DNA of 59,489 nt from Candidatus Pacearchaeota archaeon. Its GTDB lineage: Archaea > Nanobdellota > Nanobdellia > Pacearchaeales > GW2011-AR1. Location: positions 1 through 59,489 of the forward strand of contig JAGVXK010000019.1 of assembly GCA_018303825.1 (NCBI GenBank). The letters are read 5' to 3'. A model generated the notes under the pieces. That model saw only the letters and a program-made list of their open reading frames with translations, was not told the origin of the DNA and did no database searches. Every line of letters starts with the position of its first letter. Position 1 is the stretch's first letter. A program made the position numbers and the translations under genes. This document shows positions 1 through 59,489 of this stretch, piece after piece.

Positions 1-1
1 T

Positions 2-98
2 GCAACAAACTCTCCCTGAAAGTAATATTTTTTAGAATAAATAAGTACGCAATTCATCCGTTAGCTAAAGCTTAACGGATTTCTTGCTAACATTTAAA
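2..98 (-). mobile_element. Probable left end of an IS200/IS605-family element, copy 1, pointing out of the window
   Basis: Exact reverse complement of 59393-59489. Contains an imperfect hairpin ATCCGTTA-N9-TAACGGAT (56-80) in an AGCAAGAA...GGATGAATTGCGTAC context like IS200/IS605 left ends. The shared sequence begins at TTTAA. Confidence 0.6.
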
Positions 99-189
99 AC
101 AATATTTATAATTATGATTGAAGATTAAAGCCTTTAACTATAAAATTAATCAATCGAATAGTTTGTTTTTAATAATTATCTTTTATCAG

Positions 190-999
190 TCATAATGACA
201 CGGATTCTTTTGTTTTAGAAGCAAGGTAAAATATCTCATTCTTATGATTGATGATTTGGAAGTTATATCCCAGTCTTGAGAGAAGCCTTTCAATCCATCC
301 TCTTTGGGGATGGTTCATTGGCTTTCCTGAAAGTGTTTTGGTCGAAAAGCTTATTAGAAAATATTTGGCATTCACAGAATTTATTATACGCTCCGCTAAT
401 TTATGCCCTTGCTGCTCAACCACATCAAAGACTTTCATTATTAAACAAAGGTCTACTTTTGGCAGTTTTTGGTCTTTTTTTCTCAAATCATAGAAAAATA
501 CTTTTCCAGAAATATTTTCTTTTTTGAAAAATTCCTTGACTATTTTCAAATCATTATTATTTATATCGCAGGGGTAATACTCTATTCTTGGATTCTCAAA
601 TGCTATGGCAATCGGATTCAACCCACATCCTAAATCCAGTATTGATTTGATTCTCAAATTCTTTATTAAATTATTCAAAGTTGGATAAAAATCTAGCCTT
701 TCTCTTGTTGATGAATGCGTTTTAATCAATTCTTGAATTTTATTTTCTTTCAAGAGTGAAAGCCTTTCTTCAAAAGAAGAGGTAAATCTTCCGGAAAATT
801 TTCTCAGTTCTGCTCTTGATTTTTTAATCAAATCTTTTATTTCAGCTTTTTTCGCTGTTTGCAAATTAACCTTGCTTTGTGAAACTGCCTTTTCCAAAAC
901 TTCTAGGATGACAGAATCATCTAGACCTGAAAGTTCTTTTTTTTCTTTTATTTTCTGAATAAGCGTTTCTTTGTTCATTTTGTAATGATAAGAAGACAA
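190..999 (-). CDS. FmrO/ArmA/RmtB-like rRNA methyltransferase (16S m7G1405 family)
   Basis: HSSTRERL motif, SAM-binding LDLGCGLNP, downstream CDIN and DLCLIMK...FSTKTLSGK, all typical of the FmrO family. Confidence 0.7.
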   Translation of the reverse strand: MSSYHYKMNKETLIQKIKEKKELSGLDDSVILEVLEKAVSQSKVNLQTAKKAEIKDLIKKSRAELRKFSGRFTSSFEERLSLLKENKIQELIKTHSSTRERLDFYPTLNNLIKNLRIKSILDLGCGLNPIAIAFENPRIEYYPCDINNNDLKIVKEFFKKENISGKVFFYDLRKKDQKLPKVDLCLIMKVFDVVEQQGHKLAERIINSVNAKYFLISFSTKTLSGKPMNHPQRGWIERLLSRLGYNFQIINHKNEIFYLASKTKESVSL

Positions 1000-1030
1000 C
1001 TTATATAAACACTTTTATTTATATCTAGAC

Positions 1031-1732
1031 ATGGAAAAGAGGGGGGTCAGCCATATAGAGGTCATATTAGCTTTTGTATTATTTATGGGATTCGTTGGTT
1101 TTGCAATATATTTTTTTAATCCTCTAAAAAATCCAATTGTGGGAGAAACATTTTCAAAATCTGCCTTTAATGAAATTATCAAAAATTCAAGCACAGAAGT
1201 TGTCAGCTATTCTATAAAAATCCTCTCGGATCCCCTGCCTAATATAGTTGCAATCAATATTAGTGATTTAGGTCCAGGCATGAATGCTCTTGCTGAAAAT
1301 TATGACGGAAATAGGCTGAATGCTGAAATTGAAAATAGATTGGTTTATGTTCAAATAAATGGCAATAATTTTATCGTAATAAAATTTAACGCAGAATTTG
1401 TGCCACAAACTATTTCAGAACATCCTTTATTAGATGAATCTTTTTATGACATTGCCTCTGTAAATTCAGAAAGATTGGTCTCTAAGGCAAAAATTTTGCA
1501 GATGAATAAAAGCTATTATTCTGACGCAGGCTATGATTCTTTAAAAAATTCTTTAAAAATTCAGAAAGAAAAAAGTTTTGGCTTTCGAATGATATTTGAT
1601 GAGAGTTATAGCATAAATGCGGAAATTGCAGATTTCAGCAAATCAGAAGTTTTTGCATATGAAGAAAAAGTCAAGGTTTTAGCGCAAAACGGAGAAATCA
1701 AATTTGCTAATTTAATAGTAAAAACATGGTAA
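1031..1732 (+). CDS. Type IV pilin-like protein with class III signal peptide
   Basis: MEKRG|VSHIE followed by a hydrophobic helix, with Glu at +5. Confidence 0.65.
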   Translation: MEKRGVSHIEVILAFVLFMGFVGFAIYFFNPLKNPIVGETFSKSAFNEIIKNSSTEVVSYSIKILSDPLPNIVAINISDLGPGMNALAENYDGNRLNAEIENRLVYVQINGNNFIVIKFNAEFVPQTISEHPLLDESFYDIASVNSERLVSKAKILQMNKSYYSDAGYDSLKNSLKIQKEKSFGFRMIFDESYSINAEIADFSKSEVFAYEEKVKVLAQNGEIKFANLIVKTW

Positions 1733-2151
1733 ATAAAAAAGGATGGATAAGAATTCTTGAGGCGAGCATTGCAATCATAATAATATTTGGGGTTTTGGCA
1801 TTTATGGTTCAGGAGAAAAAAATCAACAATGGCAAGGATTTGTCACAAGAACTACCGACATTGCTTGATGAAATTGCCAACAACAATATCCTGAGGGAAA
1901 AAATAGTGACCACTGCTGATGTTGCGGGTGTGGAAGCTGAAATAGAAGATTTTCTGGCGACTAAATTAACCAATCCAAATATTAAGTATAAAGTTAAGAT
2001 ATGCGAAATGGATAATACTCCCTGCCCTTTGGTCCCTTATCCAACAACAATTGATAACGAAGTTTACACAAAAGAAAGGACAATCAGCTCTGTCCTGACA
2101 AAAATAGCCCCAAGAAGAGTCAAGATATTTATGTGGCAGGAAACCAGCTAA
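1726..2151 (+). CDS. Pilin-like protein with class III signal peptide
   Basis: MVNKKG|WIRILE plus hydrophobic helix. Overlaps the previous gene by 7 nt. Confidence 0.6.
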   Translation: MVNKKGWIRILEASIAIIIIFGVLAFMVQEKKINNGKDLSQELPTLLDEIANNNILREKIVTTADVAGVEAEIEDFLATKLTNPNIKYKVKICEMDNTPCPLVPYPTTIDNEVYTKERTISSVLTKIAPRRVKIFMWQETS

Positions 2152-2344
2152 ATTCTCGCAAATGGGCATTAAAACCGCATAAGTCCTCTATAATTTTATG
2201 ATGCAATAGATTAAATGTTAAGTAAACCTTGTATCTTAACATTTTATTGAAGAGATTTAGGGGGACAAATCACATAATTATGTATAAAAATAATGAATTT
2301 TTCCATTAAACTGAACTTACTGAAGGAGAATATAACTGTCAACC

Positions 2345-2372
2345 ATGTTAAGTTTGATAATTGACTTAACAT
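2345..2372. promoter_or_regulatory. Inverted repeat, candidate operator
   Basis: ATGTTAAGT-N10-ACTTAACAT, about 10 bp upstream of the TATA-like TTTATAAA preceding the 2412 gene. Confidence 0.35.
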
Positions 2373-2411
2373 TAAACTAAGATTTATAAAGTCCTTCTCT
2401 CTTTTAAAATA

Positions 2412-4676
2412 ATGAAAAAAGCGGTTCTAGTTGCAGGCATTTTTGCTGTAGTTGTTCTCTCGATTATACTCGTTTCAGCGTTCAATTTTAACGGCTTTTT
2501 TGGAAAAATTAACGGAAAGTCCTTCACTGGAAGAGTCATTGATTCTGGAAGCTGTCTTCCTGACCAGACAATCTTTAAAATTTCAGACATAACGAATGCG
2601 CATGGTGAATTATGGAACGGAGTAAATTACAACAAAGCAATATGCTACACGGAGTTTTGGGTAACTTATTCGGGAGCAAGCCCACATTTATGCACTAGCA
2701 CTAACACGGTTCTTAAACTGTCAGGAGATACAAATGCTCATGGAGAAATTAATACATTAAATAATTATAATTATAATGTTTGCTATGGAGATTTATCCTG
2801 CACGAACAGGGCTGTTTGCAATTCTGATGAAAAAAATATAATAAATCTTTCCTCAAATACAAATGCTCATTTTGGGGCTGATGCAAGTTATCCAACTTTG
2901 GTTTGCTGCAAGCAAGCACCAATTGTTCCTGCTGGATGTCCTTCCGGAATATGCCGAGTTTACTGGTCTGACAGGTCTGACGGCTCTGCTATAATCCGAA
3001 ACACAAACGTCAACATACCTGTGTGGCTGGTTGCATTAACGGGGCCAGAAATAACTAATGTCAATTTCTCAATATATGAAGAGGATGGATTTACTGATGA
3101 CAAGGTAAGAGTTGGAGCAAATGCACTGCAAATTCCTGCCTCAAATGGAAAAGCAATAGCAAGGTGGGATATTACAAATGAAGATATGCGGGCGGGAGGA
3201 GAGTGCATTCCTTTCACGAATGTTTGTCTTGAGCCTAATCCTTGGGAGTTTTACTTCAGCGCGAATTATACCTCTCTTAACAATGTAAGCGATTTGCTTT
3301 TTGTTGATAAAATCCCTAGTGGGAATGTTCCTCCAATTGCGCAAATAATTTCTCCAAATGACGGAGACATAAACTTTACAGCAGAAGAAGTATTCTTTAA
3401 TCATAATAGCTATGACCCTGATGGAGGAATAGTCGGCGCTTCTTGGAATGTAAGTGATGGTAATTTAATTACGCAGGATTCATTCACTCATGCATATTTC
3501 CAGGGAGGAACAAAGGAAATAACACTAACTATAACTGATAACGAGGGAGATAGTGCAACAGACAGGGTAACAATTACCATAATAAGAGAGGGGGTAAATG
3601 TTGTGCCTATCATCAGTGCCCCGATAGATGGGCAGATGTATACTGATTTGGAGATTTCTTATGATGGAAGCAATAGTTATGTGTTTAATGACACAAGAAA
3701 CAGCCTTGTGCATACTTTAATCTGCTTCGGAGGAAATTGCCCTGACATGATAAGAAATATACCTATTTTAGATACGTTAAACAAAAAAGGAGTTTTTGAT
3801 GAAATGTTCTATAATTGGACTTTTGGCGTAGGCATTCCAAATGTACAGGGATATGCAAGAAAAAATGGAAAAGTAAATTATACTTTGCCTGGAGACCAGC
3901 AAATAGCCTTATTAGTGAAGGCATTTGGAGAAGAAGGAACCGATAAAGTATCGTTCAGAATTGGAGGAAGCCAGTTTGCGCAATGCAGCAATGACAGAAC
4001 CAAATACTTTGATGGAAATCGATGGCTAAATACTACTGGAACAAGCGCAGCGACGTGTGATGCTCTTCCTACTGATGAATATCCTGCAGGATGCTGCCCA
4101 GTATATTATACTTGTGATTTTACAAGCCATTACTGCACAAACCAGTGCAATACCTTGACTTTAAATAATTCACAGATAAGAAATTGCGGAGATTACAACA
4201 ATGTTCCGGGAAATAAACAAGCTCAATGTGTCGCGGATTGTAATTTCGCAAAGGAAAATGACAAGATAATTGTTGAGAGCAATCTGCCGTCAAACCAGCA
4301 CATATTTGATAATCAATACGGGTGTGTATGGGATGAAACAGGCTCATCATGCGGATTCTGGTATAATTTCACTACAGACAATAGTGATGGAAGCAGAACA
4401 TGGATTACACGTTTCTCGAATTATACTGAAACAGGATGCTTAGAAGGACTGAATACTATGAACTGGTGTGATTATGAATTTGTTAATACCTTGACAGGAG
4501 GAATAGTTAGAACAACCGGAGGATGCATAGATCCAAGAGTCATAAGTGCTGACTGCGAGGAAGGAACAATAACTCTTCCATTCTTCGGCATGCTTCAATT
4601 GATTGCATCTGCAATAAGCATAATAATTGTCTATGCAATTTATATTAACTTTAAAAAAAGAAAAAATGGAGAATAA
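2412..4676 (+). CDS. Cys-rich PKD-domain surface protein with C-terminal membrane anchor
   Basis: N-terminal signal helix, three S-x-x-TNAH repeats, PKD-like SYDPDGGIVGASW...HAY...ITLTITD, and C-terminal LPFFG + TM + KKRK. Confidence 0.7.
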   Translation: MKKAVLVAGIFAVVVLSIILVSAFNFNGFFGKINGKSFTGRVIDSGSCLPDQTIFKISDITNAHGELWNGVNYNKAICYTEFWVTYSGASPHLCTSTNTVLKLSGDTNAHGEINTLNNYNYNVCYGDLSCTNRAVCNSDEKNIINLSSNTNAHFGADASYPTLVCCKQAPIVPAGCPSGICRVYWSDRSDGSAIIRNTNVNIPVWLVALTGPEITNVNFSIYEEDGFTDDKVRVGANALQIPASNGKAIARWDITNEDMRAGGECIPFTNVCLEPNPWEFYFSANYTSLNNVSDLLFVDKIPSGNVPPIAQIISPNDGDINFTAEEVFFNHNSYDPDGGIVGASWNVSDGNLITQDSFTHAYFQGGTKEITLTITDNEGDSATDRVTITIIREGVNVVPIISAPIDGQMYTDLEISYDGSNSYVFNDTRNSLVHTLICFGGNCPDMIRNIPILDTLNKKGVFDEMFYNWTFGVGIPNVQGYARKNGKVNYTLPGDQQIALLVKAFGEEGTDKVSFRIGGSQFAQCSNDRTKYFDGNRWLNTTGTSAATCDALPTDEYPAGCCPVYYTCDFTSHYCTNQCNTLTLNNSQIRNCGDYNNVPGNKQAQCVADCNFAKENDKIIVESNLPSNQHIFDNQYGCVWDETGSSCGFWYNFTTDNSDGSRTWITRFSNYTETGCLEGLNTMNWCDYEFVNTLTGGIVRTTGGCIDPRVISADCEEGTITLPFFGMLQLIASAISIIIVYAIYINFKKRKNGE

Positions 4677-7317
4677 AAAAGAGCTACTTTTGACTGCAGT
4701 TGTGGCAGTTATTCTTATTTTAGGAATGACAAGCTTAGCTTCTGCTGGTTTTAATCTTGGAAATGCAAGCATTTCGAGCCAATATATCGGAGGAGATACT
4801 CTTATTGGATGGATAAACATAAGCTTTTCCAATCAGACAAATTCGAATTTTACTTCCAATTTTGATGGTTCGATTTCCTTGTTAGATTTAATGAATAAGA
4901 GCGGTTACAGACAAGGCAATGGTTATACTTGCAGTCCAAGTACATGTGTAAATGACTACAATTTTTTCAATTCTGCCACTTCCAAAAATATAGCTCTTAG
5001 TGGGAAAAAAATTTATGGATTTGCCTTTTTAGGGGTTAAGAATCTGGAAATTCAAGATTTCGAATTCCACCTTTCCAGCGATGCCAACTCTTCCTGCGCG
5101 AATCAATTATTCTTAGATTTATTAAATGATGGAAGTTATGATTTTTTTAATAGTGAATATGAAGATACTGCTTGTGCGGCTAAAAGTTATGGATGTTATG
5201 ATGATAGTTCAACTGGAATCGTATCAATCTCTGTTGGAACAAGCAAGCTGTGTGAAAAAATATCAATGGCTCCTGCTCCGGCCTACAAAATTGGAGCATC
5301 TTTGAATAACAGCGCCATAAATAAGAATGGATTGCATATGGAACTTTACAATATTAATGCTAGCGATATCAGCCCAGTTGCAACATGTGATATTCCGAAT
5401 AACACGCAAAATGTTCAAGACTTGGATTGTATTGCAAAATATGCCTCTCAAAATAGATTTGATGCTCTTGTCTGCTTGTATGGAGATTATCTGACAAACT
5501 TCACAATAAAAAGCGAGACAACAGATACTTGCGGAAAAATAGATGCAGGACAAGGAGATTATGTAAGAGACTACAAAATTTATCAAACTCAGTTGAAATT
5601 TGCTACAATTAATAAAGAGTTTAATTCAAGTTTATTTGCAAAATTGAATAATGATGCAAGTTTGATTGATTTAATCAGAGCATATGCAGACAGCAAATAT
5701 GGCAACAATTGTGTTGGGGGCTGTGTTATTCCATTTTCTCTTTCCGGATTAAACCAAAATATAATCATAGACAATGTAGATATAAGATACTTAGCTGATG
5801 GAATTCCCCCCGAGACTCCAGTTTCTAACAATTATGTTTACGATATTGTGGTTTCGAATTTTAAAGTTAGTTCTGGTTTCGTAAAATTAATTTTGAATAA
5901 TATGAATATTTTGGTGCCGAATGTTAATGGAAACAGGCTTTTCTCGCTGAGCTTTAACGGGGTTGGTATTTTGGACAAAACCATAAATATAACTCTTGGC
6001 TTAACATTTGATATTTCTCCAAAATTTGTAACTATTGGAAAGAATACTTTGTTTACTGCAAATGTTTCTGGTAATGTTACCTCCACATGGGATTTCGGCG
6101 ATGGAAGTGACTCGGTAAGTTCAAATGATAACAAAGCAAGTCACGCTTACATGAATAGCGGAACATATGATGTTAGTGTAGTAATAAAGAAAGGCACAAC
6201 TACTACAACAAAAACATTTAAAGTAACAACTGGAAATGTAAAAGAAGCTGCAAATTCAACCTTAACCAGCTATGAGAAAAGAATCATAAATTTAACAAAC
6301 AGCATAAAGAGCTACCCTGATTGGATAAGAAGTGACTTAATTAAAGAAATAAATACGAGTGAAATCAATGCAAGTCTTGTTGGAATAAGAACAAGATTCA
6401 ATAATGCCGTTAACGATAGCCAGTATGAAGAGTTATTGGGCGATTTGCTTGATTTGAATGTCCCTATTACGATATCTAAGAGCGACACCGGAAGCAATCT
6501 TCCATTACTTGTAGGATACTCAAATATTGACACCAAATTTATAGAAGAGATATCAAATGCAAGTTTGACAGATGATGCAAAGAATAGCCTTAGGAGCAGC
6601 ATAAGCACCTGGATGCAGGCAAACTATGATTCAAGGATAAGCTATGACGTTATCTCAAAACAGTTTGATTCTGGACCAGAGCCAATATTGACGAAATTTA
6701 AAATTTCCTTGAGCGGAAAGAAAGATAATCCTGAGCAGGCTTATCTTATAATAAATTACCCAAGAGAAGGAATCAAATTTGCCGAAAATTATGATGCAAG
6801 GAACTTAGATGATGGAAGTGCCACATATATTGAGGTCAGTGGAGGAAAATCATTTGAATTTACGATAAAGAGCGATGTAAAGGCAGATGAGCTCGGGGCT
6901 TATCTGTCTCCTGTTGTAAGCAAGCTTGGAACATTTGAAGAGATAGGGCAGGCAGAAAAGCCAAAATTCAGATGGGGCTTACTGCTTTTAGGCCTGGGGA
7001 TAGTGATCACTGCGACAGCCATAGTATTCATATTAATGAGAAGATGGTACCAAAATAATTACGAAAACCGCTTGTTCAGGACAAGAAATGATGTGTATAA
7101 TCTGGTTAATTTCATTTACAACTCAAGACTGGCAGGATTAAAGGATGAGGATATAAGGAAGAAACTGAAGGAATCGGGCTGGACGGGAGAGCAAATTAGC
7201 TATGCCTTCAAGAAAATAGACGGAAAAAGCAAATGGTTGTTTGAGAAAAGAAAAGTGAAAAAAGAATTGGAAAAAAGACATCCTGAAGGAATAGACACAA
7301 GATTTATTAATCATTAA
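4666..7317 (+). CDS. Large PKD-domain membrane-anchored surface protein with cytoplasmic tail
   Basis: Signal peptide from MENKKELLL (ATG 4666), PKD signature TWDFGDG...HAY...G.Y.V, TM helix near the C-terminus, then a basic cytoplasmic domain. Confidence 0.75.
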   Translation: MENKKELLLTAVVAVILILGMTSLASAGFNLGNASISSQYIGGDTLIGWINISFSNQTNSNFTSNFDGSISLLDLMNKSGYRQGNGYTCSPSTCVNDYNFFNSATSKNIALSGKKIYGFAFLGVKNLEIQDFEFHLSSDANSSCANQLFLDLLNDGSYDFFNSEYEDTACAAKSYGCYDDSSTGIVSISVGTSKLCEKISMAPAPAYKIGASLNNSAINKNGLHMELYNINASDISPVATCDIPNNTQNVQDLDCIAKYASQNRFDALVCLYGDYLTNFTIKSETTDTCGKIDAGQGDYVRDYKIYQTQLKFATINKEFNSSLFAKLNNDASLIDLIRAYADSKYGNNCVGGCVIPFSLSGLNQNIIIDNVDIRYLADGIPPETPVSNNYVYDIVVSNFKVSSGFVKLILNNMNILVPNVNGNRLFSLSFNGVGILDKTINITLGLTFDISPKFVTIGKNTLFTANVSGNVTSTWDFGDGSDSVSSNDNKASHAYMNSGTYDVSVVIKKGTTTTTKTFKVTTGNVKEAANSTLTSYEKRIINLTNSIKSYPDWIRSDLIKEINTSEINASLVGIRTRFNNAVNDSQYEELLGDLLDLNVPITISKSDTGSNLPLLVGYSNIDTKFIEEISNASLTDDAKNSLRSSISTWMQANYDSRISYDVISKQFDSGPEPILTKFKISLSGKKDNPEQAYLIINYPREGIKFAENYDARNLDDGSATYIEVSGGKSFEFTIKSDVKADELGAYLSPVVSKLGTFEEIGQAEKPKFRWGLLLLGLGIVITATAIVFILMRRWYQNNYENRLFRTRNDVYNLVNFIYNSRLAGLKDEDIRKKLKESGWTGEQISYAFKKIDGKSKWLFEKRKVKKELEKRHPEGIDTRFINH

Positions 7318-7431
7318 AATCTGAAAAAGAATATGGCAAATAAATTAGAAGAGGAGAATAGCGTTTATCGGGGAGATTATGATAGTTATATTTGGAAAAG
7401 ATGATAATTATATTTAAAAAATATAAGAAAA

Positions 7432-8091
7432 GTGAAGTTCATAAATGAAAAGATGATAAGAATACTTAAAAATTTTTCAAAGAGAATATTGGCAGCGCTT
7501 TTTAGAAGAAAGAGGGAGATAAAGATAGGGTTCTATGGGCCGCCGAATGCAGGAAAAACCTCGTTAGCGAATAGAATATGCAAGGACTGGACTGGAGAGG
7601 AAATAGGAGTTGTCAGCAAAATTCCTCACGAGACAAGACATGTGCAGTTCAAGGAAAAAGTAGAAATAAAGCACAAAGGCAGGAAACTTACCTTTAAGAT
7701 TGTTGACACTCCGGGGATTGCCACGAAAATAGATTATGAAGATTTCATGCATTACGGAATGAAGAAAAAAGATTCAAAAAAAAGGGCTAAAGAGGCAACA
7801 CAAGGAATCATAGAATCTATTCAATGGCTTGATGACATGGATGCAATTGTTGTTGTTCTTGATGCTACTGAAAATCCATATTCACAGGTGAACATAACAA
7901 TAATAGGAAATATAGTGGCAAGAAAAATACCTGTTCTTCTTGTGGCGAATAAAATTGACTTGAAAAATGCTAATGTGAAGAAATTCGAGTCAACTTTCCC
8001 AGAATATGAATTAGTTGGAATAAGCGCGAAAGAAGGAACAAACATGGATGAATTTTATGAAGCCTTATTCAGGCTCTCAAAAAAGGTCTAA
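7432..8091 (+). CDS. arvA: Small GTPase ArvA/OapA
   Basis: G1 GPPNAGKT, G3 DTPG, G4 NKID, G5 SAK. First gene of the GTPase-DUF2073-Zn-ribbon triplet. Confidence 0.8.
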   Translation: MKFINEKMIRILKNFSKRILAALFRRKREIKIGFYGPPNAGKTSLANRICKDWTGEEIGVVSKIPHETRHVQFKEKVEIKHKGRKLTFKIVDTPGIATKIDYEDFMHYGMKKKDSKKRAKEATQGIIESIQWLDDMDAIVVVLDATENPYSQVNITIIGNIVARKIPVLLVANKIDLKNANVKKFESTFPEYELVGISAKEGTNMDEFYEALFRLSKKV

Positions 8092-8111
8092 AATAAATAT
8101 AAAAAAGAAAG

Positions 8112-8504
8112 ATGAAAATAAAAAAACTAAGAAAAGAGTTGAGCTTGCAGGTAATTCCGTTTTCGGAGATACAAAATTTAACAATATCGGAGAGGGTGAA
8201 GAAAATCCTTAATTTGGTTCTTGGAAACAAAATAGTCATCCTGCATGGAAGACTAAGGCCCGAGGAAGAAGCAAGATTAATAGAAGACACAATGGCATTG
8301 GTAGATCATGTCAAAAACTTCAAGGGAATTGAGCTTGCAGTCATAGAGCCCAATGTAAAAAATGAGGGCTTTCTTACTAAAGCAAAATATGGCATTGCAA
8401 AAAGGCTTGTGGGAGACACAAATGCCCTTACCTTAATAGGTCCAGCATCCATAATCAGGGAAATTAAGAAAGACCCAAAGAAGATAGAATTGCTGCTGAA
8501 ATAA
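8112..8504 (+). CDS. arvB: DUF2073-family protein ArvB/OapB
   Basis: GxLxPEEEARLIEDTM and TLIGPA motifs, plus position after the GTPase. Confidence 0.8.
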   Translation: MKIKKLRKELSLQVIPFSEIQNLTISERVKKILNLVLGNKIVILHGRLRPEEEARLIEDTMALVDHVKNFKGIELAVIEPNVKNEGFLTKAKYGIAKRLVGDTNALTLIGPASIIREIKKDPKKIELLLK

Positions 8505-8736
8505 GCTAGCATTCAATCTTGAAACTATTAAATAAACTTGGTTAAAGATAATATTGGTAAACTACCAATAGTGAACAGAAGGCATCAAAGGACAAAACCA
8601 TTATCTTCACGATTACTAACTATCCTTGAATATCGGCTAATTACTTTTATACTCATTTTAATTGTTAAATAGCAATTAATATTTATCTTTGATGATCTAA
8701 CTAAATATTTATTAACCCCTGTCCTGTTTTATAAAT

Positions 8737-9126
8737 ATGCCATACAAATGCGTTCATTGCTCTGAAATATATGATGATGGGAGCAAGGAAGTTCTTGAAG
8801 GCTGCGGGAAATGCAAAAGCAAATTCTTCTTTTACATCAAACAAGAGAAGTTAAAAGAAATACTTGAGAACAAAGAAATTCCTGCCTTATCAACAGCAGA
8901 GAAAAAGCAGATGGAAAAAGATGTCAGAGATATTGTGGGGGCAAAAAATGATGAAAACCCCATATTCCTTGATTTTGAAAGCATAAAAGTCCTTAAGCCG
9001 GGAAAATACCTTCTTGATTTAGGAAAGTTATTTGAAATGAACAAGCCAAGAGTATATCAATTAGAAGACGGGAAATATATAGTTGACTTCACTTCTCAAA
9101 GAATAAATATGGGCAAAGAAGAATAG
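8737..9126 (+). CDS. arvC: Zn-ribbon protein ArvC/OapC (DUF2072-like)
   Basis: MPYKCVHC...GCGKC...FFFY and ESIKVLKPGKYLLDL...DGKY. Confidence 0.8.
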   Translation: MPYKCVHCSEIYDDGSKEVLEGCGKCKSKFFFYIKQEKLKEILENKEIPALSTAEKKQMEKDVRDIVGAKNDENPIFLDFESIKVLKPGKYLLDLGKLFEMNKPRVYQLEDGKYIVDFTSQRINMGKEE

Positions 9127-9169
9127 ATTAAATAGTGCAATTTAAAAACATCTCCTTGTTTGTTATTTA

Positions 9170-10450
9170 ATGGGAATAAAATTGCTGAAAAATATTGATT
9201 TTTCTATGAAAAAGAACGAATTTGATATATTAAAAAGTGAAACAAAATTATTTCTAAGTTTATTGAAGAAAAGCATAAAAAAACAGAAAATAAAAGCAGA
9301 TGTGTTTGTTGGAGGAAGCTTTGCGAAAAACACAATGATGGAAGGAAAGGAATATGATATAGATATATTTGTAAGATTTGATAAAAAGTATGCGGATAAG
9401 AGTATATCTTTATTTTTAGAAAGAGTGATAAAAAATTTAAAAATTAAATATCAAAAAGTTCATGGAAGCAGAGATTATATTCAAATACAGAAAAATAGAA
9501 AGATAGCCTTTGAAATTATTCCAGTTATCAAGATAAAAAAAGCAAATGAGGCAAGAAACACCACAGATTTGAGCTACTTTCATGTCAATTATGTAAAGAA
9601 GAGATTAAATGATAAATTAAGAAAGGAAATATCTATTACAAAAAAATTTTTTAAAGCGCAAAAGGTTTATGGGGCAGAATCATATATCTCCGGCTTTTCA
9701 GGTTATGCGATTGAATGCCTTATTATCCATTACAAGACTTTTGAAAACATGATAAGAGCCTTTAGTAAAGCCTCGGGAAGGCCAGGAAAAGATAATGAGA
9801 AAATAATAATAGATCCTGAAAGGCAATATAAAAAACAAGAGATAATGATAGAAATGAATGAAAGCAAGACCCACAGTCCAATTGTTCTTGTTGATCCAAC
9901 CTGGAAAGAAAGAAATGTTTTGGCTGCCTTAAGTCTGGAGACATTTGACAAAACAAAAGAAGCAATTAATTCTTTCCTTAAACATCCAAATATTAGCTAT
10001 TTCGAAGTTAAGGCTATTAACATTAATAATCTTAAGCAACTTGCTAAAAAGAATGATAGTGAATTTCTGCATATTAATATAAAAACAGATAGACAAGAAA
10101 GAGATATAGCTGGAACAAAGTTAAGAAAATTCTCCAAATTCATCATAGGAGAATTAGAAAAATACTTTATTATCACTAAAGATGAGTTTGATTATAAACT
10201 AAAGAGGAATGCTGATTTATATCTTATTCTTAAATCAAGAAAAGAAATAATTAAACAAGGTCCTCCGTTAACTATGAAAGAAAATGTTGCTGCTTTTAAA
10301 AAGGCAAATAATAACACCTTTACAAAAAATGGAAAAATCTATTCAAGAATGAAAATTAATTTCACAGCAAAGGATTTCATAAAGAAATACAAGAAAGATA
10401 ATCAGGAAAAACTCAATGAAATGGATATAATTAATTTAGAAGTTGATTAA
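9170..10450 (+). CDS. cca: Archaeal class I CCA-adding enzyme
   Basis: GGSFAKNT...DIDIF nucleotidyltransferase motif, VYGAE...GFSGY, and DPT...RNV.AALS. Confidence 0.9.
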   Translation: MGIKLLKNIDFSMKKNEFDILKSETKLFLSLLKKSIKKQKIKADVFVGGSFAKNTMMEGKEYDIDIFVRFDKKYADKSISLFLERVIKNLKIKYQKVHGSRDYIQIQKNRKIAFEIIPVIKIKKANEARNTTDLSYFHVNYVKKRLNDKLRKEISITKKFFKAQKVYGAESYISGFSGYAIECLIIHYKTFENMIRAFSKASGRPGKDNEKIIIDPERQYKKQEIMIEMNESKTHSPIVLVDPTWKERNVLAALSLETFDKTKEAINSFLKHPNISYFEVKAININNLKQLAKKNDSEFLHINIKTDRQERDIAGTKLRKFSKFIIGELEKYFIITKDEFDYKLKRNADLYLILKSRKEIIKQGPPLTMKENVAAFKKANNNTFTKNGKIYSRMKINFTAKDFIKKYKKDNQEKLNEMDIINLEVD

Positions 10451-10987
10451 AAATGCTCTCTTAGGTTTCCCGTCTATTGTTCTGGCGCTGTTATATACAC
10501 CTACTTGAACTGGAGACTGATTCTGATTGGTTGAATCTGAATAATTAGCAAGACCTAACTGGAAATGTCCTTTATCACGAGTATGATTAAATAATCCTAT
10601 CTGCGCCCTTCCCTCTTTCTGGCTATTAACAAATAGAGATAGTTGAATTCCCCTAACTGTTGAAGGAATATCATTACTACTGTGGGGCATATTACTCCCT
10701 AAAGATGCTTCTAACCCTAATACCTTGCCATTTTTGCTTTCATTCCCAACAATTCCAATGCATGGGCCGTAAATTGTTCCGCTATTAATATTAAGTAGGG
10801 AAACAACAGGACCATAAAATTCAGAGCCTTTTTCAAATCTTGTTATTGCACTAACAAGAAGGCCATAGCTCTTCCCAACTTTTCTTGTAAAGAATGGAGG
10901 AAAACTTCTTTCATGATTTGAAAATATTCCCGCTATTCCTAAAACTGATAATGCTCCAAGCAAGATATATTTCATTGGCCTGTTCAT
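10436..10987 (-). CDS. Membrane-anchored protein with short QxGxxN repeats (LA_2272-like)
   Basis: Repeats GIQLSLFVN, AQIGLFN, FQLGLAN, VQVGVYN after an N-terminal hydrophobic segment. Confidence 0.5.
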   Translation of the reverse strand: MNRPMKYILLGALSVLGIAGIFSNHERSFPPFFTRKVGKSYGLLVSAITRFEKGSEFYGPVVSLLNINSGTIYGPCIGIVGNESKNGKVLGLEASLGSNMPHSSNDIPSTVRGIQLSLFVNSQKEGRAQIGLFNHTRDKGHFQLGLANYSDSTNQNQSPVQVGVYNSARTIDGKPKRAFLINF

Positions 10988-10989
10988 TT

Positions 10990-11271
10990 TTAATATCCCC
11001 TCCTTCCAGGCTCTTCTCTGTAATATTGAATAGCATAAATTAATCCCCCATCAGAACCAAAAAGGGCAGTATTGGAACGTGAGTAATGCGTTGCTGTTTG
11101 GTGTGGTTTTGCACCGGCTATTTTATCTTGGAATCTCAGACCGTCTACATCTCCTTCATGTTCAAAAAGAGTCAAGCATATAGGATCTGATAATTGCTCC
11201 GCATTTACTTTTCTAGATGTTCCGACTTCATTCTTTCTTTCATCAACACAGATTAGTCTTTTTAATATCAT
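10990..11271 (-). CDS. Hypothetical protein
   Basis: 93-aa ORF closely spaced with its co-oriented neighbours. No recognised motif. Confidence 0.5.
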   Translation of the reverse strand: MILKRLICVDERKNEVGTSRKVNAEQLSDPICLTLFEHEGDVDGLRFQDKIAGAKPHQTATHYSRSNTALFGSDGGLIYAIQYYREEPGRRGY

Positions 11272-11273
11272 TT

Positions 11274-11519
11274 TTAATTATCCTCTCTTTTACTGGCAGT
11301 TAATTCCTGCCCAGTTATTGATTTTACTATGAACCTTTCAAGTCTTGTAGGTTGTGACCTTCCTGTAGCAATATCTGCACTTGGATGTCCTGTTTTTGTA
11401 AAAACATTGTGGGCACAGCCTCCAACAAAATATATTGTTCCCATTGTTACAACAGCTATCTGTGTTAAATCTCGCGCATTCTCATAAAGAGTTTTAAGAG
11501 TTTTTTGCATATAGTTCAT
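11274..11519 (-). CDS. Hypothetical single-TM protein
   Basis: Probable start MNYMQ at 11519, which avoids overlap with trmB. One hydrophobic helix. Confidence 0.45.
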   Translation of the reverse strand: MNYMQKTLKTLYENARDLTQIAVVTMGTIYFVGGCAHNVFTKTGHPSADIATGRSQPTRLERFIVKSITGQELTASKREDN

Positions 11520-11521
11520 TT

Positions 11522-12313
11522 TTAATTTCCTCCGTTGCCGTTCTTTAAAGAGCCTTCCAGCATTCTTGCTAAATAATCTGTGAAGTAAGGGCTTGATAGC
11601 CATATACCTATTTCATCCTCGCTATTCTGCGGGGTTACCATTAATAATGCTTCTGTCTTGTCAGAAATGAAGACTCTTGCATTTGATTCAGTATGCTTAG
11701 CTTTTATACTCAATTTTGCATTCAATTTGTTTATCTTATCTGTTTCTCCAGAAAGAGCCAATCTTATTTTTATATTGCCTTTTGAGAGTTTTTCCAAAGC
11801 TGGAACAAGTATTCTGGATTTATCCTCGAAATCAAGGGCAGAGGTGCATATCAATACTTCTTTCTTTGAATTTTCGAGCAATTCACGGATTTTGGCCATG
11901 ACATTTGCCCTTCCCTTCAATGAGCCGATTATTTCGTGTGATTTAATCGGAGAGATGCCAGTAGTATGCAGTTGCTCCAGTTCTATATATTCGGGGGTTG
12001 TCTTTAAATTGACCAATGATTTGACTCTTTCCTGAACATCATGAAGCAAGTTTGATTTCATCTTCTCAATAACTTCTGTCGGCTTAACAGCAAGATATTT
12101 TACAGGCTTTCCTATCTTTGCTATCGCAAATCCTCTCTTTTCAAGAGATTCTAAAACATCATATGTTCTTGATCTTGGAACCCCAGAAAGCTCAGCTACC
12201 TCCCCTGCAGATGCTAATCCTTTGGAAAGCAATGCCAGCCATACCTTAGTTTCATAAATATTTAAATCAAAATACTCTTTGATTCTTTTCACTAGTTCCT
12301 GTTTAATTATCAT
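11522..12313 (-). CDS. trmB: TrmB-family transcriptional regulator
   Basis: LNIYETKVWLALL...AGEVAELSGVPRSRTYDVLESLEKRGF wHTH plus C-terminal effector domain. Confidence 0.9.
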   Translation of the reverse strand: MIIKQELVKRIKEYFDLNIYETKVWLALLSKGLASAGEVAELSGVPRSRTYDVLESLEKRGFAIAKIGKPVKYLAVKPTEVIEKMKSNLLHDVQERVKSLVNLKTTPEYIELEQLHTTGISPIKSHEIIGSLKGRANVMAKIRELLENSKKEVLICTSALDFEDKSRILVPALEKLSKGNIKIRLALSGETDKINKLNAKLSIKAKHTESNARVFISDKTEALLMVTPQNSEDEIGIWLSSPYFTDYLARMLEGSLKNGNGGN

Positions 12314-12412
12314 GCAGTAGGCACAAACAAGGGATTTATAAACCTTTCTATTGTTCCCATTAAAGAGTTACAACAAGAGAAGGTTTATAAATGGGCAACT
12401 GCGAGATGGAAT

Positions 12413-12868
12413 ATGGTTGGATTTGATAAAAAAATAGATAGACAGAACAACGCTGTCGATGAGGAAAAGGATTTCAGGGGGATAAAATTGACAGAACCTC
12501 AAAGCCCATATTCTTATTATATTGGAAAATATGTCTCACTTGAATCTGAATCAGCAGCACATGGCGGCAAGTACATTGGAATGGCTGACGGGCACTACAT
12601 CCTTTGCCCTTATATGTTGAGAAGTTTTAAATATTCTTCCAGTGATAGCCTTCCATTTTTATCTTGGGTTGATGAGCCTGCAATTCTTGAATTGAAATCA
12701 TATAGAATAGTTCCTATGAAAAAGGAAGAATTGGATGAAATAGTAAGGGCAGTCAACTCCCAAACAAAAGCAAAGTTATTGGCAAATAGGCTTAAAGAAA
12801 GCTCAGTTATAGCAGCCCCCGATTTTGATCAAATTGTGGGGTTTGGATTCAAGACAAGATTACATTAA
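12413..12868 (+). CDS. Hypothetical protein
   Basis: 151-aa ORF preceded by TATA-like TTTATAAA. No recognised family. Confidence 0.55.
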   Translation: MVGFDKKIDRQNNAVDEEKDFRGIKLTEPQSPYSYYIGKYVSLESESAAHGGKYIGMADGHYILCPYMLRSFKYSSSDSLPFLSWVDEPAILELKSYRIVPMKKEELDEIVRAVNSQTKAKLLANRLKESSVIAAPDFDQIVGFGFKTRLH

Positions 12869-13807
12869 ATAATTGATTAAATAAACTAATCCTAGAGCGA
12901 TTAGGCATCCTCCGGTTATGAAAGGCATAGCAGGATAAAATTTGCCTTTTTCTGAATAATAAAACAAGAAAGACAAGGCAATTGTTGCACCTAGAGCGAT
13001 AATGATTGCTGAGAAGAAGCCAAATGTCATCAAAACCACTCCAGCAAGAATCAATGGAAATACAACATCCCCGCCGCCAAGAATTGCCAAGCTGACTTTT
13101 ATCTTTTTACCTTTTCCCTTGGATTTTGATTTCTTCAGTTTTTCAAGCAAAGCTTTGTCTTCTTTTCTTATATATGGAACAAAAAGCCCTGCAAAAACCT
13201 TGACTTTTTCTATCTGGTATTTTGCCATCTTCTGCATAAAACCTGCCTGCCAGACTGCATAAATATCATAAACTGATATCAAAACAAGAAGAATGACAGT
13301 CATTGGGAGATTCAAAAGAGGAACTATTATTGCGGCAATTCCCGGATAGACCATTAATTCTGTAAGATTATGAATAATCATATTTCTCCGAAAGACTTTG
13401 TATATTGCAAGGATTAGAGGGATTCCAACAATTATCAGATATCTGGCAGATAATGAAATCTGGGAATGCACTATAATAGAATTAATTGTCACTCCGAGTG
13501 CAAAAACTATTACAAGAAAGAACCAGAATCTTATAAATAATTCTGCTCTTACTTTCATTAAAGTGAGAATTATTATGACTCCAAGAGCTATTGCAATCAC
13601 TATTGACCATAAATTAGACTCTGGGCTGGTATCCTGCGGAGGATTCATCCCAAAAGGAAAATTATAAGTCTTGTTTTCTATGGTCTTTCCATCAACATTT
13701 ATCTGTTTTACATCTGGTTTATATTGGTTGATAACTGCTATACCCACTAATTGGGCAATAAGAAACATTGCGATAAGAATTAATGTAATTTTTAATGTGT
13801 GCTTCAT
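12860..13807 (-). CDS. Presenilin/SPP-like intramembrane aspartyl protease
   Basis: Multi-TM protein with catalytic YD, GGGD (GxGD) and PAMPF (PAL-like) motifs. Confidence 0.9.
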   Translation of the reverse strand: MKHTLKITLILIAMFLIAQLVGIAVINQYKPDVKQINVDGKTIENKTYNFPFGMNPPQDTSPESNLWSIVIAIALGVIIILTLMKVRAELFIRFWFFLVIVFALGVTINSIIVHSQISLSARYLIIVGIPLILAIYKVFRRNMIIHNLTELMVYPGIAAIIVPLLNLPMTVILLVLISVYDIYAVWQAGFMQKMAKYQIEKVKVFAGLFVPYIRKEDKALLEKLKKSKSKGKGKKIKVSLAILGGGDVVFPLILAGVVLMTFGFFSAIIIALGATIALSFLFYYSEKGKFYPAMPFITGGCLIALGLVYLINYLM

Positions 13808-13890
13808 CCTGTTATTCCCTGCATTTATTGATTATTAAAGTTAATGTTGATTTAGTTGAGATGCCATCATTGTCATATATTAATTTAAAG

Positions 13891-15771
13891 TCATTTTAAC
13901 CTCAGAGTTTCTAAATTTTTAGGAACATTAGTTTCAACCTTATCATTTTTGTACAATGTGGAAGCCAAATCTAAGCATCTGGAAACTTCTCCATGATGGA
14001 TTACTATTTTTTTGGGTTTTGGAATCATCCTTGAAACAAATTGCAGAAGTTCATTTCTTCCGGAATGGGCTGATAAGCCGTATAATGTCTCGACTTCCAT
14101 CTTGACTTCTATCTTGTCTCCGTCAACATAAAATTCCTTCCCGCCTTCTTGCACCTGCCTTCCTAAAGAACCTGCTCCCTGATAACAGGAAAAGACTATG
14201 ACATTTTTAGGATTGCTTGCAAAATTTTTGAAATATTCCACAGAAGCTCCCCCGACAAGCATCCCGGAAGTTGCAATAATCAGGCAAGGACCGCCTTCTA
14301 TTACTTCTTTTCTTTCAGCTGGCGAACCAACACGCTTGAATATCTCTGATGTAAATGGATTGTTATCCTGAAAAATTTGGTTTCTTACAGACATACTCAA
14401 AAAATCAGGATAAGCTGTATGAATAGCATTGATATCACAAATCATTCCGTCAATATAAACAGGTATTTTGGGTAGCTCACCTGTGCGGATTGCTTCTTCA
14501 ACCCTAAGCATTGTTTCCTGTGCATGACCAAGACCAAGCTCGGGAAATAATATCTTGCCGCCTCTTTCTATGGTTGCCTTAACTAATTCTATAAATTTTT
14601 GCTCTGTTTCTTTTCTTGGAGGAAGAACATTATCTTTTCCGCCATATGTAGATTCTAAAGTCAGGGTTTCTATTCTTGGATATTTATTTATTGCTGGATC
14701 CAACAGGCGGGTTTTTGCATATTTTGTATCTGCACTATAAACCAGGTTGTGCAGGCCATTTCCTATGTTTATATGCACCTGAGCACTTCCTAGAACATGC
14801 CCGGCATTATAGAAAGTTATTCTTATATCGGGAGTTACATCGGTGACTTCCCCATAATCCAGAGCTATTGAATGCCTTACCATTTCCTTTATGTCTTCTG
14901 CCCTGTACAATGGAAACTCTGCTTTCTTGTAGGCAACCCCAATTAAATCCAGTTGAGACAATGCCGCGATATCTCTTGTTGGGGCAGTCATATAAACTGG
15001 TCCTTTATAACCCATTTTATACAGGTACGGAATCAAGCCAACGTGGTCAAGATGAGCATGCGAGGCAATTATGGCATCGATAGAATTTATGTCTCCTATT
15101 TCTGAAACATTGAGGTATGGAAATCTTTCAGGACCTTCTGCAATAGCCGGATTTATTCCGCAATCCAATAAAATTTTTGAGTTTGGAGTATGTAGCAAAA
15201 TACAAGATCTTCCCACCTGTCTTCCTGAACCAAGATAAGTAAGCCTTACCCACATGTCCATTTTTTCAGGATTCCATTCCTTGTATATTTTTTCTCCAAT
15301 CTCGTTCAGAAACTTCCTTCTATAATTGTTATTTGCATACAAGACTGAACGGATTTTTTCTGTAATTTTGCTTGGAATCGCCGGACTTCTTTGTACAGAA
15401 AGAGACCACATTGTTGATTTTTTTATATCATTTAAAATAGAACCTTGCTTGCCTATTACTAAGCCTGGTTTCTTTGCTTCGACTACCACTGAACTCCTTT
15501 GCACATCAAATATTACGTTTGTAATAGCCGCTTCTTCTGGGACAAGAGCATGGATTGTTTTCGTTGTCTCAGCCTCCGAAGCGAGAATAGATTTGTCCGC
15601 CCTTAATTCTACTCTTTTCTTTATTCTATCTACAACTGCCTTTATTTTGTTTTCTCCTGTTTTAAAAAATTCCTTGTCATCTGTATAAAGAACTATGTTC
15701 GCCCCTTCAAATTCGGCATCAGTTATAACCTTTGGCAATTCTTCTTTTATACTTTTTAAGATATCTGACAT
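13891..15771 (-). CDS. fttA: Beta-CASP ribonuclease aCPSF1 (FttA)
   Basis: N-terminal KH domains, HAHLDH metallo-beta-lactamase motif, AGHVLGS and LSAHSG. Confidence 0.95.
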   Translation of the reverse strand: MSDILKSIKEELPKVITDAEFEGANIVLYTDDKEFFKTGENKIKAVVDRIKKRVELRADKSILASEAETTKTIHALVPEEAAITNVIFDVQRSSVVVEAKKPGLVIGKQGSILNDIKKSTMWSLSVQRSPAIPSKITEKIRSVLYANNNYRRKFLNEIGEKIYKEWNPEKMDMWVRLTYLGSGRQVGRSCILLHTPNSKILLDCGINPAIAEGPERFPYLNVSEIGDINSIDAIIASHAHLDHVGLIPYLYKMGYKGPVYMTAPTRDIAALSQLDLIGVAYKKAEFPLYRAEDIKEMVRHSIALDYGEVTDVTPDIRITFYNAGHVLGSAQVHINIGNGLHNLVYSADTKYAKTRLLDPAINKYPRIETLTLESTYGGKDNVLPPRKETEQKFIELVKATIERGGKILFPELGLGHAQETMLRVEEAIRTGELPKIPVYIDGMICDINAIHTAYPDFLSMSVRNQIFQDNNPFTSEIFKRVGSPAERKEVIEGGPCLIIATSGMLVGGASVEYFKNFASNPKNVIVFSCYQGAGSLGRQVQEGGKEFYVDGDKIEVKMEVETLYGLSAHSGRNELLQFVSRMIPKPKKIVIHHGEVSRCLDLASTLYKNDKVETNVPKNLETLRLK

Positions 15772-15877
15772 TTTATTTTATAGGTCATAAAGACCAAATT
15801 AACATAACTTTAATTTTTTAACACAGACACTATAATTTGCTTCTTACTTCTTCCGTAGGATTAATAAATATGAATTA

Positions 15878-16531
15878 TTATTTATATTGCGGAACTATCT
15901 CTTCTGAGACAACATGTTTTATTCCATCTTTTGTTACTGAAAATACATCAATCCCGTTGCCTGAGCCTACATCTCTTTGTGTTGAAGCCTTAATGCACTC
16001 TTTAGCAAGTTCAATCCCTTCTTTCACAAAAAGGTCTTTACGATACTGCCTTTCCAATAAACCTAAAATATAAGGCATTCCGGAGGAAAAATTTGCATCA
16101 TAATCTTTTACCTGATATACCCCTCCAGCCGGTTCGATGGTGTATAGTGCAGTTGTCCCATCCTCATTAGTTCCTGCAACGAGCATTCCTACTATGCTCA
16201 TAATCATACTCGGAGTTCTTATGTTTCTGTAGGCCATCATTCCTATAAGATTTGCAGCTTCCTGAACTGTCGGCCTGACTTTTGTTTTTAACTCTTTTAG
16301 TTTTAACTCGGCAGAAACAACCCTTTTATTCAGTTCAATGTCTGAAGCAATGCCCGTTCCAGCAACGATGATATAGTCATTGACCTTAACCACTTTTTGC
16401 TCATTTTTGGACATAACAATGGTGCCTGCTGTAGCCCTTCTATCTCCCCCAACAACCACCCCATCCTTACAAACTATCCCCACTATACTCGTGTTCGATT
16501 TTAATACATTTTTTGAAATTTCCTCATTCAT
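15878..16531 (-). CDS. psmB: Proteasome beta subunit
   Basis: GIVCKDGVVVGGDRRAT, SSGMPY and STQRDVGSGNG. Next to aCPSF1 as in many archaea. Confidence 0.92.
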   Translation of the reverse strand: MNEEISKNVLKSNTSIVGIVCKDGVVVGGDRRATAGTIVMSKNEQKVVKVNDYIIVAGTGIASDIELNKRVVSAELKLKELKTKVRPTVQEAANLIGMMAYRNIRTPSMIMSIVGMLVAGTNEDGTTALYTIEPAGGVYQVKDYDANFSSGMPYILGLLERQYRKDLFVKEGIELAKECIKASTQRDVGSGNGIDVFSVTKDGIKHVVSEEIVPQYK

Positions 16532-16585
16532 AGTATTTAAAGAAACTCTCTATCAGGAATAATGAATATTTAAGGTATTTAAGTT

Positions 16586-18652
16586 TTATGGTATTATTTT
16601 CTTTTCAACATCTACGCTGGAAATACCGGCTTCTTTCTTGACCCTCATAATGTTACCGACAAAACTTTCAATCTTCTGCTCATGGCTTACTATAATCAAT
16701 TGAGAAACATCTAATTCGTCAAGAACGTCTCTTATCTTATCTATCTGCAATTCGGAAAAGCCTTCTGTTGGCTCATCAAGAATTACTATGTCTCTGGTTT
16801 TTATCTGGCTCAAAATAGAATTTATCGTTTGGTTCAAAGCAAGCCTGTATGCGAGGGCAACGGCAGTTCTTTCTCCTCCAGAAAGAAATGAATAATCCAT
16901 TTCTATTCCAGATTGGATTATCAATGGAGTGAAATTCTCATCTAACTGCGCTTCAAAAGACTCTGGGACAAGCATGTTAAACCATTTGTTGAACAAAGAG
17001 GAAAATTCAGTTCTTAGTTTTATCATTATATTCCTCTCAATAAAGTCAATCAAATTCAGATAATGATTAGACAACCAATCAATTAGCTCCAATAGATTAT
17101 TAAGTTTTTTCTTGGAAATTTCTTTTTTGCTTATTATCTCTTCAGATTGGGCAATCTCCCGCCTCTTAAATTCTGATTCTTTTTTTAATTCTGCAAGGGA
17201 AATCTCTGAATTTTTTTCTTCATAAAGAGATTTTTTCAATTCTTCCTGCTTAATCCTGAACAAATTATCGAATCTCGTAAATTTAAGAATCGCTTCTTTC
17301 AAACTTTCAACATGGGAAGTAAGAAAAAGAATGTCATTTTCCAAACTAGATCTTACTTTCATTAATTCCTCCAATCTTTTCTTTGACTTTTCTATATAAG
17401 AAATTCTCGACTTTAAAATGTCCAATTCCAGCTTGTCTTCCTCCCGCTTAAGCCTTTCCTCCTTGTTCTTTTCCAAAAGAAGCTCTATATCTTTTCTTTT
17501 ATTATATGCTATTTCTAATTTATTTTTTATTTCAGATAATTTACTCTCAGTAGAAAGCAGGATATTGTGCTTATGGGGCACAGAAACATCCTGCAGGCAT
17601 GTTGGGCAAAACTTCATTCCAAAAACCCTGTCTTTTTTTTCGAGATTTTCTCTTTTTTCTTTTTCAAGAGAATTTATCTCCGATAAAAAGTCTATAAATT
17701 TTTTATTCAGCATTTCTGCTTCTTTCGCTATATTATTTAGATTGGATAAAACCACTTGGTAATCCTCTTCTTTAAATTCTTTTTTAATCTCAGAAATATT
17801 CGATTGGGTATCTTTTATTTCGTTGTTTGTCAAAACAAGAGATTCTTTTTTTGTGACAATCATGATTTTTGTTTTTTCGACTTCTTTTTCAAAACTGGTT
17901 TTTTCCTTTATCTTTGATTCCGATTCTTTCACTTCCAACTCTATTTTTTTTCTGAATTCTATTTTTTCAGAAACTCTTGCCTGCTTTTCTTGAATTTCCT
18001 TTATAATTTGCGCTAAAGATTTTTTTCTTATTTCCAATTCCTGTTTGTCTATTTCCAGGTCAGAAAGAGAAAGATTTAGCATTCTCGACTCCTCCTTTAA
18101 TTTATTAAGCAAAATATTCAAATTTTCCCTCATCCTCTTATACTTATCTATTCCAAAAATATGCCTTAAAATATTCAACCTTGTCTCTGAATCTTCCAGA
18201 ATAATCTGCTTCATCTGCTCCTGGGGAGTATAAAGGGTATATCTGTAAAGAAGATTGTTCTTTTTTATGAACTCCTGAGGATAATTAAGAAGTTTCAAAA
18301 TTTTTGTTTTAATTTCTGTTGTAGAAGATTCTGTTTTTTCTCCATCTATTGTTATGGAAGAATAATCACTTGAAATTCCTTTATTTGTTCTCTTCAATGC
18401 TCTTTCCATAATCACATTTTTGCCATCTACTTCTATTTCTATGGACACTTCCCCAAAATCACAATTATTTCTTAAGAGAGCGGAGCCTTTTTGTCCAGGC
18501 TGAAGTCCAAAAAGAGCATATTCAATCGCTAGCAAGATAGAGGTTTTTCCTGTCCCTATATCTCCTGCCAAAAGCAAAGAACCTTCTGGAAATTCTAATT
18601 CTTGATTCTCAAAAGATCTTATATTCCTAATAAAAATTCTTTTTAATTTCAT
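16586..18652 (-). CDS. rad50: Rad50/SbcC ATPase
   Basis: Walker A GDIGTGKT, coiled coils with CPTC zinc hook, LSGGE signature and ILDEPT Walker B. Confidence 0.9.
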   Translation of the reverse strand: MKLKRIFIRNIRSFENQELEFPEGSLLLAGDIGTGKTSILLAIEYALFGLQPGQKGSALLRNNCDFGEVSIEIEVDGKNVIMERALKRTNKGISSDYSSITIDGEKTESSTTEIKTKILKLLNYPQEFIKKNNLLYRYTLYTPQEQMKQIILEDSETRLNILRHIFGIDKYKRMRENLNILLNKLKEESRMLNLSLSDLEIDKQELEIRKKSLAQIIKEIQEKQARVSEKIEFRKKIELEVKESESKIKEKTSFEKEVEKTKIMIVTKKESLVLTNNEIKDTQSNISEIKKEFKEEDYQVVLSNLNNIAKEAEMLNKKFIDFLSEINSLEKEKRENLEKKDRVFGMKFCPTCLQDVSVPHKHNILLSTESKLSEIKNKLEIAYNKRKDIELLLEKNKEERLKREEDKLELDILKSRISYIEKSKKRLEELMKVRSSLENDILFLTSHVESLKEAILKFTRFDNLFRIKQEELKKSLYEEKNSEISLAELKKESEFKRREIAQSEEIISKKEISKKKLNNLLELIDWLSNHYLNLIDFIERNIMIKLRTEFSSLFNKWFNMLVPESFEAQLDENFTPLIIQSGIEMDYSFLSGGERTAVALAYRLALNQTINSILSQIKTRDIVILDEPTEGFSELQIDKIRDVLDELDVSQLIIVSHEQKIESFVGNIMRVKKEAGISSVDVEKKIIP

Positions 18653-19797
18653 ATTTTCAATATCCTATTTATTTCTGACATTAATCTTTCTTCGAAAACA
18701 ATGGATTTCTCGTCCTCCAGCTTTTCAACCTGAAGGGCTGTTGAAAGCTCATTAATCAAAGTATTAAATTTGTTAGGATTTTTCTGCTCGAAATTTCTTA
18801 TTATCTGGCTTTCCAGATTTACAGAGTCTATAAAGTCTATTTTTACTTCCGGTTCAGGTAGGTGCAGACGGGAAATGCTCTTCAAAAAAACATAAGCATT
18901 CTTTCTCCTTAAGTATTCCTCGATTTTCTGAAAATTTATGTCTGAAGACCTTCCCTGCTCCAAAATTCCTGAAAGTTTTAAAAGAACTATTTTATCGCTT
19001 ACATTTTTATTTTCCAAAGACAATAGAATATCATCAGTAACACTCAATGCATTCTTAGTTTTCATATCAAGAACAAGAACTTCTTTCAGCTTTATCTCCT
19101 GCCGGAAAACCTTTCCATTATCATAAATATAAAACATCCCATTTCTCAACTCTTCAAGCTCTGAGATATTATTCGGGAATATTGGCCCTGAATAAACCCT
19201 ATTTTCCTTGCTGTAAATTATGTGCAGATGAGAAAGAGCAAGATAATTCACAAAGGGAAGTTTTCTTTCGTCAACAGATTTGACAGGCAAACCTCCAAGA
19301 GCGCCTCTAATAGCAGTATGCAACATAAGAATTTTGAACAACCCTGGAGAATCCTGCAATTTTATTCTTTCTATGTCATCTACTTCGAGCCCCGACTTCT
19401 TTCCAGAATAGCCGTAAATTGCTACATTTTTATAAACTATCGGAGAGAGAAATATCTTCCCGTCTCTTTCTTCATATTTTGAGGCATTTGTGGAAAAACC
19501 TGCCTTTTCTAGAACGTCAAGAAATGTCTTTCCCGAGACAGAATAATCATGGCTTCCTGCAATTAAGAAAACAGGTATATTTGCCTCCTTTAACTTCCTA
19601 AATTCTTGAAATGTTTCCTTAAGAGTCTCTATTGGAGGATAAGCAGAATCAAATAAATCCCCAGATATAAGGATAAAATCTACCTTCTCATATATGCATT
19701 TGCCTACCGCATACTGAAAACTTTTGAAGTTAAGCTCCTTCAGCTCTGGCTGCCTCCAACCACCTAAATGACAGTCCCCTAAATGAGCAAATTTCAT
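18649..19797 (-). CDS. mre11: Mre11/SbcD nuclease
   Basis: DCHLG, GDLFD, GSHD and SHLH phosphoesterase motifs. Probable start MKFAHL at 19797. Coupled to rad50. Confidence 0.9.
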   Translation of the reverse strand: MKFAHLGDCHLGGWRQPELKELNFKSFQYAVGKCIYEKVDFILISGDLFDSAYPPIETLKETFQEFRKLKEANIPVFLIAGSHDYSVSGKTFLDVLEKAGFSTNASKYEERDGKIFLSPIVYKNVAIYGYSGKKSGLEVDDIERIKLQDSPGLFKILMLHTAIRGALGGLPVKSVDERKLPFVNYLALSHLHIIYSKENRVYSGPIFPNNISELEELRNGMFYIYDNGKVFRQEIKLKEVLVLDMKTKNALSVTDDILLSLENKNVSDKIVLLKLSGILEQGRSSDINFQKIEEYLRRKNAYVFLKSISRLHLPEPEVKIDFIDSVNLESQIIRNFEQKNPNKFNTLINELSTALQVEKLEDEKSIVFEERLMSEINRILKI

Positions 19798-20007
19798 GGA
19801 AAAAAGACAGGATGAAGTTATAAATAGATTGTTATAATGCAAAATATTTCTCTTTTGTTCAATAAATATCGAATTGCGGACAATTACTGAAGATATGTCC
19901 TATGGCTTATATGTAAAAAGATAAAACATACTGGCAGAATTTAGTACTATGTAACATATTCGACGAGATGTTCTTTTAGGCTATAAGCTCTAGAAGCCTA
20001 CATCTTG

Positions 20008-20517
20008 CTAGGGAACAGTAGCGGCGCAATTTATTTTTTCATTAATAATGGCATTATTACACAAGGCAATGCCCTTATCTGTTTTCATTGCCAGCTGTAT
20101 TTCCAAATTATACACTCCCGGAGCATTCACTGCTCTTATTGGAACATTCAAAGGAGGAAGAGCTCTTACCCCTTCCTCTCCAGGAGGCAACGGAGGAGTA
20201 AGTTTGAATCCTTTTGAACCTGTAGTTAACAAATATTTTGTCTGCCGGCTTTCGTTTCCCATCCTTATAAGGACATTTGATATATTGAAGAAACCCTTGT
20301 TTGCGAGAGTTAATTCTAGAGTTGTTCCGGCAGAATCATAGTTACAAGCAACTTCTTTTATAGCTATTGCAATATTGTCTGGACATTCTAATTTATCTTT
20401 TGGAACATAAACTCTTAGAAAAGCATAAACCAAAACAGCAATTCCTACTGCAATGATTACCAAAAGAGCATAACTTACTATCTCGCTTACTCCCTTTTTA
20501 TCTCCTTTCTTGAGCAT
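20008..20517 (-). CDS. Archaeal type IV pilin
   Basis: KKG|VSEIVSYALLVIIAV class III signal peptide and a Cys-bounded globular domain. Confidence 0.75.
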   Translation of the reverse strand: MLKKGDKKGVSEIVSYALLVIIAVGIAVLVYAFLRVYVPKDKLECPDNIAIAIKEVACNYDSAGTTLELTLANKGFFNISNVLIRMGNESRQTKYLLTTGSKGFKLTPPLPPGEEGVRALPPLNVPIRAVNAPGVYNLEIQLAMKTDKGIALCNNAIINEKINCAATVP

Positions 20518-20769
20518 TAATAAAACAAATCAGAGAGGTTTTTATATCTTTGCAGATTAAATCGTGCTTTCTAAAGACTTTCTTGATAATCGCCTTAAAT
20601 CTTTTGCTTCGGTATGCACCTGCTGCTCGTCATACAGCACAGCGTTCTCTCAATCATTCTCTTTTGCGCCCTACCGCCTGAAATATAAATCAAATCTTTA
20701 ATATAATTATCTCCCAGTTTATTATCCATAAAAATTGAATGGAGATTGGTTATTTAAATATTATTGCAA

Positions 20770-21285
20770 TTATGACCTCGAAACATAAGTCTCATTAGCT
20801 TTTGTCTTCTTAACTATCAGATAAAAGTTCTGGCCTACCCTTAAATCAAAATCATATTCGTTCCCGCTGACTGTAATTGTCAAGTTATTTCCATCTGGAC
20901 TGACTGCAGTATTTGAAATGTCTGTTATTTGTCCTGTTGCGCAACTTGTCTCAACACATGCGCTTCCTAAATCCAAAGTTGTATAATTAACTAAAGTTAC
21001 ATTAGTTGAATTCCCGAAAAGAATAAGAAATTGACTGTCTGTATTTGAGTCTGCATAATTTGATGCTAAAAGAGTAAGATTATTCAATATGCCTTCACGG
21101 GACAATCCGCTGTAAACTCCGCTGTCTATGACTTTTCCTCCTTCATAGTCTAATTCTTTTGATAATTCATAGACTTTAGTATCTTCCTTTTGTGTTCTTG
21201 CCTTGTTATAAACGATTCCCAAACTAAAAAGCACAGCGACTATAACCAGTGCCACTATGAGGAAGAACTGCCCTTTTTTATCCAT
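20770..21285 (-). CDS. Pilin-like protein
   Basis: MDKKG|QFFLIVALVIVA class III signal peptide. Confidence 0.7.
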   Translation of the reverse strand: MDKKGQFFLIVALVIVAVLFSLGIVYNKARTQKEDTKVYELSKELDYEGGKVIDSGVYSGLSREGILNNLTLLASNYADSNTDSQFLILFGNSTNVTLVNYTTLDLGSACVETSCATGQITDISNTAVSPDGNNLTITVSGNEYDFDLRVGQNFYLIVKKTKANETYVSRS

Positions 21286-21454
21286 TGATTAAACACACAA
21301 AACAGCTTTTTATATCTTTTTAGATGATTGGCTTTACGTAAATAATATGCCTGCCTCTTTTTGAACATATTTTATGAAAGAAATCTACTAGACAAATAAT
21401 CACTTGGTTGTTTACCACAATAATCTTTAAAAACTTACAAATTGAGCTAGAAAA

Positions 21455-21832
21455 ATGGTTGAGTTTGATTTGGAGATATTAGCAGAAGTTCCTTACCAAC
21501 CTGCGTTTGATGAGAAAGATGGCACGGTCCAGATACCTATTAGACAGGTCAGAACTTCTTTCAACAATGACTTTTCTGAATTTAGTTCTTCTGCTGTTGT
21601 GAGGTTAAAAGACCGAGTAGCGGGAAAAAGAGATATAACTGTTAAAACCAATCGACAGCTAGATATACAAAGAGAAGATATGATAAAAATCTTGGGCGTG
21701 GAAGGTTTTCAATTTTCAAGCAATGGTATATATGACATTGCTCAGATAGATGTCCTAAAATATAAAGATAATGATAAAATTCCGAGAGCCTCATATTTCT
21801 TTCAAGATAGAACAAGTATAAATAACCCTTAG
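21455..21832 (+). CDS. Hypothetical protein
   Basis: 125-aa beta-rich ORF. No recognised family. Confidence 0.55.
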   Translation: MVEFDLEILAEVPYQPAFDEKDGTVQIPIRQVRTSFNNDFSEFSSSAVVRLKDRVAGKRDITVKTNRQLDIQREDMIKILGVEGFQFSSNGIYDIAQIDVLKYKDNDKIPRASYFFQDRTSINNP

Positions 21833-21864
21833 ATTGTTTGCCATTTCTTATAGAATATAAAAAG

Positions 21865-22121
21865 TGTAGGCAGGGAGTTTGCCTAGAAAAAAATTAAAAG
21901 AACCCTCCTGCTTTTCTCAGCTTTGTTTACCTATAAGCACCTTGCTTCTCGCTTAGGGCTGCTCCGATCAAGGTCTGACCCGTTTCACAAGAGCAAGATC
22001 GAACAGGACAAAACGTCAACGTCCAGCAAAAGACTTTTAACTTTCTGCCTCACTTGCTCCTTTAGACCCACCTAAAGCCCGCTGATGAATGGCGAAGGGC
22101 TAGCACGCCGGTCTGCCTACA
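21865..22121 (-). ncRNA. ffs: Signal recognition particle RNA, large bacterial-like architecture without helix 6
   Basis: Terminal helix UGUAGGCAG/CUGCCUACA, long rod, and a helix-8 element GGG-UCAGACC-UUGAUC-GGAGCAG-CCC. TATA-like TTTAAAAA lies about 25 nt upstream and a T5 run just downstream. Confidence 0.75.
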
Positions 22122-22184
22122 TAAAAAATGATTAAACAGACTTTTTAAATCTATCAATTTTCACCAAAGAAAATTATAAAAGTA

Positions 22185-22334
22185 TCATGAAGAAACGCTT
22201 TTCTTGATATGTTTTATTGCTTCATTATCTTCTTTTTTCCTTTTTCCTACTTTAACAAGAAAAATTATAACTAAAATTAATGTTACAAATAATAAAAAAA
22301 CCAGATTAAAGAGTAATAAGATTAAGATATCCAT
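22185..22334 (-). CDS. Small single-TM protein (49 aa)
   Basis: Manual translation MDILILLLFNLVFLLFVTLILVIIFLVKVGKRKK...: hydrophobic helix plus basic tail. Below the ORF-track cutoff. Confidence 0.35.
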   Translation of the reverse strand: MDILILLLFNLVFLLFVTLILVIIFLVKVGKRKKEDNEAIKHIKKSVSS

Positions 22335-22421
22335 TTTTGTCTGTGATTAAGAGTATATTTAGATTTTATTGATATAAACCAGCATATAAATGTTTATTAA
22401 TGCCTAAAAAATGGGAAAAGG

Positions 22422-22679
22422 ATGGTCTTAAATAAGCTGGAAAAGACAATTTTAACTGCAGGACTAGCTATAGGAATAGGATTAATGCCCTTGGCGGCTA
22501 CATCATACCAAAATATTATGATGAACAGGGCTGGAGGAGAACATAAGATGGAAAAGTATGAAATACATGCACAGAAGATGCAAATTTACAAGATATTGAC
22601 CATAGGTATGGATGCTATCCTTGTTCTAGGTTATTTTTCTTATTTGAGAAATAATTTGAGCAAAAAACCTGAAGAATAA
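22422..22679 (+). CDS. Hypothetical 2-TM protein
   Basis: 85-aa ORF with two hydrophobic segments. Confidence 0.5.
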   Translation: MVLNKLEKTILTAGLAIGIGLMPLAATSYQNIMMNRAGGEHKMEKYEIHAQKMQIYKILTIGMDAILVLGYFSYLRNNLSKKPEE

Positions 22680-22693
22680 TTTGTGCGAATAAA

Positions 22694-24364
22694 TTACATC
22701 TTTTTTAAAACATTTATCCCAAGAAGAGAAAGGGCATTTTTCAAAACAATTGAAAAAGAGTCGACTATCGCCAATCTGAAAGATTCATTATCACTTCCTA
22801 TTACCTTGTTAGAATGATAAAACTCATTAAATTTCTGGGATAACTGGAAGGCATAATTAGCTATTGTGCTTGGAGATAAATCGACATATGCTTTGCGCAC
22901 AATCTCTGGAAAATTGCTTAATTTAGCAATAATCATTTTTTCATCATCGGTAATTGCTCTTATACTTAGCTTTTGTTTTTTATACTTCGCTTTTCTTAAA
23001 ATACTTCTTGCTCTCGCATAGCTGTAAAGTAAATAAGGCCCAGTATTACCTTCAAAGTTCAGGGCTTCCTCCTTGTTAAAAACAATGACACTATTTGAGT
23101 GCTGTCTTAATAAAGAATATTTTATTGCAGAAATTGCAATTGCCAGAGCTCTGTCTTCCAATTCTTTTCCCTTTACTTTTTCCCTTTTTAGTATCTCTGA
23201 TTTGGCATAATCTGTTATTTCTTTCATAAAGTCAGAATAAAGAATGTTATCTCCTGTTCTGGAAGACATCTTCCCTGAAGGAAGCCTAACTTCGGCAAAA
23301 TGAAGAAAATTATAATCTTTTGCTTTAGAAAATTTCATTAATTCCAAAGCTTTCTTTATCTGGGAAGTGTGGAGAAATTGAGCCATGCCAATAGTTGCTA
23401 TTGCGCCCTCTAACTTGAAGTCTTTAAACTTCTTTTCAGCAAGGGCGAGGTCTTTTACAGAGTATAAAACAGTCCCATCTTTTCTCAATAAAACCCAGAC
23501 ACCGAGATTATATTTTTCAAAATTAATTATTATTGCTCCTTCTGAAATTTCAGCTATCCCTTTTTTAACTAATTCCTGAGCAATTTCTTTTCCTCTTTTT
23601 TCAACATCTCTTTCGAAATAGTATTTGTCAAATCTCGTGTTGAGTTCTTTGTATATTTTTTCAAAGGCTTGCAGACTGTAATCTCTTGATTTCTTCCATA
23701 AACTCATCAACTCCTTATCTTTCCCTTCTTCAAGATTTCTGTTTATCTCATCAACTTCTTCCTGAAGCTTTTCATTTTCCCCAAGTCTCTTAACCGCTTC
23801 TACATAAATGGAAGCAATCCATGGTTCTTCTCTCTTCAATTCTTCTTTTGAATGGTATTTTTTATAACACCATATCCATTTAGCAACATGCATTCCTGTA
23901 TCTCCCTGATAATTTGCCCTTATCACTTTATTTCCGTTAAACTCCAGAACTCTTGAAAGAGATTCTCCGAAGCTTGTTGCTCTTATATGCCCTACATGGA
24001 AGGATTTATGAGTGTTAGCCTGTGAAAACTCGATTAGGATTGTCCTGCTGTCCTTGCCAGAGCCATATCTATCCTTTGCCTTCCTGATTGAATCAAGGGT
24101 TTTCTCTGCAAGATGATTCCTGTTTATGAAAAAATTGACATAAGGGCCGACTGATTTTACCAGCTCAAACTCATCTGATTTAATCTTAGAAGAAATTTCC
24201 TTGGCAATTTCCACAGGATTCTTCTTTTCTATTTTGGCGAGAGAAAAACAAGGAAAAGCATAGTCTCCTAAATAGGAAGAAGGCGGAATTTCAATTAAAT
24301 CTACAATCTTCTTCTTGCCTAATTTTACATGCTTAGACAATATATCTGCTACAATCTCCCTCAT
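22694..24364 (-). CDS. argS: Arginine--tRNA ligase
   Basis: GDYAFPCF, HIGH-like FHVGH, KMSSR and FEGNTGPYLLYSYARARSI. Confidence 0.97.
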   Translation of the reverse strand: MREIVADILSKHVKLGKKKIVDLIEIPPSSYLGDYAFPCFSLAKIEKKNPVEIAKEISSKIKSDEFELVKSVGPYVNFFINRNHLAEKTLDSIRKAKDRYGSGKDSRTILIEFSQANTHKSFHVGHIRATSFGESLSRVLEFNGNKVIRANYQGDTGMHVAKWIWCYKKYHSKEELKREEPWIASIYVEAVKRLGENEKLQEEVDEINRNLEEGKDKELMSLWKKSRDYSLQAFEKIYKELNTRFDKYYFERDVEKRGKEIAQELVKKGIAEISEGAIIINFEKYNLGVWVLLRKDGTVLYSVKDLALAEKKFKDFKLEGAIATIGMAQFLHTSQIKKALELMKFSKAKDYNFLHFAEVRLPSGKMSSRTGDNILYSDFMKEITDYAKSEILKREKVKGKELEDRALAIAISAIKYSLLRQHSNSVIVFNKEEALNFEGNTGPYLLYSYARARSILRKAKYKKQKLSIRAITDDEKMIIAKLSNFPEIVRKAYVDLSPSTIANYAFQLSQKFNEFYHSNKVIGSDNESFRLAIVDSFSIVLKNALSLLGINVLKKM

Positions 24365-24402
24365 CTAAGTATTTAACAGATATCGTTAATAAATCTTGCT
24401 TA

Positions 24403-24921
24403 TTAACTGGTTTTAAAAGAAGGATTTTCTTCCTGTGTAAGATTATGACCGCATTCCGTGCAGAATTTTGCACCCTCATCAATTCTTTTCTTGCAGCCAA
24501 GACAATTTATTAAAGGGACAAGCATTTTTCCTCCGCATTGGGGGCAGAATTTCTGGCCATCGTCTCCTCCACGACCACATTTGACACATTTTGGAGGGAT
24601 TTTCTTCCTTTCTATGACTGCTTTATAGCCAATCTTCCCTCCAGAAACTATCTTTGAATAAGCATCTACAATTGAATCTGCACTTTGAAACTTTCTTAAG
24701 TCTAAATTGCTTCCCATCTTTTCATTTATGAACCTGGCTTTTCTTATACTTTGAAAATCCTCGATTTTCGAGGCATTCAAAAATAGTATATTTTTGATGT
24801 TTTCTAAATATAATTCCCATTTCGTGCCTCTTTTTATTATTTCACTTGATGAATTTAGTTTATAAATATTTTGATAGTAAATTCTATAGTTCTTTTTAAT
24901 CCGGATTCTTTTTTGTAACAA
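24403..24921 (-). CDS. Double zinc-ribbon protein, possibly the C-terminal half of a split gene
   Basis: CVKC..FCPQCG and CLGC..FCTECG. TTG start overlaps the upstream ORF by 26 nt. Confidence 0.6.
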   Translation of the reverse strand: MLQKRIRIKKNYRIYYQNIYKLNSSSEIIKRGTKWELYLENIKNILFLNASKIEDFQSIRKARFINEKMGSNLDLRKFQSADSIVDAYSKIVSGGKIGYKAVIERKKIPPKCVKCGRGGDDGQKFCPQCGGKMLVPLINCLGCKKRIDEGAKFCTECGHNLTQEENPSFKTS

Positions 24922-25333
24922 GAAAATGCTTGATATATAAGTCAGTTATATCTTTTTCTGGGTTTTCCTTATTCTTTCCGATGTAGAAAAACAAAAATGC
25001 AAGAATTACCGAGGGAAGAATAATAGTAGATAACTGCAATGTCTGCGAAAGTGAAAGAAAGAACTTGCTGTCTTTCAAAAGATAAAGAGCTGGAGAAAAC
25101 CAGACTGCAAATCCCATAAGCGCGTAAAATAGGCTAACTCTTTTCGAATCCTCTTTAATATTGCTTATAAAAAAGGCCAATAACCCAAAAAACAATGCTG
25201 GAATTAATAGGTAGTATAGGAAGGTATTGCCTATAAGAACATTATTTATTGTAAATTGCAGAGAAGATAATAACAGGGGGGCGCAAATCCACAAAAGAAA
25301 GCATATAATTGCATATTTTACACCCTTTACCAT
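24896..25333 (-). CDS. 4-TM membrane protein
   Basis: Four hydrophobic helices. Confidence 0.55.
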   Translation of the reverse strand: MVKGVKYAIICFLLWICAPLLLSSLQFTINNVLIGNTFLYYLLIPALFFGLLAFFISNIKEDSKRVSLFYALMGFAVWFSPALYLLKDSKFFLSLSQTLQLSTIILPSVILAFLFFYIGKNKENPEKDITDLYIKHFLVTKKNPD

Positions 25334-25376
25334 TTATAGACATATCTTTAAAGATATATAAAACCTTTTAATAAGA

Positions 25377-25450
25377 AGCTTCCGCCGGGAGTCGAACCCG
25401 GGACCCCCGCATTACGAGTGCGGTACTCTTGCCAACTGAGCTACGGAAGC
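25377..25450 (-). tRNA. tRNA-Thr (anticodon CGT), CCA not encoded
   Basis: Full cloverleaf: acceptor GCTTCCG/CGGAAGC, anticodon arm CCGCA-CTCGTAA-TGCGG, T arm CCGGG-TTCGACT-CCCGG. Confidence 0.97.
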
Positions 25451-25542
25451 ACATTCATAACTTGGCTATAAATGCATATATTCCTTAATTATCGGTCATT
25501 TAAAAAAGCTAGTTTTATAAACAATAACTATTTTAGAATAGA

Positions 25543-25758
25543 ATGAAAGTATCTCGCTCAGGTTACATATATTTTAGGCCAAGAGAATTCTTTTCAAGAA
25601 ACTCTCCAGTCACTATAGTTCTTTACTTTGCTATATTTGCGATAATCCTTGGGTTAATATTTAGTGTTCTGAGCTTCCTGGTTTGGATTGGATTCCTGTT
25701 CGGATTAATATATATAATTTATTTTATAATCTGGCTTTTTCTGAACAAGTGGTGGTAA
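25543..25758 (+). CDS. Small 2-TM membrane protein
   Basis: 71-aa strongly hydrophobic ORF. Confidence 0.55.
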   Translation: MKVSRSGYIYFRPREFFSRNSPVTIVLYFAIFAIILGLIFSVLSFLVWIGFLFGLIYIIYFIIWLFLNKWW

Positions 25759-25760
25759 AA

Positions 25761-27161
25761 TTATCCTTTGGTTTTGAGATATTCATTCATCCAGTATAAA
25801 AGAAGATAATCATTTCCTGTATATGTTGCGTTGCCTGTGCCGATAGTTCTTTCTATGCCACGTTTAGTCAGCGTTCTTTTTACATTTTCATCAAGAGCAA
25901 GCTGATTAACTTTCCAATTAAAACCATTAAGACCTCTTTGGTAGACTGGAAGAGGATATTTTGCCTCTTTCTGCCACATCATCTTTATAGTTCTCGGAGG
26001 CCTTCTTTCTATGCTCAAGTCAAAGCTGTTTAATATTTCCCTGTTATTTAGGGTTAATGGATATGTGCGAAGACAAAAATCAATCTCGTTAGTCAATTTT
26101 TCTCTATTTCTATTATTAATGTTGAATCCAGAATCAAGATATAATGCATCAAAGAGAGGATTATGCTGCTCTCTTGTTGCCCAAAACAGCCTCTTTAGGG
26201 CAACGCGATAGCATTTCTTATCAGATGAAATAATATCTGAATGAAGGCTTAAAAAACTGAGCCAATGGGTTGATTGTGTCGGAAATTCCATAAAAAGAAA
26301 CTTGAAGCTTAGAGCTTGCATTTTATCATTAGTATTAAGTTTCCTTAAAAAATATTTTTTCTGTTTTTCCAGTTGTTGTATCAAAGCAGGATTTTTCTCC
26401 TTGTCTATCAGATAAAGACACGATTCAATTAATGACAAACCTCCAAGATTATCGACATGGGAAGTTATTCCTGTTGACTTTAGATTATTATATCCAACTG
26501 AATGCCCTGGGCCCATCACATTTCCTCTATTATCTCTAAGAACAAAATCATTTCTCAAAAAATAAGAGGCTATTAGTGAAGAATGGAAGGATATTTTTTC
26601 ACTTATTTCGCTTGAATTGAATAACCTTTTTGCAGATACATATGAAAAAAACAGCTGAAGATAGACATTTGGATGAATTTCATTTATTGTCTGCATAAGA
26701 TTTCCATCTTCATTTGCAACCTTGAAAGGAAGATAGCCATCTAAGCCATTGGCTCGATCCATTTCTATTATGGAGCTTATTACCTTCGAAGCTAAAACCT
26801 CTGTTTCAGCATCTTTTGTGGCCGCATATTTATATGCTAAGGCAGAAAGAAAATGCATTGTAGCTTCTATATGCCCTAGTTTTGGTTTTCCTTTTTCTAT
26901 ATCTTCAGGGATTATGTAATAGGGAAAAATTATTAATTCATTAAGAATTCTTTTTTCAAAGTAATCTGCTTTTTCTCTTGTAGAAAGGGACTTGGCCTCC
27001 AATTTCCTCTCTTGAATTATCTCCCGAGAAGCAGCAATTCTCTGCTCTAAATCTGCTTGGCTCTTAATCCCATAATCAATTGCACAGCCCGAAGAAGCAG
27101 GCAACAGCCCTGCAACACCCAAACTTTTTAACCACCCCATTGAAACAGAAAACAAAGGCAT
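25761..27161 (-). CDS. Secreted or lipoprotein-like helical protein, possible (alpha/alpha) barrel
   Basis: Signal helix ending SSGC, FLSALAYKYAAT..., NPLFD and C-terminal GNDYLLLYWM. Confidence 0.5.
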   Translation of the reverse strand: MPLFSVSMGWLKSLGVAGLLPASSGCAIDYGIKSQADLEQRIAASREIIQERKLEAKSLSTREKADYFEKRILNELIIFPYYIIPEDIEKGKPKLGHIEATMHFLSALAYKYAATKDAETEVLASKVISSIIEMDRANGLDGYLPFKVANEDGNLMQTINEIHPNVYLQLFFSYVSAKRLFNSSEISEKISFHSSLIASYFLRNDFVLRDNRGNVMGPGHSVGYNNLKSTGITSHVDNLGGLSLIESCLYLIDKEKNPALIQQLEKQKKYFLRKLNTNDKMQALSFKFLFMEFPTQSTHWLSFLSLHSDIISSDKKCYRVALKRLFWATREQHNPLFDALYLDSGFNINNRNREKLTNEIDFCLRTYPLTLNNREILNSFDLSIERRPPRTIKMMWQKEAKYPLPVYQRGLNGFNWKVNQLALDENVKRTLTKRGIERTIGTGNATYTGNDYLLLYWMNEYLKTKG

Positions 27162-27230
27162 TTTAAAAAGATAATTATACTCTATTGATTATTCTGCTGT
27201 ATCTTAATTAAAACTTAATCCAAAAATTAA

Positions 27231-27497
27231 TTATTTGCCGCGGGGCATCATCAGCACCTGCTCAAGCATATTTATGTTGAACATTTTTACTGCTGGATTA
27301 TTGATCTTGTTTGTGCTACCGTAATTGTTTGAAATATTATTTGTCTCAACCAAGATTTCTTGTTTTGCTTTTGAACGAACATGATATATTTCACTGTGAC
27401 TGATTGGAAGGGACCTATTTAGGCAGGAAATACCAAGGCCAATAGCTACTACTGCTCCAAAAACTGCTCCATAAATAAAAGTAGTCATTTTATGCAT
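27231..27497 (-). CDS. Hypothetical membrane-anchored protein
   Basis: N-terminal TM helix. Confidence 0.45.
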   Translation of the reverse strand: MHKMTTFIYGAVFGAVVAIGLGISCLNRSLPISHSEIYHVRSKAKQEILVETNNISNNYGSTNKINNPAVKMFNINMLEQVLMMPRGK

Positions 27498-27587
27498 CTC
27501 TACCAGTAAAAAGCGCCATATTTAAGCTTTTTGTAAAACTTAATGAAATATATAAATGCTTAAATATATCCTGCTCCAAAACTTTTC

Positions 27588-28274
27588 GTGAGATATGAAG
27601 AAAAGAGGCAGATGGTAGAAGTGATGGTTTATGATGCTATTGATGAAATTGCTGAAGAAATTGGATTAGGGATTCCTTTTTATCCGCAAGTTTATCATTT
27701 TGGTGAAAAGGAGGACTTGAAAGCAAGCAGATTACCTGAAATTATTTTAAATAAATGCACAGAAAGAATAAAATTTAACGAAAGCTTTTTCTGGCAGAAT
27801 TTAAATTCAATATTTATTTTTGTAGATAAAGAAAAGGTGATGGGGATTGGAGAAGAATCTGCCCATTTCTTGAGAAGCCTTGCACCTCTTTATAAAAGTA
27901 AAAAAGTAGATAAAGAAACACTGCCAAAAAGAACAATTGACGAAACTTTAGCCTTTTTTAGCTCCAAATTGAGAATGCCTGACAGAATAAATAATTTTGA
28001 AGCATACAAAGATATAGTGCCAATGAGTCCTTTACAAGTCAATATGTTTCTTGAACAGATTAAAGAATCTCTTCCAAATCTGACAAAAGATGAATTTTTT
28101 ATATACCAGCAAGGATATGGGTTGGGAGATAGATTGTATTATGCTTATGTTCAAGGACAATTTTCAAAGAAAAGAATAAAGGACTTATTTACAAACTCTT
28201 TTAGAGAGGAGGGAAGCGCATTAGACAAATTCTGGAAGCTCAGAAAAGAACTTTGGCCTATCGAACAAAGATAA
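27588..28274 (+). CDS. Hypothetical protein
   Basis: 228-aa ORF. The EESAH...YQQGY region is weakly zincin-like. Confidence 0.55.
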   Translation: MRYEEKRQMVEVMVYDAIDEIAEEIGLGIPFYPQVYHFGEKEDLKASRLPEIILNKCTERIKFNESFFWQNLNSIFIFVDKEKVMGIGEESAHFLRSLAPLYKSKKVDKETLPKRTIDETLAFFSSKLRMPDRINNFEAYKDIVPMSPLQVNMFLEQIKESLPNLTKDEFFIYQQGYGLGDRLYYAYVQGQFSKKRIKDLFTNSFREEGSALDKFWKLRKELWPIEQR

Positions 28275-28277
28275 GAC

Positions 28278-28763
28278 TTATCCTCCACAGCCGCAACCGC
28301 CACTACTGCTACTACTGGAAGAACAACTTCCGGCTTTGGTATTTGCCGACTCTATGTAAGTAGATGCTTTCCCAGAATCATCCAAGACAGTAAATGTTCC
28401 CCGGTACATATTCATGGAACAAGCGATATTGAATGTTCCTGCTTTATCTGGAACAAATTCAATAATATTATCTTTATCACTAAGAACTTTTCTCACATTA
28501 AAAGCCGCGATGACTATTGATTTTGAACAACCTGGAAGTTTTGACATATCGGCTTCCATCCTGACGGGAGCCCCTTTCTTGACAGTAGAAGGAGAAAGAA
28601 TGTAACTGCTTCCTGAAACACTTAATTTAACAACTTGTGCGTTTGAATAACTCTTTGAAGCTGAAATACCACTGGCAATATTAGTCCTAAAAAATACAAA
28701 TATTCCCGCGACTACAATTACAAAAATTATTACAAAAATAAAAAATCCGTTGTTATTGCTCAT
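28278..28763 (-). CDS. Membrane-anchored cupredoxin-domain protein
   Basis: GCSKSIVI...EFVPDKAGTFNIACSMNMYRG cupredoxin motif and a Cys/Gly tail CSSSSSSSGGCGCGG. Confidence 0.75.
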   Translation of the reverse strand: MSNNNGFFIFVIIFVIVVAGIFVFFRTNIASGISASKSYSNAQVVKLSVSGSSYILSPSTVKKGAPVRMEADMSKLPGCSKSIVIAAFNVRKVLSDKDNIIEFVPDKAGTFNIACSMNMYRGTFTVLDDSGKASTYIESANTKAGSCSSSSSSSGGCGCGG

Positions 28764-29440
28764 TGTAATATTCCTCTTGGCGCAAATGCCATTAGAAGAA
28801 TAGTGGCAAGCATCAATATAAAGCTTATGAATATGGTCATGAAATGGTCTTCTTTTCTTTGCCTTTCACTCTCTTTTGTTTCTAAATATATCATATAATT
28901 CAAAGCAACCAAAATTACTGCAGATACAATAAATATTACAATTGTTGCGAGTTTAAGATGGTCATTTAGCAACATAATAGAGGTCATTGCACCCATCCAG
29001 CCACCCATCAAACCGGCCATTATACCTTCCATAAAACCCATAACTCCGCAACAAGATCCGACCCAAATTCCTAAAATAATTCCTACAAACATTCCAAATA
29101 TTCCTCCAATAAACATACCATTTGTAGCTCCGAGCAAAAATCCAGATAGAAATCCGGATATCATCCCTATTGTCATCCCAACCATCATTCCAGACATGCA
29201 AGCCATGTTGTTGTAAGCTCTAATTTGTCTTATTGCGGGAACAATGAGAGCATAACTTAAAACAGCAAAGAAGAGAAAGAAACCATATTTTGGAATAAAG
29301 CTTTCAATATATTTCAATTTAAAATAATATGCTATTCCGAGCACCACGATAGAAGTCAAAAGAGAATATGCAATAGTTTTTATCAAATCCCCTTCTACTC
29401 TTTCTCCATTCAGTTCTTTCTTGAAATCTTTTAATGACAT
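28760..29440 (-). CDS. Met/Cys/Gly-rich multi-pass membrane protein, possibly metal-binding
   Basis: ACMSGMMVGMTIGM and CCGVMGFMEGIMAGLMGGWMGAM. Coupled to the cupredoxin gene. Confidence 0.65.
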   Translation of the reverse strand: MSLKDFKKELNGERVEGDLIKTIAYSLLTSIVVLGIAYYFKLKYIESFIPKYGFFLFFAVLSYALIVPAIRQIRAYNNMACMSGMMVGMTIGMISGFLSGFLLGATNGMFIGGIFGMFVGIILGIWVGSCCGVMGFMEGIMAGLMGGWMGAMTSIMLLNDHLKLATIVIFIVSAVILVALNYMIYLETKESERQRKEDHFMTIFISFILMLATILLMAFAPRGILQ

Positions 29441-29475
29441 ATCTTCTTTAGGAAAATAAGCTATTAAACTGCTTG

Positions 29476-29493
29476 TGTGAAACTAGTTTCACA
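29476..29493. promoter_or_regulatory. Perfect 18-bp palindrome, candidate operator
   Basis: TGTGAAACTAGTTTCACA between the divergent operon and a wHTH regulator gene. Confidence 0.6.
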
Positions 29494-29525
29494 AGATTAT
29501 TAAACTATCAAAATCAATTTTATTT

Positions 29526-30008
29526 ATGGAAAATAAACAAGTGGGCTATTTAGTAATTGGGTTGGCTATAGTAGTGTTGGGGATAACCTTTCTTTTTAAC
29601 AACGCATTGAAAGAAATTGTAAATTCCAGCTGTACAATGGCAGGACATGAAAATTGCACAATGTATGATACAATAAACAAGCAAACTTATCTATCAATAG
29701 GTATAGTTGCTATAATCGTGGTAATTGGTATTGTTCTTGTATTCACAAAACCTAAAGAAAGAATAGTAATTAAAAAGATAAAAGAAAAACAAGAAGAAAG
29801 AATATATGATTTAAGTGATTTAAGAAAAGAAGACAAAGATACATTCAAAATAGTAAGAGAAAGCGGAACAATATTCCAGGCAGACTTAATTGAAAAAACA
29901 GGTTATGGAAAAGCAAAGGTGTCCCGTATCTTAGACAGGCTTGAAAATAGAAATCTTATTGAAAGAAAAAGGCGCGGAATGACAAATGTTGTTGTTCTAA
30001 AGAATTAA
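29526..30008 (+). CDS. Membrane-anchored MarR-like wHTH regulator
   Basis: Two N-terminal TM helices with CTMAGHENC in the loop, and C-terminal FQADLIEKTGYGKAKVSRILDRLE. Confidence 0.75.
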   Translation: MENKQVGYLVIGLAIVVLGITFLFNNALKEIVNSSCTMAGHENCTMYDTINKQTYLSIGIVAIIVVIGIVLVFTKPKERIVIKKIKEKQEERIYDLSDLRKEDKDTFKIVRESGTIFQADLIEKTGYGKAKVSRILDRLENRNLIERKRRGMTNVVVLKN

Positions 30009-30066
30009 AATTACTTATAAAGATTTGTATGCTAAAATATAAAAAGATGTATTTGCAGCAAATATA

Positions 30067-30321
30067 ATGAAGTTAATGGAAGAGATTGTCTCCGGGTTTG
30101 GAACAGCAAGCCTCTTATTAGCTTTACTTTACTTGGGCCTATCTGTTGTAGAAAGAAGCAACTCTAAAATAGAAAGTAAAAGACTGAGACCAGATGTGAA
30201 AGTAATTGCAGATGCACAGCATAATGCAAAAATTGCAGCATATGCGACAAGCGTTTACGGCCTCTATTATGTTGGCTCTCTTGGAACAACAATTTATTTG
30301 AGAAAAAAGAAAGAAGGCTAA
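30067..30321 (+). CDS. Hypothetical 2-TM protein
   Basis: 84-aa ORF with two hydrophobic segments. Confidence 0.5.
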   Translation: MKLMEEIVSGFGTASLLLALLYLGLSVVERSNSKIESKRLRPDVKVIADAQHNAKIAAYATSVYGLYYVGSLGTTIYLRKKKEG

Positions 30322-30353
30322 ATATTTAAATATACTTAATAATTATATAAACT

Positions 30354-33300
30354 ATGTTAAAAAGAGGGGTTTGGGTAATTATTCTTCTATTAGTTTTATC
30401 TATAAGTTTCGCTTCAGCACTATCCTTATCAGATATAACTGGAAATGTTATTAAAACAATAAAAACAACTGGAAATGCCATTGGTGATTTTTTTGGAAAC
30501 TTATTCGGGACAAGTTCGACAGCAAATGCAATTGATGGAGATGTTCTATGGGCGAAGAATATAGGTGGGACAGGAGTAGAATATGGTTATGGTACTGCAA
30601 CAGATACAAATGGAAATGTTTTTGCCACCGGAATTTTTCAAGGAACAATGAATATTGGGGGAACAACGTTGATAAGCAATGGAGGATACGACATTTATGT
30701 CATAAAATACGACTCTTCCGGGAATGTCCTATGGGCGAAAAGATTTGGAGGAATATTAGATGATGAGGGTTTAGCGATTGCGGTTGATAAAAATACGAAT
30801 GAAATAGTTGTTACAGGATCTTTCCAGAACACAACAACATTCGGAACTAATACATATACAAGTTTGGGCACAAAAGATATTTTTATTGTTAAATTGTCCG
30901 GATTGAATGGAGATGTGCAATGGAGCAGGCAGATGGGAGGAAGATTCGCCGCAACTGGATTTACGAATGATATTGGTTATGGGGTTGCAATTGCCAACAA
31001 TGGAGAAATTGCTTTAGCTGGGCAAGCAGCAGGGTCTGTTAACTTTTGTGACAAAACGATTTATTTAAATTCTGGGACAGACACTTGGCTGGCGAAATTT
31101 AACTCGACTGGGGGATGTTTATGGGCAAAGTCTTCTACTTCAGGATGGGCTTCTGTAAGTGTTGATTCTGGAAGAGGAGTTGCCGTTGATGTCAATGGAA
31201 ACATTTTATTAACTGGAATAACAAATGGGCCTATAAATCTTGGCGGGGGAACATTACCTTATTACGGCTCTGCAACTCCGAATGGATATGTTGGTAAATT
31301 TAATTCTACGGGTGGATATATTTGGAGCAGGTCATTTGGAAATGCGGCTGGAGCAGCAGGGGGTTCTGCAATCGCTGCAAACAGCAATGGGGATGCGTTG
31401 ATAACTGGAAGCTTTGTTTCAGGATTAGATTTTGGTTCAGAAGTCGCGATTATTGGAAATGCTGGTTACCCTAATGCATATCTGGCTAAATTATCTGGAG
31501 CAACAGGAATAGGCATCTGGGCTAAGTCGCTCGCCGCCCCTTATGGTTATTTAAGTTATGGAAATGGAGTTGCAGTTGACAGTTACAATGATGTTTTAGC
31601 TACGGGGGCATTCCAAAATAGCATTAATCCAGGGGGAAGTGGTTTGATAAGCAATGGTGGATATGATATTTATATTGTTAAATATGATTCTTCTGGGAAT
31701 TACATATTATCAAAGAGCTTTGGAAATACTGGAGCAGAAAGCGGTGTTGGAATTGCAATAGATGCGAACAATAATGCCTATATTACAGGTTATCTGACAT
31801 CGGCGACTATCGATTTTGGAGGAATAACTGTAACTAATGCTGGAAGCTGGGATGGATTTTTAGCTAAAATGGCGGGAATTCCTCCTGCAACAACGCCAGT
31901 AAATGGAGTTTGCGGAGCAACATTGAATAGCTGCACAGCTGGAACATTCCAAGATGTGACTGATTCAGATACGCAATATCTATGGAACTGCCTTGGAATC
32001 AATGGCGGAACAACTGCATCATGCTCATTAATAAAACCAACTTATACTTTAAGCGTTTCAAACAATCCTTCAGTAGGTGGGGTTATAACTGGAACAGGAA
32101 TCAATTGCGGAAGCGACTGCAATGAGATAGTTGTAACTGGGACAAGCATTATATTAACCGCTGCTGCTAATTCAGGATATTCATTCTCTTCGTGGACAGG
32201 ATGCGATAATCCGGTTGGAAATCAATGCACATCTATAATCTCTTCGGACAAAACAATAACTGCCGTATTTAGCTCGTCTTGCACAAATGAATGTTCTCCT
32301 TCAGGAGCAAAACAATGTTCATCTACAACAGCATATCAGACATGTGGAAATTATGATGCTGATTCATGCTTAGAATGGAGTACAGCAACATCATGCTCTG
32401 TAAATCAATATTGTTCAACTGGAAACTGCGTAACTGTTCCTACACCGACAGGATTAACTGCAACAGCAATTTCCTCATCGCAGATTAACTTGGCCTGGAA
32501 TGCTGTTTCAGGAGCAACATACAAAGTTTATAGAGCTACAACTTCAGGAGCAGAAACTTTACTTGCTAGTGGAATTACAACTAATAGTTATAGCAATACA
32601 GGTTTAACTGCTGGAACAACTTATTATTACAAAGTTTCATCTGTTATCTCTGGAGTTGACTCAATATTATCAAATGAGGCATTTGCAACAACATCTAAAA
32701 TAACTCCAGTATTATCAATAAGCATAAGTCCAAGCAATAGTGTAACGCAAGGAACGCAAACAACGTCAACTGGAAATGGCTGTCCTGCTGGATTGACATG
32801 CACATTAACAAGAAACAGCGCGACAGTAAGCAATCCTGATATTGCGACTCTTGCTGTTGGAACATACAATTATGTTTATAGCACAGCAGGAAATTCACAG
32901 TATAATCCCGCAAGTTCCAGTGCAACACTTGTTGTCAATGCTATAGTTACAACTGTTAATGGACAATGCGGGACAACATTGAATAGTTGCACAGCTGGAA
33001 CATTGAATGATATTCCAGATGATACTAATAATTACTTATGGCAATGTTTAGGAACAGGAACGCCAAGAGGAACAGATGCGTCATGTTCATTGCCAAAATC
33101 TACAACATACACCTTGTATGTTAGCAGAACATCAGGAGGAAGTGTTAGTTCGAATCCAGCAGGAATATCATGTGGAACTGATTGTAATGAAGCTTATGTT
33201 TCAGGGACGAGTGTTACATTGATAGCAAGTGCTAATTCAGGCTATGTATTCAAGTATTGGACAGGAGATTGCATCGGAACTTCCAGCACGTGCACTCTGC

Positions 33301-33980
33301 TCATGAATTCTGACAAAAGCACTATGGCAACATTCGGGACAGGGACAGCTGGATTTGATTTCTCTCTTTCAAACGGCGGAGCAAAATCAGTAACACAGGG
33401 AAGCAATGTAATAAATATTATTACTGCTACTCTTGTTTCGGGAACAACACAATCAGTTACATTTAGCGCTTCTGGATTGCCTTCTGGCGTAAGCGCAAGC
33501 TTCTCTCCGACATCATGCAATCCTACATGCCCGACAACAATGACAATAACCGCGAGTTCAACAGCAACAATAGGAACATCAACTATAATAGTAACAGCCA
33601 CAGGCGGCGGAGTAACAAGAACAACCTCCTTTTCTCTTACAGTTAATTCTGTATCTGGCTCAACCATTCCAAACGCACCAACTGGATTGACAGCAACAAC
33701 ATTGTCAACAACATCAATAAGAATTAACTGGGTTGACAATTCAAACAATGAAGATGGATTTAAGATAGAAAGGGCAAAAGGAACAGGAGCATTTTCACAA
33801 GTAGCAACATTAGGACCTAATACACAGATATATACTGACACCGGATTGAGAAAGAGAAGCAGTTATTCATACAAAGTAAAAGCATACAATGTAGCAGGGA
33901 ATTCAGCTTATTCAAACACTGCAACTACATCGACTTCAACTTCATTTATACAAAGTGTCGGGGAATTTTTCGGTATTTGA
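30354..33980 (+). CDS. Large secreted adhesin-like protein: beta-propeller, InlB-B-like repeats, FN3 domains
   Basis: Signal peptide, repeated DxxGN...TG.F...DI(Y/F)..K blades, duplicated NGxCGxTLNSCTAGT module, and FN3 repeats (PTGLTAT...I.L.W...Y.Y.V). Confidence 0.8.
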   Translation: MLKRGVWVIILLLVLSISFASALSLSDITGNVIKTIKTTGNAIGDFFGNLFGTSSTANAIDGDVLWAKNIGGTGVEYGYGTATDTNGNVFATGIFQGTMNIGGTTLISNGGYDIYVIKYDSSGNVLWAKRFGGILDDEGLAIAVDKNTNEIVVTGSFQNTTTFGTNTYTSLGTKDIFIVKLSGLNGDVQWSRQMGGRFAATGFTNDIGYGVAIANNGEIALAGQAAGSVNFCDKTIYLNSGTDTWLAKFNSTGGCLWAKSSTSGWASVSVDSGRGVAVDVNGNILLTGITNGPINLGGGTLPYYGSATPNGYVGKFNSTGGYIWSRSFGNAAGAAGGSAIAANSNGDALITGSFVSGLDFGSEVAIIGNAGYPNAYLAKLSGATGIGIWAKSLAAPYGYLSYGNGVAVDSYNDVLATGAFQNSINPGGSGLISNGGYDIYIVKYDSSGNYILSKSFGNTGAESGVGIAIDANNNAYITGYLTSATIDFGGITVTNAGSWDGFLAKMAGIPPATTPVNGVCGATLNSCTAGTFQDVTDSDTQYLWNCLGINGGTTASCSLIKPTYTLSVSNNPSVGGVITGTGINCGSDCNEIVVTGTSIILTAAANSGYSFSSWTGCDNPVGNQCTSIISSDKTITAVFSSSCTNECSPSGAKQCSSTTAYQTCGNYDADSCLEWSTATSCSVNQYCSTGNCVTVPTPTGLTATAISSSQINLAWNAVSGATYKVYRATTSGAETLLASGITTNSYSNTGLTAGTTYYYKVSSVISGVDSILSNEAFATTSKITPVLSISISPSNSVTQGTQTTSTGNGCPAGLTCTLTRNSATVSNPDIATLAVGTYNYVYSTAGNSQYNPASSSATLVVNAIVTTVNGQCGTTLNSCTAGTLNDIPDDTNNYLWQCLGTGTPRGTDASCSLPKSTTYTLYVSRTSGGSVSSNPAGISCGTDCNEAYVSGTSVTLIASANSGYVFKYWTGDCIGTSSTCTLLMNSDKSTMATFGTGTAGFDFSLSNGGAKSVTQGSNVINIITATLVSGTTQSVTFSASGLPSGVSASFSPTSCNPTCPTTMTITASSTATIGTSTIIVTATGGGVTRTTSFSLTVNSVSGSTIPNAPTGLTATTLSTTSIRINWVDNSNNEDGFKIERAKGTGAFSQVATLGPNTQIYTDTGLRKRSSYSYKVKAYNVAGNSAYSNTATTSTSTSFIQSVGEFFGI

Positions 33981-34040
33981 TTATTGATGTTGATGCTTCT
34001 ATAGAGAAAGATAAAAAATAGAAAAAAGATGATAGAACAT

Positions 34041-34949
34041 TTATATTGTGCTAACAATCCAAACACCTATGATAATTATAATTATTCCGATAATTTTAAC
34101 AGACAAATCAAAATTATCAAATTTTTCCTTTAATATCTCTGGCTTGAATATTCTTAAACCCATTGAATAAAAGAAAGCAAATAGTGGCTGGGTGGCTGCG
34201 ATTGCTGAAACTAAAGCTACAGAGCCAATAGATAAAGCAGCATAGAAAGATAGCTCTGCTATATAGTAAAACCCACAAACGATTAGAACGAGAAGAAAAA
34301 TCCTCCATTTTAGAGTTTTCATCTCTTTGATAAATGTTTTTCTTTTTTCCTTAAAACTTAACATGAAGAGAGAAGCACCTATGCTACCAATACTCGCCCA
34401 GAAGAAAAAAGACCAAAAATCAATAAAATTCAGAGAAAAATCACTTATTACATCATTTATTGCAAATAAAATCACAAAGATAAAAATAAGTACGATAGCA
34501 GGAGATAAAACTATTTTTCTGCCTTTTCCTCTTTCATGAGAAATAGTGAATGCTCCGATAACAACTAAAAGAATTCCAAGATAATTAAAGACAGAAAGAG
34601 TTTCTTTTAAAAATATTAAGGCTAAAATTGCAACGAAAATAGGGGAAGTCTACTCCAAGGCAGAAATTCTTGACATCTCTTCTTTCATCATTGCTTTATT
34701 ATAATAAAGAAGAGCAAGAACAGTTATTGCTCCGAAAGCAATTGCCACCCATGAGAATATTGGATGGAAGACAACTGGAACGAGAAGAAAAATAATAATA
34801 GCAGGAAAAATATCATTTAGATTTGTTAAGATATCATAGGAATATGCATCTTTAAGCTTCTTGGTTAAAATATATTTATCAATAACATTATCAAGTGCCC
34901 AAAACACCGCGGCAATCAGCGCAAGAAAAAACCACCATTCCATTTTCAT
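34041..34949 (-). pseudogene. EamA/DMT transporter interrupted by one in-frame TAG
   Basis: The 99-aa and 144-aa ORFs share a frame and the intervening sequence is open apart from TAG at 34650-34652 (ALE*TSPIFVAIL). Confidence 0.8.
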
Positions 34950-35040
34950 AAGGAAGAAGCAGAAGTGACTTTAAATTTCTTGCCCTTTGTTTATATTTGA
35001 TACAATAAACTGAACTGCGTTTAATACATCTTGGGAAAAA

Positions 35041-35310
35041 TCAATCAAACTTAAAGCCTAAAACCTTGAATATGAACGCGTCTATCTCCATTATCTTTTC
35101 TTTATTGAGAGAAACCTGCAAGCCATAATCTGTCGGTTTTGTTATCAACCATTTATATTTAATTAACTCTTTTGCCATATTTTCCACTTCCTTGCCAAGA
35201 TGTTTTGGAAATCCAAACTTTAATGTATCGTGATGCGTATGTTTTGCTTCTATTATCCTCTTTTTCCTTAGGTGGTAGAGCAACCTGGCCTTGATTACCT
35301 CTTCCCCCAT
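35041..35310 (-). CDS. Small basic protein, probably wHTH-like
   Basis: KHT...GFPKHL..EV...KELIK...KPT.YG.QVSLN pattern of a recurrent archaeal family. Confidence 0.55.
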   Translation of the reverse strand: MGEEVIKARLLYHLRKKRIIEAKHTHHDTLKFGFPKHLGKEVENMAKELIKYKWLITKPTDYGLQVSLNKEKIMEIDAFIFKVLGFKFD

Positions 35311-35406
35311 TAGAATAGATGTTTTGGGAATATTTAAATGTTCTTATCATTGTAAGATAATAACATTAATAGAAACATTTAAAAACTTCAAAATTTATTA
35401 TAAAAT

Positions 35407-35736
35407 ATGAGAAATGAAGATGCATTGTTAAATGACAGCGTATTTGTAGAGGTATTTGGAGGAAGCCCGATTATTAAGGTTCTTGATTTCTTGATAACCT
35501 TCGCGAGTTTTGATTATCCTTTAACAGAAATAGCCAAGAACTCACGAATCAGTTATTCTACATTGCAAATATTTTGGCACAAACTTGAGAAAAATAATAT
35601 TGTCGTAAAAACAAGAAGAGTCGGGAAATCAGACTTATTTAAATTGAACACAAATAATCCTGCTGTAAAAGAATTAATAAAATTAGATTGGAAGTTGACA
35701 ATTGGCACAGATGAAAAAATTCTTGTAGAAAATTGA
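35407..35736 (+). CDS. wHTH protein
   Basis: FGGSPIIKVLDFL...LTEIAKNSRISYSTL...RVGKSDLFKLN. Confidence 0.7.
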   Translation: MRNEDALLNDSVFVEVFGGSPIIKVLDFLITFASFDYPLTEIAKNSRISYSTLQIFWHKLEKNNIVVKTRRVGKSDLFKLNTNNPAVKELIKLDWKLTIGTDEKILVEN

Positions 35737-35794
35737 GCTTGCGCTTCGTTTAGTACATCTTCGCGAACTTCGAAAAAATAGAAAGGTATTTAAA

Positions 35795-35818
35795 CTATAG
35801 TTACTATAGAGGTTATAG
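35795..35818. promoter_or_regulatory. Candidate autoregulatory operator of the TA operon
   Basis: CTATAG-TTA-CTATAG-AGG-TTATAG between the TATA-like TTTAAA and the antitoxin ATG. Confidence 0.45.
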
Positions 35819-35820
35819 AT

Positions 35821-36030
35821 ATGACAACAACAATTCAGCTAAGTGATGAAATGAGAAATAAGATTGCTTCATTCGGGAATAAAGGGGAGAGTTATGATCA
35901 AATTTTAAGAAAAATTTATGATCTCGCAGTAAAAGAGCATCTTAGAATGTTCCTTATGTCAAGCGAGGGATTTGTTCCAATTGAAGAGGCTATAAAAGAG
36001 GCAGAGAAGAGATGGCCAAAGTCGAAATAG
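35821..36030 (+). CDS. Putative RHH-type antitoxin
   Basis: MTTTIQLSDE...GESYDQILRKI, overlapping the downstream toxin gene. Confidence 0.65.
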   Translation: MTTTIQLSDEMRNKIASFGNKGESYDQILRKIYDLAVKEHLRMFLMSSEGFVPIEEAIKEAEKRWPKSK

Positions 36031-36353
36031 CAGAATCCTTAAGGGATGAAATCTTAGACAAGTTCAAGGAAGAATCTAAGGTTATATTTCGATTGCTGTA
36101 TTCCTTAGGAGATAATCCAAAAAAAGGGAAAGCTATTGGCAATGTGGGCGGAATTGTAATAAAAGAATTAAAATATAAGGTTTTTAGATTCTATTTTATC
36201 ACGGACGGCTATAAGTTAAAAGTGATGGACTCAAATCAACTTAGCGAATTATTAATTAGATTTGTCAGAATGTCTGACAAAAAAGACCAGCAAAAAACAA
36301 TAGATGAAATAAAAAATGTTTTGAGAAAGGTAGGCAAAGAGAGGTTCTCATGA
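36012..36353 (+). CDS. RelE/ParE-like toxin
   Basis: L.DNPKKGK...IKELKY..FRFYF pattern, in a two-gene TA layout. Confidence 0.65.
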   Translation: MAKVEIAESLRDEILDKFKEESKVIFRLLYSLGDNPKKGKAIGNVGGIVIKELKYKVFRFYFITDGYKLKVMDSNQLSELLIRFVRMSDKKDQQKTIDEIKNVLRKVGKERFS

Positions 36354-36511
36354 AAATATTAAAAGAGAAATCGAGGGAGTATAAGGGAACAAATTATTAT
36401 AAATATAAGGTTAACATTCCAGAATTGGTTTTGGCAAAGTCTGGGTTGAAAGCCGGAGATGAATTAGAAGTTAAAGCTAGAAAGGATGAGCTTGTTTTGA
36501 GGAAAAGTTAG
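36350..36511 (+). CDS. AbrB/MazE-family DNA-binding protein (53 aa)
   Basis: Manual translation MKILKEKSREYKGTNYYKYKVNIPELVLAKSGLKAGDELEVKARKDELVLRKS. ATGA overlap with the toxin. Confidence 0.65.
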   Translation: MKILKEKSREYKGTNYYKYKVNIPELVLAKSGLKAGDELEVKARKDELVLRKS

Positions 36512-36571
36512 AAAAACCTGAAACAAAACATTTATATACTTCGTGTACATGCGATATGCATAAGAAATCAC

Positions 36572-36835
36572 ATGGAAAATAAAACAATATCTGCTAGAGT
36601 AGAGCTAGATAATTATGCTAGCAAGGTTTTGGCAGTACTTAAAGCTAAATATAATCTTAAAGATAAATCCGAAGCAATTAATAAATTTGCCGAGTTATAT
36701 GGGGATGAAGTTGTTGAGAAAGAACCAAAAGAGGAGTATGTGAAGCATATATTAGAGGTGACTAATAAGCATCTAGAAAGACATAAGAACAAAAAAATGA
36801 GTATTAAGGAACTAGATGCATTATTTGAAGTATAA
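36572..36835 (+). CDS. Antitoxin (DUF2683-like)
   Basis: KVLAVLKAKYNLKDKSEAINKF...KEEY. Stop/start coupled to the toxin. Confidence 0.7.
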   Translation: MENKTISARVELDNYASKVLAVLKAKYNLKDKSEAINKFAELYGDEVVEKEPKEEYVKHILEVTNKHLERHKNKKMSIKELDALFEV

Positions 36836-37107
36836 TGTTTGACTTCAATCTTACAGATGAGTTAAAAATCAAGATATCTAAGTTAGTCAAAAAGGACAAG
36901 AAGAAAGTAGAGATTATCAATAAAAAGATCAAAGAAATAATAAATAACGATTCTGAGGCTATTAAAAGATACAAAAACTTGAAGCATGATCTAAGCAACT
37001 TTAAGAGGGTGCATATAGATAAGAGTTTTGTTTTAACATTTAAGGTAGATTTGACAAATAATTTTGTTCTATTTGTTGACTTTGATCATCATGACAAGGT
37101 TTATTGA
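36835..37107 (+). CDS. RelE/YafQ-type mRNA interferase toxin
   Basis: YKNLKHDLSNFKRVHIDKSFVL.F...F.DFDHHDKVY. Confidence 0.75.
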   Translation: MFDFNLTDELKIKISKLVKKDKKKVEIINKKIKEIINNDSEAIKRYKNLKHDLSNFKRVHIDKSFVLTFKVDLTNNFVLFVDFDHHDKVY

Positions 37108-37235
37108 GTTGTACCTTTTTACTACTGGTGCTTTCTGGAAATTGAGACAAAGAAAGATGAAATTATTTTAAGGAAGAAGAAAAAGTAATATTAAGAACAA
37201 AAACAAGGAGCAAAACGATACTCTATTCAGATAAT

Positions 37236-37469
37236 TCATTTAGAAATAGCTATTTGTTTTAATCTTGCTTCTTTGATTTTGTGAATCTCTTTTAATATTC
37301 TCTTTCTAAGATTAAATGAATTTGCCCATTTTGCATATGCCTGCCAACCTTGATAGATTTCCATAAGCTTCCAATAATAAATCTCATTATTTTTCAGTTC
37401 GTTTATTATCCCTTGATGTTTTCTAATATAATTATAATAAATCTCCATTCCTTTCATTTGGTAAGTCAT
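37236..37469 (-). pseudogene. C-terminal remnant of a DGR-type reverse transcriptase
   Basis: KLMEIYQGWQAYAKWANSFNLRKRIL resembles the conserved GWxAYAKWANS tail of DPANN DGR RTs. No YxDD domain, and an in-frame stop lies two codons upstream. Confidence 0.6.
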
Positions 37470-37602
37470 TATTTACTTAATGTCGTGATTTATTTTATGG
37501 CCTTATCTAGATTAAGGCACTATTAACTGACGTGGGGCCCTAGCAAAGCATAAATGCCCTACTAAGACATTATCTTGAGAAAAGAATGATTAATAAATCT
37601 GC

Positions 37603-38382
37603 TTAATTTTTTTGCGCACTGGCTTCACCGGAATTCAAACCCCCAAAAGCATAGCCATCATTGTCGCAATTGCAGCTGTTGCCGCCGACATACAACCTGT
37701 AGCTGGCCAAGAGCCTACCGGAAGTCAAACTGACAATCTTCAATGCAGGCGTTTTAACAGGATCAAAACCCCAAACATTTACTCCTCTTGGATAATTAGC
37801 CTTATCTGCAATTGTCTTTAAATTTCTCGCTATAGGTTCTGTTGTATTTTCCAAAACTCTAGCTAATCCTTCGGTTACAAAGGTATCTGCGTCTTGAACA
37901 TCTCTTGTAAATAAACCATAGTCGACAAAACCAAATCCATCTTCTCCAACATATATATCTCCATTTTTGACTCCTAATTTAGTAGCTCTATCTCTTAAAG
38001 CATTAAGTGTTTTTGCATCAACTATTGGTTCACCATTATCTGCAACAGGCGGATTAGCCCAAACACCCTCAGAATCTCTTAAAACATATCCTGCTTGCAA
38101 CCAATTTGGATTAAAAATATCTTTTTTAGCTAAATCTCTAAATTTGCATGCTACAATTGCGATGGACTCTGCAGTTGTTTTAGGCTTAAAAGTTATAATA
38201 GGCATTGAGAGCACATCAGAACTATGAGTATACTCTTGTCTCATGGCGGCTCTGTTTACGGCGTAAGTATCGGGACCAAATCTCGCTACAACTAAATCTT
38301 CTTTATCTCCTGGAACCCCGATTAAATTTATATGAGGTCTACTAGATTTTGATTCTATTAAGCCATATCTACTCAATTTCAT
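37603..38382 (-). CDS. DGR target-like protein with a CLec-type variable C-terminus
   Basis: C-terminus RLYVGGNSCNCDNDGYAFGG is encoded almost entirely by NNC/NNT codons. Adjacent to the RT remnant. Confidence 0.7.
   Translation of the reverse strand: MKLSRYGLIESKSSRPHINLIGVPGDKEDLVVARFGPDTYAVNRAAMRQEYTHSSDVLSMPIITFKPKTTAESIAIVACKFRDLAKKDIFNPNWLQAGYVLRDSEGVWANPPVADNGEPIVDAKTLNALRDRATKLGVKNGDIYVGEDGFGFVDYGLFTRDVQDADTFVTEGLARVLENTTEPIARNLKTIADKANYPRGVNVWGFDPVKTPALKIVSLTSGRLLASYRLYVGGNSCNCDNDGYAFGGLNSGEASAQKN
37645..37725 (-). other. Variable repeat (VR)-like segment
   Basis: GCC AGC TAC AGG TTG TAT GTC GGC GGC AAC AGC TGC AAT TGC GAC AAT GAT GGC TAT, consistent with AAC/AAT codons diversified at adenines. 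Confidence 0.6.
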
Positions 38383-38500
38383 ATTTTTCTTAGAAATAAT
38401 ACCTATTTAAATCTTTCTATTTGTTACTATCTAATAGTTAATACATGAGAGTTTTGGCTAATCTTATTATATTGGGCCATTTATTGATACCAAAATTTAA

Positions 38501-38785
38501 TTAAATTGGTATGTCTTGCTCATAGAGATGTTCCCTTGCTTTTTTACCTGCTAAAATAATTGCTCCTGCTCTAGGATTTGCTGGACGAACTACAACCAAA
38601 TTTTCTAAACTTTCTTGTCCGACAACTGAATCAACTCTGGGATGATTTGGAAAGATATAGTTTAAACGATTTCCAAATGCTTCCTGCACAATCGCAAGAC
38701 GAATTGACATTTCATTATGGCCTGAAATAGTAAATACATCTCCACTTTGTAATTGATCATATCTTTCTAACGATTAAATTTCCAT
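38501..38785 (-). pseudogene. Orphan gene with a premature TAA at codon 4
   Basis: ATG GAA ATT TAA (38774-38776), then an open frame into the 69-aa ORF. TATA-like TTTAAATA lies about 25 nt upstream of ATG 38785. Confidence 0.5.
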
Positions 38786-38823
38786 TTATTTTTGTGTCTG
38801 AAAGACTATTTAAAGATTTATAC

Positions 38824-38879
38824 TTAACGCGAACTTTTCCTCAAGATTAAAGTTTTGAGAGATGCTTGAAAGTTTCAGC
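38824..38879 (+). repeat. Dispersed intergenic repeat, copy B
   Basis: Matches 40231-40287 at 12/14 and 28/34 positions either side of a variable 8-9 nt core. Confidence 0.7.
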
Positions 38880-38925
38880 ATGAGAAAAAAGAACAATTTT
38901 TATACCCTTACTACTAAACTATTTT

Positions 38926-39261
38926 ATGAAAATTAGACTCTGGAAAGACCACTTGCTAACTACCAAACCCGGAGTCGTTAAAGTTGGAAAAACAAGGTAT
39001 TATGCAGCTGAAAAGAGATATCTTGAGGAACCAATTAACGCAGAGCAAGAAAGAGATCTTGGAAGCACGCTTTACGCTGCTCTCCCTATAAGTGTAAGGG
39101 AATCCTTGCCCAGGTTTATAGACTCTGGAAGAGCGAGAGTAACAGATAGTGATAGCGGAATTATAATGAATGATTTTCTTACGGCAGATGAGTTAGCTAA
39201 AGTTGCAGAAGGATACATATATGCGAGAGCGGAAGCAAACCATAGATTACATAGATTATGA
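38926..39261 (+). CDS. Hypothetical protein
   Basis: 111-aa orphan with TATA-like TTTTTATA upstream. Confidence 0.55.
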   Translation: MKIRLWKDHLLTTKPGVVKVGKTRYYAAEKRYLEEPINAEQERDLGSTLYAALPISVRESLPRFIDSGRARVTDSDSGIIMNDFLTADELAKVAEGYIYARAEANHRLHRL

Positions 39262-39348
39262 ATAAATCTCTATTTTAATGTTAAAAAGTCCAAAAGTACG
39301 CACAAGCATCATTAACGGAACCTTTGAAATGTGTAAAATTAACGATTT

Positions 39349-39612
39349 TTAAGAAGCTTTTATCTCTGGAAGATACCTTGCATTTCTACAGGATATATAT
39401 CTACATTCTCCACCTTCTACTTGACACAATGCTCCCGCCAAATATGGGCAACCTACCTCTCTCATTCCAGATTTATGGGTGTTAATTACTATTTGGACTG
39501 CATTCGCTGCAGTAAGAGGTAACTCAATTGCACAAGGATCAGTATCTTTAGGCACTCCTCTACAACTTAGAGTATTCGTCGAGACCACTTCGTCTAAAAT
39601 CAATGTCGCCAT
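39349..39612 (-). CDS. Small Cys-rich hypothetical protein
   Basis: 87 aa with six Cys (CPYL...LCQVEGGECRY). Confidence 0.55.
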   Translation of the reverse strand: MATLILDEVVSTNTLSCRGVPKDTDPCAIELPLTAANAVQIVINTHKSGMREVGCPYLAGALCQVEGGECRYISCRNARYLPEIKAS

Positions 39613-39736
39613 GAAAACCTCACTTTACTGGAATATTTAAACCTTTCGATGAACCGCAGAATGCCCTTAGCAGATTAAGAGTTTTGTGTTTTATTTGATT
39701 AATACGAACACTATTTTTGCTGAAAAGATGAGGTTC

Positions 39737-40060
39737 TTAACGAAGATAATTAGCTCTTTGAGCCGCTTTTCTTCCTTCTTCTTGAACTGCTTCAACAATT
39801 TGGGTTGGAGTTTGAGCTGTTTGAGTTAAAGAGTCTCTGTCTCGATCAAGTTCGGGCATTCTCGCATCACGTAATATAAGATTGAGATATCTTATATCTC
39901 TTTGCTCTGTTCCCTCCCTCAAATAAAGAACGTTCATTGCTATTGCATTAAATCCGTCTCGCCCTGCACAATTCATTACAATATAGGACTGATTATGGGT
40001 AACATCAAGAAAAGCTTTTCCGGCAAATGCCTCTTCCAAAACAATTAGCCCGTTTGACAT
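39737..40060 (-). CDS. Hypothetical protein
   Basis: 107-aa orphan with TATA-like upstream. Its stop codon overlaps a repeat copy. Confidence 0.55.
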   Translation of the reverse strand: MSNGLIVLEEAFAGKAFLDVTHNQSYIVMNCAGRDGFNAIAMNVLYLREGTEQRDIRYLNLILRDARMPELDRDRDSLTQTAQTPTQIVEAVQEEGRKAAQRANYLR

Positions 40061-40230
40061 TAAATTCTCTCAATTTCAGAATATTTAAGTCTTTCTCTGT
40101 CGGGCGCGGACGGCGCTTACGCGCCTATTTATTATTAAAGCTTGATTTTTGGGGATTGGGGGTGAAAAAATGAAAAAATACTATGAAAAAGCAGTAGTGT
40201 TTTGGTAACTTTGGATTGATGTTTTTCATA

Positions 40231-40287
40231 TTAATACGAACTTTATACTTGATATTAAGGTTCTTAGAGATGCTTAAAGGTTTGAGC
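40231..40287 (+). repeat. Dispersed intergenic repeat, copy A
   Basis: TTAATACGAACTTT...ATTAAGGTTCTTAGAGATGCTTAAAGGTTTGAGC, homologous to 38824-38879. Confidence 0.7.
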
Positions 40288-40294
40288 TTTGACC

Positions 40295-40460
40295 TTAATT
40301 AAAATCCAGAATAAATTGCCACACAGCAGGATACCTGAGACAATTAGCCAGATTCCCACAACCCGTCTAAGAAGTTTTGGGAATAAGAAAACAACGATTC
40401 CTAAAACTATTGCAAGAACACCTGAGAATCTACAGCAACAACTATCGCCAGCTCCAACTA
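40295..40460 (-). pseudogene. Degraded small membrane protein gene (DUF3096-like)
   Basis: One frame reads GVLAIVLGIVVFLFPKLLRRVVGIWLIVSGIL but has no intact start. Confidence 0.35.
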
Positions 40461-40569
40461 CCTCTTAAATTCTTTCCCAAATAATCTTCTGGTTTGAAGA
40501 ACCTTCATAGAAAATCTTAGTTAAGATGCTATTCAAATTTTAGCTATTTTTTGCACTTCCAACTAAAAG

Positions 40570-40740
40570 TTATCTTCGCCTCTTTCCGTAATTCCTTGTT
40601 AGTTTTCCTATTCCTACCACCAATACACCTATTGCCAACAACCATCCTATTACGCCTTCAGTGGCAGAACCGACTCCGAGTAAAGGTAAGAGTAACAAAA
40701 CTCCCAGGATTGTAACAATCCATGCTGTTAATTTTGCCAT
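40570..40740 (-). CDS. Small 2-TM protein (56 aa)
   Basis: MAKLTAWIVTILGVLLLLPLLGVGSATEGVIGWLLAIGVLVVGIGKLTRNYGKRRR, with a strong Shine-Dalgarno AAGGAGGT upstream. Confidence 0.7.
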   Translation of the reverse strand: MAKLTAWIVTILGVLLLLPLLGVGSATEGVIGWLLAIGVLVVGIGKLTRNYGKRRR

Positions 40741-41222
40741 TTTTATTTAACCTCCTTTCAAAAAGGACTTATTTTATTAAGGGAAAACTAGTATTTAAGC
40801 GTTTCTGCTCAAAGATTTTGCTTATTTTTGATTAATTATTTGTTGTTTTTATGCATTTTTTCATTTTTTTAATGGCTTTTTTATGTATTTTTTGCTATTT
40901 TTTTGCAAAAATGCACTGGAAATAATGGGGTTTACGAGGAAATTGCAAATTTGAAGTATTGCTTAAAATATTGGGCAGTTATTCGGTTTAGAGGCCTTTG
41001 GGGGTGATTTTTTAATCATTTTTGTATTATTTGGAGTTTTTTTGTCTATTTTGGGGTGTTTGTAGGTGTTTAAACATCTGTTTAAAATGCATTTAGTGGT
41101 GTTTAGATTTATGTGTTGGTATTTCTTGAGTGTGTTGGAATACTAAAAAGTAATAACATGCATTTGCGCTTTAAAGGCTTATAAACGCAATATTTAAATA
41201 CTTTGAGTGTTGATATATATTT

Positions 41223-41858
41223 ATGTTGGAATGGCTTTTTGGAAAAAGCACAAAAAAACTAGAGGAAGAAACTAAAAGAAGCTTTAGTTCTGTAAAGAGC
41301 GATATTTCTGGTGTTTTAAAGTGGCTTAAACACCTTGATAATAAGGACAAACAGCTGTTTGATGTTGTAAATGAGCTGAAACAGGAAATGTCGTCGATAA
41401 ATGATGAATTAACTGGATTGCGCGAGGCAATTGATCTTGCTGTTGGGGGTGAAAAAAACAAACCGCTGTTCAAAAAAATGGGTGTTTATGGCAAACAAAC
41501 AGCTGTTTGTGATGTTCAAGAAGGTGTTCAAACAGCTGTTCAAACAGGCAATTTTTATGATATTTTAAGAGGATTGACTTCGAATGAGAGACTATTGGTA
41601 TTTACACTGTTGAATGCTGGGGAGGGGATGAAGATGAGCTATGAGGACCTGGCATTGGTTTTAGGGAAAGAAAGAGCGACAGTAAGAGGGCAGATAAATA
41701 GCATAAAACAGAAGAATGAGGGCTTAATTGAGGAAATAATAGAGAAAAATGGTAAGAAAAGGGTATTTGTGAGACCTAATATGAGGGAAAAACTATCGAA
41801 ATACGCAAAAGTGAGAGTTAGAAAGAAAGTGAAATCTAATGAAAACTATGCGGAATAA
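41223..41858 (+). CDS. Coiled-coil plus wHTH protein
   Basis: N-terminal heptads and C-terminal LTSNERLL...SYEDLALVLGKERATVRGQINSIK. Confidence 0.7.
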   Translation: MLEWLFGKSTKKLEEETKRSFSSVKSDISGVLKWLKHLDNKDKQLFDVVNELKQEMSSINDELTGLREAIDLAVGGEKNKPLFKKMGVYGKQTAVCDVQEGVQTAVQTGNFYDILRGLTSNERLLVFTLLNAGEGMKMSYEDLALVLGKERATVRGQINSIKQKNEGLIEEIIEKNGKKRVFVRPNMREKLSKYAKVRVRKKVKSNENYAE

Positions 41859-42122
41859 TTAAAATTTAACAAGAAAGGGGTTTTGTGTCAAATCCTTGAT
41901 TTTGAAAAAGTTTTGATAGTTTAAGGAAAAGTGAGGAGAGATTGGAAAAGGAACCAATTTCTCTGATTATTATGAAAAAGGGGAAAGAGGTAAAATAGCT
42001 TTATAAGCCTTGAGCAAGCATTATATGCTATTTTTGAGGATTTAATATTGATAGATATAGGTAGATTTAGATGATATTCGGCATAACGGGAACTGAATTT
42101 TGAATTTTTGGGCTATATCTTG

Positions 42123-42821
42123 TCAGAGATCTCTTAAAGACTGGATAGTCTGTAAGGTGGCTATTTGCTTGAGATTTTGATTAATATTAAGGATTATTTT
42201 CTTGTTGTTTTCCTTTGTTTTGATTATCGGAATGCCTTTTTTGATTATTTTCTGAACATAATCTCTTATTGAAGACTCTGAAAGAGATAATTTCTGAGAA
42301 ATAAGCGAATAATCGACGATAAAACCTCTATTTTCTAAGTCATAAATTAAAGAAAAAACAGTCATTTCTTGGTTAGTTAAGCGCTTAAATTTGCTCCTTA
42401 GCTCTTTTTTTATACTATCTAAAGATTCTAAGACCTCGGAAACCTTCTCCAGATGAGAAATTCGGTCTGTTTTAGTAGTTTTACGGTTGTTGGAGACCCC
42501 TTTGTTTCCTATGTGTTGGTCTGTCTGTTGGTTTGTCTGTCTGTCTGTTGGAACCCCACCGTTTCCTATGGAACTTGGCGTAATTGGGCTTTTTAAGCTG
42601 TATAAGGGCATTTTATGATTAGTCGTCTGTTGGAATGATGGAATTATGTTGATTTCCGCTTGAGTTATTTGGTTATGTGTTAGGGTGATTTCCTTCATTG
42701 TTCGTTTAATCTGTATAATTTCATTTTTAATAAATTCAATTTGACTTTGTAAATTTAAGATGTCTTGTTTTGCTCTTGCAAAGGATTCTTTTATTAAGTC
42801 CATGTTTGTTTTATCAACCAA
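42123..42821 (-). CDS. Coiled-coil plus wHTH protein, paralog-like to 41223
   Basis: ESFARAKQDI heptads, Q/T-rich linker, and LTNQEM...DYSLISQKLSLSESSIRDYVQKI. Confidence 0.7.
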   Translation of the reverse strand: MVDKTNMDLIKESFARAKQDILNLQSQIEFIKNEIIQIKRTMKEITLTHNQITQAEINIIPSFQQTTNHKMPLYSLKSPITPSSIGNGGVPTDRQTNQQTDQHIGNKGVSNNRKTTKTDRISHLEKVSEVLESLDSIKKELRSKFKRLTNQEMTVFSLIYDLENRGFIVDYSLISQKLSLSESSIRDYVQKIIKKGIPIIKTKENNKKIILNINQNLKQIATLQTIQSLRDL

Positions 42822-42875
42822 ATTCGTGTAATTAAAGTGGAATTATAAAGATATATGTTATAAAAGATAATAATT

Positions 42876-43214
42876 CTATTGAGGATTGTTATCTAAATCG
42901 TCTATACTCTCTGTATTTTGTGGAACAACCTTTTTATCTAAGACTTGTTGATGTTTTTTATAGACTAAATAGGCTTCGTTGCTGAGCCTCCAACGCTGTC
43001 TTCTTGAATATTTAATGCCTTGAGAGTTTAGATTAATACATATTATCAGTTTTTGTTTCTCTAAATCTGTTAGCAATAGCTTTACAAACTCTTCATCTCT
43101 TGCTATTTCCTTGGCGATTATGCTTGTATAAGCATTCGATGGAGAGACAAAGAATAAATAATGTAAGATTTGTTCAGATATTTTCTCTTTCTTTTCTTTT
43201 GATATTTGAGGCAT
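42876..43214 (-). CDS. wHTH protein
   Basis: ISEQILHYL...YTSIIAKEIARDEEFVKLLL.DLEK...RRQRW.LS. Confidence 0.7.
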   Translation of the reverse strand: MPQISKEKKEKISEQILHYLFFVSPSNAYTSIIAKEIARDEEFVKLLLTDLEKQKLIICINLNSQGIKYSRRQRWRLSNEAYLVYKKHQQVLDKKVVPQNTESIDDLDNNPQ

Positions 43215-43375
43215 CTAGAAGAAAACTGAATAACTTATTTAAAGGTTGTTATTGCCCACCAGATTCATGAACTTCATAAGATTTATATAATGTAACTAAG
43301 AAGTTTAAAGAATAGTTAATATACTGGTTTAATTTTTGATAATACTTAATTAATGAAGTATAATAAAACAAGAAA

Positions 43376-45964
43376 ATGGCGAAGATAGAATATATAGAAG
43401 CAAGCAAGGCTGAGGAAGTAAAAGAAATACTGAATTCTTTAGTTAGAGAATGGTTTTTTTCAAGATTTGAGGATTTTTCAAACACACAATTATGCGGGGT
43501 GAAGAACATAAATGACAGGAAGAACATACTTGTTAGCGCGCCTACTGGAGGAACAAAGACATTGACTGCTTTCCTTGGCATACTTAATTATCTGGTTGGA
43601 CTTTCGTTGAAGAACGAGCTTGAAGATAAGATATATGCTGTTTATTCCTCTCCCTTAAAGGCACTTTCGAATGATATCTTTGTTAATTTGATTAATCCTC
43701 TAAAGGAAATAAAGGGGCTTGCTGAAAAAAAAGGAATGAAAATGCAAGAAATAAGAGTAGCATTGAGAACTGGAGATACTAGTGCCGCGGAAAGGGCGAA
43801 AATGGCAAAAAAGAGCCCGCATATCCTTGTTTCTACACCTGAAACACTTGCTATTGTTTTAACGTCAAAAAAATTCGTTGAGAAAATGAGGGCAGTTGAG
43901 TTTGTTATAGTTGATGAAATACATGCCATGACAAATAAAAGAGGAGTTTATCTTTCGCTAACATTGGAAAGATTATGTGATATAAGCAAGATAGAACCTG
44001 TTAGAATTGGACTTTCGGCTACAATTTCGCCACTTGGAGAGATTGCGAGATTTTTAGTGGGAAAAGACAGAGATTGCTTAATAGCAGATGTTAAATTGAT
44101 GAAGAAGATTGAGATAAATCTTGATTATCCTGGGGAGAATATTCTTGAAGTTGGATTGCAGGAAAATCAGAAGAAACTTTATCATATTCTTGATGAATTA
44201 ATACAAGAGCATAAGACAACATTAATATTTACAAACACAAGGGCGGCTACAGAAAGGATTGTTCATTACCTTGATTTGCATTTTCCAGGGAAGTATGCCG
44301 GATTGATTGGGGCACATCATTCTTCTATGTCAAAAGAAAAGAGATTTGAGATTGAAGATAAGCTTAGAAAGGGGGAACTAAAGGTTGTTGTTTCGAGCAC
44401 TTCACTCGAGCTTGGTATAGATATAGGAAGTATTGATCTTGTTGTTTTATTAAGAAGTCCAAAATCAACTTCAAGAGCATTGCAAAGAATAGGAAGAGCA
44501 GGGCATAAATTACATGATAATCCTAAAGGGGAGTTTATTGTTCTTGATAGAGATGACTTGGTTGAATGCTCGATTTTAATGAAAGAAATGATAGAAAAGA
44601 AGATAGATAACGCTGAAATACCTAAGAATTGCCTTGATGTACTATCACAGCAGATATATGGGATGGCTATATCAAGGATATGGAATATAGATGAGATGTT
44701 GAGAACTATTAGAAGGAGCTATTGTTACGAAACCTTGTCAAAAGAGGACTTTTTATCTGTTATAAGTTATCTTGCAGGAGATTATGCGCTTGAACATAGA
44801 AGTGTTTATGCAAAGATATGGTATGATGAGAAGACAAAGCAGATAGGAAAAAAGGGGAAGATGGCCAGAGTGATATACATGACTAACATTGGAACCATTC
44901 CGGCTGAGAGCTTCATGACTGTTGAAATAGGAGTAGGAGAGAGGAAAGGACAAATAGTTGGAAAGATAGACGAATCTTTCCTGGAAAGAATGAAGAGAGG
45001 AGATGTGTTTGTTTTGGGGGGGCAAAAATATCAATTCCTGTTTTCTAGAGGGATGAAGGCTTATGTAAAGGCAGATGTATCCAGAAATCCTACAATCCCT
45101 TCGTGGTTTAGCGAGATGTTACCATTATCATTCGATGTTGCATTAGAAATAGGACGGTTTAGAAAACTGATTAAAGAAAGAATAAAAGATAAGAAAGAAT
45201 GTATTGAATTTATTGAAAAACATACATATTGTAAGAAACATATTGCTGAAGAAATATATGAATATTTTAAAGAGCAACAAGGTTTTAGCGAGATTCCTGA
45301 TGAAAAGACAATAATTGTTGAAAAATATAAGGAAGATAGGAAAGAAGTTCTTATTTTTCATAGTTTGTATGGAAGAAGAGTAAATGATGCGCTTGCAAGA
45401 GCATATGCTTTTGCTGCTGCTCGGCTTAAATACCGAGATATTGAGATGGGAATTAGCGATAATGGATTTTATTTAATGGGGGAGCAATTAGAGGAAGATA
45501 AAATCATTAAATGGGTAAAGGCAAAGGACTTAAAGGAAATATTAAAAGAGGCAATTGAAAAAACAGAAGTATTGAAAAGAAGATTCAGGCATTGTGCTGC
45601 TCGTTCGCTTATGATATTAAGAAGTTACAAGGGAAGAGAGAAAAGCGTTGGAAAACAACAAGTTCATTCTGGGTTTTTATTTGTTGCTGTGAAGAAATTA
45701 AGCAATGAATTTCCAATTTTAAGAGAAGCGAGGAGAGAAGTGTTTGAGGATTTAATGGACATAAAGAATGCTGAGAAAGTATTAAAATGGTTGGAAAATG
45801 GGCAGGTAAATATAAAAATAAAGAAACTGCCTTTTGTTTCTCCGTTTGGATTGAACATGGCTCTTGAAGGAAGAAGCGACTTGATAAAGATGGAAGACAG
45901 AGCTTCATTTTTAAAGAGGATGCATGAGTTGCACTTAAAAGCCATAGGCAAAGATGGCTTTTAG
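43376..45964 (+). CDS. lhr: Lhr-type SF2 helicase (Lhr-core)
   Basis: APTGGTKT, SPLKAL.ND, DEIH, SAT, HHSS, LELGIDIG and QRIGRAGH. Confidence 0.93.
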   Translation: MAKIEYIEASKAEEVKEILNSLVREWFFSRFEDFSNTQLCGVKNINDRKNILVSAPTGGTKTLTAFLGILNYLVGLSLKNELEDKIYAVYSSPLKALSNDIFVNLINPLKEIKGLAEKKGMKMQEIRVALRTGDTSAAERAKMAKKSPHILVSTPETLAIVLTSKKFVEKMRAVEFVIVDEIHAMTNKRGVYLSLTLERLCDISKIEPVRIGLSATISPLGEIARFLVGKDRDCLIADVKLMKKIEINLDYPGENILEVGLQENQKKLYHILDELIQEHKTTLIFTNTRAATERIVHYLDLHFPGKYAGLIGAHHSSMSKEKRFEIEDKLRKGELKVVVSSTSLELGIDIGSIDLVVLLRSPKSTSRALQRIGRAGHKLHDNPKGEFIVLDRDDLVECSILMKEMIEKKIDNAEIPKNCLDVLSQQIYGMAISRIWNIDEMLRTIRRSYCYETLSKEDFLSVISYLAGDYALEHRSVYAKIWYDEKTKQIGKKGKMARVIYMTNIGTIPAESFMTVEIGVGERKGQIVGKIDESFLERMKRGDVFVLGGQKYQFLFSRGMKAYVKADVSRNPTIPSWFSEMLPLSFDVALEIGRFRKLIKERIKDKKECIEFIEKHTYCKKHIAEEIYEYFKEQQGFSEIPDEKTIIVEKYKEDRKEVLIFHSLYGRRVNDALARAYAFAAARLKYRDIEMGISDNGFYLMGEQLEEDKIIKWVKAKDLKEILKEAIEKTEVLKRRFRHCAARSLMILRSYKGREKSVGKQQVHSGFLFVAVKKLSNEFPILREARREVFEDLMDIKNAEKVLKWLENGQVNIKIKKLPFVSPFGLNMALEGRSDLIKMEDRASFLKRMHELHLKAIGKDGF

Positions 45965-46129
45965 GCCATTCAACTTTGGAAAAGTTGAAGGTTTGAAGGC
46001 GATTGGGTAAATTGGAGAGAAATAAATTAGAGGTTATTTGGCATTAAGTAATATACCCCACGAGATGTGCAACCCTTTCTAAAAAACCAAGTGATTATTT
46101 GAAAGAGTAAATTATTTAAGGAGAGGTTA

Positions 46130-46669
46130 TTGAATAGAAAAATGAGAATAGGATGTTTAGGACCGCATACAAATAGCGCATTGGCCGCAGAGAAAGCAGC
46201 AAATATAGGAGATCAAGTTGTATTTTTTGATAGTATGCCTGATGTCTTGCTTGCTTTAGCAAAAAATCTAACTGACAGAATTGTTGTTCCTGTAAGAAAT
46301 AGCATAACCGGAGAGATCTCATACAAGGGTGTCGCAGAGCGTATGGGTCTACGAAGGACAGAAGAATCGAGAGAAATTATAATACCTATAAATCATTGTA
46401 TTGCTTCTCGCGGAGCAGACGTAGGTTTTGTCTTATCACATAGAGAGGCACTAGCCCAGTGTACTGGGTACTTAAATGAAAGATTTCCAACCGCTTATAG
46501 AGGAGAAATGGCAAGCACAGGGGAAGCTGCGAGATTTATTGCAGAAGTTAGTTCTAATAATGGTGCGGCCATTGCAGGTCTACCTACTTGCTTACATTAC
46601 AGATTGAGAGTAATTGATACAGAGATAGCTAAAAATAATTACAGTACCTTTTGGGTGTTCCAAAGATGA
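46130..46669 (+). CDS. Stand-alone prephenate dehydratase-like domain (no ACT domain)
   Basis: LGPHTNS..AA, VVPVRNSITG, I.HC, SH.EALAQC..YL and STGEAA. The catalytic TRF position reads STF. Confidence 0.65.
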   Translation: MNRKMRIGCLGPHTNSALAAEKAANIGDQVVFFDSMPDVLLALAKNLTDRIVVPVRNSITGEISYKGVAERMGLRRTEESREIIIPINHCIASRGADVGFVLSHREALAQCTGYLNERFPTAYRGEMASTGEAARFIAEVSSNNGAAIAGLPTCLHYRLRVIDTEIAKNNYSTFWVFQR

Positions 46670-47562
46670 CAAAAATAGATTACATAGGAAAATGCTTGCT
46701 GCTTAGAAATATAAACAAGAAGACGGGAAAGAAGAAAAAGATTCTTGTAATTGGAGATTTGCATTTGGGATATGAGGAAGCGTTGAACAAAACAGGAGTT
46801 TTTGTCACAAGGCAGATGTTTGAGGAGATGATAAAAGAGTTTGATTTGATTTTTGAGAAGATTGAAAAAAAATATGAAAAAAAAGAATTAGCGTATACAA
46901 CGAAGGGGTTAGAGATTATTGGTAAAGATGGTATGATAAGAGATAATAAGAGTAATATTAAAGATAATGATGGGGGTGTGGGGGGCGATGAAGGATATGT
47001 TGTGGACGAAATTGTTCTTCTTGGGGATGTAAAACATGTATTTGGAACAATAATGAAGCAGGAGTGGGGCGATGTGCTTAAATTATTTGACTATTTATTA
47101 GAAAAAGGAAAGAAGGTTGTTGTTGTTGAGGGAAATCATGATGCAATATTAGAACCAATTGTAAAACAACGAAAAGAAATTCAATTAGAGGAGTTTTATG
47201 TTGATCATAATGTGATTTTCTTACATGGGGATAAGGATTTTGAGCAGATATGGGATGATGAGATTGACATAGTGATATTGGGGCATATACATCCTGCTGT
47301 TAAATTAAGTGGGGGGGCTAAAGTAGAAAAATATAAATGTTTTCTTGATGGAATTCACAAAAATAAGAAATTCATGCTGGTGCCAAGTTTTTCAGAATAT
47401 AGCAAAGGAATAGACATTAGAGAGTATGAAATAAAGAACCCGTGGAATATTGACTTTAAGAAATTCAATGTTAAAGTTGTGAATGGATTAAAAATATTGG
47501 ATTTTGGGAAACTAAAAAAATTAAATTGGGTTATTATTTTTTCTCTTCTGCTTGTAATTTAA
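46651..47562 (+). CDS. Lhr-associated metallophosphoesterase
   Basis: GDLHLG, LGDVKH, GNHD, HGD and GHIHP. Likely start MTKIDY at 46666. Confidence 0.85.
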   Translation: MGVPKMTKIDYIGKCLLLRNINKKTGKKKKILVIGDLHLGYEEALNKTGVFVTRQMFEEMIKEFDLIFEKIEKKYEKKELAYTTKGLEIIGKDGMIRDNKSNIKDNDGGVGGDEGYVVDEIVLLGDVKHVFGTIMKQEWGDVLKLFDYLLEKGKKVVVVEGNHDAILEPIVKQRKEIQLEEFYVDHNVIFLHGDKDFEQIWDDEIDIVILGHIHPAVKLSGGAKVEKYKCFLDGIHKNKKFMLVPSFSEYSKGIDIREYEIKNPWNIDFKKFNVKVVNGLKILDFGKLKKLNWVIIFSLLLVI

Positions 47563-47995
47563 CTCTTGGGAAAGGGACATGAAACGGCAATCCAAGCTGA
47601 TCTTCTAAATCTAGAGCTTTTGCGGTACATTTTTTAAGAAGAAGGTTCAAAAAGGCCTCTTTCATTTGGAGGGGCAATTCTTCTTTCTTTAAAGATTTTA
47701 TAATTTCTTTTGGTTCATCCTTGCCAATTGAAAGAATAATATTTCCTTGAAATGCAATCTCTCCCGCCTTGTCTTTTTCTTTGTCTTTTTCCTTTTCTTT
47801 CTCTTGATTTTGATTTTTACTATAAGAGACAGTAAATTTAAAATCTATTCTATAGGCTTCGGCATCTTTTAATAGTTCAATTTTTTCTTTTTCTATTTTA
47901 GGAAATTCTATATTTGTATTTATACTTTTATTTTCACTTAAATCAAGTTTTCTTTCTGCTAAAATTTTTGTTAAATTAAACCCCACTATTTGCAT
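47534..47995 (-). CDS. Conserved archaeal hypothetical protein
   Basis: MQIVGFNLTKILAER...F.G...LN..L.KC..KAL.L...LGLP..VP.P pattern. Confidence 0.65.
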   Translation of the reverse strand: MQIVGFNLTKILAERKLDLSENKSINTNIEFPKIEKEKIELLKDAEAYRIDFKFTVSYSKNQNQEKEKEKDKEKDKAGEIAFQGNIILSIGKDEPKEIIKSLKKEELPLQMKEAFLNLLLKKCTAKALDLEDQLGLPFHVPFPRVKLQAEEKK

Positions 47996-48049
47996 ATTTG
48001 TATTTGTTTGATTATGTTTTTAAAGATTATGATATTGGCTGTTAAAATC

Positions 48050-48310
48050 TTAAGCTATGTCTTCTTCGGAAATAACTACAAAATCTCCTATTGCTATGAT
48101 TGAGTTATAAGGTAACATTGCTTCTTTACCTGAAATCATTTCTACATTTAAATTTCTTATGTGTGGTGTCGGGTCTCTAACTACAAGTTGAATTAACTCT
48201 CCTGTTTTTGTCTCAAATGTTATATCTTTAACAATGCCGAGTCTCTTGCCTTCTTTTGTCACAACGAGCTTTCCAACAAGTTCTTTTAAAGGATGTTTAT
48301 CTAAACCCAT
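48050..48310 (-). CDS. PRC-barrel protein (CdpB-like, possibly cell division)
   Basis: LVGKLVVTKEGKRLGIVKDITFE..TGEL...PY..I.AIGDFVVI. Confidence 0.85.
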   Translation of the reverse strand: MGLDKHPLKELVGKLVVTKEGKRLGIVKDITFETKTGELIQLVVRDPTPHIRNLNVEMISGKEAMLPYNSIIAIGDFVVISEEDIA

Positions 48311-48831
48311 AAGATTTTTAGAAACAAATGATATATAAATCTTTCTCCTTTGCTTTTACTCAACTATAGGGATTATTTTTTTAGTTTTTTTTTAATAAAA
48401 TTGATAAATATCTTATTAAAAAAATACTACTAGATATACAAAATCAATTATGTTGGAAATTGGAAAAGTTGTTAATATATTTAAATTCTGCTTTTATCTC
48501 ACCCTATTGTTTCTTATGGAAGATAAAGAAATATTTAAAAAGAAATGGGAAAACTTTTTATCTTTTTATTTTTATTTATAAAGATTTATATTATATATTA
48601 TACTATATTAAATATAATAGATTGGTTCGTATTAATTAATAAACTTTTTTTATTAAGATTATTATAGAGTAGAAACATAGGTGGGTGTATTTTTTGTTTT
48701 AAATTTTTTATTATCTTCGATGATAAAATATTTTCCAATGGAAATAAAGCTCAGAGTACAGATAAGTTTATAATCTGAATCTGTTAGTTTAATTTGGTTT
48801 TGTTTATAAAAAAAATAAAAAAGAGATAAAA
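48311..48831. other. Probable replication origin (oriC)
   Basis: 520-bp AT-rich gap directly upstream of cdc6, with ORB-like boxes at 48498-48522 (-), 48666-48687 (+) and 48733-48749. Confidence 0.65.
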
Positions 48832-50043
48832 ATGGAACAAGAAAGTAAAATAGATAAAATATTTAATTCCTTTGTCAATAATAATTTATTTAAAGATAAG
48901 ACAGTTTTACAATCAAATCATACCCCTGACAATATTCCGCATAGAGATATTCAAATAGAGAGCGTAGCATCAATATTAGCCCCCACATTAAGGGGTGAAA
49001 AAACCAGCAATCTATTCGTTTATGGCAAGACTGGAACCGGAAAAACACTGAGTGTACAGAGAGTTATCAATAAAATTATGAAGAAAATTAAAGAAATGGG
49101 CAACGATAATTTAAAAGTTTTATATGTTAATTGTAAATTAAAAAAAGTTGCAAACACCGAATATCGGATTATTGCCGAGTTAATTAAGCAACTTAAAGGA
49201 AGCATTCCAGCTACCGGATTGCCAACAAATTTTGTTTATTCTAGATTTATCGATATGATTGACGATAAAAAACAAAACATTATTCTTGTTTTAGACGAAG
49301 TTGACCAAGCGGTAAAAAAAATAAGTGATAATTTTATTTATACATTAACAAGAATGAATACAGAATTAAAAAACGCCCAAGTAAGCATAGTTGGCATTTC
49401 AAATAGCTTGACTTTTATGGATAATTTAGACCCTAGAGTTAGGAGTTCTTTGGGAGAGGAAGAGCTTGTTTTCCCACCTTACAATGCATTGCAATTGCAG
49501 GACATATTAAATGAAAGAGCAGAAAAAGCTTTCAGAGAAAACACACTAGAAGAAGGAGTAATTGCTAAGTGTGCTGCTTTGGCTGCCAGGGAGCACGGAG
49601 ACGCGAGAAGGGCCCTAGATTTATTAAGAGTCGCAGGAGAGATCGCAGAAAGAGAAAAAAATGATAAAATAAAATTACAACATATAGACGCCGCAAATCA
49701 AAAAATTGAAAGAGATAAAATGCTTTACATAATTGAAAGTGAGCCAACACAATTTCAATTAGTTTTATGGTCAATAATGAGATTAAATGAAAAAGAAACT
49801 AAATCTATTTTTACAGGAGATATTTATAATGAATATCAAAAAATATGCGAAAAAACGAAAAACGAAATTTTAACCCAAAGAAGAATTTCAGATATTATTG
49901 CTGAATTTGATATGCTTGGAATTATTAACGCGAGAGTAATTAGCAAAGGAAGGCAGGGAAGAACAAGAGAAATTAAACTGATGCTTGCCGCCAATATAAA
50001 AGAGAAAGCAAAAGACATTTTAAAAGACGCATTAAATTTATAA
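48832..50043 (+). CDS. cdc6: Cdc6/Orc1 replication initiator
   Basis: YGKTGTGKT, LDEVD, DPRVRSSL, GDARRALDLL and C-terminal wHTH. Confidence 0.95.
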   Translation: MEQESKIDKIFNSFVNNNLFKDKTVLQSNHTPDNIPHRDIQIESVASILAPTLRGEKTSNLFVYGKTGTGKTLSVQRVINKIMKKIKEMGNDNLKVLYVNCKLKKVANTEYRIIAELIKQLKGSIPATGLPTNFVYSRFIDMIDDKKQNIILVLDEVDQAVKKISDNFIYTLTRMNTELKNAQVSIVGISNSLTFMDNLDPRVRSSLGEEELVFPPYNALQLQDILNERAEKAFRENTLEEGVIAKCAALAAREHGDARRALDLLRVAGEIAEREKNDKIKLQHIDAANQKIERDKMLYIIESEPTQFQLVLWSIMRLNEKETKSIFTGDIYNEYQKICEKTKNEILTQRRISDIIAEFDMLGIINARVISKGRQGRTREIKLMLAANIKEKAKDILKDALNL

Positions 50044-50056
50044 CTTAATAATCCCC

Positions 50057-51637
50057 ATGAATCCAGAAATACTTAAAATAATAAGAGAAGAAGGTTTATT
50101 GCTCGAAAAAGAGATATTCGATATTCTTGACAATTTCCCAGACGTTAATCTAGCAAGAGATTTTCTTTTAAATATTGAAAAAATCTCCGGGCAAAAGATA
50201 ATCACAAAATCCCTTTTAAATAAAAATTTCGAATATGTTAAGGCAATTATATCAAAATTTCCCGGAGAAAATAAAGAATTAGTTGAAAAAGTATTTGTAA
50301 AGCTTGGATTTATGATTGAGATAAAAAAAGAAAGTTTGATAATTGATAAAAAAGAAGAGGAGAAAAAAATATTAAATGCCCCCAATTACCAGATTTTTTA
50401 TTCCACAGTAAAAAATGATAAAAAGATAAAAGTTGAGGACTTTGTCGGTAATTTTAGGTCAAGGTATCATCAATTACAAAGAATTTTGATGCAAAGACAA
50501 GAGCTTCAAAATCTTGTTGCCATAAATAAAATAGGGAACGAGCGGAAGAGTTATAGTATAATTGGTATTGTCAAAGAAAAAAGAAAGTCTAAAAACAATA
50601 ATTTTATTATTAAAATGGAGGATTTGACCGGGGAAATTGCCGTTCTTGTAAAAGTTGATAAATTTGGCGTTTTTGAAAAGGCAGATGAATTATTATTAGA
50701 TGAAGTCATAGGAATAAGGGCATCGGGAGACCGGGAGATGCTTTTTGTGCATGATATTATCTTTCCTGATGCATTTATTTACGAGAAGGTTAAATTCAAT
50801 GAGGATATTGCAATTGGTTTTCTTTCAGATATTCATGCTGGCGGAATGAAGCATTTGCAGAAAAGTTTTGAAAATTTCCTTGAGTGGATAAATAGTGAAG
50901 ACGAATATGCAAAAAAAATAAAATATCTTTTTATTGCCGGAGATAATGTTGATGGCGTCGGTGTTTTTCCCGGACAAGAACATTTATTAAAGTTGAAGAG
51001 TTTAAAGGAACAATATAGATTGCTTGCTTTTTATTTAAAAAAAATTCCAAAACAAATAACTATATTTATGTGTCCTGGACAGCACGATGCAGTCAGATTG
51101 GCAGAACCACAACCAGTTATAGGAAGAAAATACGGCGAAGCCCTATATGACATAGAAAATTTGGTGCTTGTCAGCAATCCCGCAATGATTAAAATTTTAG
51201 AGGGAAATAAGGAATTTAAAATTATGATGTATCATGGGGACAGTATTCATAGTTTTATTCATGGTATAAAAGAATTGAGGGAAACGAAAGCCCATAAAAC
51301 TCCTGCCAGAGCAGTCAAACACATGTTAAAGAGAAGACATTTGTTTCCTATCCACGGAGAAGCAGTTTACATTCCAGATATAAATAAAGACAATCTTGTT
51401 ATCAGTGAAATTCCTGATTTATTTTGTACGGGGGAGGTGCACAAAGTAGATGTTGAGAATTATAATAATATTTTAATTATAACAGGAAGTTGTTGGCAGG
51501 GAATGACCTCACATGAAGAAAAAGTGGGAAACATACCAGATCCTTGCAAGGTGCCTATTTTTAATTTGAAAACAAGAGAATTAAAAATTTTAGATTTTGG
51601 AGTTGAAGAAGAATTAAAGGAGCTGCACATAAGGTAA
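50057..51637 (+). CDS. polD1: DNA polymerase D small subunit DP1
   Basis: OB fold (EDLTG) and phosphoesterase motifs SDIH, GDNVDG, PGQHD and YHG. Directly precedes DP2. Confidence 0.92.
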   Translation: MNPEILKIIREEGLLLEKEIFDILDNFPDVNLARDFLLNIEKISGQKIITKSLLNKNFEYVKAIISKFPGENKELVEKVFVKLGFMIEIKKESLIIDKKEEEKKILNAPNYQIFYSTVKNDKKIKVEDFVGNFRSRYHQLQRILMQRQELQNLVAINKIGNERKSYSIIGIVKEKRKSKNNNFIIKMEDLTGEIAVLVKVDKFGVFEKADELLLDEVIGIRASGDREMLFVHDIIFPDAFIYEKVKFNEDIAIGFLSDIHAGGMKHLQKSFENFLEWINSEDEYAKKIKYLFIAGDNVDGVGVFPGQEHLLKLKSLKEQYRLLAFYLKKIPKQITIFMCPGQHDAVRLAEPQPVIGRKYGEALYDIENLVLVSNPAMIKILEGNKEFKIMMYHGDSIHSFIHGIKELRETKAHKTPARAVKHMLKRRHLFPIHGEAVYIPDINKDNLVISEIPDLFCTGEVHKVDVENYNNILIITGSCWQGMTSHEEKVGNIPDPCKVPIFNLKTRELKILDFGVEEELKELHIR

Positions 51638-51640
51638 AAA

Positions 51641-54600
51641 ATGGATATACATGAATATTTTAATACAATAGAAAAGACAGTTAGAAAGAATTATGAAATT
51701 GCCAACAAAGCCAGAGAAATTGGCATTGACCCAGTTTCCAAGGTAGAAATTCCTATTGCCATGTCTCTGGCTGAAAAAGCAGTCGGTTTAATTTCTACAA
51801 TATATCCCCAGTTGGATAGGGGGGTTGTTGATAGAATTCTTGAATTGGAAAAGCAACATGGACAACTTGATAATGCGGTGGCGTTTCAAATCGCGGAAGA
51901 AATTGCTAAGGAGAAATTCTGCAAATTTGCCGGTTTATTGGAAGCAATAGACGCGGGAATAAGGGTTGGTTTTTCGTATATTACTCTTGGTGTTGTTTCA
52001 AGCCCAATTGAGGGATTTACGCAAATTAGAATAAACAAAACAAAAAATGGAGAAGATTATATTGTTGCTTATTTTTCTGGTCCTATTAGAAGTGCGGGAA
52101 CTACTGCAGCATGTATGGTTTTAATGCTGATTGATTATCTTAGGGAATGCTTTGGGTTTGCCAAATATGATCCGACAGAGGATGAAATTAGAAGATATGT
52201 AACTGAAAATTATGATTACCATGAGAGAGTCACAAATCTTCAGTATTTGCCTACTGAGGAAGAGATAGTTTTTTTAGCAAGAAATTTACCAATACAGATT
52301 TCTGGAGAGCCTAGTGAAGACAGAGAAGTTAGTAATTATAAGAATCTTCCAAGGATAGAAACTGATTTTATCAGAGGAGGGATGTGTTTGATTTTTTCTG
52401 AAGGATTAGCACAAAAGGCGCAAAAGGGCCTAGGATTATGGAGAAGGCTCAAGGAAAAGGGGTTTAAAGTAACAGGCTGGGAATTTTTAGACGAGTATTT
52501 AACGAAATATAAGAAAAAATCCAAGGGAATAAGAGACAATATTCCTACTTATATAAAAGATTTGGTTGCAGGAAGACCTGTTTATTCGCATCCATCAAGA
52601 AGCGGAGGATTTAGGTTTAGATATGGTAGGACACGAACATCAGGATTTAGTGCGAATGCGGTTCATCCTGCGACTATGGCCATTTCAAATTCTTTTTTGA
52701 GTTTTGGAACACAATTAAAAATAGAGAAGCCAACAAAAGGCTGTGTCCTGGGAGTTACAGACGAAATTGATGGACCTATTGTTAAATTAAGAAACGGAAG
52801 TGTGAAAAAACTTGATGATTATGATGATGCCTTAAGAGTTTACAAAGATGTTGAGGAAATAATTTATCTTGGGGACATACTTGTTCCCTTTGGAGATGTG
52901 GCAAACAGGTTCTATGAACTTTTGAAGTCAGGGTATGTTGAAGAATGGTGGTTATTGGAATTAAAAAAGGCAGGATGTAGCGAACAGGTCGATAAATATC
53001 ATGTTAGTTTTGAAAAGGCAGTTGAATTTAGTGTTAAGTACGGAATCCCCCTGCATCCAGAGTATATTTATTATTGGAATGAGATTGATAAGGAGCTGTT
53101 TTTTGGATTGTTGGATTGGCTCTCTAGAGGAAGAGTGTCCAATGGAAAGTTAATCTTGCCTTTTATTTCTTATGAAAGAGAAAGATTCAAGCAGGGAAAA
53201 AGAGCATTGGAATTAATTGGCTGCGAGCATATTGTAAGTTTGGAAAATATAGTTATTGAAGGAAATTATACGAAATCTATCTTATCTAATTTGGGCATTG
53301 AGATAGAAAATGGAATTGAGAAGGAATTTGATAGAATAAATTTAATTATAAAAGAAGCAATTAGCAATGGGAAAAATATTTTGGATGCTGTGAATTTGAT
53401 TTCTAGATTCAAAATAAAGGATAAGTCTGGTGCTTGGATTGGTGCAAGAATGGGAAGGCCGGAAAAGGCGAAATTGAGAAAATTAACTGGAAGTCCACAC
53501 GTAATGTTTCCTGTTGGTGAAGAAGGAGGCAGATTGAGGAGTTTTCAGGCGGCAGTAGAACAAGGATATGTAAACGCGGAATTTTCTGTTTATTATTGCA
53601 AGAAATGCAAAGAGGAAAAAATATACCCCAAATGCGAAAATTGCGGTGAAGTTTGTGAAAAAATGATGTATTGCACCGAATGTGAAAAAAATTATATTGG
53701 GAAATGTGAAGAACACAATATAGGGGTTTCGTTCAGAAGAAAAGAGATAGATATTGTTCATTATTTTGAGAATGCGAAGAAAATTTTGGGAATGCAAAAT
53801 GGCGGGGCTCCGGCAATAATAAAAGGAATAAGGGGGACAAGCAATAAAGAACACAATTGCGAACATTTGGGAAAAGGGTTTTTAAGAGCAAAGCATAATC
53901 TGAACGTGAATAAAGATGGTACCATAAGATATGATATGACTGAAATGCCAATAACTCATTTTAAACCTAAAGAAATAGGCACAAGCGTGGAAAAGTTGAA
54001 AGAATTGGGATATGAATATGATTTTTATGGAAATAAATTAGAAGATAAGGAGCAGATAGTAGAAATTTTTCCCCACGATATAATTCTTTCCAGCTGTCCA
54101 AGTTCCGGAGACGAAAGGGCGGATGATGTTTTTTTTAATGTTGCTAATTTTATAGATGACGAATTGGAAAAGCTTTATGGTGCAGAGAAATTTTTTAATG
54201 CAAAGAACAAAGAAGACATAATTGGAGCTTATTTTGCGTGCATTGCCCCGCATATTTGCACTGCTACTGTTGGAAGATTGATAGGGTTTTCAAAAACACA
54301 ATCTTTACTGGCAAGCCCGTATATGCATGCAGCAATGAGAAGAGATTGCGATGGTGATGAGGCTGCAGTAATATTATTTATGGATTTACTTTTGAATTTT
54401 TCAAGAAAATTTCTTCCCGCACATAGGGGAGGAACACAAGATGCTCCTCTTGTATTGAATATTCAGATTAGGGCAGGAGATGTGGATGATCAAATTCTTG
54501 ATTTTGAGTCTGGACCCTATAGTTTAGACTTATATGAGTTGGCAGAACGAGGAAAACACAGCAGCGATGTAAAAAGCATAGAAACTGTCAGGACAAGGCT

Positions 54601-55096
54601 GAAAACAGGAAAGGACCCCTTAGTGGGGATTCCGTTTACTCACGATGTTAAAGATTTTAATTATACCGTTGTAAACTCTTCGTATAAGTCATTGCCAACT
54701 ATGGGGGAGAAAGTTGAAAAGATGATGGAACTTTGCTCTAAATTAAGAGCAATAGAAGTTAGTGATGTTGCTAGACTTGTTATTGAAAGGCATTTTATAA
54801 GAGACACTAGAGGAAATTTGAGAAAGTTCTCACAGCAGGGGTTTAGATGCACAACTTGCAATTCAAAATACAGAAGGCCTCCGTTACAAGGAAAATGCAC
54901 TAAATGCGGAGGGAGACTAATATTTACAATTTCTGAAGGAAGTATATTGAAATATATGCAACCAGCTCTTGAGTTGGCCAGAAACTTTAATGTTAGTCCA
55001 TATCTTCTTGAAAATCTTGAATTGACAGAAATGTTTATTGAAAGCATATTCGGAAAGGAAAAGGAAAAGCAAGAAAGTATAAAAAAATGGTTTTAA
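51641..55096 (+). CDS. polD2: DNA polymerase D large subunit DP2
   Basis: GPIRSAGTTA, GARMGRPEKAK, AAMRRDCDGDE and C-terminal CTTC...CTKCGG. No intein apparent. Confidence 0.97.
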   Translation: MDIHEYFNTIEKTVRKNYEIANKAREIGIDPVSKVEIPIAMSLAEKAVGLISTIYPQLDRGVVDRILELEKQHGQLDNAVAFQIAEEIAKEKFCKFAGLLEAIDAGIRVGFSYITLGVVSSPIEGFTQIRINKTKNGEDYIVAYFSGPIRSAGTTAACMVLMLIDYLRECFGFAKYDPTEDEIRRYVTENYDYHERVTNLQYLPTEEEIVFLARNLPIQISGEPSEDREVSNYKNLPRIETDFIRGGMCLIFSEGLAQKAQKGLGLWRRLKEKGFKVTGWEFLDEYLTKYKKKSKGIRDNIPTYIKDLVAGRPVYSHPSRSGGFRFRYGRTRTSGFSANAVHPATMAISNSFLSFGTQLKIEKPTKGCVLGVTDEIDGPIVKLRNGSVKKLDDYDDALRVYKDVEEIIYLGDILVPFGDVANRFYELLKSGYVEEWWLLELKKAGCSEQVDKYHVSFEKAVEFSVKYGIPLHPEYIYYWNEIDKELFFGLLDWLSRGRVSNGKLILPFISYERERFKQGKRALELIGCEHIVSLENIVIEGNYTKSILSNLGIEIENGIEKEFDRINLIIKEAISNGKNILDAVNLISRFKIKDKSGAWIGARMGRPEKAKLRKLTGSPHVMFPVGEEGGRLRSFQAAVEQGYVNAEFSVYYCKKCKEEKIYPKCENCGEVCEKMMYCTECEKNYIGKCEEHNIGVSFRRKEIDIVHYFENAKKILGMQNGGAPAIIKGIRGTSNKEHNCEHLGKGFLRAKHNLNVNKDGTIRYDMTEMPITHFKPKEIGTSVEKLKELGYEYDFYGNKLEDKEQIVEIFPHDIILSSCPSSGDERADDVFFNVANFIDDELEKLYGAEKFFNAKNKEDIIGAYFACIAPHICTATVGRLIGFSKTQSLLASPYMHAAMRRDCDGDEAAVILFMDLLLNFSRKFLPAHRGGTQDAPLVLNIQIRAGDVDDQILDFESGPYSLDLYELAERGKHSSDVKSIETVRTRLKTGKDPLVGIPFTHDVKDFNYTVVNSSYKSLPTMGEKVEKMMELCSKLRAIEVSDVARLVIERHFIRDTRGNLRKFSQQGFRCTTCNSKYRRPPLQGKCTKCGGRLIFTISEGSILKYMQPALELARNFNVSPYLLENLELTEMFIESIFGKEKEKQESIKKWF

Positions 55097-55304
55097 AACC
55101 ATTTTACATATTTATAATTTAATTCTTAAATGACTTATTAGCAAGCTTAGTAGCAGTTATTACGGGGATAAAGCAAGGCAGGAAATGCAATTAAAAAATA
55201 AAATAGTTTAACATGGTAATTAGCTAAATATTCAACAAAGATAATTAGTTTTGGATAATGGTTTTGTTTATTGTCTAATGCTCATAACTTGTTAGGGTAG
55301 TTCA

Positions 55305-56879
55305 TCATTTAATTAATGAATAAAAAAGAACGTTTTGTCCTATATTCAGGGCATCAACTGCATTATATCCCAAAGAATAGGGATTTGGTGAGAATTCCCA
55401 ACCTCCAGAAAGTCCTGCGGGGCTGTAAATTATAGGATATCTTCTTTCTTTCTCGATTCCTAATAAAATCGGGCGGATTAAGGGTTTTTTTGTTTTAGAA
55501 GCAAGAGCGGGAGTTACTTCTGCCTGCCCAACAATATTCGGATTTTGAAAGAGTATATTTTCCAGTGGAATTTGCCTTAAATCTCCAAATGTTATGCTTA
55601 TTTCTCTTTTAAATGATTCATTAAAAGCCTTTCTTCCGCAGCAAGCTTCCGCGAAAAGAGTTCCCCCATTTTTAATATAAATTTTCAGTGCTTCTCTTTC
55701 CTGCTGGGAAAAGGAGAAAGATTCATGCCCCGTCATGTAAATCAATGGGGAATCTGGAAGTTCCTTGTCAGTAAGTCTGATTTCTTTAATATTATATTTG
55801 ACAGGGATTTCTGTTTTTTGGTTGAATGTATTCAAGAGAACTGAAAGGCCTTTATGCCTTGTTTTCCATTCTCCATCATAAATGATTTGTGCAATCGCTA
55901 ATTTGCCGGCATTGGACTTATTCTCATCAAGGAATTGCATTTGCTCTATAAAATCCCTTAACCATGCTCTCTGTGTTTTTGCGTAATAAATCATATTGAT
56001 TCCTAATTTTTGCGCATAATCAGAAGAATAAGCAGGGTAATCTTCATTTTCATTTTCTTCAAAACCGACTGCCATGCAAACAGGTGATAAGAAAGCAGGG
56101 GTTCGACAATCAATAGTTATTCCTTCAAGATTTGGCTGTGATAAGTTGATTCCTAATCTGCCTGCCCCCTTTCTATATTTTGGCTGTTGTAAATCATAAT
56201 ATGAACCAAAAACAGGATGGTCTGTTCCAAGCTTTCTTAAAGGTATTTCTGGAAATATTTTTTCTAGCTCAAATCTAGCAGAGTCACAAAACGGCTTTGA
56301 GCCGAGGCCTGTATTTAATATCAATGTGCCTCCTTTGAGCATATATTTTCTGAGTATATCTCTTTGAGTGTCATCAAATTGGAAATGGTAATGCCCTGTC
56401 AGGAAGAGAATGGGATTACTTTCAGGGTCTGAGCTTATTTGTCCAAGTGATTTGACTTCCATTGAATAATCTAGATTTATAGTCTGTTTTATTCTTTTTA
56501 ACAGATTATTTATGTCATTTGGGGTTGCGCACCAATATTTGAAATCATTTCCTACTTTTAATTTTGTCAAAATAATGGGCGGTTGAGGAGGTCTTTTTTT
56601 TTCGCTTCTTGCCTGAGGAGTGACTGGAGGTCCAGGATAAGGAACTGTAGTTTCTGCTGAAGATATTTGTGCTGATGGCGGTGGAGGAAGAATTGTGGTT
56701 GGCGGCGGGACAAATCCTGGTTCATCAGAACCATCTCCAGAGGCATAGGCATTCTGAGAAATAAATGAAGAATTTACCAAACTGTCAAGTGATTTTTTCT
56801 GCTTTGGCAAAAAGTCTGTTGAAATGTCAATTGCAAGAGCAAGAGAGCCAGAAAGAAATAGTTTTTTCATGAAGTTCAT
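55305..56879 (-). CDS. Exported protein with two DUF4159-like domains and a Pro-rich linker
   Basis: Two homologous halves (PILFLTGH..F...L..Y...GGTL / PLIYMTGH..F...L..Y...GGTL), each ending in A..(L/I)G.N...Y. Confidence 0.7.
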   Translation of the reverse strand: MNFMKKLFLSGSLALAIDISTDFLPKQKKSLDSLVNSSFISQNAYASGDGSDEPGFVPPPTTILPPPPSAQISSAETTVPYPGPPVTPQARSEKKRPPQPPIILTKLKVGNDFKYWCATPNDINNLLKRIKQTINLDYSMEVKSLGQISSDPESNPILFLTGHYHFQFDDTQRDILRKYMLKGGTLILNTGLGSKPFCDSARFELEKIFPEIPLRKLGTDHPVFGSYYDLQQPKYRKGAGRLGINLSQPNLEGITIDCRTPAFLSPVCMAVGFEENENEDYPAYSSDYAQKLGINMIYYAKTQRAWLRDFIEQMQFLDENKSNAGKLAIAQIIYDGEWKTRHKGLSVLLNTFNQKTEIPVKYNIKEIRLTDKELPDSPLIYMTGHESFSFSQQEREALKIYIKNGGTLFAEACCGRKAFNESFKREISITFGDLRQIPLENILFQNPNIVGQAEVTPALASKTKKPLIRPILLGIEKERRYPIIYSPAGLSGGWEFSPNPYSLGYNAVDALNIGQNVLFYSLIK

Positions 56880-56920
56880 GATACATTATATTAAATTGAG
56901 AATATATACTTTTTGGTTTT

Positions 56921-58135
56921 TTAATTAAGTAGATAATATGCAATGCTTGGCAGGATGAGAGAGCCCATCATATTTATTCTTCTCGAGTTTGAGAGAATTG
57001 TGAATAGACCGAGGCAGGAAGCGATTAATAAAACTATGAAACCAAAAAAATTTGAAAATACCATATTAAACATCAGTATTATTGTGATAATTATAATTGT
57101 TAGATATGTGTAATTTATTTTATTGATAAACCTGGAGGTTAATTTAGAGAGATAAATGCCTAAGAAAAAAGCAGCAATACAGGCAACAATAATTACTGCC
57201 AGAATTATTAGAAGGTTGTTAAAAGATATTTGTTTTAATAAGGTTCGGACTGCAACTGCTGAGCCGGTTCTTGTTTTTTGGATTGCGTAGGCAGTCACAA
57301 AGCTAAGAGACATAACGACAGTATTTATTATTCCAAGCATAAACAAGAAGGACTTTGGATTCTTATTTTCATTCTTGTTGGAAATCTCAGATGCAAGAAC
57401 TGCTGCATGCCCAGAACCTATTCCTGGAAGAAAAGAGCATAAGGGGGAGGATATTGCCGCCGATAAAGTTGATTTGATTAAATCTTTTTTTGGCAGTTTA
57501 ATTTCTTTTAACGAGATTATCTTTTGCTTGTTTATTTTTGGTTTTTGCTTTAATGAGATAAATAAACTTGAAAGGCCGAATAGACCGGAAAGCAAGGGCA
57601 TTAAGGGCTGTTTTATTGGGAGATTAAAAGTCAAATATCCTAAAAATCCGGCTAAGAAAAAGACAATAACAGCATTAAGGGTATTCTCCTCTCTTAAGAT
57701 TAAATAGAGGGAGATAAAGATTAATAAAAATGGCATTATTGATTTTATTATTGCAAACAATCCTGGGAGAAACCAAATGAAAACAGGTGTGAAGATTAGG
57801 ATAATTGGAATTGCTGTTAAACCTCCATACAATGTAAAGACAAAAGCTTCATGCGCTTTTCCTTGTTTAAGCATTTTGTGTCCTGGAAGAATTGAAAGAA
57901 AATTTTCATCATCTGGGGCGCCAAGATAAATAGAAGGGATAAAATCTATGAATACATGGGTTATGGACATTGCAACTATGAATATTGCCAGAGAAATCAA
58001 GGGAATAGAAGAAAAATAGCCTAATGACGAAAGAAGAAATGCTGCGATGAGATTAATATGAATTCCAGGCATCAAGCCCGTAAATGTGCCGCATGCAATT
58101 CCTATAGCTAGTGCAAGAATAATTTCGAGAATCAT
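56921..58135 (-). CDS. TctA/DUF112-family permease
   Basis: GTFTGLMPGIHINL, FIPSIYLGAPD...LPGH and LPGIGSG.AA. Confidence 0.85.
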   Translation of the reverse strand: MILEIILALAIGIACGTFTGLMPGIHINLIAAFLLSSLGYFSSIPLISLAIFIVAMSITHVFIDFIPSIYLGAPDDENFLSILPGHKMLKQGKAHEAFVFTLYGGLTAIPIILIFTPVFIWFLPGLFAIIKSIMPFLLIFISLYLILREENTLNAVIVFFLAGFLGYLTFNLPIKQPLMPLLSGLFGLSSLFISLKQKPKINKQKIISLKEIKLPKKDLIKSTLSAAISSPLCSFLPGIGSGHAAVLASEISNKNENKNPKSFLFMLGIINTVVMSLSFVTAYAIQKTRTGSAVAVRTLLKQISFNNLLIILAVIIVACIAAFFLGIYLSKLTSRFINKINYTYLTIIIITIILMFNMVFSNFFGFIVLLIASCLGLFTILSNSRRINMMGSLILPSIAYYLLN

Positions 58136-58467
58136 TTTGTTTCTATTTTAGTTATCTTTATTGTTTTGTTATTATAATAACCATTAACTATTCCGTAAAT
58201 TTGGACTGTTCTGTCCATTAAAGAATAAGTAACAAGGGAATTTGGAACTTTCATGGTAAAATTATTTATTATAATTATAGAAGTGGAAGAAGAAGTTTTT
58301 TGATAGCTGACCTTTCCCTCTATCATTATCTTTTGATTTATTTCCAGGGAGTTTATCTGGCTATTTGCGGTTATTTTTATTATGTTGATTGGCAAAATGA
58401 GAAGGAACAATAAATCTATACTTCCAAGCAGGGTTATTAATAGAGCGAGAAGCGCAATCTTCTGCAT
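58132..58467 (-). CDS. Membrane-anchored OB-fold-like protein
   Basis: N-terminal TM, then I.IEGKV...VQIYG.V..Y. Confidence 0.55.
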   Translation of the reverse strand: MQKIALLALLITLLGSIDLLFLLILPINIIKITANSQINSLEINQKIMIEGKVSYQKTSSSTSIIIINNFTMKVPNSLVTYSLMDRTVQIYGIVNGYYNNKTIKITKIETK

Positions 58468-58474
58468 TTTATCG

Positions 58475-59362
58475 TTATTTCTTCTTAAAGGTTGATTTTT
58501 TTAATAAGTTAAGCTTTTTCTTATCTACTCTTAATAATTGTTCTTTTAATAATGGGAGTTTTCTGTCAATATTTCGAATCATGTCTTTGAACTTTTCAAG
58601 TTTTGAGAAGTATTCTGTCTCTGAAATTTTCTTTGTTTTAAAATAGTCTGATTGAAGCTTTTTTATCAATGCATAAAGCGCATCTTTTCTTATTGTTAGA
58701 TTCCTTATTTGAACCTGGATTTTTATTCTCTTTAATGTTTTCCAGAAAATTATTAAGACTATTATAATGATTATTATCCAGGCCAAAATCACTTTCCAAT
58801 GGTCAAGGATTATTTTTTTGAAACTTCTAGACACAACATTCCTAAAGGCGTTTATTGCCGTATTCTTCGATTGAATTTCTGAAAGTTTCTTATAAGCTTT
58901 TTCTACCAAACCCGGAGTATCTTCAAACCTTTGTTCATTGAATGAATTAATAACTGCATTATGTTCTGGGTCCATTTCTGAGAGGTTTACTTCCATTTTT
59001 GCAGAGTTATATGTTTCAAGAAATACCTGCATTTCATCTTGGGCCTTCATAGCTAAGTCTATTATAGATGCTACTTCTTTCGCATAATTTATGGCTGTCT
59101 TGTAATTGGTTATTCTTCTATCCAGCTCGAGAGCTAGCTGTCCGTTATAGGCAGTAATCGCCTGCTGCAGAGAATCATTTGCTCTCCCGACAGGAATTTG
59201 CCTGGAAAGCATATTGCCGATATTTTCTGTGGCATTATCTATGAGGGATTTTGCAGTTATTGATTCATTGCTCAACGCAGAAACAGAGCTAATGGTTATT
59301 ACTAATAAAGATAAAAATAATATTAAAAATATAGCTTTTTTTGTATCCATTTTATCCCTCAT
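58475..59362 (-). CDS. Signal peptide, helical ectodomain, TM and coiled-coil hypothetical protein
   Basis: Probable start MRDKMDT at 59362, because the longer ORF runs into the terminal repeat. TM WKVILAWIIIIIIVLIIFW. Confidence 0.65.
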   Translation of the reverse strand: MRDKMDTKKAIFLILFLSLLVITISSVSALSNESITAKSLIDNATENIGNMLSRQIPVGRANDSLQQAITAYNGQLALELDRRITNYKTAINYAKEVASIIDLAMKAQDEMQVFLETYNSAKMEVNLSEMDPEHNAVINSFNEQRFEDTPGLVEKAYKKLSEIQSKNTAINAFRNVVSRSFKKIILDHWKVILAWIIIIIIVLIIFWKTLKRIKIQVQIRNLTIRKDALYALIKKLQSDYFKTKKISETEYFSKLEKFKDMIRNIDRKLPLLKEQLLRVDKKKLNLLKKSTFKKK

Positions 59363-59392
59363 TGTTATTAGGGTATAATAGCAACAAAGATA

Positions 59393-59489
59393 TTTAAATG
59401 TTAGCAAGAAATCCGTTAAGCTTTAGCTAACGGATGAATTGCGTACTTATTTATTCTAAAAAATATTACTTTCAGGGAGAGTTTGTTGC
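59393..59489 (+). mobile_element. Probable left end of an IS200/IS605-family element, copy 2
   Basis: Exact reverse complement of 2-98, with the hairpin at 59411-59435. Confidence 0.6.

Follow-up and report, generated by a model that had tools for sequence, protein, structure and literature searches.

Canonical archaeal SRP, as represented by Methanocaldococcus jannaschii (PDB 1LNG/2V3C) and Archaeoglobus fulgidus, combines an RNA that includes helix 6 with the protein SRP19, and Bacillus-type scRNA (RF01854) comprises an Alu domain and helices 5 and 8, has neither helix 6 nor SRP19, and serves a particle with one GTPase protein on helix 8. A 2010 survey described a GRRA tetraloop (GGAA, GGGA or GAGA) on helix 8 of archaeal SRP RNA, the third-position adenosine of which clamps the helix-6 tetraloop; it considered this adenosine clamp between helices 6 and 8 likely to be shared by every archaeal and eukaryotic SRP RNA and reported SRP19 genes in all archaeal subgroups, where they coexist with helix 6 (PMC2905702). 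In that review, SRP19 is judged to be subordinate or dispensable (PMC2905702), and both a viable Haloferax SRP19 deletion and the binding of archaeal SRP RNA by SRP54 without SRP19 are on record (cited in PMC2905702 and PMC6098224). In bacteria, URRC and URRU apical loops are a known alternative to GNRA, and in E. coli the GGAA tetraloop speeds up the docking of SRP with FtsY (PMC4091067). With regard to DPANN archaea, the SRP19 family PF01922 is missing from 152 Woesearchaeota genomes (PMC8421398) and from Parvarchaeales and Jingweiarchaeales (PMC10134863), in each case as a marker-list entry that carries no comment on SRP. PF01922 wrongly depresses the completeness estimates of these genomes, and it is for this reason that genome papers drop it. 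Within the searchable open literature, a scope that excludes subscription journals, the absence of SRP19 from DPANN appears only as an accession among dropped completeness markers, and no account of helix-6 loss was found.

Here, we analyzed a 59,489-nt stretch of DNA (the window) from a Candidatus Pacearchaeota MAG of 806 kb in 23 contigs that is 86% complete, and found that it contains the SRP RNA gene of a DPANN (Pacearchaeota-type) archaeon that lacks helix 6 (Table 1). The RNA stands out as an island of 48% G+C between flanks of 33%. An earlier note, made from the sequence of this DNA, had placed an SRP RNA on the minus strand at 21865-22121, in agreement with which we obtained a match to the Archaea_SRP model (RF01857) that covers all model positions from 1 to 317 at 72.5 bits (E 3.7e-16). 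The Bacteria_large_SRP model (RF01854), which the note had named in its description of the RNA, yields 56.6 bits over model positions 1-256, and the higher-scoring archaeal alignment is one without helix 6. Both scores fall short of their gathering cut-offs (96.5 bits for RF01857 and 60 bits for RF01854) and standard annotation consequently leaves the gene unnamed: at gathering thresholds, Rfam calls a tRNA only and no SRP RNA across the window, and the RF01857 match surfaces when E-value thresholds are used instead. The shortfall against RF01857 is attributable to low G+C content together with a UUGAUC tip on helix 8 and erosion of the UGUNR motif, both of which are described below. No further SRP RNA was found on any of the 23 contigs at E <= 1. 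The SRP RNA of Thermoproteus is split and permuted; a second gene, or an arrangement of that kind, is ruled out here by a single, collinear and full-length match with nothing more at this threshold. Matches to LOOT, MIR5298, Histone3 and SNORD94 near the locus (Rfam, E 0.17-8.7) were rejected as chance matches. The gene lies downstream of argS (22694-24364, minus strand), and the locus is flanked by several small ORFs without family, of a sort that is numerous in DPANN genomes.

Table 1. Features of the SRP RNA locus, in window coordinates.
Feature	Position	Strand	Details and evidence
SRP (7S) RNA gene without helix 6	21864-22122	minus	259 nt; RF01857 and RF01854 matches, covariation
TATA-like box ATTTAAAAA	22142-22150	minus	about 20-28 nt upstream of RNA 5' end; sequence reading
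Closing helix, 5' strand UGUAGGCAG	22113-22121	minus	pairs with 21865-21873; MFE fold
Small (Alu) domain, helices 2-4	22065-22113	minus	explicit-structure pair counts, RF01857 alignment
Helix 5, 5' strand (RNA 78-135)	21988-22045	minus	carries conserved UGA...GUCC hinge segment
Junction without helix 6: CUUG and UGAAAC linker	21982-21991	minus	RF01857 alignment
Helix 8 GGGUCAGACCUUGAUCGGAGCAGCCC	21956-21981	minus	RF01857 alignment to consensus ccgGcCAGGCCCGGAAGGGAGCAgCcgg; helices 13-14 of explicit structure
Helix-8 apical loop UUGAUC	21966-21971	minus	replaces GGAA tetraloop; sequence and 30-sequence alignment
Helix 5, 3' strand (RNA 172-234)	21889-21951	minus	MFE fold, RNAalifold, pair counts
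Closing helix, 3' strand CUGCCUACA	21865-21873	minus	MFE fold, RNAalifold, pair counts
T5 run (probable terminator)	21859-21863	minus	directly after closing helix; stem TAGGCAAACTCCCTGCCTA then CACTTTTTAT

Helices 1-5 and 8 of the RNA are collinear with RF01857, and this order is backed by covariation. For the comparative analysis, the window RNA was aligned with its orthologs from 29 genomes belonging to the window's family and order (30 sequences). Folding the window RNA alone (MFE -90.5 kcal/mol, z = -2.43) recovers all seven nested pairings that the earlier note had read from a single sequence, and so does RNAalifold on the 30 sequences, whose consensus of 70 pairs includes 54 that show compensatory double changes. 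We then specified an explicit structure consisting of the closing helix, helices 2, 3 and 4, the loop-loop pairs between helices 3 and 4, helix 5 and helix 8. Across the 30 sequences, 61 of its 78 pairs had changed on both sides and 92.4% of cells were paired, compared to 37-50% in controls with slid partners; the covariation score was 0.541 versus 0.09-0.15 when partners were slid by 1-3 columns, and none of 500 shuffles reached the observed values. Covariation among relatives, which had been proposed as a check on these pairings, thereby bears them out, and the helices are real and under selection. Compensatory changes are found throughout the molecule: they affect five of the six consensus pairs of the closing helix (an outer four plus two; helices 1-2) and 36 of the 43 pairs of helix 5 (helices 9-12 of the explicit structure). 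The Alu domain is built from helix 2 (GACC/GGUC), helix 3 (GGCG/CGCC) and helix 4 (CAUC/GGUG) and is tied together by a 5-bp loop-loop interaction of AGCCC with GGGCU, which is 100% paired and at one pair of which 7 of the 30 sequences carry a C-G to U-A covariation (helices 3-6 of the explicit structure).

The absence of helix 6 is evident at the junction between helices 5 and 8. Helix 5 ends in GAUCUUGCU-CUUG on one strand and CGAG-A-AGCAAGGU on the other, with CUUG contributing the last pairs of helix 5 or the proximal pairs of helix 8, and is connected to helix 8 (GGGUCAG...) by the six nucleotides UGAAAC on the 5' side and by UAAG on the 3' side. Since nothing else lies between the two helices, there is no space for a third hairpin. 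In the RF01857 alignment, the helix-6 block of 40 positions falls between 21991 and 21992 and has no bases aligned to it, a 40-to-0 gap that matches the note's observation that linkers lead straight from helix 5 to helix 8, and a helix-6 hairpin is likewise absent from every one of the 30 aligned RNAs. The window RNA is an SRP RNA without helix 6, an Archaea_SRP feature whose GNAR tetraloop is the SRP19 site, and its helix 5 runs directly into helix 8.

Helix 8 itself (GGGUCAGACC-UUGAUC-GGAGCAGCCC) carries the SRP54-binding symmetric loop CAGA/AGCA and is flanked by the asymmetric loop UGAAAC/UAAG, and its SRP54-binding nucleotides are invariant columns in the 30 aligned RNAs. The GRRA tetraloop that Archaea_SRP features at this site is absent from the window RNA, and the tip is CC-UUGAUC-GG, with the 6-nt loop that had been described in the note. 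The window and most members of its family share this tip or a UUGACC version of it; GGAA or GGGA is kept on helix 8 in sister families of the order and in most of the class. The replacement leaves the total length of the tip unchanged, and UUGAUC can be read as a U.C-closed UGAU or UGAC loop, which would place it in the URRU/URRC type. The alignment shows strong conservation of both the UUGAUC loop and the UAA bulge. A scan of a genome collection with the helix-8 tip motif recovered Candidatus Pacearchaeota, Woesearchaeota and Nanoarchaeota MAGs and one Nanohaloarchaea-labelled MAG, in addition to bacterial 4.5S RNAs of Acholeplasma and Phycisphaerales. The tip of these bacterial RNAs (GGUCAGRYCUUGAYCGRAGCAGCC) is identical to that of the window RNA; unlike the latter, they are approximately 100 nt in length, lack an Alu domain and match RF00169 (Bacteria_small_SRP). 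A second departure from the archaeal consensus concerns the UGUNR motif that lies between helices 3 and 4, of which the window has AUU only, a 3-nt deletion relative to uGUaAC in RF01857. The site is down to 2-3 nt throughout the order and is intact elsewhere in the class (CCUGUAACCC).

The TATA-like box and T-run that the earlier note had seen on either side of the RNA are both in place (Table 1). Of 30 relatives, almost all have a box of the TTTAAAAA/CTTAAATA type upstream of the SRP RNA and in the same register, a conservation that speaks, on comparative grounds, for an archaeal promoter and a transcription unit of its own. The T5 run is probably an archaeal oligo-T terminator, and we infer from these flanking signals that the SRP RNA gene is transcribed independently of argS.

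The genome encodes a single SRP54 of 453 aa on another contig (C13, 36776-38137), which has N, G and M domains (PF02881, PF00448 and PF02978) and the RNA-binding motif SRMARIAKGSG. Among all PDB chains, its best match is M. jannaschii 2V3C at 368 bits, with Pyrococcus furiosus at 350 bits and Sulfolobus at about 294 bits, compared to 264 bits for Bacillus subtilis Ffh and 250 bits for E. coli Ffh; judged by these similarities, the SRP54 is of archaeal type. A single FtsY is also present (309 bits on TIGR00064). By contrast, a search of the same 86%-complete genome for SRP19 returned no match to PF01922. Because the pre-filter of this Pfam-based search overlooked one of four archaeal controls (Sulfolobus), we added a separate filter-free search with a hand-built SRP19 profile assembled from the M. 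jannaschii, A. fulgidus and mammalian sequences of PDB alignments. Run with hmmsearch without filters against 7381 six-frame ORFs of at least 40 aa, this profile gave a best E-value of 0.14, which is noise. The genome thus has SRP54 and FtsY, as the note had supposed, and neither PF01922 nor the filter-free profile detects SRP19 in it; likewise, no other SRP RNA was found in it outside the window locus. Given that the genome is 86% complete, the absence of SRP19 is weak by itself and the argument leans on relatives.

Taken as a whole, the system can be compared with two described types. With canonical archaeal SRP RNA it shares collinearity with the whole of RF01857, the closing helix 1, the Alu domain with helices 2-4 and their loop-loop pairs, the UGA...GUCC hinge of helix 5, the CAG(R)/AGCA symmetric loop of helix 8, the GAAAC/UAA asymmetric loop and an archaeal-type SRP54 partner. 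Unlike the canonical archaeal system, it is without the 40 positions of helix 6 and without SRP19, and its family has UUGAUC for GRRA, AUU for UGUNR and a score under the cut-off. The helix inventory (Alu, 5 and 8) is the same as that of Bacillus-type scRNA, and presumably one GTPase protein likewise occupies helix 8; unlike the Bacillus type, the RNA fits the archaeal model better, and both its host and its SRP54 are archaeal.

We next examined the distribution of these characters across DPANN. Of 41 genomes from the window's own family and order, 35 possess a full-model SRP RNA match of 259-272 nt, and PF01922 is found over its cut-off in none of the 41. The four chance-level PF01922 matches in this set (E 0.02-0.07) were rejected: such weak matches in relatives lie in unrelated places, in frames of 91-413 aa, two of which have internal stops. 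In a phylum sample of 201 genomes, all from one class and 200 of them at least 90% complete, an SRP RNA match was obtained in 190 genomes, and in 177 of the 201 it exceeds the RF01857 cut-off, reaching up to 177 bits; the RNAs measure about 267-278 nt among the matches listed, plus one of 324 nt, and PF01922 was found in 0 of 201. In seven further DPANN MAGs, the contigs scanned carry archaeal-type SRP RNAs of 261-281 nt, and no SRP19 match lies over the cut-off, with two chance-level matches at E 0.04. Finally, we searched the whole of a second DPANN phylum (70 genomes), the smaller phylum to which the Nanohaloarchaea-labelled MAG belongs, and found full-model SRP RNA matches of 260-283 nt in 60 genomes and PF01922 in none of the 70. 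Two genomes of this second phylum contain two SRP RNA copies each. In RF01857 alignments, three G+C-rich members of the first phylum show a 40-to-0/2 gap at helix 6, and the Nanohaloarchaea-labelled MAG a 40-to-3 gap. The 324-nt RNA, from one class member, has an insert of approximately 50 nt at the helix-6 position. We examined it as a candidate for a retained helix 6; given its poor fit to the helix-6 model, the short SRP RNAs of its family-mates and the absence of SRP19 from the phylum sample, we read it as probably a secondary, lineage-specific insertion. Across these genome surveys, at least two DPANN phyla are without helix 6 and without detectable SRP19, and the trait is not local to the window's lineage.

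Based on these data, we consider it highly probable that the groundwater Pacearchaeota-type SRP RNA is of archaeal descent, has lost helix 6 and forms a particle with SRP54 that does without SRP19. This accords with the reduced, SRP19-independent archaeal SRP proposed in the earlier note, in support of which stand the alignment, the covariation, the lack of SRP19 and the presence of SRP54 and FtsY. An ancestral archaeal SRP RNA would have undergone a clean loss of helix 6, with a Bacillus-like layout as the result, and the particle would consist of two components, SRP54 and RNA. The M domain of SRP54 would bind the symmetric and asymmetric loops of helix 8 unaided by SRP19, and, with helices 2-4 and the loop-loop pairs kept, the Alu domain could still have access to the ribosomal factor site. 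With helix 6 lost, the adenosine clamp between helices 6 and 8 would no longer constrain the helix-8 tip, which in the window's family may then have drifted from GGAA to UUGAUC; it is plausible that the loss of helix 6 is what freed this position to change. That an archaeal SRP can work and assemble without SRP19, as we propose here, is shown by the Haloferax volcanii SRP19 deletion and by in vitro binding in Archaeoglobus. Those cases are laboratory removals in which helix 6 was kept, whereas in these DPANN lineages the hairpin and the protein are both naturally absent across whole phyla.

It is conceivable, though unlikely, that nothing was lost and that archaea ancestrally had neither helix 6 nor SRP19, a state kept by DPANN, both being later inventions on the way to other archaea and eukaryotes. 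Two DPANN phyla in which no SRP19 was found (0 of 201 genomes and 0 of 70) and helix 6 is nowhere confirmed fit such a history, as do the short RNAs throughout both phyla apart from the one of 324 nt, the fact that bacteria are likewise without helix 6 and SRP19, and some published rootings that put DPANN at the archaeal base (mentioned in PMC8421398). The position and monophyly of DPANN are, however, disputed, and reduction has cost these lineages numerous other universal markers, several of them named beside PF01922 in published lists (PMC8421398, PMC10134863). Because of these losses, we infer that the direction of change was loss, which we rate as much likelier than primitive absence.

We regard it as improbable that SRP19 has been replaced or has become unrecognizable, such that a small divergent protein or an analogue still clamps helix 8, perhaps via the altered loop. 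Such a protein could have gone unnoticed in the way that the Sulfolobus SRP19 control was overlooked by the Pfam-based genome search; DPANN genomes hold many family-less small ORFs, including several that flank the locus, and the strong conservation of the UUGAUC loop and the UAA bulge could reflect a bound partner. Yet helix 6, the main docking site of SRP19, is absent, the filter-free HMM search of all ORFs returned noise only, the weak Pfam matches in relatives (E 0.02-0.07) lie at non-orthologous places, and bacteria do without such a protein, some of them with the same loop.

The earlier note had left open whether the RNA arose by convergent loss or by acquisition from bacteria, and on this point model scores and SRP54 type favor archaeal descent and disfavor acquisition. 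That the RNA or the entire SRP was acquired, making this a true Bacillus-type SRP RNA inside an archaeon, is in our view very improbable. An acquired RNA would account for an architecture that is the same as that of the bacterial large type, for the full-length alignment to RF01854, for the UUGAUC loop held in common with Acholeplasma and Phycisphaerales 4.5S RNAs, and for a score that comes closer to its own cut-off with RF01854 (56.6/60 bits) than with RF01857 (72.5/96.5). In absolute bits, however, the archaeal model is the higher of the two (72.5 versus 56.6), RF01857 gives 110-177 bits in G+C-richer class members with the same helix-6 gap, cmscan reported Archaea_SRP for every archaeal-type relative scanned, and the SRP54 scores 368 and 350 bits against archaeal homologs compared to 264 bits or less against bacterial Ffh. 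Because the bacterial RNAs with this loop are of the small 4.5S kind and lack an Alu domain, we regard the shared UUGAUC as convergent. Nor does the hinge help the case for acquisition: the note had found GUUGACG...GUCCUG reminiscent of B. subtilis scRNA, but the archaeal consensus has this motif too (uGAcccccCGuCC), and the resemblance is therefore no sign of specifically bacterial ancestry. A 23-contig MAG and an RNA under the Rfam cut-offs might bring to mind an internal deletion that reflects faulty assembly or a pseudogene in decay, but this can be dismissed on the grounds that more than 280 independently assembled genomes show the same gap, compensatory substitutions keep the helices, the SRP54-binding nucleotides are invariant and the promoter box is conserved.

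Returning to our preferred reading, in which an RNA of archaeal descent has lost helix 6, the window is one instance of a phylum-scale natural knockout of SRP19 and helix 6 that appears to be previously undescribed as such. The dispensability of archaeal SRP19 had been anticipated and the absence of the protein is implicit in published marker lists; what the window itself adds are family-level details, namely the UUGAUC tip, the eroded UGUNR motif and the sub-threshold scores. At least two DPANN phyla, with 271 sampled genomes without SRP19, contradict the generalization that all archaeal groups have SRP19 and helix 6. In A+T-rich families, SRP RNAs that lie under the Rfam cut-offs would stay unannotated. 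The helix-6/SRP19 character may inform DPANN phylogeny and, if the absence were ancestral after all, it could serve as a rare-genomic-change marker for archaeal rooting and DPANN monophyly. The DPANN SRP is a natural counterpart to the Haloferax SRP19 deletion, the substitution of UUGAUC for GGAA provides a natural test of the necessity of the tetraloop, and archaeal SRP54 can presumably operate on a bacterial-style RNA scaffold.

Throughout the order, the UGUNR motif of the Alu domain, located between helices 3 and 4, is cut to 2-3 nt (AUU/GUU), as seen in A1, our alignment of the window SRP RNA with its orthologues from 29 genomes of the same family and order, and in other orders of the same class the motif is complete (CCUGUAACCC). 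UGUNR is the second supposedly conserved motif of the SRP RNA to show erosion.

A long SRP RNA, L196 from genome G210, carries, precisely where helix 6 would stand, an insert of approximately 50 nt that aligns poorly with helix 6 and is absent from the family-mates of G210. SRP19 was not found in the phylum sample that includes this genome. The insert may be a neo-hairpin, an intron-like insert or a remnant. In the second DPANN phylum, genomes G302 and G308 possess two SRP RNA genes apiece, which is unusual in genomes as small as these.

Around the SRP RNA gene of the window, four ORFs (169, 171, 125 and 85 aa; window 20008-21832 and 22422-22679) have no Pfam family. The anticodon loop of the nearby tRNA gene reads CUCGUAA, from which the gene would encode tRNA-Thr(CGU).

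Coordinates of features
Feature	Location	Strand	Remarks
Reduced UGUNR site	window 22088-22090	-	A1 columns 36-50
Protein, 172 aa	window 24403-24921	-	C-terminal double zinc ribbon (PF12773); between argS and tRNA gene
tRNA gene	window 25377-25450	-	RF00005, 66.4 bits
L196, 324-nt SRP RNA	G210:C8:61136-61459	-	one Nanoarchaeota-class genome
G302 SRP RNA pair	G302:C7:407761-408040 and 423716-423996		16 kb apart
G308 SRP RNA pair	G308:C3:80236-80500 and 82955-83229		2.5 kb apart
L092	JAFCCB010000011.1		archaeal-type, no helix 6; label Dojkabacteria
L082	DATJPO010000031.1		archaeal-type, no helix 6; label Omnitrophota
L060	DAIQOR010000001.1		archaeal-type, no helix 6; label 'bacterium'

Three contigs of MAGs labelled as bacteria (L092, L082 and L060) encode archaeal-type SRP RNAs without helix 6, at 261-263 nt. 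These records look misbinned or mislabelled; the DAIQOR01 contig and contig C15 of G014, a genome of the window's own family, are both 294,885 bases long. The helix-8 tip GGUCAGRYCUUGAYCGRAGCAGCC is identical in DPANN RNAs and in the bacterial 4.5S RNAs (RF00169) L038 (Acholeplasma sp.) and L047 (Phycisphaerales). This tip looks like a recurrent substitute for the GGAA tetraloop that has arisen in unrelated lineages.

Follow-up and report, generated by a model that had tools for sequence, protein, structure and literature searches.

Diversity-generating retroelements (DGRs) have been described in Nanoarchaeota (DUSEL4) and in groundwater DPANN archaea (PMC4372165; PMC5758913), small hosts whose cassettes run target gene, TR and DGR-clade RT on one strand. 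The Nanoarchaeota elements carry GRA-loop hairpins inside the target ORF and the IMH pair TGGGGT/TGGAAT (Paul et al. 2015; PMC4372165). Bordetella phage BPP-1 (mtd-avd-TR-brt) provides a second point of comparison. The avd gene of that phage is not a universal DGR feature, because 26% of DGRs lack it (Wu et al. 2018; PMC5758913).

The window analyzed here is the whole 59,489-nt contig C19 (GCA_018303825.1, JAGVXK010000019.1) of a tiny groundwater DPANN archaeon, a Candidatus Pacearchaeota archaeon with an 806-kb genome (34% GC, 86% complete). One region of this window is best explained, with a probability of about 0.9, as the remnant of an Avd-less DPANN-type DGR that underwent a deletion of ∼1.0 kb and was left with a frozen variable repeat (VR) and decaying cis elements. 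The locus is an ordinary decay outcome of a known kind of element, not a new system. Its parts are all encoded on the minus strand:

37603-38382, minus: DGR target ORF of 259 aa, from an uncharacterised DPANN family without a Pfam match
37644-37736, minus: frozen VR, codons about 216-246 of the target, aligning to the TRs of two related cassettes (L005 1142-1234 and L008 2439-2527)
37639-37645, minus: retained IMH-like G run TGGGGGT at the 3' end of the VR
37619-37631, minus: decayed GAA-loop hairpin CCGGT-GAA-GCCAG, within conserved SGEAS codons
37418-37567, minus: decayed RT-16 RNA (Rfam RF03019), 27.1 bits
37418-37427, minus: deletion junction ATTAGAAAAC, where the RT-16 3' end meets RT codon ∼300
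37236-37469, minus: chimeric ORF of 77 aa, with codons 1-14 from the RT-16 remnant and codons 15-77 from the RT C-terminus (the stub)

The likeness to the described DPANN elements covers the order of target, TR and DGR-clade RT on one strand, the IMH pair, the GRA-loop hairpin in the target ORF and the small DPANN host. In contrast to those elements, the window lacks the TR and 82% of the RT, its hairpin has decayed, its target is not AvpA-like by sequence or fold search, and its cassette has no Avd-like ORF and places RT-16 between target and TR. Adenine-specific mutagenic retrohoming from TR to VR is shared with BPP-1 by way of the relatives L005 and C20, as are the C-terminal VR, the GC-rich IMH and the downstream hairpin. 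However, Avd is absent from both this class of cassette and this genome, the TR has a structured RNA on its 5' side rather than a spacer on its 3' side, the element in the window is non-functional, and its target fold is not recognisably CLec.

The VR stands out by its codon usage. Among codons 222-249, 46% end in C and 0% in A, against 8% and 39%, respectively, among codons 1-215 (Fisher p = 2e-6 for C, 3e-6 for A). GC content likewise peaks in the VR, at 0.455 over a background of about 0.31. A first-pass annotation made from the letters alone had remarked on these unusual codon endings, and the counts bear it out. The VR occupies the 3' end of the target and TGGGGGT is present; the hairpin downstream no longer folds. 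In the relatives, the IMH reads TGGGG(G)T in the VR and TGAAT or TGGAAT in the TR.

No TR accompanies this VR, as the same annotation had stated for the window. Searches by blastn-short and permissive blastn found no TR-like copy in the window or in the 806-kb, 86%-complete genome; they returned chance matches and one weak match that led to a DGR on contig C20. A TR/VR pair differing almost only at template adenines, one of the features of a functional DGR, is therefore missing from the window and present in L005 and C20. Compared with the TR of L005, the window VR is mismatched at 15 of 30 adenines and at 13 of 61 other positions (p = 0.008). Such an enrichment at adenines against the TRs of its cassette family is the fossil expected from past adenine mutagenesis by a related TR that has since been lost.

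Intact relatives supplied the reference for what has been lost. The target has eight close homologues (45-56% identity), a homologue is labelled Nanoarchaeota archaeon in NCBI, and the family comprises 287 representatives at 50% identity. Among nine related loci, four are intact. L005 holds a target, a 166-nt conserved non-coding element (RT-16), a 95-nt TR and an intact 365-aa RT, and all 13 of its 13 VR/TR mismatches fall on TR adenines. L008 has two tandem targets, then the RT-16 element, TR and RT, and L020 and L021 show the same order of target, RT-16, TR and RT as far as their contigs extend. In L008, the VR of the second target (2097-2192) is one codon longer than the TR (2437-2531), through an in-frame indel within an AAC-repeat stretch.

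Target, spacer RNA and RT remnant of the window are each homologous to parts of these intact cassettes, in the same order and on the same strand. Two collinear blastn blocks connect the window to L005: the first pairs window 38202-37474 with L005 335-1060 (target and RT-16), and the second pairs window 37429-37252 with L005 2161-2338 (RT 3' end). Compared with L005 the deletion spans about 1,025 nt, and compared with C20 about 980 nt. On the L005 map it runs from the CTACAT terminus of RT-16 through the entire TR to RT codon ∼299 of 365. The earlier proposal that an internal deletion had removed the TR and most of the RT thus holds against the intact L005, L008, L020 and L021. The gap of 133 bp that it gave between the target stop and the next ORF is also exact (37470-37602).

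Most of the ORF that follows this gap is the end of a DGR RT. Residues 15-77 of the 77-aa ORF match the last 63 residues of the C20 RT at 71% identity (E = 3e-30), so the RT homology claimed by the annotation is real and somewhat longer than the roughly 55 residues it had named. By blastn, the stub DNA also matches the 3' ends of the L005 and L008 RT genes at 75-82% identity. The stub lacks LGNLTSQ and YVDD, motifs present in the C20 and L005 RTs; an RT with catalytic motifs is absent from the window cassette, and RVT_1 occurs in the genome on contig C20 only. Neither the target ORF nor the 77-aa ORF has a Pfam or NCBIfam match. The stub was also considered as the end of an rve/DDE transposase on account of its N-terminal YYNYIRKHQG. 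This candidate was rejected, as Pfam and NCBIfam returned nothing and the codons align to the RT-16 remnant and to the RT from codon ∼300.

The breakpoint can be placed to within a few bases. RT homology begins at 37427, at codon 15 of the ORF (ATT AGA AAA CAT, encoding IRKH where the RTs have IRKM), and the RT-16 remnant reaches 37418 in both the MAFFT multiple alignment and the Rfam alignment; the junction therefore lies within ATTAGAAAAC. Both parental sides of the junction are A/T-rich and AATTA/AATAT-like, and a microhomology-mediated deletion is a plausible mechanism. It stays at that strength because no close intact relative exists: no intact relative of the target exceeds 56% identity, and the family was found in 3 of 81 genomes searched (its own and 80 relatives), none of which holds a close syntenic intact orthologue.

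A chimeric or collapsed contig joining the target to an RT 3' end could in principle give the same picture, as the source is a metagenome-assembled genome and the C20 RT, a paralogue 79% identical to the stub, might have misled the assembler. We regard such an artefact as having next to no chance of being the explanation. Three loci from other assemblies, made from different samples by different pipelines (JGI, Logan), are 100% identical in DNA over 2.2-3.0 kb, and the exact target protein recurs on 16 contigs, for all of which the same neighbourhood was reported. Moreover, an identity of 79% leaves the stub and C20 far too different to have been merged, and the RT-16 remnant bears decay of its own.

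The full RT-16 model (RF03019) matches between target stop and TR in seven related cassettes at 66-103 bits:

L005 972-1137: RT-16, 103 bits
L008 2269-2434: RT-16, 94 bits
L010 1963-2130: RT-16, 92 bits
L016 2966-3139: RT-16, 66 bits
L020 2230-2390: RT-16, 85 bits
L021 1128-1278: RT-16, 95 bits
L004 (C20 DGR) 6793-6915, minus: RT-16, 78.5 bits

The window copy scores 27.1 bits (E = 0.018-0.14), below the Rfam gathering score of 50. It shares with the Rfam family the 5' hairpin and the CAUAAAAU core. Its internal hairpin, however, has lost ∼18 nt and its closing 3' helix is broken, and by the Rfam threshold it counts as a remnant rather than as a member of RF03019. In the Avd-less DPANN DGR cassettes examined, RT-16 directly abuts the TR. 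The RNA may be a functional partner of the RT; the papers searched contained nothing relevant on RT-16.

The absence of avd from the window, also recorded by the first-pass annotation, extends to the genome, in which the best PF05635 score is 11.7 bits and no homologue was found. The annotation had counted avd among the deleted parts, and this does not stand: no Avd-sized ORF occurs in L005 or L008, and the intact relatives carry RT-16 in that position instead.

Decay is also evident in the hairpin downstream of the VR. The homologous VR ends form a 5-bp stem with a GAA loop in 8 of 9 cases, L010 having a 4-bp stem, and the window sequence forms 3 contiguous pairs. Folded as single-stranded DNA, the window hairpin has a minimum free energy of 0 kcal/mol, compared with -4.1 for the family consensus CTGGC-GAA-GCCAG, -2.7 for L021, -2.3 for L010 and -5.8 for C20. 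The hairpin at 37619-37631 had been called degenerate by eye, and the folding energies agree. All differences of the window (TCC GGT GAA GCC AGT) from TCTGGCGAAGCCAGC are synonymous; the pairing is broken and the protein is unchanged.

The frozen state of the VR has to be weighed against rewriting from elsewhere in the genome, which the annotation had left open. A remote DGR does exist, on contig C20 (L004):

6952-7779, minus: target of 275 aa with a VR
6706-6781, minus: TR, 340 nt downstream
5613-6675, minus: RT with LGNLTSQ and YVDD

All 9 mismatches between the C20 VR and TR fall on template adenines, the 51 other positions are identical, and the VR is followed by a perfect GTGCC-GAA-GGCAC hairpin. 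C20 shares with the window locus the architecture, RT lineage, RT-16, IMH motif and GAA-loop hairpin, and the stub is 71% identical to its RT in amino acids and 79% in nucleotides. Unlike the window locus, the C20 DGR is complete, save for a frameshift of its assembled RT at a G10 run; its target is unrelated to the window target, with no detectable similarity between the two proteins outside the VR, and its TR is incompatible.

In the alternative considered here, the C20 DGR, or another on the unassembled 14% of the genome, would still rewrite the window VR in trans, and the stub would be irrelevant debris. The presence in the same genome of a full DGR, equipped with RT-16 and a TR and with a VR recently mutated at adenines, is consistent with this, as are the retained TGGGGGT IMH-like motif in the window VR and the closer match of the stub to the C20 RT than to those of L005 and L008. 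A database variant of the target (P0001) also differs from the window protein by a single substitution, D240E (codon ∼37663-37665), within the VR alone. However, the window VR differs from the C20 TR at 24 of 51 non-adenine positions (47%). The VR was therefore not copied from this TR, which offers no homology for cDNA integration, and C20 is ruled out as the template. No other TR-like copy is found in the assembled genome, the hairpin needed downstream of the VR does not fold, and the assembled C20 RT is out of frame. The D240E change lies at a third codon position, a site that is C and not A in the related TRs. The VR is also identical across independent assemblies, with the qualification that consensus assemblies hide minor variants. 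Continued diversification in trans is thus very improbable: the suspected remote DGR is real, and its TR is too different to serve this VR. On the database side, the protein cluster of the window target has 2 members and that of the C20 target 1, numbers that say nothing about activity, and the P0001 cluster representative has no encoding contig on record.

The stub is nearer to the C20 RT (79% nucleotide identity) than to the L005 or L008 RTs (73-75%), yet the window target and RT-16 remnant resemble their L005/L008 counterparts rather than those of C20, a pattern suggestive of module shuffling or of gene conversion between the two DGRs. The RT ORFs also share a poly-G tract just 5' of KGMPLGNLTSQ, at ∼1850 in L005, ∼3135-3142 in L008 and ∼6095-6104 (minus) in L004 on C20. 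It is G6 and in frame in L005, G8 and out of frame in L008 and L009, and G10 and out of frame in C20; a tract of G9 would bring both broken cases (G8 and G10) back into frame. The tract might serve as a phase-variable on/off switch, or its length might be a homopolymer error.

The stub itself might alternatively have been domesticated as a small RT C-terminal (thumb-like) protein, for example one that binds RT-16-type RNA or modulates the C20 RT. Its 63 RT-derived codons remain open and give an omega of 0.19-0.22 when paired with intact RTs, compared with 0.09-0.10 between the intact RTs themselves, weak estimates from 63 codons; an ATG is available within the RT-16 remnant, and public annotations list the ORF as a gene. 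Against this, the first 14 codons derive from non-coding RNA sequence and omega is twice that of the intact RTs. The stub of L010 is much shorter and prematurely stopped, so no stub is conserved across relics, and the protein has no Pfam or NCBIfam match, nor was any family of such short proteins seen. We give a domesticated stub very little credence. An open frame of 63 codons with an omega of about 0.2 may instead mean that the deletion is fairly recent, or that the stub is under some constraint.

Targets without an adjacent RT recur in this family. Among the nine related loci, L010, L016, L018 and L025 have no adjacent RT, and L026 does not extend far enough for a verdict; with the window added to these four, the orphans number five. 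L010 (1920-2400) is an independent relic of the window target's family. It still has an intact RT-16 (92 bits) and ∼25 nt from the start of the TR, followed by a short RT tail cut off by a premature stop (QDWQAYLKQVDSFKA*). An rve transposase gene lies 5' of the L010 target. In L016 (3139-3355), RT-16 is followed by an AAC-rich TR-like stretch that has no blastn match to its own VR; no RT lies 3' of this stretch, where an unrelated ORF of 246 aa comes next.

The homologue alignment shows that the window target has kept every invariant residue of its family, and it probably continues to be expressed, as an ordinary protein that no longer varies. A TATA-like TTTAAAT lies ∼30 nt 5' of the target start, at 38404-38420. 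It belongs to a repeated motif, TATTTAARYCTTTCT, found in the window at 38404-38420, 39634-39650, 40082-40098 and 40792-40806, 5' of several small orphan genes, the DGR target among them; these repeats look like an archaeal TATA/BRE promoter box. On the other side of the cassette, at 36572-37107, an 87-aa and a 90-aa ORF with a 1-base overlap are convergent with the RT stub. The second (90 aa) has weak matches to YoeB, ParE and YafQ toxins (E = 0.007-0.03), and the pair is probably a type II toxin-antitoxin system.

To characterize the scaffold, structural models of the target were generated using AlphaFold2. The full-length model, built from a 109-sequence alignment, is of high confidence (pLDDT 93, pTM 0.91), yet Foldseek searches with it against PDB and BFVD returned nothing at E ≤ 0.001, and the top matches, with a TM of about 0.1, are meaningless. 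A model of the C-terminal 114 residues (pLDDT 82) likewise had no match in PDB at E ≤ 0.001, and CLec entries were absent among the Foldseek matches listed. A profile search of PDB sequences with the target gave no match, and a Pfam scan of 109 family members gave none to CLec, FGE-sulfatase or DUF1566. The "CLec-like" tail of the first-pass annotation thus finds no support in the models or in any of these searches, with the proviso that Foldseek is able to miss very divergent CLec variants. In the model, residues 150-250 consist of beta structure, two or three helices and four strands, an order not incompatible with a very divergent CLec. Several VR classes of CPR/DPANN DGRs are of unknown fold (Wu et al.; PMC5758913). 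Tentatively, and with the odds against it, the ∼255-aa family might be a DGR-diversified scaffold that is neither CLec nor Ig, with a fold absent from PDB and BFVD, of which several members, including that of the window, would be fixed endpoints keeping one DGR-selected variant after loss of the retroelement.

Returning to the deletion of a once complete cassette, we infer the following order of events. The ancestral layout was target(VR), RT-16 RNA, TR and RT. A single deletion of ∼1.0 kb, possibly at a short A/T-rich microhomology, took a few terminal bases of RT-16 together with the entire TR and, of the 365 RT codons, some 300 counted from the start. With TR RNA and RT gone, no mutagenic cDNA can be made for the VR, and the target is for that reason fixed on one VR sequence. 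The parts needed solely for retrohoming would then have drifted, namely the internal hairpin and closing helix of RT-16 and, through synonymous changes, the GAA-loop hairpin. The dN/dS of the RT stub is about twice that of intact RTs, and the target ORF has kept all conserved scaffold residues.

The locus offers a fully mapped case of DGR death, in which one deletion removes TR and RT, the cis elements used only for retrohoming decay, and the diversified gene is kept. It shows which elements selection maintains only while the retroelement is active. The hairpin was lost through synonymous changes in conserved SGEAS codons and RT-16 without any protein gene being affected, which supports a role in retrohoming for both. 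Orphan genes that were formerly diversified by a DGR are common in this target family, and this matters for surveys that count DGR targets only beside RTs.
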